In this document: piece after piece, positions 1 through 35,820 of the stretch
How positions within the stretch are numbered: the stretch's first letter is position 1
Layout of the letters: the number at the start of each line of letters is the position of its first letter
Virus record (IMG/VR): IMGVR_UViG_3300037439_000017
Location: 1 to 35,820 of that record
Strand: one strand, 5' to 3'
Source of the DNA: a virus
Lineage: Duplodnaviria > Caudoviricetes
DNA length: 35,820 nt
Translations under genes and position numbers: made by a program
The notes under the pieces: generated by a model
Seen by the model: only the letters and a program-made list of their open reading frames with translations
Database searches by the model: none
Told to the model about the DNA's origin: nothing

Positions 1-127
1 GGCGAGCGGCCTGCACCTTCGGATCTGACTCCGGAAGGACGGTGATCTTCAGCCCCAACGGTTCGCCGGTGGCTGGGTGTTTGATGTCGACGGTTCGCTC
101 CGCCGCGGTGATGCTGCTGATGTCCAT
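1..127 (-). CDS. Tail assembly chaperone, 5' part (runs off window)
   Basis: ATG at 127 with GAGGA RBS; MDISSITAAERTVDIKHPATGEPLGLKITV..; HPxTGEPLG motif and position right after the tail tube gene. Confidence 0.7.
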   Translation of the reverse strand, partial: MDISSITAAERTVDIKHPATGEPLGLKITVLPESDPKVQAAR

Positions 128-230
128 GAGTGATCCTCGTTGCGTGACGCGATCCAGAAAAAGTCCGACGGGAAAGGTGTCGGATCAGGCACCCTTTCAG
201 GCTTGCGCCCTATCCCGCCGGGTGAAGTGG

Positions 231-701
231 TTACGGTGCGGGGATGTCCAACGTCGTCTGGTTCGCGCCGAGCGTGTAGACGTCGAGGTCGAAGTCCTCG
301 TTGCGTCCGCCGGGATGACGCGGGCCGGCGACCAGGGCGCGGAAGTAGCGCGTGGTGCCGTCCTGCAGATCGATCTTGAACGCGTAGTTGTTGTGGTTCG
401 ACGTCGCGCCGGCGGCACGCATCGCGATCTGACCGGGGTCGAGCGCGGCACGAAGCATCTCGACATCGGCACTGCCGGCATCGGTCAGGCCCTTGCCTTT
501 CGAGATGACCTCGCTGCCCCACGTGTCGTAGCTGACGATGTTGGTCGCGAGACCAAGTTCGCCGACGCTGCCGACGGCTTTCACTTCGACGTACGTCAGG
601 CTCGGGAAGCCGTTGCCGGCGTGATCGTCCAGATCGGCGTTTTGTGGCGTGGTGGAGATGTAGAGCTTGTCGCTGCTGTGGGTGTACGCGGTCTCGGCCA
701 T
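231..701 (-). CDS. Major tail (tube) protein
   Basis: 156 aa; GxVGELG..TNIVSYDTW..KGKG..DAG and DPGQIAMRAA motifs typical of siphophage tube proteins; GAGGA RBS. Confidence 0.85.
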   Translation of the reverse strand: MAETAYTHSSDKLYISTTPQNADLDDHAGNGFPSLTYVEVKAVGSVGELGLATNIVSYDTWGSEVISKGKGLTDAGSADVEMLRAALDPGQIAMRAAGATSNHNNYAFKIDLQDGTTRYFRALVAGPRHPGGRNEDFDLDVYTLGANQTTLDIPAP

Positions 702-720
702 TTCGATTTCCTCGGAGGCA

Positions 721-743
721 ATAAAAAGCCCCCGGTTGGGGGC
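721..743 (-). terminator. Intrinsic terminator-like hairpin
   Basis: Minus strand GCCCCC-AACC-GGGGGC followed by TTTTTAT. Confidence 0.65.
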
Positions 744-765
744 GGTGCTACCGGCGATGCCGGAT

Positions 766-1344
766 TCAGTGCTGCGCCAGAACTTCGGCCAGCGGTTGTC
801 GGGTGAAGCAGGTCAGCGCGGTTTCCCGGCTGGCGTTGATGACGTGCACGCCGCGCGCATCCAGATCGCGCGCGAGCGCGGTGAACTTCGGCTGGCACAA
901 CTCCGGCATCCCGGGAACGAAGTTGCCGAGCGGCCGTGGGTGGTCGGCATGCCAGTGGTGCCGGCCGCCGGTGTGCTGCATGTCGTAGCCGAGCAGAACG
1001 ATCCGCGTCGCGCCCTCGAGGAACGCGAAGTTGATGGCCTGGAAGCCTGAGTTATTACCGCTGTTGATGATGTCGAGGCCGAGGCCTTCGCCCATCCGGT
1101 ATGGCAACTGCTCGACGTCGTCAGGCTGGCCATGCAGGCGCAGCCCAACTCGGCGACCGCGGAACCCTGCGACGCGCTCGCCGTAGTGCTGCCACCACGA
1201 CGGGTCCGCGCTGTAGAGCACATCGGCCCATGGCGCCAACTCGATCGTGTTGTTGATCACCAGCACAATGCCGCGCCCGCGCACCGCCTCCGCATCCTCC
1301 GCGCACATGCTCGGGCCGGATGCCAGCAGGAACCAGGTGGTCAC
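766..1344 (-). CDS. DUF115/Maf (sialyltransferase-like fold) glycosyltransferase-like protein, paralog 2
   Basis: GTG at 1344 with GGAG RBS; ASGPS, INNT..APWADVLYSAD..WW, NSGFQAINFA..GATRIVLLGYDM, HWH motifs. Confidence 0.65.
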   Translation of the reverse strand: MTTWFLLASGPSMCAEDAEAVRGRGIVLVINNTIELAPWADVLYSADPSWWQHYGERVAGFRGRRVGLRLHGQPDDVEQLPYRMGEGLGLDIINSGNNSGFQAINFAFLEGATRIVLLGYDMQHTGGRHHWHADHPRPLGNFVPGMPELCQPKFTALARDLDARGVHVINASRETALTCFTRQPLAEVLAQH

Positions 1345-1352
1345 GTTGCTCC

Positions 1353-1379
1353 AAAGAAAAACCCCGCCGGAGCGGGGTT
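1353..1379 (-). terminator. Intrinsic terminator-like hairpin
   Basis: Minus strand ACCCCGC-TCCG-GCGGGGT followed by TTTTCTTT. Confidence 0.65.
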
Positions 1380-1382
1380 CGT

Positions 1383-1550
1383 TTACTGCGGTGATGCCGG
1401 TCGCATCCAATGCGTAGGACATGGCGGTATGTGTGGACTGTCATCCTCCCACCTTCCATTCATCCACCAAACGATGGTGAATCCCTTGTCCCATGCGACG
1501 ATTGGCTCCCCATCCTTCGGCGCTGTTTCGATGGGCTGCCACTCGTTCAC
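1383..1550 (-). CDS. DUF551-like small protein (55 aa, not in ORF track)
   Basis: MNEWQPIETAPKDG...PTHWMRPASPQ; GTGA overlap with the upstream stop codon. Confidence 0.75.
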   Translation of the reverse strand: MNEWQPIETAPKDGEPIVAWDKGFTIVWWMNGRWEDDSPHIPPCPTHWMRPASPQ

Positions 1551-1753
1551 CGGATCGTCTTCGCCAGTTCCAGCGCCTGCTTCGCGGTGAAGCCCTCTGC
1601 GAGGTAGTGCTCGTAAGCGGCGCGCTGCAGCTTCGCGACCAGCCCGTGGTGCTCGATCATGGCCGGCAGCTTGCGGCGGAACTCGTCGACGGCGCCGGCG
1701 AGTTCGTCGACGTCCGTCCTGACTAGGCTCACCACTCGCTTGTCGTCAGCCAT
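1547..1753 (-). CDS. Hypothetical phage protein
   Basis: 68 aa, coupled to neighbours; C-terminal GFTAKQALEL motif common in small phage proteins. Confidence 0.7.
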   Translation of the reverse strand: MADDKRVVSLVRTDVDELAGAVDEFRRKLPAMIEHHGLVAKLQRAAYEHYLAEGFTAKQALELAKTIR

Positions 1754-1949
1754 TGCAGAACTTGTGCAACACCTTGCGAACTGGCGTGAGGATCGGCTCC
1801 ATGAAGTCGCGAAGCGCCATGTTCAACTGCAGGCCCGCCCAGTAAAACGTGTTGCGGAAAGCGGCGAAGATTTCATCGTCCTCCGCGTATGGCGGCACCA
1901 AGCCAGCCGCCTTGATTTGCGCTATCGACCTCAAGTCCAGTGCATTCAT
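1746..1949 (-). CDS. Hypothetical protein
   Basis: 67 aa, ATGA overlap with the GT2 stop, GGAGG RBS. Confidence 0.6.
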   Translation of the reverse strand: MNALDLRSIAQIKAAGLVPPYAEDDEIFAAFRNTFYWAGLQLNMALRDFMEPILTPVRKVLHKFCNG

Positions 1950-2647
1950 ACCGCCCTCCGGAAACCCACATACGCCGCGGCGCGTTCAGCGCCCAGCCAT
2001 TCTGCCAGAAGCGCGCCGTCGGGGTCTGGATCGCCGAACGTGTCCCGATGCCCCACCCCGATGCCGCCGCGGCCAGGCAATCCCTTGATGCCGACCACGT
2101 TGGCGGTCTCCAGCAGCGCCTTGCTGCCCGTGAAGCCGCGCCAGAGGTCCATGTCGATCCGGCGGCTACCGGCGGCACAGACCTCGCGCAGCATCGCGAG
2201 CGAGCGCCCACGGACCGCTGTGCTGGCCAGCGAGGCATGGAACTGCCCCGGGATGGTCTTGAAGCGCCGAGTCGCGACGTTGTAGTACCGCGCCACCCGC
2301 TCGCCGACCAGCTCCGCGCCTGCAAGGGCATCGACCACCGTGGCGAGGTGCTCGGGCAGGTAGGCGTCGTCATCCTCAAGGATCACCACCGTCGCGCTGT
2401 CCGGTATGTCCGACAAACCCATTGCCATACACGCGGCTTGCGTGTTCATGTTCGGTTGCCAGCGCCAGTGCGGCCTTATCACCGTCAGATGGATGCCGAC
2501 ACGAACCTCAGGCACCTCGGTCATCGGGTCGCAGTCGTCGACCACGACCCACCGCAGGTCGCCTTGATACGTCTGCGCATTCAGGTAACCGGCGAGGAGG
2601 GCGATGCCTTCCGGGCGGCCGCCAGTCGGGGTCAGCAGGTACAGCAC
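1946..2647 (-). CDS. GT-A fold (GT2-like) glycosyltransferase
   Basis: LLTPTGGRP start, LNAQTY, WVVVDD and VVILEDDDAYLP (DxD) motifs. Confidence 0.8.
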   Translation of the reverse strand: MLYLLTPTGGRPEGIALLAGYLNAQTYQGDLRWVVVDDCDPMTEVPEVRVGIHLTVIRPHWRWQPNMNTQAACMAMGLSDIPDSATVVILEDDDAYLPEHLATVVDALAGAELVGERVARYYNVATRRFKTIPGQFHASLASTAVRGRSLAMLREVCAAGSRRIDMDLWRGFTGSKALLETANVVGIKGLPGRGGIGVGHRDTFGDPDPDGALLAEWLGAERAAAYVGFRRAV

Positions 2648-3432
2648 GCGGCCTCCAGCAGTTGCGGCACGATCTCGCGCACGTCGTGCAATCCTGCCGC
2701 TTGCTCGCGCCAGCCGCCCTTGCCGATCACGCCTCGGACAGCAGCGGCCACCAGTTCAGGCGTTGGCACCACGCCGCCGCGACCGCTGTAGTTCCGGATC
2801 ATGGATAGTGCGCTCACATCGAGCAGCGGCCCTTGGTACGCGCTGCGGTGGTCGCAGATCACGAACGGCACTCCACACGCCATCGCCTCCACAGCGGCCC
2901 TGCCTGACGCCAAGACGCACGCCGCGTTCCGCAGCACATCGCGTGCCTGCTGCGGCGAGACGCCGCGCAGATGGCGATACGGAAGACCAAGCGTGGCAGC
3001 TACGTCCGACAACCAGGCAAGGCCGCCGCGGTAGCTGTATCGCACCAGTCCTGCCGAGCCGTCGCCGCCCGGGGACCAGAACTGAAGGTCGATCGGCTGG
3101 CGAATGATCGGGCCGTCACCACCCCAGTATTCGCGGACGCCCTCACTGGTGAAGACGACCGGCATATCCTCCGGCGGGCACTCCGGATCGATGATGCCGT
3201 GCGAGACGGCCATCACCTGATCGCAGGACGCCACCGCCGCTTCTGTGAGGCGGTGATTGGCGAGGATTCCCAGGTCGAACCGTCCGGCAGGCAGCGACCA
3301 CTCCGGGCACCACAGCACCGCGTCATGACCGATGCGCCGTAGTTCGGCCGCAACCGTCGCCACCCACGACTGCACCCCGCCGATCTCGCGCGACGCGCCA
3401 GGCACGTACTTCGCCGCCAGCAGGATCCTCAC
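2632..3432 (-). CDS. GT-B fold (GT4-like) glycosyltransferase
   Basis: GTG at 3432 (GTGA overlap); RILL..GGVQSWVATVAAELRRIGHD and GRAAVEAMACGVP motifs. Confidence 0.8.
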   Translation of the reverse strand: MRILLAAKYVPGASREIGGVQSWVATVAAELRRIGHDAVLWCPEWSLPAGRFDLGILANHRLTEAAVASCDQVMAVSHGIIDPECPPEDMPVVFTSEGVREYWGGDGPIIRQPIDLQFWSPGGDGSAGLVRYSYRGGLAWLSDVAATLGLPYRHLRGVSPQQARDVLRNAACVLASGRAAVEAMACGVPFVICDHRSAYQGPLLDVSALSMIRNYSGRGGVVPTPELVAAAVRGVIGKGGWREQAAGLHDVREIVPQLLEAACCTC

Positions 3433-4025
3433 CGCAGCGCCCTCGCGAGCGGCGCGCGCGGGAAGCACGTCAGCGCCGTCCCTTCGGTGGCGTTGACCAC
3501 GCTGACCCCCTCGGCCCGCAGGTCAAACGCCATGGCCTGGAACTCCGTGCGCCACACCGAGATATGCGACTTCGGCGCGCTCAGCATCGGCCTTCCCTTG
3601 ATGTCGTGATGCTCGCCATGCCAGTGACCGCCGTCTTGCCGGTGCATGTCGAATCCCAGAAGGACAATGCGCTTCGCACCGAAGTGCCAAGCCAGATTGA
3701 CCGCCTGGAAGCCGCTGTTGCCGCCGGTGTGCACGTAACCACGTTCCCGGCAGAGTCCTTTGCCTTCACGCTTGCGCACCAGATGCAGGCGGAACTTCAT
3801 GGCCGCCGCTTCGTCGCGCGTCCACCGCTCGCCCTGAAAGCCGCAGACCTCGTCGCCGTAGCGATCCCACCAGCCGCTGTCGCCGGCATACATCGCCGCC
3901 GCCCATGGTGCGAGCTGCCACGTGTTGTTCACGGTCATCACGTTCCACGACCGGAGCTTGCGAATTTCGGACACATCGACCCGCGCCATGCTCGGGCCGC
4001 TCGCGCAGATGATCCACTTGCTCAC
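3429..4025 (-). CDS. DUF115/Maf-like glycosyltransferase-like protein, paralog 1
   Basis: CASGPS, VNNTWQLAPWA..YAGD..WW, GGNSGFQAVNLA..GAKRIVLLGFDM, HWH; clearly paralogous to 766-1344. Confidence 0.65.
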   Translation of the reverse strand: MSKWIICASGPSMARVDVSEIRKLRSWNVMTVNNTWQLAPWAAAMYAGDSGWWDRYGDEVCGFQGERWTRDEAAAMKFRLHLVRKREGKGLCRERGYVHTGGNSGFQAVNLAWHFGAKRIVLLGFDMHRQDGGHWHGEHHDIKGRPMLSAPKSHISVWRTEFQAMAFDLRAEGVSVVNATEGTALTCFPRAPLARALR

Positions 4026-4429
4026 GCATCGAAACCGCGCCAGGGGATCGTGACGGGATGCATGGTCCGATCAGGTTCCTCGAGCACCGATGACACCCAT
4101 GGCCGCTGGTAGACCCGCACGTCGGCGAGCATCGTGCCCTTGCCGAACTCCGCGATCACCAGCTCCGCCAAGGCGAGGCCGGCAACGATGCCCCCACCGG
4201 GGCGATAGCAGACCGATACCTGGCCGAGCCCCTGGCTCAGCGTCGGCGCGTCGTCGCTCAGCCCGTAGTTCTGCGAGGCGTTCGGGAACCATCGCACTTC
4301 CAGCCATTGGCCAGTCGTCGGCGGGGTCACCCCCACGCCCGGGAAGGCGACCCGCATCGGCGGCGAGAACTCCGCGGCGAACGTGCTGACCTTGGCCGCG
4401 AAGGCGTCGTAGATCGCGCTGCTGCTCAT
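4022..4429 (-). CDS. Tail terminator-like protein (DUF4128-like)
   Basis: ATG at 4429; VAFPG..PP...WLEV, GxxQVSV..P.G.G, PVTIPW motifs; position after the gp10-like gene. Confidence 0.75.
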   Translation of the reverse strand: MSSSAIYDAFAAKVSTFAAEFSPPMRVAFPGVGVTPPTTGQWLEVRWFPNASQNYGLSDDAPTLSQGLGQVSVCYRPGGGIVAGLALAELVIAEFGKGTMLADVRVYQRPWVSSVLEEPDRTMHPVTIPWRGFDA

Positions 4430-4806
4430 GGGTATCTCGCCTTCACTTCCTTCACCACCTTGTTCACGATGAAGTCCCAGTTCTGAGCGGCGAGGCGCGC
4501 GAAGGCATACCGCTGTTCCATGTAGATCGCGTAGTTCGCGGTCCACCCCATGAAGATCGTGTCGCCGGCCTGCAGGGACAGCAGCACGATCGCCGGCGGC
4601 AGCGCACCGGTGGCCGGCATGCCAGAAGGCGACGCCGCCATCGAGCCGCGCAGGAAGCCGGTATCGACTGGCATGTTGCCGCCCTGTGCGCGCGGGACGT
4701 TGGCCTCCGTGGACAGGCGCTGCGCCGACTCGCGGAACACCGCGGTCTGCCGCTTCTTCGCCTTGTCGGCGAACGCTTTCACCTGGCTGGAGAAGTTGCC
4801 GGCCAT
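4426..4806 (-). CDS. HK97 gp10-like neck/tail completion protein
   Basis: ATG at 4806; MPVDTGFLRGS and GWTANYA..E motifs. Confidence 0.8.
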   Translation of the reverse strand: MAGNFSSQVKAFADKAKKRQTAVFRESAQRLSTEANVPRAQGGNMPVDTGFLRGSMAASPSGMPATGALPPAIVLLSLQAGDTIFMGWTANYAIYMEQRYAFARLAAQNWDFIVNKVVKEVKARYP

Positions 4807-5846
4807 CAGGCTTCCATCGCCTGCGCGATCTGGTCGATCCGGTATTCGGCAATGCACCCGCAGTTCACAATGTCCTCGGGACCAGCACCGAGACTGGTAT
4901 CCCCGGGATGCAACAACTGAGCGCCGGATGGCGACTGGAATGCCTCGTCGAGCCCTACTTCTTGCCCATCCATTTCGATGTGCGCTTCTCTCGGGTTTCT
5001 CGATCCTGAGTGGCTCCATGCCTTGCGCACGTTCTGCGGCTTCACCAAGCCCGTGTCGGTGGCCTGCCGGAATGCCTCCTCGCGCGCCTCGTTGAACGCG
5101 GCCAGCGCCTCGGTGCGCGCGATGTTCTCGCCGCGCAACTGCAGCAGCCGATCCGCGTACCGCCCGACGATCTTCTCGACGTCGGTCGGCACCACCGCCT
5201 TACCCTCGGCGATCGCGCGGCTGACGATGCCGTCGAAGCGCTTGTCGCGGCGGACCCTGTCGAAATAACCCCGCATCACCGTCGCGTCGCCGCTCTGCAG
5301 CTGGAGCCGTGCGGAGAGCACGTAGTCCGTCTGCTGGCTGGTCAGCCCGACGATGCCGCCGCTGCGCCGGCCGTTGGCGCCGATGCGGCCGACGATGTCC
5401 AGCGCGGTGGCGCGCGGGTTCTGCCCCAGTACCGTGCCTTCCGATACCGCGATCCGGATGGCGTTGCGCTGGTCGGCGACGATCTCCGTCACCAGCCGGC
5501 TTGACTCGTTGCGCAGCCATGTCTCCGCGCGGGCGTTGCGCAGGTCGAACCCGATGCGCACGCGCGAGTCGCCAGGGCCGCGCAGGACCGGAATCTCCTT
5601 CGCCCCTTCCTTGCCGCCGGCGCCGTAGACGGTCCGGATCGACTCGGCCAGATCGGCGAACCGTGCGGAGTTGATGCCCAGTTCCTCCGCCATGTCGTCG
5701 AGGCGGCCGGCACTGATCAGTTCGGCAAGCCGGTTGATCTGCGCCTGCGCGCGCACACCGACGAACGCTGCTCTGAACGCCTTCGCGATCGGCGGATCGA
5801 GCGCGTCGATCTTCTGCAGCAACTGCCGGCGGGTGAGACGGGCCAT
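4806..5846 (-). CDS. Minor head / head morphogenesis protein (MuF, SPP1 gp7-like)
   Basis: IARTE, KxW..R..H..MDGQ, L.HPGD...NCGC C-terminal MuF motifs. Confidence 0.85.
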   Translation of the reverse strand: MARLTRRQLLQKIDALDPPIAKAFRAAFVGVRAQAQINRLAELISAGRLDDMAEELGINSARFADLAESIRTVYGAGGKEGAKEIPVLRGPGDSRVRIGFDLRNARAETWLRNESSRLVTEIVADQRNAIRIAVSEGTVLGQNPRATALDIVGRIGANGRRSGGIVGLTSQQTDYVLSARLQLQSGDATVMRGYFDRVRRDKRFDGIVSRAIAEGKAVVPTDVEKIVGRYADRLLQLRGENIARTEALAAFNEAREEAFRQATDTGLVKPQNVRKAWSHSGSRNPREAHIEMDGQEVGLDEAFQSPSGAQLLHPGDTSLGAGPEDIVNCGCIAEYRIDQIAQAMEA

Positions 5847-6205
5847 TACTTGCGCGCGTGGTACTTGTAGAGGACCGATTGATTACCCGGCGCGACCGGC
5901 TTCAGATCGATGAAGTGATACGCCTCGCCTGAAATCTCCAAGACATCATCCTTCGTCGGAACGATGCCAAGGTCGGTTGAGATCAAGCCCATCTTGTCGC
6001 CAGCCAGAACCAGTGTTTCGTTCCGGTTGGTGAGGCTGTATCCGGTCTCCAGCAGGATGCAGGGGTGCTGCGTCGGCGTGCCCGGCTGCGGGTTGTGCGG
6101 TGGCCCCGTCGGTGCGCCGGCGCGGAGGATGGTGGCGGCAAAGCCTAATTCCGCGATGAGCGGTCGCGCTACCTCGACTTCGATATCGGTGTAGAACGCG
6201 CTCAT
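5846..6205 (-). CDS. Head-closure (stopper) protein
   Basis: ATG at 6205 (ATGA overlap); 119 aa; LI..G, GD, P..P....LY...ARK pattern; follows the adaptor. Confidence 0.7.
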   Translation of the reverse strand: MSAFYTDIEVEVARPLIAELGFAATILRAGAPTGPPHNPQPGTPTQHPCILLETGYSLTNRNETLVLAGDKMGLISTDLGIVPTKDDVLEISGEAYHFIDLKPVAPGNQSVLYKYHARK

Positions 6206-6714
6206 ACCACGAACACCGCCGGTCCACAGCTTGAACGGAACGTGAGCGGCGCAATGATCTCGTCGATCATCGGAATCACCGGGCGGTTCGGCGGCGAATC
6301 GCCATCCTGCGGCGAGGCATAGGTCACCTCGATCACGTCGACCTTCACCTTCGTGCGTGCCGCACTGGGAACGAAGTCCGGCGACAGGCTGCCGGGTGCG
6401 ATCAGTTCGCGCAGCGCCGCTTCGAACGTCGCGTGCTTGACCTCGATCGGGATCTCGGTGTCGGGAATCTCGTTGCCGGCCCAGTCCGTCGCGCCCGTGC
6501 GCGGCCACTCCCGTTCCTGCGCGCGGCCGCCGGTACGTTCACCAGGGAACACCGATGCCCAGCCGCCACACGACCGCACGCGGTAGCGCTGGTCGATGTA
6601 GTCGGAGCCACGGGTGAGCGCGGCTTCCTTGAGCGCGTTGTCACCCGTCCACGCCGTGTTACCGCGGGCGAGATGGTAGGCGTCGGCTTCCGCAACGGTG
6701 CCGTAGAAGCTCAT
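6202..6714 (-). CDS. Head-tail adaptor (DnaT-like family of phage neck proteins)
   Basis: ATG at 6714; YGTVAEADAYH..RG, AL.R.SDYID, Q.REWPR, IP.EVK.A.FEAA, KVDVIEVTY motifs. Confidence 0.8.
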   Translation of the reverse strand: MSFYGTVAEADAYHLARGNTAWTGDNALKEAALTRGSDYIDQRYRVRSCGGWASVFPGERTGGRAQEREWPRTGATDWAGNEIPDTEIPIEVKHATFEAALRELIAPGSLSPDFVPSAARTKVKVDVIEVTYASPQDGDSPPNRPVIPMIDEIIAPLTFRSSCGPAVFVV

Positions 6715-6863
6715 GACTTCCCCCATCCGAAGCCGAAGCGGCGGCCGACTTTCATGATGTGGCAGAACCCGAGATCAAGGATCGCGAGCACGCCAACGCG
6801 CTCTAAGCGCAGGGGTCCGATCTTGAGTTCGAATACGGCCGGCGCACGATGGTAGGTGAACAT
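6711..6863 (-). CDS. Hypothetical 50-aa protein (not in ORF track)
   Basis: MFTYHRAPAVFELKIGPLRLERVG...; AGGA RBS; ATGA overlap with the adaptor start. Confidence 0.5.
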   Translation of the reverse strand: MFTYHRAPAVFELKIGPLRLERVGVLAILDLGFCHIMKVGRRFGFGWGKS

Positions 6864-6866
6864 CGG

Positions 6867-7232
6867 TCAGTCCTGCGAGATGAAGGGGCCAGTGCCGGGC
6901 GGTACGTCCTCGCTGACGTTCGTCACCGCGGGGTTGTTCGCAGCCTTCGCTTCGGCCTTGGCCAGCAGGCCCTGCAGCTTCGTGATGTGGTAGCGCTTGT
7001 CGGCCTTGACGCCGAGCGCTGTCAGCTTGGCGATCAGTTCTTCTTTGTCGGCCAGCACGAACTGCGAGCGCATGGCCTCGCCCTCGGTCAGCACCTTGGC
7101 GCGGAGCCAGGCCTGCACGACAGCGTTCTTGCGAATACGATCCCAGTCGCGGACGGCTGTCGTCTGGCGCGCGGGGAGTAGCTGCCCGTCGGGAAGCCCG
7201 AGGGCGCTGGAATGGTTGTTGGTGATTTGCAT
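6867..7232 (-). CDS. Head-associated hypothetical protein with C-terminal HeH/Rho-N-like helical motif
   Basis: 121 aa after the capsid gene; KEELIAKLTALGVKADKRYHITKLQ; GAGGA RBS. Confidence 0.7.
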   Translation of the reverse strand: MQITNNHSSALGLPDGQLLPARQTTAVRDWDRIRKNAVVQAWLRAKVLTEGEAMRSQFVLADKEELIAKLTALGVKADKRYHITKLQGLLAKAEAKAANNPAVTNVSEDVPPGTGPFISQD

Positions 7233-7247
7233 GAATCGATCCTCTCG

Positions 7248-7277
7248 AAAGAACGCCGGGGCCCGAAGACCCCGGCG
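7248..7277 (-). terminator. Terminator-like hairpin after the capsid gene
   Basis: Minus strand CGCCGGGGTC-TTCG-GGCCCCGGCG (cUUCGg tetraloop) followed by TTCTTT. Confidence 0.65.
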
Positions 7278-7316
7278 CTTGCTACACGTGGAACACGTGA
7301 TCCCTATCGCTGACGG

Positions 7317-8264
7317 TTAGATGCCGTCGACGTAAGCGACCTCCTTCGGCAGACGCACATCGAGTCCGCCCAGGCGCATCACGCCCGGCACATCCCAGCG
7401 CAGCGGACCGCTCTGGAACACCGGCAGGAAGCGATGCGGCATCGGCATGTGGAGTTTGAGCACCGTCGGGTCGTAGCGGTACGCGATCATCCGCGGCACG
7501 CCGGAGACGCCGGCGGTGTCGAGATCGCGCAGACCACGGATCATCAGCTGCTGACCCGTCATCGCCGTGTAGACGTTGTTCCGCAGGAAGTACTGCAGGA
7601 TCGTCTCGTTCGTGTCCGTGCTCATGCGCCGCGTGGCGATGACCTGGAACTTCGTCCACGGCAGCAGCAGGCGGTCAGCGATTGCGACCGTGTTGGTGCC
7701 GTTGAAGATGTTCAGGATCGCCGCGTTCATGTCGGCCACGATCTCGTCCGTGCTCGCGGTCCCTGCCACGGTCGGCGTGCCCCAGTCGCCGTTCGGTGCC
7801 GCGACTGGCGTCACGCCAGCGGCATTGAACAAACCGGTGAAGCCCTTGCTGGAGTCACCGAGCAGGGCGACGCGATCGACCATCTCCTCCGACGCGCGAC
7901 GTGCCGCGGCTGCATCCTCGTTCGGCAGGTTGATGCCGAGCAACTGGGCGCGGCCGATCTCTTCCCAGCCGTAGCCGTAGCCGATGCCGGCGGTGTAGAC
8001 CGGGGTCTCGAACTTGCTGCGGGTGGTGCCGGCTTTCGGGATGTCGTCGGAGTTGCCGTTGATCCAGTCGGCAGCGCCGTAACGGTCGGACGAGTAGTAG
8101 GTGACGCTCGAGGCGAACTCGCTGCCGGAGGTGTCGACCGGGATCAGGTCCCGATACTGCACATCCGGATAGCGCATCGCGTAGACGAGGGGCTCGATGA
8201 TCGACGTCTGGGAGACGACGAACCCGAGGGCGGACTGTGCATCGAAAAGCGGATTGCTGGACAT
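7317..8264 (-). CDS. Major capsid protein (DUF2184 family)
   Basis: 315 aa; IEP.VY...YP, YGW.EI, G..GLFN, MP.RFLP, GG..V..P..V.Y.DGI terminus. Confidence 0.9.
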   Translation of the reverse strand: MSSNPLFDAQSALGFVVSQTSIIEPLVYAMRYPDVQYRDLIPVDTSGSEFASSVTYYSSDRYGAADWINGNSDDIPKAGTTRSKFETPVYTAGIGYGYGWEEIGRAQLLGINLPNEDAAAARRASEEMVDRVALLGDSSKGFTGLFNAAGVTPVAAPNGDWGTPTVAGTASTDEIVADMNAAILNIFNGTNTVAIADRLLLPWTKFQVIATRRMSTDTNETILQYFLRNNVYTAMTGQQLMIRGLRDLDTAGVSGVPRMIAYRYDPTVLKLHMPMPHRFLPVFQSGPLRWDVPGVMRLGGLDVRLPKEVAYVDGI

Positions 8265-8276
8265 GGTCTGGGCTCC

Positions 8277-8747
8277 TTAGCCGAGGCGGACGACGGCGAG
8301 GCCAGTGGCCGCGGCGGAGGTGTCCCAACGGGCGCCGACGATCTGCACCGCCGAGTTCGCGTTGGAATCCTGGAAATCGCCGTTCGACGGGCGGACCCAG
8401 ACGGCATCACCAGCGCTGCAACCGCTGGCGCAGACGACCCAGATGTCGCCCTTGGTCATGACGCGGGCGGACTCGCCGATCCCGAAGACATCGGGCGTGT
8501 CGGCGGTGACCTGGCCATCGGTGACACTCAGCCCCGAGGCGGAACGGTCGAGGACCGTGATGCCCAGGACGGTGCCACCGTCGAACAGGATGCAGCCCTT
8601 GTCGGCGGTGCCCTGCTCCACGGCCTTGCCGAAGCCGATGGCTGCGACCTCGACGGTGCGGCTGATCAGCGTCGCCGGGATCATCGTGGCCTGTGCGCCG
8701 GCAACCGCGGCCGGCTGGGTGTCGTTGTAATCGGTCTGGACGGCCAT
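8277..8747 (-). CDS. Capsid decoration/cement protein
   Basis: 156 aa between protease and MCP; IGFGKAV, VMTKGDIWV, GARWDTSA motifs. Confidence 0.8.
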   Translation of the reverse strand: MAVQTDYNDTQPAAVAGAQATMIPATLISRTVEVAAIGFGKAVEQGTADKGCILFDGGTVLGITVLDRSASGLSVTDGQVTADTPDVFGIGESARVMTKGDIWVVCASGCSAGDAVWVRPSNGDFQDSNANSAVQIVGARWDTSAAATGLAVVRLG

Positions 8748-8749
8748 GG

Positions 8750-9952
8750 TTACTTACCTCCCGTCGCGGCGGCCTTCGGGCCGGCAGCGAGTGCGTCGAC
8801 GCTGGCCTGGTAGCCGTTGTCGTTGATGGGCGTCACCGAGGCGCTGCGGAGCACCCGGTTGACCGGATCCTTCTTGGCGTCCTCGACGAGGATGTCGAAG
8901 CGGGCGTCGACGTACGCCTGCGGCTTGTCCTTGATGGCCGCATCGCCGAGCTTCGCGACCACGGCAGCCTTGCGGATGTCGTCGTCGGTCTTGCCGGAGT
9001 AGTCGGCGTCGTGGACGGCCTTCGCCGTGGCGATCAGGTCGGCGCGCGCTTTGACACGCTGGTCGAGCTGCTCGTCGCTGAGCACCTTGCCCTTCAGGCT
9101 GTCGATCTCGGCATCCTTCTTGGCGATGGTGGCGTCCCGGTCCGCAAGCGCGGTCTGGTGCTTCGTTGCCGCATCGGTCAGGGCGGTGGAGCCGTCCTGT
9201 ACCTGCTGCTGCAGCTTGGCGATGGCCTGGGCTCCCGCGTCGGTGGTTTCGACGGACAGCCCATCGACCATGACGGTCTTGGTCTTGATGGTGTCGCTCA
9301 TGGTGAGTTTCCTCGGTGGTGGGTTGTCGTCGCCGATACGAAGTTGATCCCCACCGCGCGCCCGGTCGACTAGCGCGAGGTGTTGTGCTGAAACTGGTGT
9401 TGCGCCCCAGTGACTCTTGCTGTCACCGATGCGAAGTTCTGATCCTCCGCGGGCTGCGGCGACGATGGCGACGTGGTTTTGCTTCAGGTCGGTCATGTAG
9501 GCGTCGTACGGCTCCCCCGCAGGGGAAACGCCGTCGCTGAAGACCAGCTCGGCGCTGTATCCGGCAGAAAGCTCACGGGTGCCGCGGTTGACCTCGTCGA
9601 TGGCCTTCTGGTCGCGCAACATCATCGGAACGCGGACGAATTCACCGTCGCGCATGACTTCATCGCCGACCTCGCCGCGCGCCAGGTCCTTCCAATTGGA
9701 CGCAGTCACGCCTGCCTTCGGGTGTCCGACCGTGATCGGAACGCCAGCGTACGAAGCCATCGCGTCCTGTCGGAATACCTCGTCCGCAGGTCGGAATACC
9801 CTGACGACGTGCATTTCCGGATGACCGATTTCGTCACCGAGGTAAAGCTGGACGTTCTCGGCGCGCGCGACCCGTGCGTTGAACACCGCATAGCCCTCAG
9901 CGGTCTTTCGGATGGACGCCTTGTCCACCGCGACCGTATCGATGAATTGCAT
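8750..9952 (-). CDS. Prohead protease-scaffold (DUF2213 family)
   Basis: ATG at 9952 (GAGG RBS); PITVGHP, ELSAGY, NHVAIV..ARGG..LRIGD motifs; coiled-coil C-terminus. Confidence 0.88.
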   Translation of the reverse strand: MQFIDTVAVDKASIRKTAEGYAVFNARVARAENVQLYLGDEIGHPEMHVVRVFRPADEVFRQDAMASYAGVPITVGHPKAGVTASNWKDLARGEVGDEVMRDGEFVRVPMMLRDQKAIDEVNRGTRELSAGYSAELVFSDGVSPAGEPYDAYMTDLKQNHVAIVAAARGGSELRIGDSKSHWGATPVSAQHLALVDRARGGDQLRIGDDNPPPRKLTMSDTIKTKTVMVDGLSVETTDAGAQAIAKLQQQVQDGSTALTDAATKHQTALADRDATIAKKDAEIDSLKGKVLSDEQLDQRVKARADLIATAKAVHDADYSGKTDDDIRKAAVVAKLGDAAIKDKPQAYVDARFDILVEDAKKDPVNRVLRSASVTPINDNGYQASVDALAAGPKAAATGGK

Positions 9953-9977
9953 GTTCTCTGCCTCTTGGTGGATCGAC

Positions 9978-10012
9978 AAAAGAAAAGGGCACCCGGTTGG
10001 GCGCCCCTTCTT
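9978..10012 (-). terminator. Intrinsic terminator closing the RAMP/array cassette
   Basis: Minus strand AAGGGGCGCCC-AACC-GGGTGCCCTTT followed by TCTTTT; G-U pairs form only on the minus strand. Confidence 0.7.
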
Positions 10013-10023
10013 GTCGTTTTCGA

Positions 10024-10081
10024 CCCTTGCTAAGCCATACCCGGCCATACCAAGCACAGCCCTGCTGCGCCCTACCGTGCC
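10024..10081 (-). repeat. GGY-NN pentamer array 2 (11 units plus GGG), candidate guide RNA
   Basis: Minus strand: GGC AC GGT AG GGC GC AGC AG GGC TG TGC TT GGT AT GGC CG GGT AT GGC TT AGC AA GGG. Confidence 0.9.
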
Positions 10082-10099
10082 GACTGGCGCTTACCGCAC

Positions 10100-10127
10100 C
10101 GCAATGGATGGCACGCCACCCATTACG
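10100..10127 (-). other. Long hairpin separating the two pentamer arrays
   Basis: Minus strand CGTAATGGGTGGC-GT-GCCATCCATTGCG; two G-U pairs that would be A-C mismatches on the plus strand. Confidence 0.8.
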
Positions 10128-10137
10128 CTGTTGTCAG

Positions 10138-10190
10138 CCCTTGCTACGTCGCGCCGCGCCAAGCCGTGCCTAGCCCCGCTCGGCTGTGCC
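10138..10190 (-). repeat. GGY-NN pentamer array 1 (10 units plus GGG), candidate guide RNA
   Basis: Minus strand: GGC AC AGC CG AGC GG GGC TA GGC AC GGC TT GGC GC GGC GC GAC GT AGC AA GGG. Confidence 0.88.
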
Positions 10191-10325
10191 GTGGTTCAAG
10201 CAACTGCGAAGCCGTTGGACATCCGCCGACCAGAGAAGGCAAACCAGCAGCAGGACCATGCAAGCGATGACGCCGGCTAGCTGAAGCAATACCGGTTTGC
10301 TAGTCCTGTCGATGAAGGACTTCAC
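10170..10325 (-). CDS. Possible 51-aa single-TM peptide (not in ORF track)
   Basis: GTG with AAGGA RBS; MKSFIDRTSKPVLLQLAGVIACMVLLLVCLLWSADVQRLRSCLNHGTAERG; stop codon lies inside array 1. Confidence 0.4.
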   Translation of the reverse strand: MKSFIDRTSKPVLLQLAGVIACMVLLLVCLLWSADVQRLRSCLNHGTAERG

Positions 10326-10328
10326 TGG

Positions 10329-10832
10329 TCAATCCTTCGCGGATTCATTCGTCTCCGGCTTCGCCAGAAACCGTTTGCGCTTTGCGCGCTTCGCGCTTTC
10401 CTCAAGGAACGAGAGCCGCGCCAGAGCATCGGCGTTCTTCCTCGCTTCCTCGTGGCTCAACGCACCGCGATCGATGAAGCTCAGCCGTCGCCCCATCTTC
10501 CGAAGCTCCGACTTCACACGCTTCATGCCGTGTTCCATCGCGTATTCCGTTTGCTTATCCGGCTCCACGATCATGTAGCCCTGCCCCGGTACGGCCTTCA
10601 GGCACATGTTGCGTTCTTCTAGCAGGTGGTTTGCCAACGCATCAACCTGCGCAAGCAGGGACAACCGCCATTCCTCGTACTCGTCAACCGTGATTCTGCC
10701 GGTCGGCTTCGGCAAAAGGAGCGCCGCTTGTAGCTCATCGTGCGGCACCACGTCGCCGTAGGTGTACCGACCTGCGAACAGTTCGGCGGCAGCGTTGCGC
10801 CATGCCGGCAGCAGATGGACCGCGCCGCTCAC
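10329..10832 (-). CDS. RAMP-associated accessory protein, winged-helix-like N-terminus plus helical basic C-terminus
   Basis: GTGA-coupled to the RAMP gene; GDVVPHDEL..., LKAVPGQGYMIV wing-like motif; basic tail. Confidence 0.7.
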   Translation of the reverse strand: MSGAVHLLPAWRNAAAELFAGRYTYGDVVPHDELQAALLLPKPTGRITVDEYEEWRLSLLAQVDALANHLLEERNMCLKAVPGQGYMIVEPDKQTEYAMEHGMKRVKSELRKMGRRLSFIDRGALSHEEARKNADALARLSFLEESAKRAKRKRFLAKPETNESAKD

Positions 10833-11398
10833 GACAGAACCTCAACGCCGAACCGGCCGAAACGCGGGCGGTAGGTGCCGATGCCTATGCGCCGGCCGGC
10901 TTCTTCCACTACCCGCACAAGGTCGCCCTTATCGATCACGTCCTCCATGAACTCGATATCGAACTGCGTTGCCCACGACAGGAAGATCGGCCTGCAACGC
11001 ATGATCTTCTTGCCGCCGACGTTTACCCCGCGAACATCGGCGTGCTTGTTGCCCTGCCACAGCTTTTCCTTCTTACGCGGGCCGTCATATTCCAGCTTGT
11101 GCTTGTCGTCCACGACCCGCACGGCTTGCTTGATGGTCTTGCCTAGCCGGTGAATCTTGCCGGCCTCTGCAATGCAGCCCTCGATGTTCAGCGCCGGGAT
11201 GTAGGGGCCGATCTGATCGTCGAAGTACATGCCGGCCGACCACTCCGACTCCATCAGCCAGAGGTAATCGTCCTCGGACTTCTTCTTCTTGCCGCTGACC
11301 GCCTTGTGAGCCTTGGTCAGTTCGTGCAAGGGGTTCGCCAGGGTCTCCGCCTGCATCAACAGGGGAGCGTTTCCGGTAATGCGGAACGTGATGTTCAT
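10829..11398 (-). CDS. Stand-alone Cas7/Csm3-like RAMP superfamily protein
   Basis: RAMP hallmarks: N-terminal strand ITFRITGNAPLLM, PYIPALNIEGCI (cf. PxIPGSSxKG), RPIF..W, C-terminal Gly-rich loop GRRIGIGTYRPRFGRFGV; GAGG RBS. Confidence 0.8.
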   Translation of the reverse strand: MNITFRITGNAPLLMQAETLANPLHELTKAHKAVSGKKKKSEDDYLWLMESEWSAGMYFDDQIGPYIPALNIEGCIAEAGKIHRLGKTIKQAVRVVDDKHKLEYDGPRKKEKLWQGNKHADVRGVNVGGKKIMRCRPIFLSWATQFDIEFMEDVIDKGDLVRVVEEAGRRIGIGTYRPRFGRFGVEVLS

Positions 11399-11454
11399 CG
11401 GTAAGCCTCAGTTCGTGGCCTGCTGTTTGGCGGTATGCCTAGCGCCACGCACCG

Positions 11455-11483
11455 AATATATTACCGTTATCGGATGTTTTCAA
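11455..11483 (-). promoter_or_regulatory. Sigma70-type promoter for the RAMP operon
   Basis: Minus strand TTGAAA-17 bp-TATATT in an AT-rich patch about 55 nt upstream of the RAMP ATG. Confidence 0.7.
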
Positions 11484-11548
11484 TCCTTTTAAGGGCTGTA
11501 CTATCATGATGTCGGGCTGGAATAACCCTCATCAGCGAGAATGCGACA

Positions 11549-11770
11549 ATGTCCACCATGCTCAGCGGCTCCAAACTACGCGCCATCCGATCCCTGAAGG
11601 GGATGACCCAAGCTCAGCTTGCGGAGGCCTCAGGGGTCTCCCCCACCGCCATCACCGAGTACGAAAAAGGCAAGCGCGACCTACGCGCCGACACCATTCG
11701 GAAGCTCTGCGAAGCGCTCGGCGTGCAGGTCAAGTACATCGTGGACGGGACCGAGATCACCGGCCCTTAG
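11549..11770 (+). CDS. XRE-family HTH regulator, divergent from the RAMP operon
   Basis: LRAIRSLKGMTQAQLAEASGVSPTAITEYEKGKRD..L..ALGV. Confidence 0.9.
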   Translation: MSTMLSGSKLRAIRSLKGMTQAQLAEASGVSPTAITEYEKGKRDLRADTIRKLCEALGVQVKYIVDGTEITGP

Positions 11771-11954
11771 CCTTGCGCTTCGCCTTCCGCTTCTTCCTGA
11801 GTTTCGCAGCGTAGTCATCCATTTCCTTGGTCGCTGTCGCCATGCCCTTTAGGGCTGCATTCAGCTTGGTCTGCGCGGATAGCGCATCCAGCTTCCGTGT
11901 CCCCTCTGCCAGCTGGCTCGAATCCACGCGATAGCCGAGGTCGTTGATATTCAT
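11757..11954 (-). CDS. Small protein resembling a tape-measure N-terminus with a basic tail (possible remnant)
   Basis: MNINDLGYRVDSSQLAEGTRKLDAL..; GGAG RBS. Confidence 0.5.
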   Translation of the reverse strand: MNINDLGYRVDSSQLAEGTRKLDALSAQTKLNAALKGMATATKEMDDYAAKLRKKRKAKRKAKGR

Positions 11955-11967
11955 TTAGTCGCTTCTC

Positions 11968-13413
11968 CTAGACCTTGCCCGTGAATGGGGCAATATCACT
12001 CTCCGTGAACGTGTGGATCGGTGCTGAATCTTTGGCCGCGATCCGCTCTGCCTCGATCTCTTCGGGCGTCTTGCCGGTCGTCAGCGAGGCCACATCATCT
12101 TCGGTCGTGTCCTCACCATCTGGATTCGCGGCCTTCCACTCATCCATCGACTGCTCGAGGCCAGGCGCGACGCCCGCTTCAGTGAGCATCGTCACCGCGA
12201 CCTCGCTCATCACGTCGTCTGGGATCAGGCCGGTCTCGCCGATCGACTTGATCGTCTCGGCGGTGATCTTGCCGATGTCGGCGCGTTCCTTATCCGTGCT
12301 CTGCCAGAGGCTGGCCCAGTTGTAGAACAGTTCCGGCGGGCGCGTGCCCAGTGCAGATCGGATCAGGCACTCGTCGAAGATGGCGAGCGCCGGCGTCATC
12401 GATAGCTGCTGCATCGCGCTGATGCGGTCGTAGTAGTTGCGGATGTCGGCATCGCCGGTCGCATTCAGACCTGCAGGGGCTTGCCCGAGCAGGCGCGTGA
12501 CCGGGATGTCGGCCGCACCGGACACCAGCTGCATGAAGGCCAGCATGATGTTCGTCAGCTCGCCGAAGGTCGCGGTCTTCTGCTCGTACTCTTCCTCGGA
12601 GTCGAGGATCAGGCAGCCGTTGATGCCCTTGGCCGTCGCCGCCAGGGTCAACCGCTCGATGACCTGCTGCTCGTACGCCGTACCGCCGCCCTGCAGCTTC
12701 TCCATCAGCTTCGGGATTTTGATCACGTCGATCTTCGCTTCGAACACCAGCGAGGCGATGTTCGCCGCGGTGCCGTCGGCTTGCTTGATCGTCTGCAGGA
12801 TCGCGAGCAGGACCGGGTCGCCCCAGCCGCGTTCGGCTCCGGTGGCCCGCTCCGGATCAGGATGCAACGCGCCCTGGAAGATGATCAGCCGCGAGGGATG
12901 GATGTCGACTTGGCCGGTCTGGCTGGTGATCGTGTATTCCTTCGGCTTGCCGTAGGCCTCAGATTCCGGGTTGGTCTCGGTCTCGCCGGCCTGCAGCACG
13001 CGGCGCGTCAGCACGTTGAGGTGCTTGATGCCGCCTTTCGCGATCGACTCCGGGTTCAGCGGCTTCGTCGGATCGGAGTCACCGGTACCGATGTAGATCG
13101 CAGCACCACCGAACAAGCGCGCCTTGGTCAGCGCTTCGAGCACCTTGGCCTGCAGCCCCAGCCGTGTCTCCTCGGCCTCGACATCGCTGATCTCGTCGCC
13201 ATCGGCCTGCCAGTTCCGCCACTTGCGGCAGGCATCGAGCGCCGGGATGTCGATGATCTTCCGCGGCAGCCACGCACCACGGTAGGCGTTGAGCAGCTGA
13301 TCCTCGGGCAGGCACGGCACGGCGTAGTAGCTGCTGGCCGCCTTGTCGCGAGGCGTGTTGAGGTTGGCGACCAGGTTGCGCAACCCGTCGCCGATCTTGT
13401 GGACAACGCCCAT
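11968..13413 (-). CDS. Portal protein (DUF1073 family)
   Basis: Follows TerL; W..RKIIDIPA.D..R.W, ARLFGGA, IHPSRL, SGAADIP.TRLLG.AP.GLNATG..D..NYYD motifs. Confidence 0.9.
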   Translation of the reverse strand: MGVVHKIGDGLRNLVANLNTPRDKAASSYYAVPCLPEDQLLNAYRGAWLPRKIIDIPALDACRKWRNWQADGDEISDVEAEETRLGLQAKVLEALTKARLFGGAAIYIGTGDSDPTKPLNPESIAKGGIKHLNVLTRRVLQAGETETNPESEAYGKPKEYTITSQTGQVDIHPSRLIIFQGALHPDPERATGAERGWGDPVLLAILQTIKQADGTAANIASLVFEAKIDVIKIPKLMEKLQGGGTAYEQQVIERLTLAATAKGINGCLILDSEEEYEQKTATFGELTNIMLAFMQLVSGAADIPVTRLLGQAPAGLNATGDADIRNYYDRISAMQQLSMTPALAIFDECLIRSALGTRPPELFYNWASLWQSTDKERADIGKITAETIKSIGETGLIPDDVMSEVAVTMLTEAGVAPGLEQSMDEWKAANPDGEDTTEDDVASLTTGKTPEEIEAERIAAKDSAPIHTFTESDIAPFTGKV

Positions 13414-14942
13414 CAGAGTGCGCCTTCCAGATCGTAGGTGCTGCCGGTCACGAGTTCGGCAAAGCCGCCCGACAGCGCGTCGACCTGATCATCGTGTGCG
13501 GCGTTGGGGAACATGCTGACCTCATCGAGAAACGTTTCATTCCAGGAACCACGGACCAACTTGATGTTCCCGGCTTCGGCCTGGGCCGCCACCGGGGTTG
13601 CACGCACTTCCTTCGAACCGGTCTCCAGTACCGAATGGATGTCCCATCCGGCCAGGAGCTTGATCAGGTGCGCCGCATTCGACTTGCCGGCGGCGCCGGG
13701 GTCTTGTGGCACCACGACCTTGATGAACTTGCCGTCCTGCGTAGCCGTCGCCTTCAGCAAGCGCTCGACGCCAGCGGGGGATTCCTGCTCGCGTACGACA
13801 TGCTCGACGTAGTAGGTGCCGCGCAGCTCGCTCAGCAGCAGCCCGACGGTCCAGTCCGGATCGCCGCCCTGCTTCTTCTTGTCCTTCGGGTCGGTCGCGG
13901 CGAAGTCCCAGCGCCGCACCTTGCGGGCATTCGCCGGAACGACATCGACCACATCGAACCAGCCGCGCTTGAACAGGCCGCCTTCACGAGGCGCCGGCCG
14001 CTGCTGGAACTGTCCGGCCGTGGCATAGCTGCCCATGACCTTCTTGTCGCGCTCGATCACCACACGGGGGAAGCGCTCCGGGAAGAGCAGCTCGCCGTCC
14101 TGCGATCGCGGATCCTTGAAGCCGATGCTGGTGCTGCAGCGCCGCTTCGGTTCGAACTCCATCGGCAGCATCAGGTGGTCGTAGCCCAGCCCGAGCTTCA
14201 TGATCTGTCCGGACACGTCCTTCTCGTGCAGCCGTTGCATCACCACGACGATCGCCGACTTCTCCGGGTTGTTAAGCCGGGTCGGCACCGACTCGCGAAA
14301 GATGCGGGTCGTGTTCTCGCGTTCGGTATCGCTCTCCGCCGTCTCGGTGGAGTGCGGGTCATCGATGATCACCCGATCGCCGCGACCGGCCGTCAGGCTG
14401 CCGAAGGCGACACCCTCGCGGCCTCCGGTCTTGGTGTTGGCGAAGGACATCTCGCCGGCGCGGGTCAGCTCGATCTCCGGCCATAAGGACCGATACCACT
14501 CCGACGCGACCAGGTCGCGCATGCGCCGGCTGTCGCGCTTGACGTACTTCTCGGCGTACGAGGTGGTCAGGTAGCGATACGCCGCCAGTCCTTGCGGGCC
14601 CCACTCCCATGCCGGCCAGAACACGCTGGTCAGCAGCGACTTCATCGTGCCCGGCGGGATGTTGATCAGCAGGCGGGTGATCTGCCCCTGCGTCACTGCC
14701 TCCAAGTGGTCGCAGATCGCCCCGACATGCCAGCCATGCACGTAGGGCTGCGATGGCTCCAGCACGTGCCAGGCCTCGCGGACGAATCCGGAGAGGGTCT
14801 TGCAGCGGTGCCGGATCGCCTCGCAGTCCCGGGCAAGCCTCGCCCGTTCCTGCTCTACCTCACGCCTCGCCCGCTCCGCTCGTATCTGCGCCATCGTCGG
14901 CAAGCGGCCCGAGAATCGCTTCAAGGCTGGCGAGTTGCTCAT
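13413..14942 (-). CDS. terL: Terminase large subunit (alternative start 14894)
   Basis: Walker A NIPPGTMKS, Walker B VIIDDPH, MQRLHEKD, QQRP, WDFA, HDDQVDA nuclease motifs. Confidence 0.95.
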   Translation of the reverse strand: MSNSPALKRFSGRLPTMAQIRAERARREVEQERARLARDCEAIRHRCKTLSGFVREAWHVLEPSQPYVHGWHVGAICDHLEAVTQGQITRLLINIPPGTMKSLLTSVFWPAWEWGPQGLAAYRYLTTSYAEKYVKRDSRRMRDLVASEWYRSLWPEIELTRAGEMSFANTKTGGREGVAFGSLTAGRGDRVIIDDPHSTETAESDTERENTTRIFRESVPTRLNNPEKSAIVVVMQRLHEKDVSGQIMKLGLGYDHLMLPMEFEPKRRCSTSIGFKDPRSQDGELLFPERFPRVVIERDKKVMGSYATAGQFQQRPAPREGGLFKRGWFDVVDVVPANARKVRRWDFAATDPKDKKKQGGDPDWTVGLLLSELRGTYYVEHVVREQESPAGVERLLKATATQDGKFIKVVVPQDPGAAGKSNAAHLIKLLAGWDIHSVLETGSKEVRATPVAAQAEAGNIKLVRGSWNETFLDEVSMFPNAAHDDQVDALSGGFAELVTGSTYDLEGAL

Positions 14943-15324
14943 CGGTCAGGTTGCTCAGGTCGTAGGTGCCGATCGCGCCGCTGTGCCGGTGCCGCTCGAC
15001 GATGTGACCGCCGATCTTGGCCTTGCCCATCGACGCCGCCACCGCAGCGCTCGTTTGCTTCTCGGTGATCGCCAGCGTTCTGGCTTCCTCAAGTTCTTCC
15101 ATCAAGGATTCGGCCGTCACCTCGGCCTTCCTGGTGATCTTGTTCTGCGCCTTAGCAACGGCAGCACGAACCTGAGCATTCCTTAGCAGGCGGCAACCCT
15201 GAACTTCAGCGGAGGCTTTGGCATAGCCGGCGCGGATGGCGGCCTGCTTGCCGTTCGAGTCCTTCTGGTACTCGGCAACGAATCGCGCCTGCTTCGGCGT
15301 CAGGCCTGGCTTCCTGCTGGCCAC
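14860..15324 (-). CDS. terS: Terminase small subunit
   Basis: LTPKQARFVAEY..D.NG.QAAIRAGY HTH motif upstream of terL. Confidence 0.9.
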   Translation of the reverse strand: MASRKPGLTPKQARFVAEYQKDSNGKQAAIRAGYAKASAEVQGCRLLRNAQVRAAVAKAQNKITRKAEVTAESLMEELEEARTLAITEKQTSAAVAASMGKAKIGGHIVERHRHSGAIGTYDLSNLTDEQLASLEAILGPLADDGADTSGAGEA

Positions 15325-15327
15325 GGG

Positions 15328-15573
15328 TCAACCCTTGCTGCGACGGGGGTCGCTGCTCCGGGGGTAGGTGCGTTCGTCCCGGATCGTGCCGTCGCGGCGC
15401 TTGATCTTGAGGGTCACCAGCTGGCCGCCCTTCTCCAATTCCTTGGCCAGCACGACGGCGCCAGCGATGGCGTCAGCCTGACGAACGTACGTGAAGAACA
15501 GGGTGCCCTTCTTGGTCACGCGCCACACCTTTGAACTCGGGCAGACCTCGAGGCGGATGCGCACGGTGCTCAT
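15328..15573 (-). CDS. DUF2188-like protein
   Basis: W.V.K.G....Q..AI..A...A, I..RDG.I..ERTY..DP....G pattern. Confidence 0.75.
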   Translation of the reverse strand: MSTVRIRLEVCPSSKVWRVTKKGTLFFTYVRQADAIAGAVVLAKELEKGGQLVTLKIKRRDGTIRDERTYPRSSDPRRSKG

Positions 15574-15770
15574 GGGTGCTGCTTCCTGTCCTTGCGGCGC
15601 CAGTCGTCGTGCCGGCGGGTCTGTTGTGGTTGGCAGTCGTGCTCGACCGGGTAGTCCTCTGGCTGGCGGGACGCGATGGGCGGGATCGTCACTTCCCGCT
15701 TCAGGCCGGCGACCATCTGCCTGAGGGCGTGCGCCAGCGATGCGGCCAGCAGAGTTCGGTGGGTTCTCAC
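15570..15770 (-). CDS. Hypothetical protein
   Basis: GTG at 15770 overlapping the spanin stop; ATGA overlap with the next gene. Confidence 0.45.
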   Translation of the reverse strand: MRTHRTLLAASLAHALRQMVAGLKREVTIPPIASRQPEDYPVEHDCQPQQTRRHDDWRRKDRKQHP

Positions 15771-16315
15771 CGGGTTGAACTCGACTCGGCCGGTTCCTGG
15801 TAGCAGGCGTTCAACAGGCCCTGCGCGGCCGTCAATCGTTCGTAGGCGAGTCGGTAGTCGGCATCGAAGGACCCGCCGAGTCCAAGAATTCGGCCGATAG
15901 CTTCTGCTCTGCCTGGATCGACGTCGGCAACCCCGTCCGCAGGTTGGGCGCTTGGCCCGGGAAAGGCTTGCGGACATTGACGCTCCCGCCAGACTGTCCG
16001 CACCCGCACAGCGCCGGCAGTGATGCCAGCAGCAGCATCGCGACCACGTTCGAACGCATCGTCGATCTCCTTGGAATGCTTGGCCTGGTCGGCCAGTGCT
16101 TGGGCGTCGTAGGCCGCGCGCGCGCTGGCTGCCAACCGTGCGGCCTCCGCGGTCTTGTCCGCGATCTCGCGCAGCACGTCGGCATGGTCTGCCCGGGTCT
16201 CCGCGTGGTCGGCCTTCTCGCTCGACAGGCGCACTGTCTGGACGCCGGCGAACAGGCCGGCAGCGATCGCAATCGCGCACAGTCCGTACAAAATCGGCGT
16301 CGTGAGGAAGTTCAT
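15767..16315 (-). CDS. Rz-like inner-membrane spanin
   Basis: N-terminal TM helix followed by an Ala-rich coiled coil, at the end of the lysis cassette. Confidence 0.8.
   Translation of the reverse strand: MNFLTTPILYGLCAIAIAAGLFAGVQTVRLSSEKADHAETRADHADVLREIADKTAEAARLAASARAAYDAQALADQAKHSKEIDDAFERGRDAAAGITAGAVRVRTVWRERQCPQAFPGPSAQPADGVADVDPGRAEAIGRILGLGGSFDADYRLAYERLTAAQGLLNACYQEPAESSSTR
15832..16059 (-). CDS. Rz1-like outer-membrane lipoprotein spanin embedded in Rz
   Basis: AAGGAG RBS; MRSNVVAMLLLASLPALCG-C lipobox; Pro-rich mature part; alternative frame fully inside Rz. Confidence 0.78.
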   Translation of the reverse strand: MRSNVVAMLLLASLPALCGCGQSGGSVNVRKPFPGQAPNLRTGLPTSIQAEQKLSAEFLDSAGPSMPTTDSPTND

Positions 16316-16638
16316 AGCGTCTCGGGGAACTCCGCGCGCAGCCGCATCACGACCTTGTCGAAGTCAGCCGGCTTGGCCACGACCCAGCGGTACACCAGCG
16401 GTTCCGAGCCCATGTGCGCATCGCGCGGCATGATCGGGATCTCGCGGACCGTGGCCAGCAGTTCGTGCACCAGCCGGCGATAGTTGCGGCGCTGGTCGCG
16501 TGCCTGTCCGAGCGCCTCGATCAGCGGCGCCACGTGCGCCAGGCGGTCGTCGGCATTGCCGCGGCCGAAGTCGTGCGCGCGCTTCGCCGCCAACAGGACG
16601 TTGGCCAGCCGGTCGTCGTCGGTTTCCACGGGGATCAT
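16312..16638 (-). CDS. Hypothetical protein in the lysis cassette
   Basis: ATG at 16638 (ATGA overlap); 108 aa, soluble. Confidence 0.55.
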   Translation of the reverse strand: MIPVETDDDRLANVLLAAKRAHDFGRGNADDRLAHVAPLIEALGQARDQRRNYRRLVHELLATVREIPIMPRDAHMGSEPLVYRWVVAKPADFDKVVMRLRAEFPETL

Positions 16639-16841
16639 TTGCACCGGGATTCCAAGGCCGCTAGCCGAGCTCGGATGTCGTCGACCTCCCGATTCCGCAT
16701 GTCCGGCGCGATCGCCTGCTTCGCCTCGATAGCCGACAGCTGCGCCTTCACCGTGACGAAGCCACCCAGCCCGGTCAGGGCCAGCCCGATCCAGAACGGC
16801 AAGCGCGCTCGCCATGGTTCAGCTTCTCCCCGTCGGACCAT
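16635..16841 (-). CDS. Single-TM protein (holin/antiholin-like)
   Basis: GGAG RBS; TM segment LPFWIGLALTGLGGFVTV followed by a short coiled coil. Confidence 0.5.
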   Translation of the reverse strand: MVRRGEAEPWRARLPFWIGLALTGLGGFVTVKAQLSAIEAKQAIAPDMRNREVDDIRARLAALESRCK

Positions 16842-17169
16842 CGGCGCTCTCCGCTGCGACAGTGGCCGTCTGGCCGGGCTCAAGGGTGACGTCGGGCGTT
16901 GTTGCGGGCATCGCCGCGCGTGCCGTGTCGGCGAGCTTGTCGATGGTCTCGGTCTGGCGCTTGCTGCTCACCGAACTGCCGAAGTAGAACCCGACCACGA
17001 TGCCGACCTGCGTCGACAGGATGCCCAGCAGCACGTTCAGCGTGGACTCGTTCTGGTCCGGGATGGCCCGGTACACCAGCGCCCATGCCATGAAGCCGAG
17101 GATCAGCACCAGGACGACGCCGATCACGCCGCCCACGACGTTCAGCGTGGACTGGCGCGCATCCGGCAC
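16819..17169 (-). CDS. Holin (2 TM, YFGSS motif)
   Basis: Two hydrophobic helices and VVGFYFGSS..S..K; next to the endolysin. Confidence 0.75.
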   Translation of the reverse strand: MPDARQSTLNVVGGVIGVVLVLILGFMAWALVYRAIPDQNESTLNVLLGILSTQVGIVVGFYFGSSVSSKRQTETIDKLADTARAAMPATTPDVTLEPGQTATVAAESADGPTGRS

Positions 17170-17171
17170 GA

Positions 17172-17303
17172 TCAGCTGCCGCTCGGGCCGAACTTCAGCC
17201 AGGCGCGGATGCGCTCGGCGAGACGGAACAGCGGTGGGAACAGCGGGACGGCGACGGCGCCGACCACGGTGAAGATGGCAGCGGTCAGGATGAAGTCGAG
17301 CAT
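17172..17303 (-). CDS. 43-aa membrane peptide (not in ORF track)
   Basis: GAGGA RBS; MLDFILTAAIFTVVGAVAVPLFPPLFRLAERIRAWLKFGPSGS. Confidence 0.6.
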   Translation of the reverse strand: MLDFILTAAIFTVVGAVAVPLFPPLFRLAERIRAWLKFGPSGS

Positions 17304-17313
17304 GGTCAGTTCC

Positions 17314-17949
17314 TCAGGTCATGGCCGCGCGGTAGGCGTCGGTCCACTTCACGCGATCCGGCAGGCCGATCTGGCCGCCGTTGACGAGCCGGGTGACGTC
17401 GGACACCGATCCGCGATCGGCGACGGCGTTGAGCTGCTTGCTGGCCCAGAACCAGATGGCCGATGCGACTGCGCCATCTGCCTTGGCGACCCGATCCGGG
17501 TCTGCCAGCAGGGACTCGTCACCGAGCCATGCGCGGCTGAAGCGCCGGTAGTTATCGCGGCCGGTCAGCTGCTTGAGGCCTCGTCCGCGGAAGCGCCAGC
17601 CGTCGCCCGCCTCGGTGTTGCCGAGCTGCTTCCGGCCGAACTCGCCGCCGTACAGGATGTTCGCCAGCGCGTTCTGGTTGGCCGGATGGTCCGGCGTGCG
17701 GCCGAACTTGAAGGCGTCCTCCACGCTGATGCGGTGCCGGCCGAACAGCGCCACCAGCGCCGTCGCCTTGTAGTTCAGAGACTCGACCACCGATTCGAAT
17801 CCACCAGACTCGACATGCACCTGGCCGAGGAACATCGAGGCGCGGCGCGCGTTCCCGAGAATGCCGGCCTCGGCCATCTGGCGGACGAGTTCGGCCGCGT
17901 ACGGCTTCGCCGCCGGCGCTACGGCAATGATCCGTTTGGCGTCCAGCAT
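17314..17949 (-). CDS. Endolysin, glycoside hydrolase family 19
   Basis: ATG at 17949; FLGQVHVESGGF, ESLNY, GDGWRFRGRGLKQLTGRDNY, VNGG..GL.DR motifs. Confidence 0.92.
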   Translation of the reverse strand: MLDAKRIIAVAPAAKPYAAELVRQMAEAGILGNARRASMFLGQVHVESGGFESVVESLNYKATALVALFGRHRISVEDAFKFGRTPDHPANQNALANILYGGEFGRKQLGNTEAGDGWRFRGRGLKQLTGRDNYRRFSRAWLGDESLLADPDRVAKADGAVASAIWFWASKQLNAVADRGSVSDVTRLVNGGQIGLPDRVKWTDAYRAAMT

Positions 17950-17951
17950 GG

Positions 17952-18158
17952 CTAGTCGTCGACATCGTTCCACGGCACATCGGTCTCGATGCGCGCAGTG
18001 AATTCGCACTTGTCCATGCCCTTGGTCCAGCTCTTGTCGAAGCCGACGCATACGTCCGGGCCGAACTCCTGCCGCATGGCAGCAAGCTCCCGGTCGATCT
18101 CGACCTGGACCCTGCTGGCCGCTTCATTGAGCCGCTGCTTGATAGCTGTGGAATCCAT
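17952..18158 (-). CDS. Hypothetical protein
   Basis: ATG at 18158; 68 aa; first ORF after the late leader. Confidence 0.5.
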   Translation of the reverse strand: MDSTAIKQRLNEAASRVQVEIDRELAAMRQEFGPDVCVGFDKSWTKGMDKCEFTARIETDVPWNDVDD

Positions 18159-18298
18159 GCGTTTCTCGCAATAGGTGCCCGAACCGCTGCCAGCTAGGCC
18201 AATGGTTGATCTGGTCGGGGTGATCGGGCGTGGAGGTCGCCCCGCTTGCCACTGGGCAGGAGCGCGCGGGGCAAGGTGACGAGGAGTCACCGGGAAAG

Positions 18299-18434
18299 TG
18301 CTTGCGGCTGTGCGGGGTTCCAACTCCGCATTACCCCGGTCCTCCGCATTAGCGCCATCGCGTCCGGGTTTGCCGATTTCTCGACTTTCAGTGTCTGGCT
18401 GGTTAGGCGCCTATTCCACCAACAGCCGCAAGCA
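18299..18434 (-). ncRNA. Degenerate tRNA-like structured element in the late leader
   Basis: 13-bp perfect closing inverted repeat TGCTTGCGGCTGT/ACAGCCGCAAGCA; D-arm-like GGTGGAATAGG..AGACAC; T-arm-like TGCGG-AGTTGGAACC-CCGCA. Confidence 0.4.
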
Positions 18435-18506
18435 AAACAATTGTAGGTGCCGCCGGCCCGCAGGGGGTACAGGCCGACGGCGTTGTGGCCCCGTGGGGAA
18501 GGCCGC

Positions 18507-18542
18507 AAACGAAGAAGCCCCGCCGTTTCCGGGCGAGGCTTC
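18507..18542 (-). terminator. tR'-like terminator just after the late promoter
   Basis: Minus strand GAAGCCTCGCC-CGGAAAC-GGCGGGGCTTC followed by TTCGTTT. Confidence 0.65.
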
Positions 18543-18568
18543 AGGGGCAATGGCTTGAGGTTGCGCCA

Positions 18569-18597
18569 ACTCTGCTTTGGCGTGCCGTAATTGTCAA
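18569..18597 (-). promoter_or_regulatory. pR'-like late promoter
   Basis: TTGACA-17 bp-CAGAGT downstream of the Q-like gene and upstream of a terminator. Confidence 0.55.
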
Positions 18598-18791
18598 GCG
18601 TGCCAGTTCGTTCCCGGCAGCCGCTTCAGGTCCACCACCACGCGGCGCTGGAACTCCTGCCGCTCGCTTTCCATTCGAGTGGTCTCGATGTCGCGCAGTT
18701 CCACAGCCTCCACCACGCTGCCCGTCTGCACCTCGAGGTCGCGCAGGATTGCGCCGATCTTTCGCTCCGCTTCAGTGACTGCATTGCTCAT
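18594..18791 (-). CDS. Hypothetical protein
   Basis: 65 aa; GGAGG RBS; ATGA overlap. Confidence 0.65.
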   Translation of the reverse strand: MSNAVTEAERKIGAILRDLEVQTGSVVEAVELRDIETTRMESERQEFQRRVVVDLKRLPGTNWHA

Positions 18792-19333
18792 GCCGCGATC
18801 CTCCCTTTAAGCCATTCCCGCGCCAGCTTCAGCTCTTCCCGATATTGTCGCACCGTCAACGGCGCGCCGATCGCCTGAGCCACCTGTAACGCCTTGTCGG
18901 ACTGGTAGCCGAAGCCGGTGTACTCCATGCGCAGGCACAGGCCGCGCAACGTGTTCTGCCGGTAAAGGTCCATCGCCGCCTGATCGATCCAGCGAAGATG
19001 CGCCGGGATGCCGTTGTCCACCGACGCCTGTCTCGGGCCCGCATGCCGTGTCTCGGTGCAGCGGATGGCGTCCACGGCCCATGTCGGCACGATGTGCATG
19101 CCTCGCACGCCTGAGCCCGCCGCCATGGCCCGGCGGCGATCTCGGCCGTCGCGCCCTGCCACCTGATTGGCGAAACGCTCCCGCGTCATCGGTGCGAACT
19201 GGCGCGCCTTGCTGATCGGATGGCTGCCGGGGTCGAGTTCCTGCCGGCGCTCGCGGTCATCGTTCGCAGCATGCCGACCTAGCTGGGCGTTCCCCCACTC
19301 GCGCAGCTGGTCGTCGAGCAGGTCACGTGGCAT
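18788..19333 (-). CDS. Putative late-gene antiterminator/activator (Q-like)
   Basis: Position before pR'; N-terminal L..WG; C-terminal HTH-like LTVRQYREELKLAREWL. Confidence 0.6.
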   Translation of the reverse strand: MPRDLLDDQLREWGNAQLGRHAANDDRERRQELDPGSHPISKARQFAPMTRERFANQVAGRDGRDRRRAMAAGSGVRGMHIVPTWAVDAIRCTETRHAGPRQASVDNGIPAHLRWIDQAAMDLYRQNTLRGLCLRMEYTGFGYQSDKALQVAQAIGAPLTVRQYREELKLAREWLKGRIAA

Positions 19334-19547
19334 CGCGGAACTCCCCCATCACGGTCTCGTCGAATCGGAACGTCGGCTGCTGGTGGTCCATCTGGCACGT
19401 CGGGTGCTGCCTGCCGTGCGTGGTGCATTGCCCCTTGCCCCATCGGTCTAGCTCGGGCTGGCGGTGCTTGCACACACCGCACGTGCCGCGCTTGCGCACC
19501 GCGTGGTTGTAGCGCTTCGTCTCGCGCTGGCGGGCGGCGTCGGTCAT
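19323..19547 (-). CDS. Small Cys-rich (Zn-binding) protein
   Basis: ATG at 19547; CGVC...C...C pattern. Confidence 0.6.
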   Translation of the reverse strand: MTDAARQRETKRYNHAVRKRGTCGVCKHRQPELDRWGKGQCTTHGRQHPTCQMDHQQPTFRFDETVMGEFRDAT

Positions 19548-19990
19548 GCAGCTCGCGCCTGCGACGTGATCGCGACGCCGACTGCGGCCCATGCGTGCGA
19601 CTTCACGCCGTAGGTCGGGCCTGGTGCCTTCTTCGTGCCCTGAGGCCCGATCAGATCGATCAGTGCCTGCCGGATGTTCGCGTCCTTCGCGCGCGGCGTG
19701 CCGCACAGGTGCATCTTCACGTCCTTGCGGTAGACGAGCTGCACCGACTCCGGCGATCGCCACGTCTGCAGGAAGCGGCCGACCCACACGCACGTCTCGA
19801 ACACTTCCTTGCCGACCGCCATGCCGTAGCTGGCGATCATCTCGATCGCGAGCGTGTCCGCGTTGCTCTTGCGGATGATGTCGATGACGCCATGGTTCGG
19901 ATGCACGCCAGACTCGATCACGTGCATGCCCTGCATCAGCACGACGCCGGATTCGTTCGTCCCCGGATCGATGGCCAGAGTGATCTTCAT
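19544..19990 (-). CDS. RuvC-like Holliday junction resolvase
   Basis: ATG at 19990; LAIDPG..ESG, LAIE, H.WAA.GVA RNase H-fold motifs. Confidence 0.75.
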   Translation of the reverse strand: MKITLAIDPGTNESGVVLMQGMHVIESGVHPNHGVIDIIRKSNADTLAIEMIASYGMAVGKEVFETCVWVGRFLQTWRSPESVQLVYRKDVKMHLCGTPRAKDANIRQALIDLIGPQGTKKAPGPTYGVKSHAWAAVGVAITSQARAA

Positions 19991-20118
19991 GTCTTCGCGC
20001 CTTTGCAGAAGGGACAGCCTCGCGGGCCGATTGATCCATGGGGAATCCACTCGCGGCAGACCGGGCATCGCTGCACCTTCGGCTTCTGCTTGCGGATGGG
20101 GTGGACGTCGCCGGGCAT
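19987..20118 (-). CDS. 43-aa zinc-ribbon protein (not in ORF track)
   Basis: CPVC...CPFC; coupled to neighbours at both ends. Confidence 0.55.
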   Translation of the reverse strand: MPGDVHPIRKQKPKVQRCPVCREWIPHGSIGPRGCPFCKGAKT

Positions 20119-20489
20119 CACGCGGCCCGCCTGGTGTTCTTCGCGATCAGCGCGTGCTGTTGCTGCATCAGAGATTCGTCATCGCCGAACACGGCATGGA
20201 ACGGCACGCTGCCTTCGGATAGCGCGGGCCCGAGCAACCGGCGATGGGTGCCGTGATTCCAGCCAGCAACGATCAGGCGGCCGGAGTGATGCCATTTGCA
20301 TAACCCGACGGTGTGCAGGTGGCCGCGACGAATACCGCCCGACAGTAGGTGATGCGCGTCCACAACCGAACCATCCGGATCGTGTTCGTAGCCGCGCGCG
20401 ATGCAGCACAGGCAGCCGAGTCGCTTCACGGTGGTGACCCACTCGCGTTCGGCTTTCGTCATGTTCCCCGTGGAACGACCCACCCTCAC
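20118..20489 (-). CDS. Ref-like recombination enhancement nuclease (HNH-type)
   Basis: LGCLCC, AHH..GG.R.GH..T..LC.WHH, F...FG.D..L motifs. Confidence 0.75.
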   Translation of the reverse strand: MRVGRSTGNMTKAEREWVTTVKRLGCLCCIARGYEHDPDGSVVDAHHLLSGGIRRGHLHTVGLCKWHHSGRLIVAGWNHGTHRRLLGPALSEGSVPFHAVFGDDESLMQQQHALIAKNTRRAA

Positions 20490-21007
20490 AGCAAGCCTCC
20501 GGGATGCAGCGACCTCTTCGCTTGAACATAGGCCGCATGGGCTTCTTCAGCGGTGTCATATGTTCCGAGCGCCATCTTCTTTCGGCCGGCACAAATGAAA
20601 GCCCGGAAGCGCCGCCCTTCGGCAACGACCCCAAGTAGGCCTACACGGCTGCGAGAAGTGGCGCTTCGAAGGTTCTGCGCGTTGCACGCGTTGTCCGCAA
20701 GGCGAAGGTTCTTAATTCGGTTGTCAGCTCGCAACCCGTTCTTGTGGTCGACCTCGACCCCAGCGTCGATTGCGCCATGTACGAACATCCACGCTAGCCG
20801 GTGAGCCAGATATACGCGGGCTTCAAGTCGGATAGCTGTATATCCATCTTGATTTGGCGAGCCTGCCTCGCTCCCGGCGACAGCCCTGCCGTTACGTGTT
20901 TCTCGCCAAAAGAATTTTCCTGTTTCCGCATCGTACCGAAGCATCCGCTTTGCAAATTCTTGCAATGACTCGCCCGCAAGCGGCTTGCTTGCCTTATATG
21001 GGTTCAC
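20486..21007 (-). CDS. HNH homing endonuclease with AP2-like domain
   Basis: GTG at 21007; YD.ETG.F.W, AHRLAW, VDHKNG.R.DNRI.NLR, LG.YDTAEEA..AY; slightly lower GC. Confidence 0.88.
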   Translation of the reverse strand: MNPYKASKPLAGESLQEFAKRMLRYDAETGKFFWRETRNGRAVAGSEAGSPNQDGYTAIRLEARVYLAHRLAWMFVHGAIDAGVEVDHKNGLRADNRIKNLRLADNACNAQNLRSATSRSRVGLLGVVAEGRRFRAFICAGRKKMALGTYDTAEEAHAAYVQAKRSLHPGGLL

Positions 21008-21555
21008 GCCGCACCATCCGGCTTCTGGATAATCAACTCCACTTCCTCGCGGCTCGCAGCGCTCAGCCCGCCGAACACTTCCCGGCGCAGCCACCCGATC
21101 CAGCCACCCTCGCCGTTGCCGCCGTCCCACAGTTCGTTGAATCGACCCTCGTCCACGTCTGAGAAGTTCAGCGATTCCGCTTCGGTGCGCGTCAGCTTGC
21201 CCACGCCGGGAATGTCGTAGTCGACTGTCTCGCAACCGATGCCCGACAGCTCCTGCAGCTTCTTCAGCGCGTCGTGCATGCCGAGTCCGGAGAACTGCTC
21301 CACGTTGTCTGCGAGCCAGCCTGCGAGGACGTGAGCCTTCCGGTAGAACATCGGATTCCGGTCCTGCCGCAGCGTCGCGCGCAGCATCTTGCCGGTGTTG
21401 AACTTGCGCTCGCGCATCGAGCGGCGATCGATGGGGTGATCCGGCACAAGCGCGCCGACGATTTCTCCGGTCTCGGGAATCATCACCTTCATCACGGTCA
21501 CGCGGATGTCGCGTGCGCGGAGCTTGGCGCGCGCCTTCTGCAGTGCGGTGGTCAC
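21004..21555 (-). CDS. DUF1367/NinB-like protein
   Basis: RNPMFYRK and SLNF..VDE..F..L motifs; nin-region position. Confidence 0.55.
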   Translation of the reverse strand: MTTALQKARAKLRARDIRVTVMKVMIPETGEIVGALVPDHPIDRRSMRERKFNTGKMLRATLRQDRNPMFYRKAHVLAGWLADNVEQFSGLGMHDALKKLQELSGIGCETVDYDIPGVGKLTRTEAESLNFSDVDEGRFNELWDGGNGEGGWIGWLRREVFGGLSAASREEVELIIQKPDGAA

Positions 21556-23030
21556 CGATCACGCCCTGCAGCGCGGTCGCGTCCGCTTGGCGCTGGATCG
21601 TCGAAGCCGTCCTCGCCCGCTGCGCTCTCGGGCTTCTTCGTCTTGTAGTTCGGCCGCGGCCCGAAGTAGTCGGCGAAGTAGCTGCATTCGAGATGGTGGC
21701 GCAGGTATGCGGTTCCGGTTGGGCCGTTGCGCTGCTTGCCGATGATGAACTCGGCAACGCCAGGCGCACCGCTCAGGTCCTTCGTGTAGTAGTCGTCTCG
21801 GTACACGAACGCCACGATGTCCGCGTCCTGCTCAATTGCACCGGACTCGCGCAGATCCGCCATCGTCGGGCGCTTGTCGGTGCGGCCTTCCAGAGACCGG
21901 TTCAACTGCGACAGTCCGATCACCGGGCAGTGCAGCGTCTTTGCCATCAACTTGCAGCGCCGGCTGATCTTCGTCATTTCGTCGTAGCGCTTTTCGTCGC
22001 GCCGGCCGTCGCCGCTGATCAGCTGCAGGTAATCGATGACGATCAGGCCCAAGCCCCCGGGCACCTTTGCGTGCATGCGCGATGCGCGTGCTTCGATGGC
22101 GTCAATCGTCAGGCTCGCGGTGTCGTCGATCGCGATCGACAACGCTCGCGAGTCCTTGTACGCGCCGTTGATCGCCGACCAGTCTTCCGGAGTGAGTGCT
22201 GCCTTCTGCCGCATCCGTGCGTTGTCGACGCGCGCGCGCCTGGACAGGAGGCGAACGCCAAGCTGCTTCTTGCTCATCTCCAGCGAGAACACGGCGACGT
22301 TCCGCTCGTGGTGGCTGGCCGCGTGGTCTGCGAACTCCAGCCCCGTCACTGTCTTGCCCATGCCTGGGCGGCCGGCGATCACCATGAAGTCGGTGTCCTC
22401 CAGACCCGGCAGTTTCGCGCGGACGTTCTCCCATGGCGGCGTCAGGCCGACCTCGATCGTTCCGGCATCGCGGGCGACGATCTCGTCCCACGCTTCGGTC
22501 ATCGCGCCGCGGAGCATGCACAAGCCCCCTGCCCGCGCGCCGCGCATGGTCAGGCTCGCCATCTTCGCCGCGCTGTGCGCGACGATCTGGTCGGCCTCAC
22601 GCCCTTCTGGCAGGAATCCGTCGTTCACAATCTCGGTGCCGACGGTGATCAGGCGCCGGAGCGTCGACTTGTCCGCCACGATCTGCGCGTAGTCGCGCAC
22701 GTTCGCCGGCCGCGGCGGTGCCTTCCATAGTTCGATCAGGTAGGCGCCGCCTTCGACTTGGTCCGCCTTGCCGTTGGACTCGAACCACTCGCCCACCGTC
22801 AACGCGTCGTACGCCTTGCCCTTTTCCTTGAGATCGAGGATGGCCGCGTAGATCAGCTGGTGATCGCGCCGGTAGAAGTCCTCGACTTGGATCAAGTCCG
22901 CAACATCGTCGATCGATTCCGGCGTCAGCATCAGCGTGCCCAGTACCGCCTGCTCAGCATCGATCGCCTGCGGCGGGATGCGCAGCTGCTCGATGCGGTC
23001 CTCGTGGCGCGGGGAACCGTCGGCGCTCAT
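21552..23030 (-). CDS. dnaB: Replicative DNA helicase, DnaB family
   Basis: PPQAIDAEQAVLG, AGRPGMGKT, FSLEM, VIDYLQL, LSQLNR, DLRESGAIEQDAD, KQRNGPTG. Confidence 0.96.
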   Translation of the reverse strand: MSADGSPRHEDRIEQLRIPPQAIDAEQAVLGTLMLTPESIDDVADLIQVEDFYRRDHQLIYAAILDLKEKGKAYDALTVGEWFESNGKADQVEGGAYLIELWKAPPRPANVRDYAQIVADKSTLRRLITVGTEIVNDGFLPEGREADQIVAHSAAKMASLTMRGARAGGLCMLRGAMTEAWDEIVARDAGTIEVGLTPPWENVRAKLPGLEDTDFMVIAGRPGMGKTVTGLEFADHAASHHERNVAVFSLEMSKKQLGVRLLSRRARVDNARMRQKAALTPEDWSAINGAYKDSRALSIAIDDTASLTIDAIEARASRMHAKVPGGLGLIVIDYLQLISGDGRRDEKRYDEMTKISRRCKLMAKTLHCPVIGLSQLNRSLEGRTDKRPTMADLRESGAIEQDADIVAFVYRDDYYTKDLSGAPGVAEFIIGKQRNGPTGTAYLRHHLECSYFADYFGPRPNYKTKKPESAAGEDGFDDPAPSGRDRAAGRDR

Positions 23031-23860
23031 GCGGCCTGGTCCTCTTTCGGCGCGCGCTCAGCGTCTCGTTCCCGCTTGAGCTGCACGCCGGCGGTCGTCA
23101 GGTCGCACTGGCCATCGCCCGGCATCCACCACAGGCGGAACCAGTTCCGGCGCACGCAGTTCTCGAACTTCTGCCGCCACCCGCGCTTGCCGGCCTGCGT
23201 GGTCTTCCCGTCGCGGTACTGCCGGACGAACTCGCGCCACGCCAACTCGAGGAAGTCGGTCGGAATCCCCGCAGTGGCAGCGAAGGCGAAAACAGCGTGT
23301 TCGAGGGGGATCAGCTTCTCGCCGTCCGTGCGACAGGCCTGGACGAAGTCGGCGTAGGTCATCCCCTTGGGCGACTTCGCCCGTTTCGGCTTGCCCTCCA
23401 CTGCTTGCCCCCTGGAAGGGGGTATGGGGGTTTCTTGATCTTGAAGAGAATCAGGAATCAGAGAATCAGGAATCAGAGAATCAGCCGGGCTCGTATCTGC
23501 CTTGGTTGTGTCTTGCACAGTGCTTGCACAGTGCTCGCCCGGTGCAGGTATGGTGCTTTTGGCCTCCTTTACATGCGGATTCTGGTGCTTGCACCATGCA
23601 AGAATCTGGATAAAGGCTTTGCCATCAACGGTGTAGCGAAGAATGAACCCGCCATCGTGCAGCGCCTGTAGTCCTGCACTGACATCGACAGGATCGGCAG
23701 GAAACACCTCCATTCGTATCTTTGTGGGGCGATCTTCGAGGCGTCCATCGCGGTCTGCCATCGTCCACAACCCCACGAACAGCAGCCGATATTCGAAAGC
23801 GAGTTCGACAAGTAGCTCGTTCTTGAAGAACCCCGGCTTGATATTGCGGGCTCGGCTCAT
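23027..23860 (-). CDS. Phage replication initiator (O-like)
   Basis: MSRARNIKPGFF.NE, LF.GLW..AD..GRL N-terminal domain; internal repeats; upstream of dnaB. Confidence 0.8.
   Translation of the reverse strand: MSRARNIKPGFFKNELLVELAFEYRLLFVGLWTMADRDGRLEDRPTKIRMEVFPADPVDVSAGLQALHDGGFILRYTVDGKAFIQILAWCKHQNPHVKEAKSTIPAPGEHCASTVQDTTKADTSPADSLIPDSLIPDSLQDQETPIPPSRGQAVEGKPKRAKSPKGMTYADFVQACRTDGEKLIPLEHAVFAFAATAGIPTDFLELAWREFVRQYRDGKTTQAGKRGWRQKFENCVRRNWFRLWWMPGDGQCDLTTAGVQLKRERDAERAPKEDQAA
23445..23556. repeat. Tandem repeats within the initiator gene (probable ori/iterons)
   Basis: (AGAGAATCAGGAATC)x2.7 at 23445-23484; 11-bp period CTTGCACAGTG CTTGCACAGTG CTCGCCCGGTG CAGGTATGGTG at 23512-23555. 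Confidence 0.65.
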
Positions 23861-24615
23861 TGGTAGCGGCCCTCGATCAGGTCGCTCATGTCGTCTTGCC
23901 AGTTGCGCCAGGAGCGTGCGTCTTTCGCTAGGGCCTTCAGGGTTTCGTCATCGGCGCCAGCCGCCCTCGCCTGCCTGAGCAGGGTGATTGCAATGCCTTC
24001 ATGGACGTAGTTGAGGCGGTTTCGCAGGATGCCCCTGGCGTACCGGAGGCCTGATTCATCGGGCTTGCTGCGGTAGTTGCAGATGCCGCCGAGCTTCGAG
24101 AACGCCAGCGTGGCGCTATCGCGATCAACTACAGCGGCGTACTGATCCTTGGCGATATCCATGCCTTCAAGCACTGCGGTCAGGCCAAACTCCCGAATCA
24201 ACTTTTTGAGGCTGGCCACTGCCGCATCGTTGGTGATCGCCCAGCCTGTGAATGTCTCGGCGAAGTGATCACGCGCCGCATCAAGCTGCAGTTGATCAAT
24301 CGTCTTCAGGCCCTTGCGCCAATCCAGCATCATTTTCAGCTGCTCACGACGCTCTGAGAGGTCCGCCAACTGCTGGCGCTGTTTGGACAGCGTGGCGTTG
24401 TCATCCAGTGGCGTGGCGCCCTTGCCGCTGTTGCAGTCCACGCAAGACGTGATGAGGTTCAGAGGATCGTTGTCGCCTCCGCGACTGACCGGGTCGACGT
24501 GATCAACGTGCAAAACAACGTCAGGGGCCTTGGATCCGCAGTACTGGCACATGAAGCTGTCGCGCTTGAATACCTCGAAGCGGACCTTCTTGCTGATCGC
24601 CTTTCTCTTGGCCAT
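23857..24615 (-). CDS. HNH endonuclease-domain protein
   Basis: ATG at 24615; RFEVFKRD.F.CQYCG, LHVDHV.P...GG.....NL.TSC..CN.GK. Confidence 0.85.
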   Translation of the reverse strand: MAKRKAISKKVRFEVFKRDSFMCQYCGSKAPDVVLHVDHVDPVSRGGDNDPLNLITSCVDCNSGKGATPLDDNATLSKQRQQLADLSERREQLKMMLDWRKGLKTIDQLQLDAARDHFAETFTGWAITNDAAVASLKKLIREFGLTAVLEGMDIAKDQYAAVVDRDSATLAFSKLGGICNYRSKPDESGLRYARGILRNRLNYVHEGIAITLLRQARAAGADDETLKALAKDARSWRNWQDDMSDLIEGRYQ

Positions 24616-24794
24616 TACGCGGCCAGCTCGATCGGCAACTGGGGCGAAGGCTGGCGCTTGGCCTCGTCCCGCGCGACCTGGCGGGCGTGGAGGATCTGGT
24701 ATTCCATGCGCTGCTCGGCGGTCGTCTCGCCGGACAGGCACTCTTCCCGGCAGCGGCGGAAGCGCTCGAGGACGATCTCGTCGCGGCGGCTCAT
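24615..24794 (-). CDS. Hypothetical protein
   Basis: ATG at 24794 (ATGA overlap); 59 aa. Confidence 0.55.
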   Translation of the reverse strand: MSRRDEIVLERFRRCREECLSGETTAEQRMEYQILHARQVARDEAKRQPSPQLPIELAA

Positions 24795-25195
24795 GCTGCG
24801 ACTCCGCGAAACGCTGCGATCAGGACCTGTTTGTCGTGCTCGGCCTGACTTAGCCGCTCGCGCAGTTCCCGGTTCTCCCGCTCGACATCGCTCTCGAACC
24901 GACGCAGGCAGCGCGGGTCGTAGCCCCGCTTGATCAGCCAGTAGACGAGCCACGCCTCGCTGCCGGTGGCGTCCATCATCCGGTCCAAGTGGTCTTCGGA
25001 CGGCCTGGCCGTGCCCTGCTTGACCTTCGCTAAGGTGCTGGCGTCGATCTCGGCTTCGATGGCGACGGTCTTTTCCTGCAAGCCGCTCATCGTGATCATG
25101 GATCCGATCGCCGCGGCTTCGGTCTTCCAGCCCCACTCGCTCTCAGGGACCGGGCGAAGCGGTCGCTTGACCTTCAAAACTAGGGCTGTCCCCAT
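24791..25195 (-). CDS. CII-like transcription regulator
   Basis: HTH SGLQEKTVAIEAEIDASTLAKVKQG plus C-terminal coiled coil; position after cro. Confidence 0.7.
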   Translation of the reverse strand: MGTALVLKVKRPLRPVPESEWGWKTEAAAIGSMITMSGLQEKTVAIEAEIDASTLAKVKQGTARPSEDHLDRMMDATGSEAWLVYWLIKRGYDPRCLRRFESDVERENRELRERLSQAEHDKQVLIAAFRGVAA

Positions 25196-25352
25196 GGCGT
25201 TCTACCGAATGGAATTACGTGGAAGGTCGTGTTCAGGTCACAAAGACGGCCCGATCCCTTGCGAGACCGAGCCGTGATTTCAGTGCGTTTTGAGGCGTCC
25301 GCCGCCGGTGTAGGCTGGGAGTGCGACCCCACCAACCTCAACGGAGGCGGAC

Positions 25353-25598
25353 ATGAAAGACGAAGCCGAGCGCATGCACGCGGTCGCGACATGGCAGATC
25401 GATGTGTCCGACGATTTCACGATCGCGACCATCAAGCCGATCGCCATTCGGTTCGAGAAGGCGGATACGGACGAGTTCTACGATTTGCAGCCTCTTTCGC
25501 TGACAGTCGGCGTATTGCGCCGATTTCACGCGGAGTTAGAGGGCCTGCTGCAGTACATGGAAAGCGGTGGAACCCGCCATCCCGGCACTCGGCAGTAG
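25353..25598 (+). CDS. Hypothetical protein antisense to the PR operon
   Basis: GGAGG RBS; 81 aa protein-like sequence filling the cro-cII gap. Confidence 0.55.
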   Translation: MKDEAERMHAVATWQIDVSDDFTIATIKPIAIRFEKADTDEFYDLQPLSLTVGVLRRFHAELEGLLQYMESGGTRHPGTRQ

Positions 25599-25615
25599 GT
25601 GCGACCTCTCCCACC

Positions 25616-25843
25616 TCAGGCAGCCTCGCCCACATCTGCCGGCGCATCGCCGAATACGTCGGGGCGCAGGTCGTGGCGCGTTACCTGTCCGCCGGTTGCG
25701 TCCTCGATCGCGAGGCAACGCTCCGCCGGCACCTGGCCGCGCAGGCGCCAGTTGCTGACGACGTTTTGGCGTAGCCCGATGGAATCAGCCAGCTTTCCAA
25801 CGCTGCCGGCGATGTCGATTGCACGATCAAGGGCTGTCTTCAT
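25616..25843 (-). CDS. cro: Cro-like repressor (YdaS family)
   Basis: ALDRAI..AGS...LA..IG..QNVVSNW..RG.VPAERC..IE.AT.G.VT..DLRPDVF. Confidence 0.9.
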   Translation of the reverse strand: MKTALDRAIDIAGSVGKLADSIGLRQNVVSNWRLRGQVPAERCLAIEDATGGQVTRHDLRPDVFGDAPADVGEAA

Positions 25844-25850
25844 GCCCGCG

Positions 25851-25919
25851 AGTATCACGCTGCGTGATTTGGAAGTCAACACGTCGCGTGTTAGACAGTT
25901 ATCACGCAACGTGAAGAAT
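25851..25919. promoter_or_regulatory. OR region: three operators and divergent PR/PRM promoters
   Basis: ATCACGctgCGTGAT (25854), AACACGtcgCGTGTT (25878), ATCACGcaaCGTGAA (25901); PR TTGACT-17-GATACT (minus); PRM TAGACA-16-AAGAAT (plus). Confidence 0.85.
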
Positions 25920-25925
25920 GGGGGT

Positions 25926-26459
25926 ATGGACTTCCCCACCCGTTTGCTGCGCCTCCGTGAAGCCGCCGGCCTCAAGCAGGAAGAACTTGCCCTGCGGTGC
26001 GGATGGGCTGGCCAGAGCCGAGTTGGGAACTATGAAGCCGGCTCACGGAAGCCCAGGTTTGACGACGTTCCAGCGCTGGCAGCAGCGCTGGGTGTCCATC
26101 CCGGCGAACTGTTCGAAGACCTGCCGAGCGTTCAGGGGACATCTCACGCCGCGCGACTGAATGCCAATAAGGTCACGGTCACGACACAGGCACTCCTTCG
26201 GTTCCTCCGTCGTCGCGACCCGCAGGCCGTGTTGGACCTGTCGGATCCCGACGATGCAGAGCTGTTTGCAGCCACGTATGAAGAAGCCATCGCCCTGCCT
26301 TCTGAGCCATCCTCTCAGGACCAGCAGTTCTTTGGCGCCCGTGTCGACAGTTTGATTGAGGCTCGGGAGGCCAAGCGAAATGAGCGAAAGAGAAGTGAGC
26401 CAGCTGGTGGCGATACTGGAACGGAAGTTCGGCGCAAGCGTACCGGGTCGAAAGCCTGA
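25926..26459 (+). CDS. cI: CI-like repressor (XRE HTH, no recognisable S24 peptidase domain)
   Basis: RLLRLREAAGLKQEELA..GW.GQSRVGNYE.G.R.P; divergent from cro. Confidence 0.85.
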   Translation: MDFPTRLLRLREAAGLKQEELALRCGWAGQSRVGNYEAGSRKPRFDDVPALAAALGVHPGELFEDLPSVQGTSHAARLNANKVTVTTQALLRFLRRRDPQAVLDLSDPDDAELFAATYEEAIALPSEPSSQDQQFFGARVDSLIEAREAKRNERKRSEPAGGDTGTEVRRKRTGSKA

Positions 26460-26790
26460 CCTACGCGCGGTTCCCACACCACCACCGATACCAGCCAGGC
26501 GCTTTGACAGCATCACCCGGGCGAGCCACATCGACCGGATTCGCTACTTGGCGCGGGGATATGGCCTTGGCTGGCTGATTGATCAGGCGACGTTCGACCG
26601 GCCCGGGCTGGAAACGCTCGAGGACGACGAAATCATCGCGCTGCACCGCGACATGGATCGCGCCATGGAATGCCGGCGTGATGGAATATCGTTCGAAGAC
26701 GCCGACCTTGTGCGGCCGCAGTCAACACCTGAGGGGGTGGAATATGAAATGGACGATTGGGGCAATGACGATCTGCGCATGGCTGGCTAG
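26380..26790 (+). CDS. Hypothetical protein overlapping the cI 3' end
   Basis: GGAGG RBS, ATG at 26380; 136 aa. Confidence 0.7.
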   Translation: MSEREVSQLVAILERKFGASVPGRKPDLRAVPTPPPIPARRFDSITRASHIDRIRYLARGYGLGWLIDQATFDRPGLETLEDDEIIALHRDMDRAMECRRDGISFEDADLVRPQSTPEGVEYEMDDWGNDDLRMAG

Positions 26791-27274
26791 CAGCTGCTCG
26801 ACATATCAGGTCGTTCCGACCACGAATAGCGAGCCCGGAAGCCGTTCGGGACAGGTCGACATCCTCTACTCGACACCGCAGCGGCCCTACCGCTCCGTCG
26901 GGATGGTGTCGGCGCGCAAGTACAAGCCCGGGTTCGTGGATCCGACCGTCTCCGATGCCTTGGTCCAACTCCGTTCGGCCGGGCAACAGGTAGGCGCCGA
27001 CGCGGTCATCGTGCGCAACAAGCAGGCCAACGACGGCCGGCGCGTCGTGACCGTCGAGGGCGAGGCCATCCAGTACACGGACGTCGCCACCACGGGGTCC
27101 AGCGCCTCGGCTGCCAGCGCAGCCTCCGCGAAGGGATTCTCCAGTGGCCGCGGCTGCGGCTCCCCTTCCCTGCTTAGCGACGCCAACGGCGTAACGCTGT
27201 ACCAGGCACAGTGTCCGAGCGGCGCCACGCTGATCCTTGAGTGCCGAGGCGAATCCTGCAACGCGAGGAACTGA
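26744..27274 (+). CDS. Lipoprotein (YbjQ/RcsF-like core plus Cys-rich tail)
   Basis: ATG at 26744; signal peptide with LASS-C lipobox; LR..G...GADAVIV; four C-terminal Cys. Confidence 0.75.
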   Translation: MKWTIGAMTICAWLASSCSTYQVVPTTNSEPGSRSGQVDILYSTPQRPYRSVGMVSARKYKPGFVDPTVSDALVQLRSAGQQVGADAVIVRNKQANDGRRVVTVEGEAIQYTDVATTGSSASAASAASAKGFSSGRGCGSPSLLSDANGVTLYQAQCPSGATLILECRGESCNARN

Positions 27275-27276
27275 CG

Positions 27277-27531
27277 ATGGCGACCGCTCCCTGCCGCGTC
27301 TGCGGCCACCAGGTCAGCGAGCATGCTCCGGCCTGCCCACAGTGCGGAGACCCCACCGCGGCGCGCTACGGCCACGCGCCGGGGAAGAAGACCAATCCGT
27401 GGATGATCATCGGCTGGATCATCCTGGCAGCGCTCCTGCTGCCACTGGTGACCTGCATGGGGATCTTCGGCACGGCGGCAGTGAAATCCGGCCAAGAGCG
27501 TGCGGAACGCTCGCTTCAGGCGCCCAACTGA
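27277..27531 (+). CDS. Zinc-ribbon membrane protein
   Basis: CRVCG..VS..A..CPQCG followed by a TM helix; GAGGA RBS. Confidence 0.8.
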   Translation: MATAPCRVCGHQVSEHAPACPQCGDPTAARYGHAPGKKTNPWMIIGWIILAALLLPLVTCMGIFGTAAVKSGQERAERSLQAPN

Positions 27532-27546
27532 GGCCCTGAAATAAAT

Positions 27547-27588
27547 ATCACGTAACGTGTTGACATAGGAATCACGTTATGTGATGCT
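27547..27588 (+). promoter_or_regulatory. OL operators and PL promoter
   Basis: ATCACGtaaCGTGTT (27547) and ATCACGttaTGTGAT (27571); TTGACA-17-GATGCT. Confidence 0.85.
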
Positions 27589-27631
27589 CCTCCCATCGCC
27601 CCACCACGGGGCCAGCCGCAAGGCAGATGGG

Positions 27632-27838
27632 ATGACCAGCTTCCGCACCGCGCTTCAAGCCCTGTTCGGCCCGCCCGCACCGGTGGCGCCGCAGATCGCC
27701 TTCCACGGCCCCGTGCTGGCCGAGCTTGACGCGGTGCTGGACGGCACGCAGTCGCTGCTCGCGCGCATCCACGCCGACCAGCCGCGCCTGTTCCCGACGT
27801 TCCATGCCCGCTGTGGTGATTGCGGCGGTGCGGCGTGA
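27632..27838 (+). CDS. Hypothetical early protein
   Basis: First ORF after PL; GTGA-coupled to the next gene. Confidence 0.55.
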   Translation: MTSFRTALQALFGPPAPVAPQIAFHGPVLAELDAVLDGTQSLLARIHADQPRLFPTFHARCGDCGGAA

Positions 27839-28080
27839 CCGCCCCCGTTGATGTGCTGGCGGTGCCCGTTGATTCCATCGAGCGCATCGTGAGCGCGGCA
27901 CTCGGGATCATGGCGAAGAGCGCGTCCAATCGCGAGCCGGGCGAATCGTTCGAACAGGCCGACATTGTGAGTGCCGTGCTGTCTGATCCGCATGGCAGCA
28001 CCGCACTTCATCTCGCGACGCTGATTGGAACTGGCCTCAGCCTCTATCCGGTGTATGCCGCCCTGGCGGTGCAATCGTGA
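27835..28080 (+). CDS. Hypothetical early protein
   Basis: GTG start; TAPVDVLA N-terminus shared with 35403. Confidence 0.55.
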   Translation: MTAPVDVLAVPVDSIERIVSAALGIMAKSASNREPGESFEQADIVSAVLSDPHGSTALHLATLIGTGLSLYPVYAALAVQS

Positions 28081-28310
28081 GCGCCGGGCTGTTGGCGGTG
28101 TTCGATGCGCTCGACGGCAACACGAGCACGCTGGAGTTGCGCGCGCAGGTAATCAAAGCCCGCGCCGCAGTCGAGGAGTTGATGCTCAGGGCCGACACCG
28201 CCGCGACGGCTCTGTCGAACCTGATCTCTGCCGGACAAGTGAACGAGGGTTATAGCGGCTACGTCACTGATCTAACGGACGCCCTCGCCCGCTGCGGAGC
28301 CGTGTCGTGA
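28077..28310 (+). CDS. Hypothetical early protein
   Basis: RAAV.E and ARCGA motifs shared with 35403. Confidence 0.6.
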   Translation: MSAGLLAVFDALDGNTSTLELRAQVIKARAAVEELMLRADTAATALSNLISAGQVNEGYSGYVTDLTDALARCGAVS

Positions 28311-28558
28311 GCCGCAACTGCCTCGGCCACGTCGAGCCGCTGCACCAGATGCGCGCCTATCGCCAGCGCACGAAGCCCTACGTCGAGGACGGCATGGGCT
28401 GGCGTGGTTCTCAGGTCTACGAAGCCGAGCGGCGCATGTACCTGGCTGCGCGCCGTCGCGCCATGAAGACCGTCGATCTTCCTTCCGACTCCGCGCACCT
28501 GCTGCCGAGTGCGGCGACGTGCGCGCATTTCAACAACCTCGCGAGGAAAGCCGCATGA
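28307..28558 (+). CDS. Hypothetical early protein
   Basis: Coupled overlaps at both ends. Confidence 0.6.
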   Translation: MSRNCLGHVEPLHQMRAYRQRTKPYVEDGMGWRGSQVYEAERRMYLAARRRAMKTVDLPSDSAHLLPSAATCAHFNNLARKAA

Positions 28559-28737
28559 ACCGCAAGTTCCGCAAGGACAACCCGTTCTGGCAGTCGCTGC
28601 AGGCGCAGCTCGACGAGGCCACGCCGCTGCCCGAGCCGCCTGATTCCAGGCCGCTTGTCGAGCCCGCAGAGGTCGACGTGAAGCGCACCCGTTTGGAACT
28701 CGAGCGCATGAAGCGCCGCAACCTGGAGGCAGCATGA
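28555..28737 (+). CDS. Hypothetical early protein
   Basis: GAGGA RBS; ATGA overlaps. Confidence 0.6.
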   Translation: MNRKFRKDNPFWQSLQAQLDEATPLPEPPDSRPLVEPAEVDVKRTRLELERMKRRNLEAA

Positions 28738-28934
28738 GCGCTCAAATCTTCCAGTTCCGCCCGTTCCAGAACGCACGCGACGAGGCAAGGAAGTATTGCC
28801 CGAGCATGACGAAGCAGGCGCTGGCACAGGTCCGCGAGGAACAGCAACAGGGCCACAGTGGATCGTGGGTCGCCGGTCAGATCATGCAGCTGCGGATGGC
28901 GTGCGCGCCGACGCCGCCGAAGGATGCCGCGTGA
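28734..28934 (+). CDS. Hypothetical early protein
   Basis: GGAGG RBS; coupled. Confidence 0.6.
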   Translation: MSAQIFQFRPFQNARDEARKYCPSMTKQALAQVREEQQQGHSGSWVAGQIMQLRMACAPTPPKDAA

Positions 28935-29164
28935 ACGCGCGCCTGGCTGTCCGGCTGCTGCGCGAGCCCAAGCTCGTCACCGTCGCAGTGCCGAAGGTAC
29001 CCGTGCGTCTGACGCCGATCGCATGGGGCATGCGTGACCCCACGACCGCGCGCGCCGTCATGCAGAACATCGTCGACACGACGCCTGGCATCCACATCCC
29101 GTGGAACCTGCGCGACGCCAAAACGCGGCGATTGCTGCATTCACATCGGGTCGGTGTGTCGTGA
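28931..29164 (+). CDS. Hypothetical early protein
   Basis: AAGGA RBS; GTGA overlaps. Confidence 0.5.
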   Translation: MNARLAVRLLREPKLVTVAVPKVPVRLTPIAWGMRDPTTARAVMQNIVDTTPGIHIPWNLRDAKTRRLLHSHRVGVS

Positions 29165-29682
29165 TCGTGCGCGATTCCACCCGCGTTGTCCTGTCGTGCG
29201 TCGCCGGCGTCGTGCTCGCTGGCGTCGCGCTGGTCAGCGTCGACGTGCCGGCGGAGCGACTGGATGACATCCATCCGGGCCTGTGCGAGTCGCTGTACCG
29301 CAGGCCCGGCAAAGGCGACCAGCGCCCGCTGATCGAAGTCGGCAAGGGCGCGGACCAGGCGTTCACCGTGCTCAAGCATCCGGGTCTGGAGCCGCTGCAG
29401 TTGAAGCAGAAGTTCCCGGGCTACGAGCTGTCCGTTGCCACCCCTGAAAACGATCCGGAAGAGGGTCTTTTCTTCCCCGATGGCGAGGTCAAGAACTTCA
29501 AGATCACCCCGCACGAGGGCGGCACCACGAACGTCGCCTTCTCGGTCGGCACGCCTGTGGATGAGGACGAGATTGCCGGCCTGCTGCCGTTCCTGCGCAA
29601 CCCCGATGCCGTCATCACGCTGACCGCGCCGACGAAGCAAACGGCCAAGGACACCGAAGAGCCGCAGCAGGACGCGGCGTAA
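29161..29682 (+). CDS. Hypothetical phage protein (hydrophobic N-terminus plus beta-rich domain)
   Basis: GTG at 29161; LD...PGL..SLY and F.I.P.EGG motifs. Confidence 0.6.
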   Translation: MIVRDSTRVVLSCVAGVVLAGVALVSVDVPAERLDDIHPGLCESLYRRPGKGDQRPLIEVGKGADQAFTVLKHPGLEPLQLKQKFPGYELSVATPENDPEEGLFFPDGEVKNFKITPHEGGTTNVAFSVGTPVDEDEIAGLLPFLRNPDAVITLTAPTKQTAKDTEEPQQDAA

Positions 29683-29786
29683 CGCGCTCGTCGAGTTGCG
29701 GCGACTTCGGCGTCCCCTCGCCGATCCCCTGGAACCGCTGGCCCGGCGGACCGCAGCAGGGCAACTATTCCTAGGAGAGCACCGAA

Positions 29787-30593
29787 ATGCCCAAGCCATC
29801 CCAAGCCATGTCCGGCGAAGTGCTGGATGCAATGCCGCCCGCGCAATCCAGCGCGCTGAAGACGCAGGTCAACCCCTATCTCGGCATGGTGCAGACCATG
29901 GTCGCGCAAGGCGGGGACCTGGCCAACCTCGACAAGATGCTTGACCTCCAGTTGAAGTGGGAGGCAAACGAAGCCCGCAAGGCGTATGTCGCCGCGATGG
30001 CTGCGTTCAAGGCCGAGCCGATGGAAATCTTCAAGCGGAAGCTGGTCAGCTTCAAGACGAATTCCGGCAAGACCGAATACATGCACGCCGAGCTTTCCGA
30101 TGTGACCGACACGGTCGTGCCAGCGATGGGCAAGCATGGACTCTCGCACCGCTGGGACGTGAAGCAGGAAGGCAAGAACATCACGGTTTCCTGCACGATC
30201 ACGCACGCGCTCGGCCACGCCGAGACCGTCACGATCACCGCCGAGCCGGACACGTCTGGCGGCAAGAACGCGATCCAGTCCGTCGCATCGACGATCAGCT
30301 ATCTGGAGCGCTACACGCTCCTCGCGGCGACGGGCATGGCGACCAAGGGCATGGACGACGACGGCCAGACGTCCGAAGGCAATGGCGGAGATACGCAGGC
30401 CGATCCCGTTGCCGACAAGCGCGCCGACTGGATCAGGGTTGCCGACGGCCTCGAAGATCCGATCGAGTACGAGAAACAGCGCACCCTGATGGTCGCCGAC
30501 TACGGCACCGATCCGAAGCTGATCCCGGTGAGCGTCAAAACAGCGTTCGCCAATGCGAAGGCGCGCGTGACCCCGCGGGACGTCGAGGAATGA
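29787..30593 (+). CDS. ERF-family single-strand annealing protein
   Basis: Y.HAELSDV...V.P.MGKHGLS, V.C.I.H..GH.E, KNAIQS..ST.SY..RYTL.A..G motifs. Confidence 0.88.
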   Translation: MPKPSQAMSGEVLDAMPPAQSSALKTQVNPYLGMVQTMVAQGGDLANLDKMLDLQLKWEANEARKAYVAAMAAFKAEPMEIFKRKLVSFKTNSGKTEYMHAELSDVTDTVVPAMGKHGLSHRWDVKQEGKNITVSCTITHALGHAETVTITAEPDTSGGKNAIQSVASTISYLERYTLLAATGMATKGMDDDGQTSEGNGGDTQADPVADKRADWIRVADGLEDPIEYEKQRTLMVADYGTDPKLIPVSVKTAFANAKARVTPRDVEE

Positions 30594-31213
30594 GCGCTCC
30601 CATCTACCACCCTGGAATCGTCCAAAACACGGAAGCATGGGACGACATCCGCCGCGGCAAGTGGACCGCGAGCAATGGCGCCAAGATCATGGGCGGGCTC
30701 GAGACGCAGGGCCTGAAGGATCTCGTCAAAGACCTGGCGTGGGGCCGCGCGATCGGCAGGCCGGACCGCGGCTACAACGGCAAGTCGATGGAACGCGGCC
30801 ACGAACTGGAACCCGAAGCGCGCAACAGTTTCGCGTTCGACTTCGATGCGGTGATCGAGCAGGTCGGTTTCGTCGAGCATGGCCGCATCCCCTACTTCGG
30901 CTGGTCGCCGGACGGCTTGCATGCGAAGCGCCGCCGCGGATTGGAGATCAAGTGCCTGGAACACAAGGCGTGGATCGACTTCTTCCAGCGCCCGCAGGTG
31001 CCGTCCGAATACGTCTGGCAGACGAAGATCGCCTGCATGGTCGGCCAGCTGGATGCCCTCGACTTCTACGTCTATCACCCTCTCGCCGGTGGCATGGCCA
31101 TCACAGTCGAGATCACCGACACCGACAAGGACCAGATCGAGGGGCGCATCGCGCTGCTTGAGCCGCGCGTGCAGGCGCTGGTCGATCGCCTACTGGAAAG
31201 GAAAGCAGCCTGA
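30590..31213 (+). CDS. YqaJ / lambda-exonuclease family nuclease
   Basis: Q.TEAW...R.G..TAS, M.RG.ELEP.AR, SPDG, LEIKC, Y.WQ motifs. Confidence 0.9.
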   Translation: MSAPIYHPGIVQNTEAWDDIRRGKWTASNGAKIMGGLETQGLKDLVKDLAWGRAIGRPDRGYNGKSMERGHELEPEARNSFAFDFDAVIEQVGFVEHGRIPYFGWSPDGLHAKRRRGLEIKCLEHKAWIDFFQRPQVPSEYVWQTKIACMVGQLDALDFYVYHPLAGGMAITVEITDTDKDQIEGRIALLEPRVQALVDRLLERKAA

Positions 31214-32175
31214 TGAACGCCCAAGTCAAAGAAACCTCGCAAGCCCTGCTGCCGATCGAGTCGATCAACGCCGTCGAGGTCTTCAAGGACCGGGGCAAGC
31301 TGGATGAACTGTTGACGCGCATCCGCGCCGCGACAGCGACGCTGGTGCCGGACGTGACCACGGAAGCCGGCCGCAAGCTGATCGCCTCGACCGCCTACAA
31401 GGTCGCCAGGTCGAAGACAGCGATCGACGATGCCGGCAAGGACCTGGTCGAAGGCTGGAAGAAGCAGGCCAAGGTCGTGGACGCCGAGCGCAAGCACGCG
31501 CGGGACACGCTCGATGCGCTGAAGGACGAGATCCGGGCGCCGCTGGACGAATGGGAAGCCGAGGAAGAACGCAAGGAGCAGGCGCTGATCGAGGAAGCCC
31601 GGATCCGGCGAGAAGAAGAAGAAGCTACCCGGCTGGCCGACATCGAACGTCGCGAGGCTGAAGTCCGCGAGCGCGAAGAACGCGCCGCCGCGGCCGAGCG
31701 TGCCGAAGCCGAACGCCTTGCTGTCGAGAAGGCCGAGGCGGAGCGGGTCGAGCGCGAGGAACGTATCCGCCAGGAAGCGCAGGAAGCCGCGCAGCGCGAG
31801 GCTGACGAAGCCGTCGCCACTGCACAGCGGCAAGCGCAGGAGGCCGAAGAACGACAGCGAGCGCAGGCAGAGCAGGCAGAACGCGACCGGATCGCCGCCG
31901 CCGAGCAGGCGGAGCGGGATCGGGTGCAGGCCGTGGCCGACGCCGAGCAGCGTGTACGTGACGCAGCAGCTGTGATCGAGCGCGAGCGACTCGTCCGGGA
32001 AGAGTCCCAGCGCGTCGAGGACGAACGCCGTGCCGCCAGCCAGAACCATCGCCGCGCCATCAACCGCAAGGCGCTAGCCGCGCTCGTGCAGAACAACGTC
32101 GACGAGACGGAAGGCAAGCGGATCATCGAACTGATCGCGACCGGCAAGGTGCCGGCCGTGTCGATCCAGTATTGA
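31213..32175 (+). CDS. Phage coiled-coil protein (E/A/R-rich)
   Basis: PDVTT..GRK.IAS.AYKVARSKTAIDD.GK N-terminus; long coiled coil; I..G.VP.V.I.Y end. Confidence 0.8.
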   Translation: MNAQVKETSQALLPIESINAVEVFKDRGKLDELLTRIRAATATLVPDVTTEAGRKLIASTAYKVARSKTAIDDAGKDLVEGWKKQAKVVDAERKHARDTLDALKDEIRAPLDEWEAEEERKEQALIEEARIRREEEEATRLADIERREAEVREREERAAAAERAEAERLAVEKAEAERVEREERIRQEAQEAAQREADEAVATAQRQAQEAEERQRAQAEQAERDRIAAAEQAERDRVQAVADAEQRVRDAAAVIERERLVREESQRVEDERRAASQNHRRAINRKALAALVQNNVDETEGKRIIELIATGKVPAVSIQY

Positions 32176-32185
32176 GGCCGGCCGC

Positions 32186-32443
32186 ATGTTCGACGAATCG
32201 AACTCGTCAGCGCTGGCACCCGCCGGCTGGGGATGGCCGCCCGGCTTCAACCTGATCCAGAAGGGGCCGGCGGAACTGCCCGTACTGCCGCCAGGCGCGC
32301 GAATCACGCATCGCGTGATGGAAGCGATCCAGATGGCAGGCCCGGACCTGCGCCGCACGCTGACCTCGCGAAAGCTGATGGACCGCTACGGCATCACGCG
32401 CTCCGTCGCGCACGACGCGCTGCACAGGACGGCCACGCTGTGA
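32186..32443 (+). CDS. Hypothetical protein, possible HTH
   Basis: LTSRKLMDRYGITRSVAHDAL; GAGG RBS. Confidence 0.6.
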   Translation: MFDESNSSALAPAGWGWPPGFNLIQKGPAELPVLPPGARITHRVMEAIQMAGPDLRRTLTSRKLMDRYGITRSVAHDALHRTATL

Positions 32444-32766
32444 AGCCGAACCACAGTTCCCGCAAGCCGTACACGCCCGGCAATCGCCCGCAGCGGCAGA
32501 AGCCGGTGACAGAGCGTCACCTGGTCCGCCGCGCGCCGAAGAAGAACGGCGGCTTCAGCTGGGGCCGCTTCCCGATGGGCGATACCGGGATCGTCTCCTA
32601 TCGGCTGTTCCGTCGCGACGAGAACCGGGCGCTGCACACGTCGATCGCCGACTTTGCCGCGGGGACGTCGCGCTCCGCCATTGCCGAGGTCATCGCCTGC
32701 AAGCGCAACGAGCTGCGCGACCGCGTCGACATGCTGGCGTTTCTGGGATGGGAGATCGCGGCATGA
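32440..32766 (+). CDS. Hypothetical protein
   Basis: GTG at 32440; coupled. Confidence 0.6.
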   Translation: MKPNHSSRKPYTPGNRPQRQKPVTERHLVRRAPKKNGGFSWGRFPMGDTGIVSYRLFRRDENRALHTSIADFAAGTSRSAIAEVIACKRNELRDRVDMLAFLGWEIAA

Positions 32767-33023
32767 ATCAGTTGATCCCACGCCTCCCGAAGCGCAAGCG
32801 CCAGCCGACGGCGGACTGCATGCGCGAGCAGCTGGCCTTAGCTGCGGACGAGATTATCCGGCTCAAGAGCGAACTGGATCAACGCCATCCATTCGACTTG
32901 TTTTTCGGCGCCAGAGAACTCGGTTGCTCGGGCAGTTCACCGGTCGGTGGCTACATCGATCCTAACTCAATCCGGGGACCAAGGCCATCGTGGTGGGAAC
33001 GACTCACGAGGAAGGTGGCATGA
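32763..33023 (+). CDS. Hypothetical protein
   Basis: GGAG RBS; AADEIIRL motif. Confidence 0.6.
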   Translation: MNQLIPRLPKRKRQPTADCMREQLALAADEIIRLKSELDQRHPFDLFFGARELGCSGSSPVGGYIDPNSIRGPRPSWWERLTRKVA

Positions 33024-33319
33024 AGAAGCGCACGCACGCCCCGCGCCAACAGCCGCGCGCCAAGCGACAGACCGACCTCAAGGCATCCATGCAGAAGGCG
33101 CTGGCCATCGTGCAGCGCGCGGTCGGCAGCGAGATGCAGGTGACCATCATCGCCAGGCATCCCACGAACCGCGATGCGGAGATCTGGCTGGGCCGAGACG
33201 ATCCTGACCAACTGATGGGCATGCTGCTGCGCAGGCGCGCTCAGTACGACGCATCTCGAAAGTCGGGCGCCATCGTCGTCGCGCCGGAGGAAAACCATGT
33301 GGATGCAGGTAGCGAGTGA
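33020..33319 (+). CDS. Hypothetical protein
   Basis: ATGA overlap; 99 aa. Confidence 0.6.
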   Translation: MKKRTHAPRQQPRAKRQTDLKASMQKALAIVQRAVGSEMQVTIIARHPTNRDAEIWLGRDDPDQLMGMLLRRRAQYDASRKSGAIVVAPEENHVDAGSE

Positions 33320-33361
33320 CGCGCCGCTTGGTAGCGCGTCGTTTTTCAGAGGGGAGAGGTG

Positions 33362-33664
33362 ATGGGTAGCTGGAACTATGCCGACGCAAATAGCAGCATG
33401 ACGGGCGCGATGCAGTGCTCTGCTTGCGGCAATAAAATCGAATCTGGCCGTTATCGCTATCGCATGAAATCCAAGCGCGGCGATTGGGGCTATGTCACAC
33501 AGCACGAAGCCTGTTCAACGGATGACGTGGTGTGGGCGGAAATGGATCGACAGATTGCACAGAACCGAGAAAGGCAGGCCGCCTTGTCGGATGCGTGCGT
33601 GGCGTTCAAAGCGGAATGGGGCGTGGATGAGCTTGACGACTACATCATTGGCGCTGCGACATGA
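33362..33664 (+). CDS. Small Zn-finger-like protein
   Basis: CSACG..I..G...H..C; GAGG RBS. Confidence 0.6.
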   Translation: MGSWNYADANSSMTGAMQCSACGNKIESGRYRYRMKSKRGDWGYVTQHEACSTDDVVWAEMDRQIAQNRERQAALSDACVAFKAEWGVDELDDYIIGAAT

Positions 33665-33704
33665 CCCGCCACCCCAATCGCCCGATGGGCCAGGAGCATG
33701 TGCG

Positions 33705-34103
33705 ATGAGCGATAAGCGAGGGGAGTTGTTGGCGAAGTGGCGCGAGGACGCGGCACTCATTCTCGCCCAAGGCGGCGACCGTGGAAAGGACTACGCGGCC
33801 GGGGTCACATTCTGCGCCGACGAGCTAGAAGCCACCCTGCGCGCCCTCACGCCGCTGGATGGGTGGCAGCCGATTGAGAGTGCGCCGAAGGATGGGACGG
33901 CAGTTCTTGGTGTGTGGATGCCGTTTCCGGGTGTGTTCACGCGCGTAACCGGCAACAACTACGGCATCACCGCCTACGACGACGAACGCGGCCATTGGAA
34001 TTTGGTGGATGACGGCGACGAACCAGACGAAGTGATGCGCCCCGACTACTGGCAACCACTCCCCGCCGCACCCACCACGCAGCCTTCAGGAGAGACGGAA
34101 TGA
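33705..34103 (+). CDS. DUF551-domain protein
   Basis: WQPIESAPKDG...PDYWQPLPAAP; AGGAG RBS. Confidence 0.75.
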   Translation: MSDKRGELLAKWREDAALILAQGGDRGKDYAAGVTFCADELEATLRALTPLDGWQPIESAPKDGTAVLGVWMPFPGVFTRVTGNNYGITAYDDERGHWNLVDDGDEPDEVMRPDYWQPLPAAPTTQPSGETE

Positions 34104-34429
34104 GCGCACATACGCCGGGGCCGTGGAGGGAAGTTTGCAATCACTACTCGCGCTACGAGATTCACTACGCGGGAGGCCAGTTGGCAGGCGTAGCTAAGTG
34201 GGACGACCCCGCATCGCCGCCGCCAATCCCTGAAATGCACGCTAACGCCCGCCTGATCGCCGCCGCGCCGGATCAAAACGAGGCGCTGATTGAGGTCGAG
34301 ACTTACTTCGCCGAGCGTGCGGATGCCGAATATTTCACGGACTCCGCTTCGCCGGTAGGGAACGAGGAAATGCGCCTGCTCGTCATCGTGCGAGCCGCCC
34401 TCGCCAAAGCCACCGGAGAACAGCCATGA
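34100..34429 (+). CDS. Hypothetical phage protein (HTPGPW...ANARLIAAAP family)
   Basis: Recognisable terminal motifs HTPGPW, NARLIAAAPD, RAALAKA. Confidence 0.75.
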   Translation: MSAHTPGPWREVCNHYSRYEIHYAGGQLAGVAKWDDPASPPPIPEMHANARLIAAAPDQNEALIEVETYFAERADAEYFTDSASPVGNEEMRLLVIVRAALAKATGEQP

Positions 34430-35406
34430 CCAACGATAACGCGGCGCTGGTGAGATTGGCTGATCGACTCGCAGACGCAGCGCGGATATACAACGAGGGT
34501 CGCACAACGATGCAGCATGTCGCTGGCGTGGCCGTCGATGTATCGCGCGAACTCCGCGCCCTCGCCACTTCGCCCGCCAGCGAGCCCGGTGAGGCTGTGG
34601 CGCGTGTGGACGCAACCGACGATGGGTTCTTCGCTGAAATCCTGCCGGATAGAAGCGTAACGCTCGGTCAGTTGCTCTACACCCACCCGGCCGTCGCTGC
34701 GCAAGTAAGTGATGGTGCCGTCCACGCCGCGCTGTGTTTTCTGGGTGAGTTGGAAACAGCCGGTAACACGAAGGCAGGCGAAATTGCATCAGCGCTGAGG
34801 AACCGCCGCGCCCAGCCGCAGCAGGTGGGGGAATCGTCGTGGATGGGCGCGAAAGCAATCATCGAAGACCAGCAGGTAGATGCCGCCTTCAAGACGTTCG
34901 GTGAAAACATGGACGAAGACGGTGCGATTGGAATCGTGCAGGCGATCATCGGTGTTCTTGCGCTATACGCCGCCGCCGAGCAGCCCGCCAACCCGGCTGG
35001 TGATGGGGAGGCGCTGGATATGGCGGCGCTCTACGGCATGTTCCGAGCCATCGTGGACGCGGGCGGGCCCACGACTATCGCGCGTCATGGCGTTGAACGC
35101 GGCAGCGACGAGTGGGAGAAGAAGGTTCGCGCCGGGATGATTGCCATTGAGCGCGCTTTCCACCCAAGCCGATTCGATGAAACAGCCCCCACCCCACGCA
35201 CCGACGAACCGGCAGGGGGTGTGGATGCGTTGGTCGAGCGCGCGTGCAGAGACTTGCCGACGGGTTATCTGCTGTCCATCTACGCCGAAGCTGGCGCCGG
35301 ATGGGTCGAACTGCATGGTCCGATGGGCGTCAAGGTAAACCTCGACGTTGCGGACAGGACTATCGCCGAGCAAGTGGAAGCCGCACTCACCGAGGCCGCG
35401 CAGTGA
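34426..35406 (+). CDS. Mosaic hypothetical early protein
   Basis: 326 aa; EAVA..LYTHP and LYAA modules typical of modular early proteins. Confidence 0.65.
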   Translation: MTNDNAALVRLADRLADAARIYNEGRTTMQHVAGVAVDVSRELRALATSPASEPGEAVARVDATDDGFFAEILPDRSVTLGQLLYTHPAVAAQVSDGAVHAALCFLGELETAGNTKAGEIASALRNRRAQPQQVGESSWMGAKAIIEDQQVDAAFKTFGENMDEDGAIGIVQAIIGVLALYAAAEQPANPAGDGEALDMAALYGMFRAIVDAGGPTTIARHGVERGSDEWEKKVRAGMIAIERAFHPSRFDETAPTPRTDEPAGGVDALVERACRDLPTGYLLSIYAEAGAGWVELHGPMGVKVNLDVADRTIAEQVEAALTEAAQ

Positions 35407-35726
35407 GCGCGCCCGTTGATGTGCTGGCGTCGCTGGATGCCGAAATCGAACGCGCGCGTATTGCTGTCGCTGTGGGCCACGCCGATGGATACCTGTTGGC
35501 GGAATGCGAGGAGGTCCGCGCCGCAGTCGCGGAGTCCCATGCCGCGCTTTGTGTCGGTTACCTGCTCGCGTTGCAACTGCCTGACAGCGCTCTACGCATC
35601 CGCAACCAGAGAGCCCTGTGCCAGATGCGCGACGCCATCGCCAAGTTCGAGAACCGAGATCAGCAGGCCGTGCAGGAAGAATATGAAGAGCGCGCCTTGA
35701 TGGCCCGCTGCGGAGCCGCGCAGTGA
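35403..35726 (+). CDS. Hypothetical early protein
   Basis: GTG at 35403; SAPVDVLA...RAAVAE...ARCGAAQ. Confidence 0.6.
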   Translation: MSAPVDVLASLDAEIERARIAVAVGHADGYLLAECEEVRAAVAESHAALCVGYLLALQLPDSALRIRNQRALCQMRDAIAKFENRDQQAVQEEYEERALMARCGAAQ

Positions 35727-35820
35727 GCGGGGCGCGGGTGGCACCGGCCGAGATTGAGCGAGGGTGGAACGACACGTTCAGCACCACAAACCCCTTCTGC
35801 CCATGCGATCTCAAGTCATT
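35723..35820 (+). CDS. Hypothetical protein, 5' part (runs off window)
   Basis: GTGA overlap; open to the window end. Confidence 0.4.
   Translation, partial: MSGARVAPAEIERGWNDTFSTTNPFCPCDLKS

Follow-up and report, generated by a model that had tools for sequence, protein, structure and literature searches.

A putative domain-swap scar in the DUF2213 protease-scaffold gene of phages, found with and without a VIPR cassette

The DUF2213 gene on the stretch of viral DNA analyzed here (a 35.8-kb virus record, the whole of which is called the window) is, judging by identities and trees, a hybrid of a foreign prohead protease domain and the phage's own scaffold half. The gene holds two copies of one motif, and the second copy is resident sequence, the scar of a domain swap rather than the product of a tandem duplication. 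Comparison with other chimeric genes indicates that this scar is more widespread than the VIPR cassette that lies beside it in the window, and that its position tracks the putative start of the scaffold.

Genomic Context and Family Assignment

The minus strand of the window carries terminase, portal, DUF2213, decoration and major capsid genes, with the cassette between the portal and the DUF2213 gene (Table 1). Close relatives of the window that bear names come mostly from Xanthomonas and Stenotrophomonas and the nearest Vipr protein is found in a Luteimonas assembly. In the replication region, short tandem repeats at 23445-23538 lie within a DnaT-like replication gene and are possibly origin iterons, and two ORFs (20486-21769 and 23857-24741) carry HNH domains.

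The product of the DUF2213 gene, P0001, matches the profile PF09979 with an E-value of 2e-52 (178 bits, against a curated cut-off of 22) and the head maturation protease family phrog_530 with an E-value of 1e-101. Its location between the portal and the decoration and major capsid genes is likewise that of the family. The predicted fold resembles the herpesvirus and T4 gp21 proteases, the top Foldseek matches being the proteases of EBV and HCMV and T4 gp21, with weak E-values of 5e-4 to 3e-3. H77 and S129 are invariant across 145 DUF2213 sequences and are presumably the catalytic residues.

Table 1. Coordinates in the window of the DUF2213 gene, its parts and the adjoining cassette.
Feature	Position	Strand	Evidence
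Chimeric DUF2213 prohead protease-scaffold gene, P0001, 400 aa	8750..9952	-	PF09979; phrog_530; Foldseek
Foreign protease domain (by identity and tree), residues 1-190, ending with the donor-lineage WGxxP linker	9383..9952	-	Identity and tree
Motif copy 1, NHVAIV...RIGD, N159-D177, in the folded protease domain	9422..9478	-	Strand 148-164, pLDDT 93-98; guide match
Motif copy 2, HLALV...RIGD, H191-D208, resident-allele remnant	9329..9382	-	Residues as in the P0008/P0019 motif; pLDDT ~45-50; guide match
23-nt remnant core, candidate cis signal	9357..9379	-	Exact match to L283, L295, L302, L304
Resident scaffold half with putative internal start (GAGG 9311-9314, ATG 9299-9301)	8750..9314	-	Sequence; Met218; helices
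Terminator-like hairpin at cassette end	9983..10010	-	Pattern match only; shuffles expected to give as many sites
VIPR array 2, the last vrRNA, 10-11 GGY/NN units	10032..10086	-	Antisense to N-I-R-I/M-N-H-L-A-L-V-D/E codons
VIPR array 1, 9 units	10146..10190	-	Three exact viral matches
vap1-like accessory gene, putative DNA-binding	10329..10832	-	27% identity (E 2e-17) with the gene following the Vipr homolog of phage Moogle
vipr gene	10829..11398	-	38% to Mooglevirus/Felixounavirus proteins; RAMP fold, Csm3/Cmr matches from E 6e-6
Divergent Cro/CI-type HTH gene	11549..11770	+	Pfam HTH_3

A Motif Present Twice

Both copies of the motif are in frame within the gene. They are separated by the spacer SKSHWGATPVSAQ and share 12 of 18 residues and 37 of 54 nucleotides. 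The best 18-residue self-match of P0001 has a score of 64; 40 shuffles gave no more than 41. A full second copy occurs in 3 of the 470 DUF2213 sequences surveyed (292 proteins and 178 loci, which are non-independent), and partial second copies in 14 of the 425 sequences that were parsed, 45 further ones being left unparsed. Eleven of these partial copies were judged real; the remaining three, in P0360, L097 and L122, are weak and were put down to chance. The first-pass annotation had thus rightly pointed to a duplication of a motif that is normally single. It had also considered that such duplications might be common in DUF2213 proteins whatever the cassette; the full second copy is rare, although chimeras without a cassette do occur.

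The structure model puts copy 1 in the barrel of the protease and copy 2 in a linker modelled with low confidence, the low pLDDT being partly due to alignment gaps. A contig from sequencing run X1, which may be that of the original sample, covers 8489-12566 with no differences, and in a relative from run X2, which belongs to a separate study, both copies are spanned without a gap. An artefact of assembly is improbable, given that both studies yielded contigs across the junction. Among the sequencing runs that contain the sequence, none was of RNA. The third-position GC content is 0.53-0.67 in the junction region (9302-9478) compared to 0.90 in the scaffold half.

Different Ancestry of the Two Halves

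Seven proteins (P0001-P0007) share the protease domain of the window, with a mutual identity of 79-93% and at most 70% identity to others; for the window itself the values are 79-85% to the other chimeras and at most 68% to non-chimeras. Between their scaffold halves, identity is 61-79%, and most of these halves are nearer to non-chimeric proteins. In a tree of the N-terminal halves, for which 60 of 155 rows were picked by hand and L259 represented P0007, the seven chimeras form one clade with a support of 100/96, and its sister is the lineage with a WGxxP linker (98/93). The scaffold half of the window groups with the non-chimeric P0008 and P0019 (93/85), whose native motif consists of the same 18 residues as copy 2. 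In tests on 28 hand-picked rows, for the scaffold halves under a simpler model, the C-terminal halves reject the chimera clade (p-AU 6.9e-7) and the N-terminal halves reject the grouping of P0001 with P0008 and P0019 (p-AU 2e-38). A single phylogeny for both halves, which would have spoken against the replacement of a resident allele proposed in the first-pass annotation, is thus not what the trees give, and with copy 2 read as resident sequence that proposal gains support.

The other six of these chimeras retain only LRIGD, RIGD or IGD of the resident motif. A second, unrelated foreign domain is found in P0035, L283, L295, L302 and L304, where the remnant begins at LALV, one codon later. The motif can also be repeated by a third route, as two different alleles, P0025 and P0242, carry the same 56-residue in-frame insert between two resident-type copies. 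P0025 equals P0056 apart from this insert, which may be a small mobile element.

Searches for further chimeras gave few. No close chimera was present among the best 80 of 253 and the best 80 of 180 viral loci, scanned with the protein and with the chimera alignment, and a metagenome scan yielded one in six loci (L259). GenBank phages had no nucleotide match to the gene and only proteins of less than 60% identity. The 300 genomes of the G001 family contained two full-length alleles, both resident, one genome being left unscored. Of 26 matches to the junction pattern, 23 were unrelated, and a reversed control pattern also matched, in 1 of 401 genomes; L304 was accepted as a chimera only because the gene there proved to be DUF2213.

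The VIPR Cassette and its Guides

The cassette consists of an HTH gene, vipr, a vap1-like gene and two GGY/NN arrays. Its RAMP-fold Vipr protein, vap1-like gene and arrays mark it, on sequence and fold, as a type II VIPR system, an assignment made via Mooglevirus proteins (SUSP1 is a Mooglevirus) and not via SUSP1's own protein. The Mooglevirus Vipr-like proteins likewise have arrays behind them. No Pfam domain was found in the vap1-like protein, and domain and profile searches detected no nuclease family in any of the three cassette proteins. The HTH gene travels with the Vipr clade of the window, adjoining vipr in L081-L084, L100-L102 and L185. In the X2 relative, the region of the arrays (window 10127-10193) has about 110 extra bases, probably one more vrRNA; the vap gene ends directly before array 1.

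The three exact viral matches of array 1 encode the same peptide, and the one that was checked lies in a terminase-like ORF. The array-1 match (window 10146-10190) adjoins what we take to be a Walker B motif of this unrelated terminase-like gene.

VIPR guides are described as pairing by a one-base-skip rule, aligned to wobble positions, with type II VIPR acting as a repressor and 80% as the match cut-off for targets (10.64898/2026.04.26.720920). By this rule, all 12 exact viral matches of array 2 lie in frame at the resident DUF2213 motif. Resident-type alleles of the window's family match guide 2 at 18-21 of 22 bases in the five of five loci scored, compared to 13/22 for copy 1 (over 9458-9490) and 14/22 for copy 2 (over 9365-9397). 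The best site anywhere in the window reaches 16/22, and shuffled guides at most 19/22 (30 trials over the fetched loci). Scores of at least 18, calculated as upper bounds derived from the protein, are reachable by 98 of 103 resident proteins and 2 of 9 native WGxxP proteins but by none of the 8 chimeric first copies, and both foreign domains match the guide at 12-15/22. The window allele, lying below the 80% cut-off, is therefore predicted to be spared by its own guide; a term search of the VIPR structure preprint returned no mismatch data. This agrees with the earlier view of a guide aimed at the resident-type motif and a resistant foreign domain, and the earlier count of four fully matching array-2 dinucleotides out of 11 in copy 1 was likewise reproduced. 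Copy 2 was also said to be truncated on its N-terminal side exactly where the array-2 match ends. Six dinucleotides in a row (H-L-A-L-V-D) do match before the match fails, but the coincidence is partly circular because copy 2 is defined by its likeness to the resident motif.

Position of the Junction

In all eight chimeric proteins compared, which may reflect as few as two events and whose junctions were set by eye, the join lies 22-27 codons before the conserved scaffold methionine and 7-8 codons after the donor WG. Long remnants go together with resident linkers of 9-10 residues (2/2) and short remnants with linkers of 19-22 residues (6/6). In P0001, this methionine is Met218, which is near-invariant among 145 homologs, and long helices are predicted after residue 238. 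We infer that the ATG at 9299-9301 serves as an internal start for a separate scaffold product. As the join keeps this distance of 22-27 codons to the putative start regardless of which part of the motif is found there, the remnant was probably retained as a signal for expression from it.

A candidate for such a signal is the 23-nt core of the remnant (Table 1), which is identical in the window and in L283, L295, L302 and L304, despite the unrelated foreign domain of the latter. No longer exact match exists between the window gene and either of the full-length genes compared with it, those of L283 and L295. The core includes a rare CTA codon (3 of 212 leucine codons); resident alleles share 17-20 of 24 nucleotides there. 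A pattern search found no promoter-like site near the remnant and Rfam no family above cut-off in this region. An RNA structure was considered as the cis signal and rejected: hairpins do fold in each lineage, but comparison with synonymous recodings gave no excess structure at the remnant in chimeras (mean z +0.5) and covariation at the remnant hairpins was weak, with two-sided changes in 1/8, 0/18 and 0/11 pairs. Four cassette-free genes share an invariant run of 83 nucleotides, next to an equally invariant one of 86 nucleotides in the scaffold coding region, and a recent sweep could account for the former as well as constraint does. Separately, at about 60 nt upstream of the scaffold start, the RIGDG and WGxxP peptide motifs were observed to overlie a pair of predicted hairpins, several of which have GNRA-type loops; these are seen in L004, L024, L028, L036, L093, L105, L107 and L111, and no compensatory changes were found in them.

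Linkage of the Swap to the Cassette

The first-pass annotation suggested that the protease domain may have been acquired along with the cassette and asked whether the protease half tracks cassette-bearing phages. The former does not agree with the other loci. In L259, a contig of 2.5 kb, the foreign domain of the window stands directly behind an HNH gene (phrog_374, E 2e-57). Four loci without a cassette carry the second foreign domain followed by a near-identical remnant; two of them are the complete proviruses G305 and G306, where no Vipr was detected and the positive control was found. In L283, L295 and L304 the chimeric gene directly adjoins the portal gene, with no cassette between. Conversely, DUF2213 is present in the flanks of 0 of 86 other Vipr loci, and close Vipr relatives are placed elsewhere in head-tail operons, beside other head and tail genes. 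Chimera and cassette occur together in the window and in the X2 relative and apart in L259, L283, L295 and L304, in a comparison that covers two of the seven proteins with the window's foreign domain (all but P0002-P0006).

In the X2 relative, the block 9167-9952 has 3 differences in 786 nt, compared to 34 in 593 nt downstream, among the differences listed (10 others are unlisted). The portal gene differs by about 10%, the cassette genes by 7% and the flanks of the protease block by about 7-11%. This suggests that the protease block next to the array was recently transferred.

The annotation had also placed the crossover inside the guide target and likened the event to co-conversion by free-standing homing endonucleases. 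The junction of the window allele does lie inside the guide-2 footprint. In the other six of the seven proteins that carry this domain, however, the junction is 12-15 codons downstream, outside the footprint, which gives no support to the guide having set the crossover. As searches of the cassette gave no nuclease, nothing evident in it would make the break needed for homing-type co-conversion.

Last guides match a flanking gene of their own locus more often than other guides do (9/68 compared to 4/118, counting matches at p≤0.01). Wobble-aligned near matches of last vrRNAs were seen in flanking structural genes of L100 (6318-6485), L185 (5295-5321 and 7288-7343), L231, L220 and L243. The last guide of L100 matches its own adjacent tape-measure gene at 16/18, and three cassette-free homologs at 17, 15 and 13 at the same site, so that neighbour-directed guides need no swapped allele; L185 also keeps a 16/18 match to its own gene. 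In more distant VIPR prophages, guides match conserved tail-gene motifs of related phages at 20-22/22 and their own alleles at 16-18, which indicates that these prophages target structural genes of kin phages. Such targets were seen for L187, L191, L201 and L213 (a tape-measure motif) and for L208, L240 and L242 (a tail gene). Among 164 distinct guides, 24 have a target at two mismatches or fewer in other loci, 16 of these with a homolog at their own locus, and the own allele scores lower in 16/16, partly because the best foreign match was picked. Special recoding of own alleles under the guides was rejected, as the identity in the footprint is about that of its flanks.

Proposed Explanation and Alternatives

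The explanation given a somewhat better than even chance is that the gene joins a foreign protease domain to a resident scaffold half and that the second copy was probably kept for the signals of a putative nested scaffold start. Protease domains would be exchanged as modules and the scaffold would stay with its own capsid, the join falling after the donor WGxxP linker and before some 70-80 nt of resident sequence that need to be retained. With a short resident linker, the retained stretch would include the motif and leave a long scar, as in the window; with a long one, only RIGD or IGD would be left. The mobile VIPR cassette would then bring a guide that targets the resident-type motif in rival phages; the window phage would tolerate the cassette because its own allele is mismatched to the guide. 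Most likely, the swap came first and the guide second. The benefit of the swap would most likely be escape from sequence-specific attack on the conserved motif; escape from guides or endonucleases fits both foreign domains and would also benefit phages without VIPR. A tentative extension, rather on the improbable side, is that the last guide of a VIPR cassette, aimed at an essential neighbour gene, provides nuclease-free marker exclusion among kin phages, from which a whole-domain swap offers escape because the wobble-skipping code blocks escape by point mutation. The join would then be squeezed between a guide footprint that must break and a scaffold signal that must stay.

It is unlikely that the VIPR cassette and a resistant protease domain move as one unit, with guide binding driving or selecting a crossover in the target as a kind of nuclease-free homing. 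The junction within the footprint, which leaves 14/22, the more frequent matches of last guides to their own flanking gene, and the near-identical block beside the array in the X2 relative would all fit. Against this stand the chimeras without VIPR, the Vipr loci without DUF2213, the six of seven junctions in the clade outside the footprint, and the 16/18 match that L100 keeps to its own adjacent gene. In addition, the X2 cassette genes differ by 7%, unlike the protease block, and the system has no nuclease that could be found and is described as a repressor (10.64898/2026.04.26.720920). A free-standing HNH gene between portal and protease could instead have spread the foreign domain by co-conversion, with VIPR taking the slot later. 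Intronless homing with co-conversion is established (PMC2988022), L259 has its HNH gene directly before the same foreign domain, and unidirectional conversion would produce a single N-domain clade spread over many scaffold lineages, as seen here. This is nevertheless equally unlikely, as a single such locus was found, viral contigs gave no relative of its HNH protein above 47% identity, and in the second chimeric family this slot is free of endonuclease genes. Moreover, no duplication was seen in L116, L117 and L120, whose DUF2213 genes also follow related HNH genes; partial remnants in these three went unparsed.

Still less probable is a protease swap made in escape from a host immunity that senses prohead protease activity, the guide match being incidental. 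Prohead proteases are reported to activate CBASS (10.64898/2026.03.04.709575; see also 10.1101/2023.05.21.541620), although direct evidence is lacking for DUF2213 proteases. Portal-Acb1 fusions were observed directly upstream of the protease gene in L295 (676-2460), L001, L002 and L304. The anti-CBASS Acb1 domain in the L295 portal (PF23474, E 4e-30) and Acb1-like motifs in 48 fetched loci would favor this reading, but the motif is absent from the window and the fusions accompany resident (L001, L002) and chimeric (L295, L304) alleles alike. Immunity alone also leaves the remnant unexplained. That the repeat arose by tandem duplication in place and later drift, or from misassembly, is very improbable: the insert that turns P0056 into P0025 shows that a repeat can arise by other routes, but the two copies come from different lineages and share only 37 of 54 nt, and contigs of two studies span the junction.

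Comparison with Known Systems

The VIPR preprints name satellite, regulator, vipr and vrRNA targets (10.64898/2026.04.26.720920; 10.64898/2026.10.15.759431). Their text does not mention phage proteases, homing or alleles; DUF2213 or structural-gene targets may be listed in their target tables and figures, which are outside this statement. The competition preprint describes lower self-matches and argues against mutational escape (10.64898/2026.10.15.759431). Given the argument of the VIPR papers that targets cannot easily mutate their way out of the wobble-skipping code, a recurrent domain swap at the targeted motif would be a concrete route, and domain swapping is a plausible escape from wobble-proof guides. 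The fixed junction distance in turn predicts an unrecognized internal signal for scaffold expression in a widespread, uncharacterized head-gene family. Even if neither escape nor signal holds, the gene remains a clearly resolved example of mosaicism below the gene level among phage head genes. In the literature searched, no report linked VIPR to prohead genes, described this scar or recorded a repeated protease-only replacement with a scar at a fixed distance from the scaffold start.

Nested protease-scaffold genes are known from lambda (C/Nu3), Mu (I/Z) and herpesviruses (UL26/UL26.5). With these, the DUF2213 gene shares an N-terminal assemblin-fold protease, a C-terminal helical scaffold and a conserved internal methionine with a ribosome-binding-like site, the internal start being only putative in DUF2213.

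Co-conversion by free-standing endonucleases is established (PMC2988022, PMC10448857). With the intronless homing and marker exclusion of T4 SegF, SegG and MobE, as described, the window has in common an intergenic element by an essential gene, a conserved target and a resistant carrier allele; it differs in that no nuclease was found in the cassette and in having a duplicated motif instead of a clean conversion tract (PMC2988022).

The closest comparison is type II VIPR itself, as known from the SUSP1 and P. fulva clades. Its arrays have 9-16 GGY/NN units and a 3′ tail (10.64898/2026.04.26.720920). The window resembles these systems in having vipr and a vap1-like gene, GGY/NN arrays with tails and the one-base-skip code, as well as targets in rival phages and self-matches below 80%. 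Unlike them, its guide aims at a motif of the cassette's own neighbour gene, which the carrier appears to avoid by the swap of a whole domain.

Follow-up and report, generated by a model that had tools for sequence, protein, structure and literature searches.

A 35,820-base virus record, IMGVR_UViG_3300037439_000017, was analysed over its whole length (the window). It carries a VIPR cassette with which the phage very probably silences rival elements through RNA-guided DNA binding, one guide RNA (guide 2) being directed at the head-protease gene of kin phages and the other (guide 1) at the terminase gene of likely satellites. Judged from its sequence, the locus belongs to the published VIPR class and most likely to type II. 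More tentatively, it may be a distinct, XRE-switched branch of that type, mobile between the structural operons of phages in the manner of a moron, marked by residues Q16/T175 of the Vipr protein and a three-hairpin spacer, and fighting on two fronts, against the protease of kin and against the terminase of undescribed satellites of 9-10 kb. An earlier note on this DNA had mentioned the name VIPR for similar loci and had raised the possibility of a new system; the name proved correct, and the system was already in print (2026; 10.64898/2026.04.26.720920).

A cassette within the late operon

The record has a G+C content of 64% and is about 73% complete. Its minus strand carries a late operon with terminases, portal, a DUF2213/phrog_530 protease, capsid, connectors and tail tube, and other genes of the window concern lysis and replication or encode a CI-like regulator and Erf/RecE-like proteins. 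From this gene content the phage is probably temperate. The VIPR cassette occupies 2 kb of the late operon between the portal gene (11968-13413) and the phage's own head-protease gene (8750-9952, minus strand), which starts 25 bases past the cassette terminator. Every part described in the earlier note, namely the promoter (11483-11455), the open reading frames, the arrays and the terminator of the minus-strand operon, and the divergent XRE gene, was found in its place.

A kin prophage, L107, whose proteins are 60% (terminase), 65% (portal), 51% (protease) and 71% (capsid) identical to those of the window phage, has the portal gene directly against the protease gene, and a search with the window Vipr as query found no Vipr in it; the cassette is therefore taken to be an insertion. 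The nearest named relatives of the window Vipr come from a Luteimonas MAG (88%) and from Xanthomonas (78%). In none of 17 related loci fetched, two of which are duplicates, was vipr flanked by a portal or protease match. Its own promoter, its own terminator and these differing flanks would fit a mobile, moron-like element. The terminator (9978-10012, minus strand) sits within the late operon just ahead of the head genes, so that late transcription must restart there or read through.

Several other features of the record were observed. A 65-codon ORF (11757-11954, minus strand) ends in a basic run, and its N-terminal 20 residues are similar to those with which a tape-measure-like protein of L107 begins (65% over 20 aa, E = 7e-5); it may be a remnant brought in with the cassette. 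Two phrog_4603 genes, annotated as alpha-2,3-sialyltransferase (766-1422 and 3429-4025, minus strand), lie with unannotated ORFs between the tail terminator and tail tube genes and form a second insert in the structural operon. The replication region contains two HNH endonuclease genes (20486-21769 and 23857-24741, minus strand).

Vipr, the accessory gene and control of expression

The first gene, vipr (10829-11398, minus strand), encodes a protein of 189 amino acids. The sole sequence match in the PDB at E values up to 10 was 36pp_D, entered as 'SUSP1 Vipr protein', over residues 4-189 (E = 1.3e-40). A model built with 89 sequences (pLDDT 93.8) had its best fold matches among Csm3/Cmr subunits (Foldseek E = 6e-6), and the comparison with Csm3 in VIA gave Z = 10.0 with an rmsd of 3.4 Å over 142 aligned residues. 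By sequence match and modelled fold the protein is thus Vipr, a single-RRM RAMP with thumb and G-loop, in line with the RAMP protein proposed earlier. The RNA/DNA-contacting residues K33, R138, W178 and R179 of SUSP1 correspond to K32, R136, Y176 and R177 in the window Vipr, which are kept in 88, 89, 88 and 89 of 89 aligned proteins, respectively.

SUSP1 residues H17 and D177 correspond to Q16 and T175 in the window, and the residues that read the first G of the repeat (G1) in SUSP1 and P. fulva (H17, D177/D175) are therefore absent. Q16 and T175 are each common to 62 of 63 close homologues; distant homologues have H at the first position in 22 of 26 cases and D or E at the second, also in 22 of 26. 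According to the part of the structural study available to us, H17 and D177 read the first G in SUSP1 and the exchange D177A abolishes silencing (10.64898/2026.04.26.720927). In the discovery paper H17/D177 is not a defining feature of VIPR, and looser repeats are admitted (10.64898/2026.04.26.720920). The idea that Q16/T175 goes with a more relaxed G1 was considered and for now rejected: with counts that are biased by the unit finder, G1 is present in 338 of 465 units (73%) in Q/T loci and in 49 of 64 (77%) in phage Moogle, which has H/D. G1 is near-invariant in LESphi2 and Medea1.

The second gene (10329-10832, minus strand) overlaps vipr and encodes 167 amino acids. Its product matches that of the gene next in line behind vipr in 120 phage records, and in tblastn searches it reached 27% identity in phage Moogle (E = 5e-14) and 33% in Medea1. 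We call it vap1-like on the strength of its position and its homology in phage Moogle, one of the SUSP1-like phages. In the model, a small alpha/beta domain at the N-terminus is accompanied by a helical hairpin. Of the coupled, winged-helix-like protein postulated before, the overlapping frame stands, and the winged helix is represented by weak matches to OmpR-type domains (best Foldseek E = 0.05). Two further attempts at a fold were discarded, since VIA matches were confined to the C-terminal helical hairpin with Z under 8 and Atlas returned unnamed viral clusters under 0.9.

Between this gene and array 1 lies an element that the earlier note had missed, a 51-codon ORF (10170-10325, minus strand) that encodes a hydrophobic stretch and runs into the array. 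Its status is doubtful: it belongs to no PHROG or Pfam family, has no entry in the protein collection searched and no homologue in 20 related loci. Most relatives begin the first array straight after vap; L001 carries a different, longer insert at this position.

The cassette appears to have its own control region. A sigma-70-like promoter, TTGAAA-17-TATATT (11455-11483, minus strand), agrees with the consensus at 10 of 12 positions, and most relatives have a TTGAC-like hexamer at the matching position. A divergent gene on the plus strand (11549-11770) encodes an XRE/HTH_3 regulator (Pfam HTH_3, E = 2.6e-17) and is likely to be the repressor of the cassette. An XRE homologue occupies the same place in all 12 loci (10 distinct) whose Vipr is at least 76% identical, and in none of five loci with 59-62% Vipr identity. 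Between -35 and -10 lies an imperfect palindrome (11462-11475), a candidate XRE operator with a 5-4-5 layout. Three of its five pairs form in the window and all five in 5 of 11 loci, two of these perfect loci showing compensatory change; the locus whose XRE has diverged furthest lacks the palindrome. The 5' leader of vipr contains a conserved hairpin (11415-11448, minus strand), for which RNAalifold predicted 10 pairs from 10 sequences; at five of these pairs both partners are changed, in a single sequence each time. Taken by itself the window hairpin folds no more stably than shuffled sequences (z = -0.5), and L003 is without it.

Guide arrays and their predicted targets

Two repeat tracts follow on the minus strand. 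vrRNA1 (10141-10190) consists of 10 units with the dinucleotides (NN) AC, CG, GG, TA, AC, TT, GC, GC, GT and (AA), and vrRNA2 (10027-10081) of 11 units with AC, AG, GC, AG, TG, TT, AT, CG, AT, TT and (AA). Over 10 units they score 26 and 28 of 30 scaffold positions; none of 300 dinucleotide shuffles of the complete window scored above 25 at any position, and two of them attained that value. A four-unit GGY pattern with at most one mismatch occurs 19 times in the window against 6.5 ± 2.9 expected, and ten of these matches, including all three perfect ones, fall in the two arrays, which are the sole such tracts in the window. The pentamer arrays claimed earlier are therefore real in their strict 5-nt period and looser in their triplet, which is an exact GGY in 14 of 21 units and AGC, GAC or TGC in the others. 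The expectation that neighbourhoods of RAMP homologues carry such arrays was borne out in 16 of the 17 related loci, the remaining contig stopping inside vipr.

Among 42 distinct guides NN is variable and all 16 values occur. The last NN is AA in 31 of the 42, compared with 56 of 423 other units, so the last AA unit is probably fixed; it is unmatched in both predicted targets. Each tract is followed by two bases and then by a 4-bp tetraloop hairpin, and between the arrays come a long variable and a short hairpin. In the window this tail and spacer (10082-10140, minus strand) comprises the tetraloop hairpin (10138-10127), the long hairpin (10126-10101) and a 5-bp hairpin (10100-10086), and it folds better than shuffles (z = -4.2). 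If the first hairpin is imposed, most of the 23 distinct spacers adopt the three-hairpin layout; folded freely, 8 of the 23 retain that hairpin, and in the window an alternative is favoured by 2 kcal/mol. The start of the tail is common to 43 distinct guides, with five stem variants, as found by a search that required pairing. No Rfam family matched the spacer or tail at gathering score. After array 2 the tail (9978-10026, minus strand) has a tetraloop hairpin (10024-10013) and an intrinsic terminator-like hairpin (10012-9978).

Related arrays were also seen in other settings. In a sister clade (L005, L006, L015-L017; 59-62% identity) the arrays lie upstream of vipr, there is no XRE gene and the tail is the same. 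L001 (4759-4808) and L004 (4413-4462), whose Vipr proteins are 82% and 78% identical to that of the window, share the last guide dinucleotides, and the guide they share has no exact match in IMG/VR. The cultured phages LESphi2 (Pseudomonas; L090, 1949-2400) and Medea1 (L091, 3565-3629) carry unannotated vipr genes with arrays and could be used as laboratory models.

It might be thought that the cassette is decaying or switched off, either because Q16/T175 binds GGY poorly or because the 51-codon ORF or a weak operator has broken expression. The loss of silencing in SUSP1 D177A, in the part of 10.64898/2026.04.26.720927 available to us, would agree with this, as would the presence of only two guides and an unconserved stretch of 140 nt ahead of array 1. 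However, the loci of the close homologues that share Q16 and T175 keep intact arrays, and in the window both genes are whole and both guides still fully decodable, which makes decay very improbable.

Guides were decoded according to 10.64898/2026.04.26.720920, each GGY being replaced by one wildcard (a 1-nt skip) and the last unit being omitted. With this rule, which the earlier note lacked, its proposal that the NN positions act as a guide is upheld, in that they decode to phage genes. Guide 2, a query of 10 NN (20 positions), had 69 exact matches in IMG/VR, representing 43 distinct strings. All 69 fall in one motif, [NK]IRINHLALV and then R[AG]G, whose codons are read antisense and whose wobble bases are the ones skipped. 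The five carrier proteins tested are all DUF2213/phrog_530 head proteases. Controls with a 2-nt skip or in reversed order found nothing in IMG/VR. The kin prophage L107 has an 18/20 site in its protease motif. The exact carriers span 37-68% GC, so most of them cannot share the host of the phage. A set of 401 genomes from the order of the Luteimonas relative contained no exact guide-2 site, and six sites with two mismatches against none for the control. One of the six, that of L107, is in the protease motif, and the other five were dismissed as lying in unrelated genes. The guides of relatives showed no excess of matches in related loci under the 1-nt skip over other skip lengths (39 guides in 371,778 bases; 37 guides in 266,567). 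Beside the guide-2 motif the window protease gene has a duplicated stretch (ARGGSELRIGD, ARGGDQLRIGD; about 9330-9500, minus strand), and PHROG reports two stretches.

Guide 1, a query of nine NN (18 positions), had three exact matches in IMG/VR (two of them 89-93% identical to each other, one 70%) and one in the 401 genomes. All four are sense to codons for TRGYTFAAV of phrog_2 large terminases, a motif that precedes the Walker B motif LADE. The reversed control had no match in IMG/VR, and with at most one mismatch the 401 genomes gave two sites (one real, one in an unrelated gene) against one for the reversed control. In a set of 20 terminase loci, two begin past the motif and were omitted; six of the 18 parsed match at 16 or more of 18 positions, two being the original matches, and the others at 13 or fewer, one row (L122) having been parsed wrongly. 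The earlier note had left open whether DNA or RNA is silenced. Having the same sense, guide 1 cannot pair with the terminase mRNA, which points to a DNA target, and one sense and one antisense guide are as expected for double-stranded DNA targets.

The elements that match guide 1 are small. L112 (9,398 bases) matches at 17 of 18 positions and L113 (9,819 bases) at 16, and both have direct terminal repeats and carry terminase, neck and tape-measure genes besides those for an integrase and a replication protein. None of the ORFs scanned (24 of 50 in L112, 28 of 52 in L113) matched a capsid or portal family, and the capsid family PF05065 was absent from all five records searched for it. On this gene content the 9-10 kb elements are likely to be satellites. 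An unannotated 245-aa ORF behind the terminase of L112 and L113 may nevertheless encode a capsid that has diverged, and remoter members of this terminase family adjoin a portal (L117). L094, L095, L111 and L114 are also small and carry an integrase or invertase, a replication gene, a phrog_2 large terminase, neck and tape measure; in these, too, neither capsid nor portal was detected. A search for helper-satellite homology between guide-1 elements and window proteins was without result at E = 1e-4, in a window that ends before the tape measure gene.

No self target was found in the window, where the best matches were 13/18 for guide 1 and 14/20 for guide 2. In the phage itself the guide-2 motif reads DLKQNHVAIV (9461-9490, minus strand); this copy matches at 12 of 20 NN positions and is not a predicted target. 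One could argue that the cassette tunes the late genes of its own phage and that guide 2 is a relic match to the own protease, which is adjacent and of the same family, the more so as a self target could lie beyond a record that is about 73% complete. But a match of 12/20 does not rise above the background in the window and falls well short of the 80% applied in the discovery paper (10.64898/2026.04.26.720920), and guide 1 reads phrog_2 terminases whereas the own terminase is phrog_38. Self-regulation is accordingly an explanation to which we give hardly any credence.

The decoded targets might also be chance matches to conserved motifs, in a true VIPR locus whose real targets are other phage or host genes. 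The IMG/VR controls are few (two for guide 2, one for guide 1), a single chance match to a conserved motif brings many matches together, and the 401 candidate-host genomes contain no exact guide-2 site. Yet both guides skip the wobble base and fall within genes for the phage head or for packaging, guide 2 reads the very family of the gene that adjoins the cassette, and all IMG/VR controls are empty. We consider chance improbable, and the protease of kin phages and the terminase of likely satellites are retained as the predicted targets.

Mode of action and relation to known systems

In published VIPR loci 9-16 YNNGG repeats stand in tandem next to vipr, their GGY conserved and their NN variable (10.64898/2026.04.26.720920); degenerate repeats are covered there and, in the accessible portion, in 10.64898/2026.10.21.760802. 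The window has 10 and 11 repeat units, 3' tails and a minimal locus with vap. The absence of cas genes noted before was also confirmed: the record gave no match to PF01867 (Cas1), and none of 48 window ORFs compared with PHROGs belonged to a cas family. The window resembles the type II systems of coliphage SUSP1 and a P. fulva prophage (10.64898/2026.04.26.720920) in its Vipr, which corresponds over the whole length, and in the vap1-like gene that follows. Its guides, too, are separate units of about 100 nt, each made of 10-11 GGY-NN repeats and then a structured 3' tail. Reading skips 1 nt, the wobble base; the predicted targets lie in other mobile elements and on either strand, and neither a self target nor a nuclease was found. 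Vipr also shares the RRM/RAMP fold, thumb and G-loop with the Cas7/Csm3/Cmr backbones of Class 1 CRISPR systems, but the identity is 10-16%, neither cas1 nor a repeat-spacer array was seen, and the guide is non-contiguous.

The window differs from SUSP1 and P. fulva in several respects. It has Q16/T175 where they have H17/D177 (structures in the available part of 10.64898/2026.04.26.720927; PDB 36pp), it has a divergent XRE gene and a promoter palindrome, and it has no upstream guide. It possesses a hairpin spacer where SUSP1 has a pseudoknot tail; the tail of the Pseudomonas phage Medea1 starts similarly to that of the window. Its predicted targets are a head protease and a terminase, whereas those of SUSP1 and P. 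fulva are recombinase or lysogeny regulators. The discovery main text (10.64898/2026.04.26.720920) contains no XRE, divergent, operator or terminase, and 'protease' as a reagent alone; the portion of the competition paper available to us (10.64898/2026.10.15.759431) contains no protease, Xanthomonas or hairpin, and terminase in the methods alone. The XRE gene with the promoter palindrome, Q16/T175 and the hairpin spacer did not turn up in the main texts searched, although the supplements (667 loci, tree) may hold the clade.

The guide-1 elements can be compared with two groups of satellites. In the part of 10.64898/2026.10.15.759431 available to us, SUSP1 VIPR acts against F5 satellites with a guide that reads a conserved coding motif at codon positions 1+2, as here. 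F5 satellites likewise have a tape measure and no capsid, but none of 150 has a terminase, which the guide-1 elements carry. The EPIP satellites of Mycolicibacterium, as far as the accessible part of PMC12822802 describes them, are also small and integrating, with tape measure and head-tail connector genes; the terminase described for them is the small one, whereas guide-1 elements have the large one. In the satellite literature searched, parts of it available only as excerpts, we found no description of capsid-less elements with a large terminase and a tape measure.

The cassette would act as follows. Its promoter would drive transcription, probably in the lysogen and governed by the XRE protein, and cutting of the transcript at the hairpin spacer would yield two guides, each about 110 nt long. 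As in SUSP1 and P. fulva, Vipr would form a filament on the guide, one subunit per pentamer, with GGY hidden and NN presented for pairing. The earlier note had anticipated this non-contiguous guide, and the proposal matches the mechanism in the part of 10.64898/2026.04.26.720927 available to us. Following the same work, NN would pair with double-stranded DNA, every third base being skipped, to give an R-loop triplex, and the bound complex would block transcription without cutting. Vap1 is needed in infection according to the SUSP1/P. fulva work (10.64898/2026.04.26.720920 and the accessible part of 10.64898/2026.04.26.720927). The predicted binding sites lie, for guide 2, in the head-protease gene of kin phages and, for guide 1, in the large-terminase gene of the likely satellites; a block within either gene might also starve the downstream head genes.

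As the class of system is known, the value of this locus lies in its detail: both guides can be read, and they provide two ready test sites. The XRE gene and the palindrome offer a first handle on the control of VIPR expression, and the Q16/T175 clade is a natural variant in the recognition of the first G, of use in developing a compact programmable silencer. Guide 2 would separate self from non-self without a PAM, the own allele differing at the protein level where kin match, and the small, capsid-less, terminase-bearing circles read by guide 1 may constitute an undescribed class of satellites.

Follow-up and report, generated by a model that had tools for sequence, protein, structure and literature searches.

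The window analyzed here spans an entire virus record (35,820 bases; 64% G+C), the minus strand of which carries the terminase, portal, DUF2213, cement, and major capsid genes. Named close homologues point to Xanthomonadales, and a repressor-like gene suggests a temperate lifestyle for the phage. Elsewhere in the window, 2 PHROG 4603 genes, annotated as alpha-2,3-sialyltransferase, lie among the neck and tail genes (766–1422 and 3429–4025, minus strand), 2 HNH endonuclease genes are found in the replication region (20486–21769 and 23857–24741, minus strand), and short tandem repeats within the replication initiator gene (23445–23538) are likely origin iterons. A five-unit GGY run at 25001–25025 was taken as chance.

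Between the portal gene (11968–13413, minus strand) and the DUF2213 gene (8750–9952, minus strand) lies a cassette at about 9977–11772, the edges of which were placed where similarity to related cassettes, residing in other gene contexts, stops. The portal–protease slot is variable in length across 76 relatives, from 15 to 2713 bases, and no nucleotide match to window 9380–11960 was found in GenBank phages. The left edge of this mobile cassette, where similarity stops at 11766–11772, is formed by a divergent gene for an HTH regulator (11549–11770, plus strand); all other elements are on the minus strand. These include a sigma-70-like promoter recognized by consensus match only (11455–11483), the downstream vipr gene (10829–11398), encoding a 189-aa protein assigned a RAMP fold by profile, pairwise, and model comparisons, and a vap1-like accessory gene (10329–10832; 167 aa) identified by homology to the gene that follows vipr in Escherichia phage SUSP1. 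Two arrays of GGY/NN units are found beyond vap1: the 9-unit guide of vrRNA1 (10146–10190; AC CG GG TA AC TT GC GC GT) and the 10-unit guide of vrRNA2 (10032–10081), with a possible extra unit, TC, at 10082–10086. They are separated by the vrRNA1 tail, a spacer hairpin, and the vrRNA2 leader (10087–10145), a stretch conserved in related cassettes. The vrRNA2 tail, agcAAggg plus a 4-bp hairpin (10013–10031), displays compensatory changes among copies, and the cassette ends with an intrinsic-terminator-like hairpin (9983–10010), the similarity of relatives stopping at 9977–9979. An Rfam search of the region returned a weak terminator-like match alone and no ribozyme, and the cassette yielded no nuclease family match, i.e., it does not qualify as a free-standing homing element. 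The approximately 130 bases between vap1 and vrRNA1 (10194–10326) contain a 51-codon hydrophobic ORF without a family match and look like an insertion, since vrRNA1 directly follows vap1 in a related phage from sequencing run X2. In record 10 of the same run, about 110 extra bases, the size of one guide unit, separate vrRNA1 from vrRNA2.

VIPR, a CRISPR-like gene silencer of phages, was described in 2026; its guides skip a base that is usually at a wobble position, and binding represses transcription on either strand (10.64898/2026.04.26.720920). The structure of SUSP1 Vipr (PDB 36pp) was recovered with an E-value of 5e-60 against a profile of 77 homologues of the window Vipr, and the 2 proteins are 38% identical in pairwise alignment. 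The predicted structure of the window protein resembles the type III CRISPR RAMPs Csm3/Cmr (TM about 0.5), and this RAMP homologue sits outside a CRISPR context. The vap1 product is 27% identical (E = 1e-17) to that of the gene following vipr in SUSP1, the gene order is likewise vipr then vap1, and the presence of a vap1 homologue directly after vipr identifies the locus as type II VIPR. Both arrays carry a tail common to the related clade, 2 of the 4 pairs in the tail hairpin covary among 9 sequences, and the unit counts of 9 and 10 (or 11), several units being degenerate, fall in the published VIPR range of 9–16. Judged by these sequence features, array 2 encodes a guide RNA and belongs to a type II VIPR locus comprising vipr, vap1, and 2 guides in intergenic DNA. 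Residues invariant in the Vipr family are retained, as are the SUSP1 guide-binding residues K33, K82, R138, and R179, with R39 replaced by K; the G1/G2-reading positions H17, D177, and W178 of SUSP1 are Q, T, and Y in the window protein. In SUSP1, D177A abolished silencing. Arrays of the window's Vipr clade accept A, T, or C in place of the first G. Searching IMG/VR for further arrays with guide 2, using a 3-base spacing pattern that doubles as a loose 3-skip control, produced 2 matches, neither of them an array or near vipr.

On the minus strand, positions 10081–10032 read ggcAC ggtAG ggcGC agcAG ggcTG tgcTT ggtAT ggcCG ggtAT ggcTT, followed by agcAA ggg, which agrees with the NN series given in the first-pass annotation (AC AG GC AG TG TT AT CG AT TT). 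The AA that the annotation appended in brackets belongs to the conserved tail rather than the guide: the corresponding TTn is present in 0 of 69 targets, and the same agcAA ending closes many related arrays. With one base skipped between dinucleotides, the guide corresponds to AA.AT.CG.AT.AA.CA.CT.GC.CT.GT on the coding strand of DUF2213 genes, with which it pairs. The annotation had proposed a gapped, codon-phased guide against the conserved prohead-protease motif of related phages, recalling the consensus NIR(I/M)NHLALV, and the pattern matches bear this out. Searching IMG/VR with the 20-base gapped pattern gave 69 exact matches in 46 distinct 42-base contexts, and every one of them falls in frame on the same motif of a DUF2213 homologue (67 NIRINHLALV and 2 KIRINHLALV), whereas no skip, a 2-base skip, and one shuffled NN order, the kinds of control that the annotation had suggested, each gave 0 exact matches. 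Most of these exactly matching phages are only distantly related to the window phage, whose host they may not share: one reaches 39% across most of the length, and the bulk of the others lie at 27–36%. A further 5′ unit, TC at 10083–10082, may belong to guide 2, as judged by the targets: it continues the match in 12 of the 69 exact targets, and of 119 close homologues scanned, 118 yielded the motif, 82 of them with D next to it on the C-terminal side.

The target family corresponds to PHROG 530, head maturation protease, and the predicted structure of the DUF2213 protein folds like T4 gp21 (5JBL; E = 9e-5), the sole entry below 0.001 in the fold comparison. Among the 80 closest IMG/VR homologues of the window's own protease, 51 match the guide at the motif, in frame, at 16 or more of the 20 read bases. 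Skips of 0, 2, or 3 bases gave 0/80 at this level, and 78 of 100 shuffled guides also gave 0, the largest count being 12. The other 29 homologues reach just 12–13/20 there, and vipr is absent from the loci of all 80; therefore, a low score does not require VIPR. Conservation by codon position was left out of account, its figures combining genuine with chance sites. The closest genome-borne Vipr is carried by a Luteimonas MAG, and we also searched 401 genomes from the family of this MAG, the likely host family. They contain 4 sites at 18/20, 2 of which are the motif in prophages with an 80–82% identical capsid protein, and a reversed-pattern control returned 0 sites. The other 2 sites are unrelated sequence, and 18/20 alone is therefore not specific at genome scale.

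None of 134 other distinct guides matched the DUF2213 motif in the five frames examined, and 6 of them match at 85% or more elsewhere in 149 DUF2213 loci. Guide 1 is matched exactly, over all 18 read bases, in 3 related contigs (L230–L232) of another phage group, each time at the same in-frame site of a terminase large subunit gene, just before the LADE motif, which we take to be the Walker B motif. About one 18-base match would be expected by chance, assuming a collection of about 1e11 bases. Given this expectation and the relatedness of the 3 contigs, it is no more than plausible that guide 1 targets the terminase large subunit gene.

The DUF2213 gene of the window phage, a head maturation protease/scaffold gene, had been described as broken, which is not the case: it is an open frame of 400 codons with a full-length DUF2213 domain (Pfam positions 3–167 of 167, E = 2e-52) and a complete variant motif. 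H77, S129, and H160 are invariant in 56 sequences. The protein contains 2 copies of the motif, an arrangement found in just one other of the 119 homologues, with different spacing. The copy in the working domain is DLKQNHVAIV (9462–9490, minus strand); 31 residues on, a truncated copy begins at His191, within the leftover half target QHLALVD (9366–9397, minus strand), and each agrees with guide 2 at 12 of the 20 read bases. Only this redundant second half-motif is broken; it remains from a recombination event whose join, 9382|9383, falls at the first base of His191. The 11-base plus-strand match at 9369–9384 noted in the first-pass annotation is present, once in the window, but its 11th base lies beyond the join and agrees incidentally. 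The chance expectation given for it, about 0.02 sites, was reproduced with shuffled guides (mean 0.02; 2 of 100 reach a match like that at 9369–9384). With the TC unit included, the own half-site comprises 6 whole units and 13 contiguous read bases. The full guide 2 pattern has 0 matches in the window at up to 3 mismatches, and the best self scores are 14/20 for guide 2 and 13/18 for guide 1, so that neither guide has a self-target at 80% or more within the window, which may be an incomplete genome.

The gene is a chimera. Its 5′ part is 81–85% identical to 6 proteins (P0122–P0127) and at most 67% identical to others, whereas the region from the second motif onward is closest to a different protein, P0128. 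In trees of 26 chosen proteins, the 5′ modules of P0121–P0127 form one clade (support 100/96), nested in a lineage foreign to the 7 corresponding 3′ halves, which are scattered. The same 5′ module is found on at least 3 different 3′ halves, and the joins of all 7 module proteins lie within about 20 codons of the motif, whatever lies upstream. A contig from runs X3 and X4, which represent one soil sample, has 0 differences from the window over 9240–9382 and then continues into an unswapped, intact motif that scores 18/20. Since the identity stops at 9382, the join lies inside the guide footprint, and the replaced half is the one read by the tail-proximal units. Run X3 has almost no cover over the cassette, which carries no weight, and run X1, possibly the window's own source, was left out of the counts. 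The variant-module motif has 0 matches in GTDB genomes and 1 in metagenome contigs. Flanks were visible for just one other module carrier, L233, in which an HNH endonuclease gene (1736–2395, minus strand), and no VIPR, lies directly upstream of the same module; no homologue of this endonuclease was found in the portal–protease slot of the 76 relatives.

Run X2, from another study, contains pieces of a phage with the same chimera, vipr, vap1, HTH gene, and guide register. Between X2 and the window, 9 of 30 scaffold bases of guide 2 changed versus 1 of 20 NN bases (Fisher p = 0.037; one comparison), the single NN change being the last base before the tail, and the flank in the adjacent gene differs at 4 of 776 bases. 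Such a pattern is compatible with a code kept by purifying selection, or with a guide rewritten independently to the same site. An identical NN series with different scaffold triplets, resembling the comparison of the window with X2, is also present in the last guides of L070 (5866–5920) and L073 (5194–5248).

The explanation that we hold with good confidence is that this type II VIPR guide likely silences the head protease of kin, while the intact own gene likely escapes through its swapped 5′ half. According to published work, Vipr coats the RNA with one subunit per repeat, two out of every three bases in the target pair with the NN dinucleotides, and transcription is repressed with no cutting. 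Applied to this locus, binding within the protease gene would also deprive the cement and major capsid genes downstream of transcription, leaving a co-infecting or resident relative unable to make heads. The own half-site would be ignored, as the replaced half is tail-proximal, where assembly begins in structures; in the accessible part of the cryo-EM work, Vipr subunits resolve first at the tail-proximal end, and that text contains no mismatch or seed data (10.64898/2026.04.26.720927). Escape at 12/20 is assumed from the working threshold of 80%. As to how the 2 parts came together, we lean slightly toward a foreign module that arrived for reasons other than this guide: the phage being immune, the guide could be kept. 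The HNH gene of L233, the clustered joins, the low-scoring motifs in VIPR-less relatives, and the other contexts of close Vipr relatives imply that the swap may predate the guide.

A different reading makes the cassette and the resistant module a silence-and-rescue drive, traveling as a block that replaces the resident 5′ half of kin, because only recombinants gaining both could make heads. We regard it as unlikely, although several observations agree with it: the cassette abuts the module, the join lies within the footprint, the block is present in 2 phages, and one module occurs on several 3′ halves. Against this, L233 pairs the module with an HNH endonuclease instead of VIPR, the joins cluster near the motif regardless of upstream content, and close Vipr relatives reside in other contexts with other guides. 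Furthermore, a DUF2213 neighbor was seen at 0 of 80 related VIPR loci in IMG/VR and 0 of 2 genome loci, in the parts visible, and type II VIPR has no known nuclease that would initiate recombination.

Sub-threshold self-matches of other VIPR phages also count in favor of such a drive. Among 133 distinct related type II guides, 13 match their own locus above shuffled-unit nulls (p ≤ 0.02; 2.7 expected), at 62–82% of read bases. Wobble phasing is seen in 11 of these 13 versus 45 of 103 non-significant self-matches, and most of the significant ones are in long frames that, judged by eye, resemble tail genes. In 25 length-selected, nearly complete records (49 guides), 8 of the 385 bins within 12 kb of vipr contain such a self-match, against 1 of 513 farther away. 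These records are related to one another, several of the matches have a motif in common, and structural genes surround the cassettes. Read from sequence in this way, the near-cassette bias suggests, as a lead, that targeting of kin alleles is common among VIPR phages, which bears on the question of guide origin. Individual cases include L075 (7278 and 5290), where a guide matches a neighboring own gene in wobble phase at 18/22 (82%), above the published self-target threshold; L103, L131, L137, L143, and others, with partial matches to their own tail genes and one to the own vipr region; and sister records that match better than self, e.g., 21/22 in G017 against 17/22.

Two further readings fare worse. 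Autoregulation, whereby the guide would bind the own 6-unit half-site and damp the phage's own late head genes, appears very improbable: the half-site has 13 contiguous read bases when the TC unit is counted, and the natural SUSP1 vrRNA4 footprint is 6 units (10.64898/2026.10.15.759431), but units 6–9 mismatch self, match other phages exactly, and are unchanged in X2 while the scaffold drifts, and the matched half is tail-distal, the end opposite to that where subunits resolve first. That the array is a relic or the match mere chance, with no silencing today, is least credible of all: degenerate scaffold triplets (agc, tgc), the inclusion of GGY>AGY substitution among the perturbations tested in SUSP1, and the changed G1-reading residues of Vipr speak for it, but vipr and vap1 are open, the promoter, tails, terminator, and invariant Vipr residues are in place, NN is conserved in X2, the controls are empty, and degenerate scaffolds are common throughout the clade.

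Neither the one-base skip nor the wobble phasing is new, both having been published for VIPR, and the same holds for the argument that a target cannot escape through synonymous mutation, which was made in 10.64898/2026.04.26.720920 and shown for a satellite recombinase in 10.64898/2026.10.15.759431. As in the type II VIPR of SUSP1 and a Pseudomonas fulva prophage, described in these papers and in 10.64898/2026.04.26.720927, the window combines vipr, vap1, and GGY/NN guides with a structured 3′ tail, a one-base skip, a target that lies wobble-phased in a conserved stretch of an essential gene, and the absence of a self-match at 80%. The target differs: near kin's head protease, a homologue of the cassette's neighbor, rather than a satellite recombinase, lysogeny regulator, or vipr. 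Unlike in those systems, the own allele is a chimera joined within the footprint, and the window has a short hairpin tail, a divergent HTH gene, and other G1-reading residues. The accessible VIPR texts describe self-match avoidance for guides aimed at vipr and vrRNAs; they mention neither DUF2213 nor head-protease targets nor swapped alleles that confer resistance, some of which Data S3 or supplementary target tables could list, and “homing” and “recoded” do not occur in the available text of 10.64898/2026.10.15.759431.

The nearest functional parallels lie outside VIPR. In T4 marker exclusion by the homing endonucleases SegF and SegG, as described in PMC12724721, a sequence-specific weapon beside a conserved gene hits rival alleles and the carrier is resistant, and the HNH gene of L233 occupies the same slot as the cassette; by analogy, guide 2 likely excludes close kin much as free-standing homing endonucleases exclude rival alleles. 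Unlike SegF and SegG, the window system is RNA-programmed and, by the published type II data, would silence rather than cut. The synthetic Cleave and Rescue (ClvR) drive likewise couples guided attack on an essential gene with a linked resistant version (10.1101/2019.12.13.876169). Unlike ClvR, the window locus is natural, in a phage, and silencing, with rescue by a swapped domain and not by recoding, so that the likeness is one of analogy and not of membership. Only tentatively, and with doubt prevailing, can this be extended to the proposal that type II VIPR cassettes are RNA-programmed selfish alleles that settle next to an essential virion gene, are aimed at the rival version of this neighbor, and spread with the resistant one. 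If true, sister phages would be subject to a silence-and-rescue drive of natural origin, the cassette would take over the role of a free-standing homing endonuclease in the same slot, and the locus would hold the recombination scar of the drive inside the guide footprint. The locus adds a natural case of a VIPR phage aiming at a gene that it needs itself and, with the target, the immune allele, the join, and the sensitive sister allele all in hand, it makes mismatch tolerance, seed position, and kin exclusion directly testable.

What the first reader, a model, noticed from the sequence alone, without database searches (positions are those of the whole stretch)
10082..10140. Array grammar: shared ends and strand-specific hairpins suggest processed guide units
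Seen: both arrays start (C)GGCAC and end TAGCAAGGG, and each is followed within about 10-15 nt by a long stem. The G-U pairs in these stems work only on the minus strand. The pentamer phase is never broken even where GGY varies to AGC, TGC or GAC. Inference: AGCAAGGG plus the hairpin is a 3' handle or processing signal, and the final AA is not part of the guide.
Basis: partly seen in the sequence, partly recalled or inferred. Interest (0 to 1): 0.7.

Follow-up and report, generated by a model that had tools for sequence, protein, structure and literature searches.

The report
VIPR guide linker, likely RNase III-cut
These repeats are two guide-RNA units of a phage VIPR system (a recently described RNA-guided DNA-silencing system) predicted to target packaging genes of rival phages, and the hairpin between them likely is a host RNase III site that would cut the transcript into separate guides, a maturation step the VIPR papers we read do not describe.

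Summary
The arrays are two GGY/NN vrRNA tracts downstream of a vipr-vap1 pair (Vipr matches the solved SUSP1 Vipr, E 1e-40), so this is a type II-like VIPR system. The flagged 59 nt are the linker between the units. The real shared 3' handle is GG plus a 4-bp hairpin (P1). The final AA looks non-guiding: it is fixed in 42 of 47 homologous units and matched in 0 of 119 decoded targets. Guide 2 decodes to the NIRINHLALV motif of other phages' head proteases, and the phage's own copy matches only 12 of 20 bases. Internal linkers are P1-P2-P3. Across 41 P2 sequence families, the base pairs fit RNase III proximal and distal boxes, and the P1 and P3 arms supply the second box. Copies lacking an upstream tract lose P1; those lacking a downstream tract lose P3. 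Model: RNase III cuts after 10125 and 10101, leaving P1 as the 3' cap and P3 as the next guide's 5' cap. This is inferred; no RNA data were found, and this P2 is short.

The parts
10829..11398 (-). vipr gene, 189 aa RAMP-like Vipr protein
   Evidence: phmmer to PDB 36pp_D SUSP1 Vipr, E 1.3e-40; K32, K81, R136 and R177 correspond to SUSP1 K33, K82, R138 and R179
10329..10832 (-). vap1-like accessory gene, 167 aa
   Evidence: tblastn to the SUSP1 gene directly downstream of vipr, E 1e-8, 30% identity over 66% of the query
10141..10190 (-). vrRNA1 GGY/NN tract, 10 units; 9 NN units decode to a terminase large-subunit motif (RVTRGYTFAAVLADE context)
   Evidence: 3 of 7 hits, tentative
10127..10140 (-). 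GG plus P1 (4-bp hairpin, ACAA loop): inferred 3' handle of vrRNA1; its 3' arm CAGC also forms the lower RNase III-like box in the precursor fold
10101..10126 (-). P2, 11-bp hairpin; predicted RNase III substrate, cuts inferred after 10125 and after 10101
   Evidence: all 11 pairs covary; box-like profile
10086..10100 (-). P3, 5-bp hairpin with GGUAA loop: inferred 5' cap of vrRNA2
10027..10081 (-). vrRNA2 GGY/NN tract, 11 units; 10 NN units decode to the NIRINHLALV motif of DUF2213/phrog_530 head maturation proteases
   Evidence: controls
10013..10026 (-). GG plus P1 of vrRNA2 (compensatory stem GUCG/CGAC)
9975..10010 (-). intrinsic-terminator-like hairpin with U run closing the cassette
   Evidence: terminator-like stems after the last unit in many homologs
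11455..11483 (-). sigma70-like promoter candidate upstream of vipr (consensus match only)
   Evidence: 1 found, 0.8 expected by chance, so weak
11549..11770 (+). divergent Cro/CI-type HTH gene of the cassette
   Evidence: Pfam HTH_3, E 2.6e-17
8750..9952 (-). the phage's own DUF2213 head protease gene; its copy of the guide 2 motif matches 12 of 20 NN bases

Best explanation
The flagged segment is the linker between two guide units of a type II-like VIPR system, and it likely is a host RNase III site that would cut one precursor transcript into separate vrRNAs. Shown: vipr and vap1 homologs, two GGY/NN tracts, a covarying P1-P2-P3 linker, and decoded target motifs under the published 1-nt skip rule. 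Inferred steps: (1) the cassette is transcribed on the minus strand up to the terminator at 10010-9975; (2) in the precursor, the CAGC of P1 pairs with the GGUG of P3, extending P2 to 15 positions with one G-G mismatch and giving two proximal boxes; (3) RNase III cuts after 10125 and after 10101 with the usual 2-nt offset and releases the P2 top; (4) the upstream piece refolds P1 as its 3' handle and the downstream piece refolds P3 as its 5' cap; (5) Vipr coats each tract and the NN dinucleotides, except the last AA, pair with every two of three bases in head-protease and terminase genes of competing elements to silence them, as shown experimentally for SUSP1 VIPR; the phage's own protease motif is too diverged to be bound.
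For: Identity. Targets: guide 2 units 2-10 gave 73 exact hits in viral contigs, all in one protease motif with the skipped base at the wobble position, and unit 1 (not in the query) matched in 69 of 73. A 2-nt-skip control gave 0 hits and a reversed-order control 2. In a relative's contig, 10 of 11 changes in tract 2 fall in GGY positions (Fisher p 0.036). Linker: model R1 hits 180 places in the 80 further loci searched; P2 has changes on both sides at 11 of 11 pairs. Box fit across 41 P2 families (80% single linkage): bp1 GC/CG 36 of 41; bp5 AU/UA 34 of 41 (GC/CG 2); bp6 G on the 5' strand 35 of 41; bp11 UG 25 of 35; bp12 UA 22 of 33. Arms are 13 bp in 85 of 117 unique P2. This matches E. coli pb1 GC, pb2 AU/UA, db UA/UG, an 11-bp helix above the cut and a 28-nt product (PMC1540722), GC-rich pairs between the cuts and AU at D/D' (PMC6212723), and 22 bp between db ends (PMC3867540). 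Lower box: A-U in 122 and C-G or U-G in 112 of 135 distinct rows. P1's 3' arm is CAG in 120 of 137 tails followed by a P2-like stem but 13 of 39 without one. Positional decay: the 5' arm of P1 is present in 119 of 123 internal copies but 2 of 34 leader copies; P3 is present in 115 of 123 internal but 6 of 19 terminal copies. Folds A and B are near-isoenergetic (median difference 0.1 kcal/mol, 88 elements).
Against: The window's P2 has 11-bp arms, two short of the common 13-bp class, and lacks the UG/UA distal box; removing 2 bp essentially abolished cleavage of the E. coli minimal substrate, although Aquifex RNase III ignores the db sequence. Seven of 117 P2 are only 20 nt long. The lower-stem pairs show no compensatory change, so they are not proven by covariation. 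The sequences are related: at 70% linkage 107 of 117 P2 fall in one family and the box signal rests on 10 representatives (bp5 AU/UA 6 of 10); leader copies come mostly from one clade. No leader element is found upstream of tract 1 in the window. The register was matched from the papers' text; their figures were not seen. For a homologous guide (L001/L004) the last AA matched 22 of 120 portal-motif hits and the preceding TA 0 of 120, so the edge of the pairing zone is not sharp. Guide 2's target was not found in 301 genomes of the family of the closest cellular homolog's genome, so the real competitor is unidentified.
Confidence: 0.68

Rival explanations
1. P1-P2-P3 is one uncut 3' tail of a ~109-nt vrRNA1, and the units are separated by a single-strand nuclease (such as RNase E) in the 4-nt spacer before tract 2.
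For: The unit period is 109 nt, close to the ~100-nt SUSP1 vrRNAs that keep a 40-nt structured tail. Fold A is as stable as fold B. The window's P2 is short.
Against: The element also stands upstream of the first tract with the P1 5' arm lost (2 of 34), P3 decays when no tract follows (6 of 19), and a passive tail does not explain the box-like pair profile.
Confidence: 0.15
2. The linker is a new self-cleaving ribozyme, or is cut by Vipr or Vap itself.
For: Hammerhead-interspersed vrRNA arrays exist in types I and V. The linker has invariant nucleotides. Vipr is a RAMP relative, and Cas6 RAMPs cut their own repeats (recalled).
Against: No Rfam match at gathering threshold in 11 sources, and no ribozyme family at E up to 10 in 9940-10340. 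The invariant bases are explained by the second proximal box. Hammerhead and twister cores were compared by eye from recall and did not fit.
Confidence: 0.09
3. The precursor is not cut; the hairpins only bound Vipr filaments and stabilise one multi-guide RNA.
For: No direct evidence of discrete species for this clade; the hairpins could act as steric stops.
Against: Discrete ~100-nt vrRNAs were sequenced from SUSP1 and P. fulva arrays. The base-pair rules in P2 imply recognition by a dsRNA-reading protein.
Confidence: 0.08

Closest known systems
Type II VIPR of Escherichia phage SUSP1 (bioRxiv 10.64898/2026.04.26.720920, .720927, 2026.10.15.759431)
   Same: vipr plus vap1 homologs, GGY/NN tracts of 10-11 units, tandem vrRNAs downstream of the genes, 1-nt skip code at the wobble position, viral targets, no self-match, a biased terminal NN (AT in 8 of 9 SUSP1 and Moogle units)
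   Different: The tail is GG-P1 with a P2-P3 linker instead of the SUSP1 pseudoknot (model R1 has no hit in SUSP1 or Moogle). Terminal NN is AA. The G1-reading residues H17 and D177 are Q and T here. Targets are head-protease and terminase motifs, not a satellite recombinase or lysis-lysogeny regulators.
Pseudomonas-type prophage VIPR loci (Medea1, LESphi2 and L223-L302)
   Same: Same P1-P2-P3 linker, vipr-vap1 pair
   Different: Vipr is about 41-47% identical; terminal NN is mostly AT (65 of 138 units); the scaffold relaxes G2 rather than G1; a leader copy of the linker often overlaps the vap stop codon.
T7-type RNase III sites (R1.1 and its minimal form)
   Same: Hairpin with 11 bp above the inferred cut, pb and db pair preferences, 28-nt released top for a 30-nt P2
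   Different: Here the lower stem is only 4 positions and is made of arms that can refold into two caps; cleavage is untested.
CRISPR repeat-spacer arrays (recalled)
   Same: A conserved element flanks variable guides on both sides in some loci, and units are gained or lost at the shared element
   Different: No Cas6 or tracrRNA; the linker sequence varies within one array; the guide is non-contiguous.

Membership tests
VIPR | Vipr (RAMP-homolog) gene outside a CRISPR context | tested here: met
   E 1.3e-40 to solved SUSP1 Vipr; the flanking genes are phage portal and head protease
VIPR | vrRNA tracts of 9-16 GGY/NN repeats | tested here: met
   10 and 11 units
VIPR | 1-nt skip code finds natural viral targets with the skip at wobble | tested here: met
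   73 and 119 hits vs 0 (2-nt skip) and 2 (reversed order) for guide 2; guide 1 tentative, 3 of 7 hits
VIPR | No self-target at 80% or more NN match | tested here: met
   best self matches 13 of 18 and 14 of 20 bases
VIPR | Conserved structured 3' tail after the tract | tested here: met
   GG-P1 with compensatory stems across 47 units; the parse was anchored on this hairpin
VIPR | vrRNA expressed and bound by Vipr; silencing | not testable with these tools
   no RNA holder listed
VIPR type II | vap1 accessory gene next to vipr | tested here: met
   homolog of the SUSP1 downstream gene, E 1e-8
VIPR type II | Placement in the type II clade of the authors' Vipr tree | not tested
SUSP1-clade vrRNA tail | 3' pseudoknot | tested here: not met
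   tail sequences differ and R1 has no hit in L020 or L221
Hammerhead-interspersed vrRNA arrays | Hammerhead ribozyme between units | tested here: not met
   no Rfam ribozyme hit
RNase III substrate | Proximal box preferences (GC, AU/UA, AU, AU/UA) on both sides of the cuts | tested here: met
   window bp6 GC, bp5 UA, bp4 AU, bp3 AU; lower box A-U and C-G with a G-G mismatch at pb3
RNase III substrate | About 11 bp above the cut with a distal box | tested here: inconclusive
   met in the 13-bp class (85 of 117), not in the window's 11-bp P2
RNase III substrate | rnc-dependent double cut with 2-nt 3' overhang | not testable with these tools
   needs end mapping

The most novel reading that the evidence does not exclude
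A large clade of type II VIPR systems matures its guide arrays with host RNase III through a conformational switch: one portable linker presents a two-box RNase III site in the precursor, and after the double cut its arms refold into the 3' handle of one guide and the 5' cap of the next. This would be the first defined vrRNA maturation rule and a ready-made way to multiplex VIPR guides.
Probability: 0.6. Interest if true: 0.72.

Novelty: new variant of a known kind. Interest (0 to 1): 0.58.

Why it matters
How vrRNA arrays are cut into single guides is not addressed in the VIPR texts we read. This locus and its relatives give a nucleotide-level, cheaply testable answer (host RNase III, two predicted cut sites) and define the minimal 3' handle and the non-guiding last unit, which matter for programming and multiplexing VIPR. 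It also shows a phage guide aimed at a conserved motif of the same gene family that it carries next door, with its own copy diverged at that motif.

Tried and rejected
Rfam scans: no family at gathering threshold; the weak hits are terminator-like. Hammerhead, twister and twister-sister likeness: compared by eye from recall, required helices missing, rejected. The 5' GGCAC as a conserved start: rejected. Sequencing runs: no RNA holder listed; X1 may be the source of this DNA and was not counted as support. Guide 2 pattern with up to 1 mismatch in 301 genomes of the family of G001: not found in those searched; with up to 3 mismatches in G001 and G002: none. Vipr search in 400 genomes of that class found only G001 (one further genome not scored). 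Other homologous guides against the 80 target loci L021-L100: no convincing match. Vipr not found in 5 target-bearing records, most of them fragments. The terminator control for the P2 pair profile had only 10 poorly anchored stems and is uninformative. Earlier scan findings: none by place, words or sequence. LESphi2 Vipr does not fit the residue numbering given for P. fulva Vipr, so I could not show that the tested P. fulva system has this linker. Rows dropped: 2 of 49 parsed units were false calls; L009 and L010 (duplicates), L011 (no array) and L020 (SUSP1 clade) were left out of the 47-unit set; the leader class of 34 includes about 5 misclassified rows, which were kept.

Full report
Observation. 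The window is a 35.8-kb phage record. On the minus strand, between the portal gene and a DUF2213 head-protease gene, lies a cassette: a divergent HTH gene, a 189-aa gene, a 167-aa gene, and two pentamer tracts at 10190-10141 and 10081-10027. The finding's coordinates are exactly the linker between the tracts. The tracts far exceed chance (0 of 200 simulations) and both downstream regions fold about 10 kcal/mol better on the minus strand.

Identity. The 189-aa protein matches the solved SUSP1 Vipr at E 1.3e-40 and keeps the residues that align to K33, K82, R138 and R179. The 167-aa protein matches the gene after vipr in SUSP1. This is the vipr-vap1-vrRNA layout of type II VIPR in bioRxiv 10.64898/2026.04.26.720920.

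Decoding the guides. Under the published 1-nt skip rule, guide 2 units 2-10 gave 73 exact hits in viral contigs (49 distinct contexts), all in the motif NIRINHLALV with the skip at the wobble position. One hit-bearing gene that I annotated is DUF2213/phrog_530 head maturation protease. Unit 1, absent from the query, matched in 69 of 73. Units 1-9 gave 119 hits; unit 10 matched in 69 of 119 and the final AA in 0 of 119. Controls gave 0 hits (2-nt skip) and 2 identical hits (reversed order). Guide 1 units 2-9 gave 7 hits. Three lie in a terminase-like gene and extend to unit 1 (3 of 3) but not to the AA (0 of 3); four are one unrelated, stop-containing sequence. Two of the three carriers were examined: they are short records, one with a serine recombinase and one with a D5-type primase, so a satellite-like target is possible but unproven. 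The phage's own protease motif matches 12 of 20 bases. In a related contig (run X2), 10 of 11 differences in tract 2 fall in GGY positions, so the NN code is what is conserved. These are motif-level targets; the actual competitor is unknown.

Ends. In 47 units from 17 loci, the last NGY pentamer ends in AA in 42, against 34 of 324 internal positions. GGCAC starts only 4 units and is target code here. So the non-pairing zone is at least the last unit and sometimes perhaps two. Note that in the SUSP1 cryo-EM structures all resolved NN pair with a designed target, so the last NN can pair when a match is offered. The common 3' element is GG plus a 4-bp hairpin, P1, with seven different stems among the 47 units. 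The second long stem is a terminator.

Linker. Internal linkers are three abutting hairpins, P1, P2 and P3, with no spacer bases. On a MAFFT alignment of 24 chosen linkers, 89% of cells pair and all 11 P2 pairs show changes on both sides. A model built from it finds 43 copies in 20 sources and 180 in 80 more distant loci, none in SUSP1 or Moogle. Counts on the fitted alignments lean towards the structure. The halves decay by position: without an upstream tract the P1 5' arm is lost (2 of 34 vs 119 of 123) while AGC-P2-P3 stays; without a downstream tract P3 decays (6 of 19 vs 115 of 123). CAG in P1 is kept when a P2-like stem follows (120 of 137) and mostly not otherwise (13 of 39). An alternative fold pairs that CAGC with the start of P3, extending P2; the two folds are near-isoenergetic.

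Mechanism (inferred). P2 varies in sequence but not in pair type at set positions. Placing bp1 and bp2 between the two cuts puts the AU/UA of bp5 at pb2, the G of bp6 at pb1, UG at bp11 and UA at bp12 in the distal box, leaves 11 bp above the cut in the 13-bp class, and releases 28 nt from a 30-nt P2. All of this agrees with the E. coli RNase III rules in PMC1540722, PMC6212723 and PMC3867540. The same register makes the invariant A-U and C-G of the extended stem the mirror pb2 and pb1, and puts the second cut exactly at the P2/P3 junction. For the window the cuts fall after 10125 and 10101, and the products refold P1 and P3. The register comes from text, not figures. The window's own P2 is 2 bp shorter and lacks the distal box, the lower pairs do not covary, and the sequences are not independent. 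I put the RNase III model at about 0.68 and the VIPR identity above 0.95.

What is known. VIPR, the code, structured tails, processed arrays and relaxed repeats are published. I found no mention of RNase III processing or of this linker: the discovery preprint was read whole (main text, methods, legends) and its supplement PDF has no 'RNase'; of the structure preprint I read parts 1-2 of 6 and passages; of the competition preprint part 1 of 8 and passages, where 'processing' and 'hairpin' do not occur and 'RNase' refers to RNase A; of 10.64898/2026.10.21.760802 passages only. A search for VIPR with RNase III, guide RNA and phage in 2026 papers gave 0; searches list the four VIPR-related preprints. 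RNase III papers: PMC1540722 passages and sections 10, 15 (part 1) and 22 (part 1); PMC6212723 passages and section 27; PMC3867540 and PMC3074117 passages. Figures S6, S8 and S18 and Data S1-S4 of the VIPR preprint, and the supplements of the other preprints, were not seen and may show mapped ends that confirm or pre-empt this.

Verdict. The system is a new member of a known family. The linker anatomy and its RNase III-like signature are a variant not described in the texts read, with precise and cheap tests. Interest 0.58.

Noticed in passing
window 10829-11398 (Q16, T175) vs L223-L302: Scaffold degeneracy follows the Vipr clade. Loci with Q/T at the G1-reading positions (SUSP1 H17/D177) relax G1 (G1 162 of 210, G2 198 of 210); the 70 loci with H there, almost all with E or D at the second position, keep G1 and relax G2 (817 and 624 of 828). 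SUSP1 and Moogle, with H/D, still show 57 of 70 G1, so it is a clade-level trend only.
   Followed up: partly
window 10170-10325 (-): A 51-codon hydrophobic ORF without a Pfam hit starts just after the vap stop and overlaps the first pentamers of tract 1. The related contig in run X2 runs from the vap end straight into tract 1, so about 136 nt look like an insertion.
   Followed up: partly
window 10127-10144, run X2 record: The relative carries about 110 extra bases between tract 1 and the P2 linker, with the junction in the shared AGCAAGG-P1 stretch: probably a third guide unit gained or lost by recombination between tails.
   Followed up: partly
L001:4259-4308 and L004:3913-3962: Two loci share a last guide that decodes to a GGDTVYM motif typical of portal C-termini (family name recalled, not scanned); at least 120 hits. 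With the window's guides, this clade seems to favour packaging genes.
   Followed up: partly
window 9975-11770: The cassette, with its own terminator, sits between portal and head protease, inside the structural operon; read-through to the head genes would need antitermination or a new promoter.
   Followed up: no
window P2 loop 10112-10115 and L002, L006, L012: The short 26-nt P2 class shares a GCGUGC loop region across otherwise different stems; a 20-nt class (L278, L279, L292) keeps bp5 A-U and bp6 G-C.
   Followed up: no
window 23445-23484: Perfect 15-bp tandem repeat, 2.7 copies.
   Followed up: no
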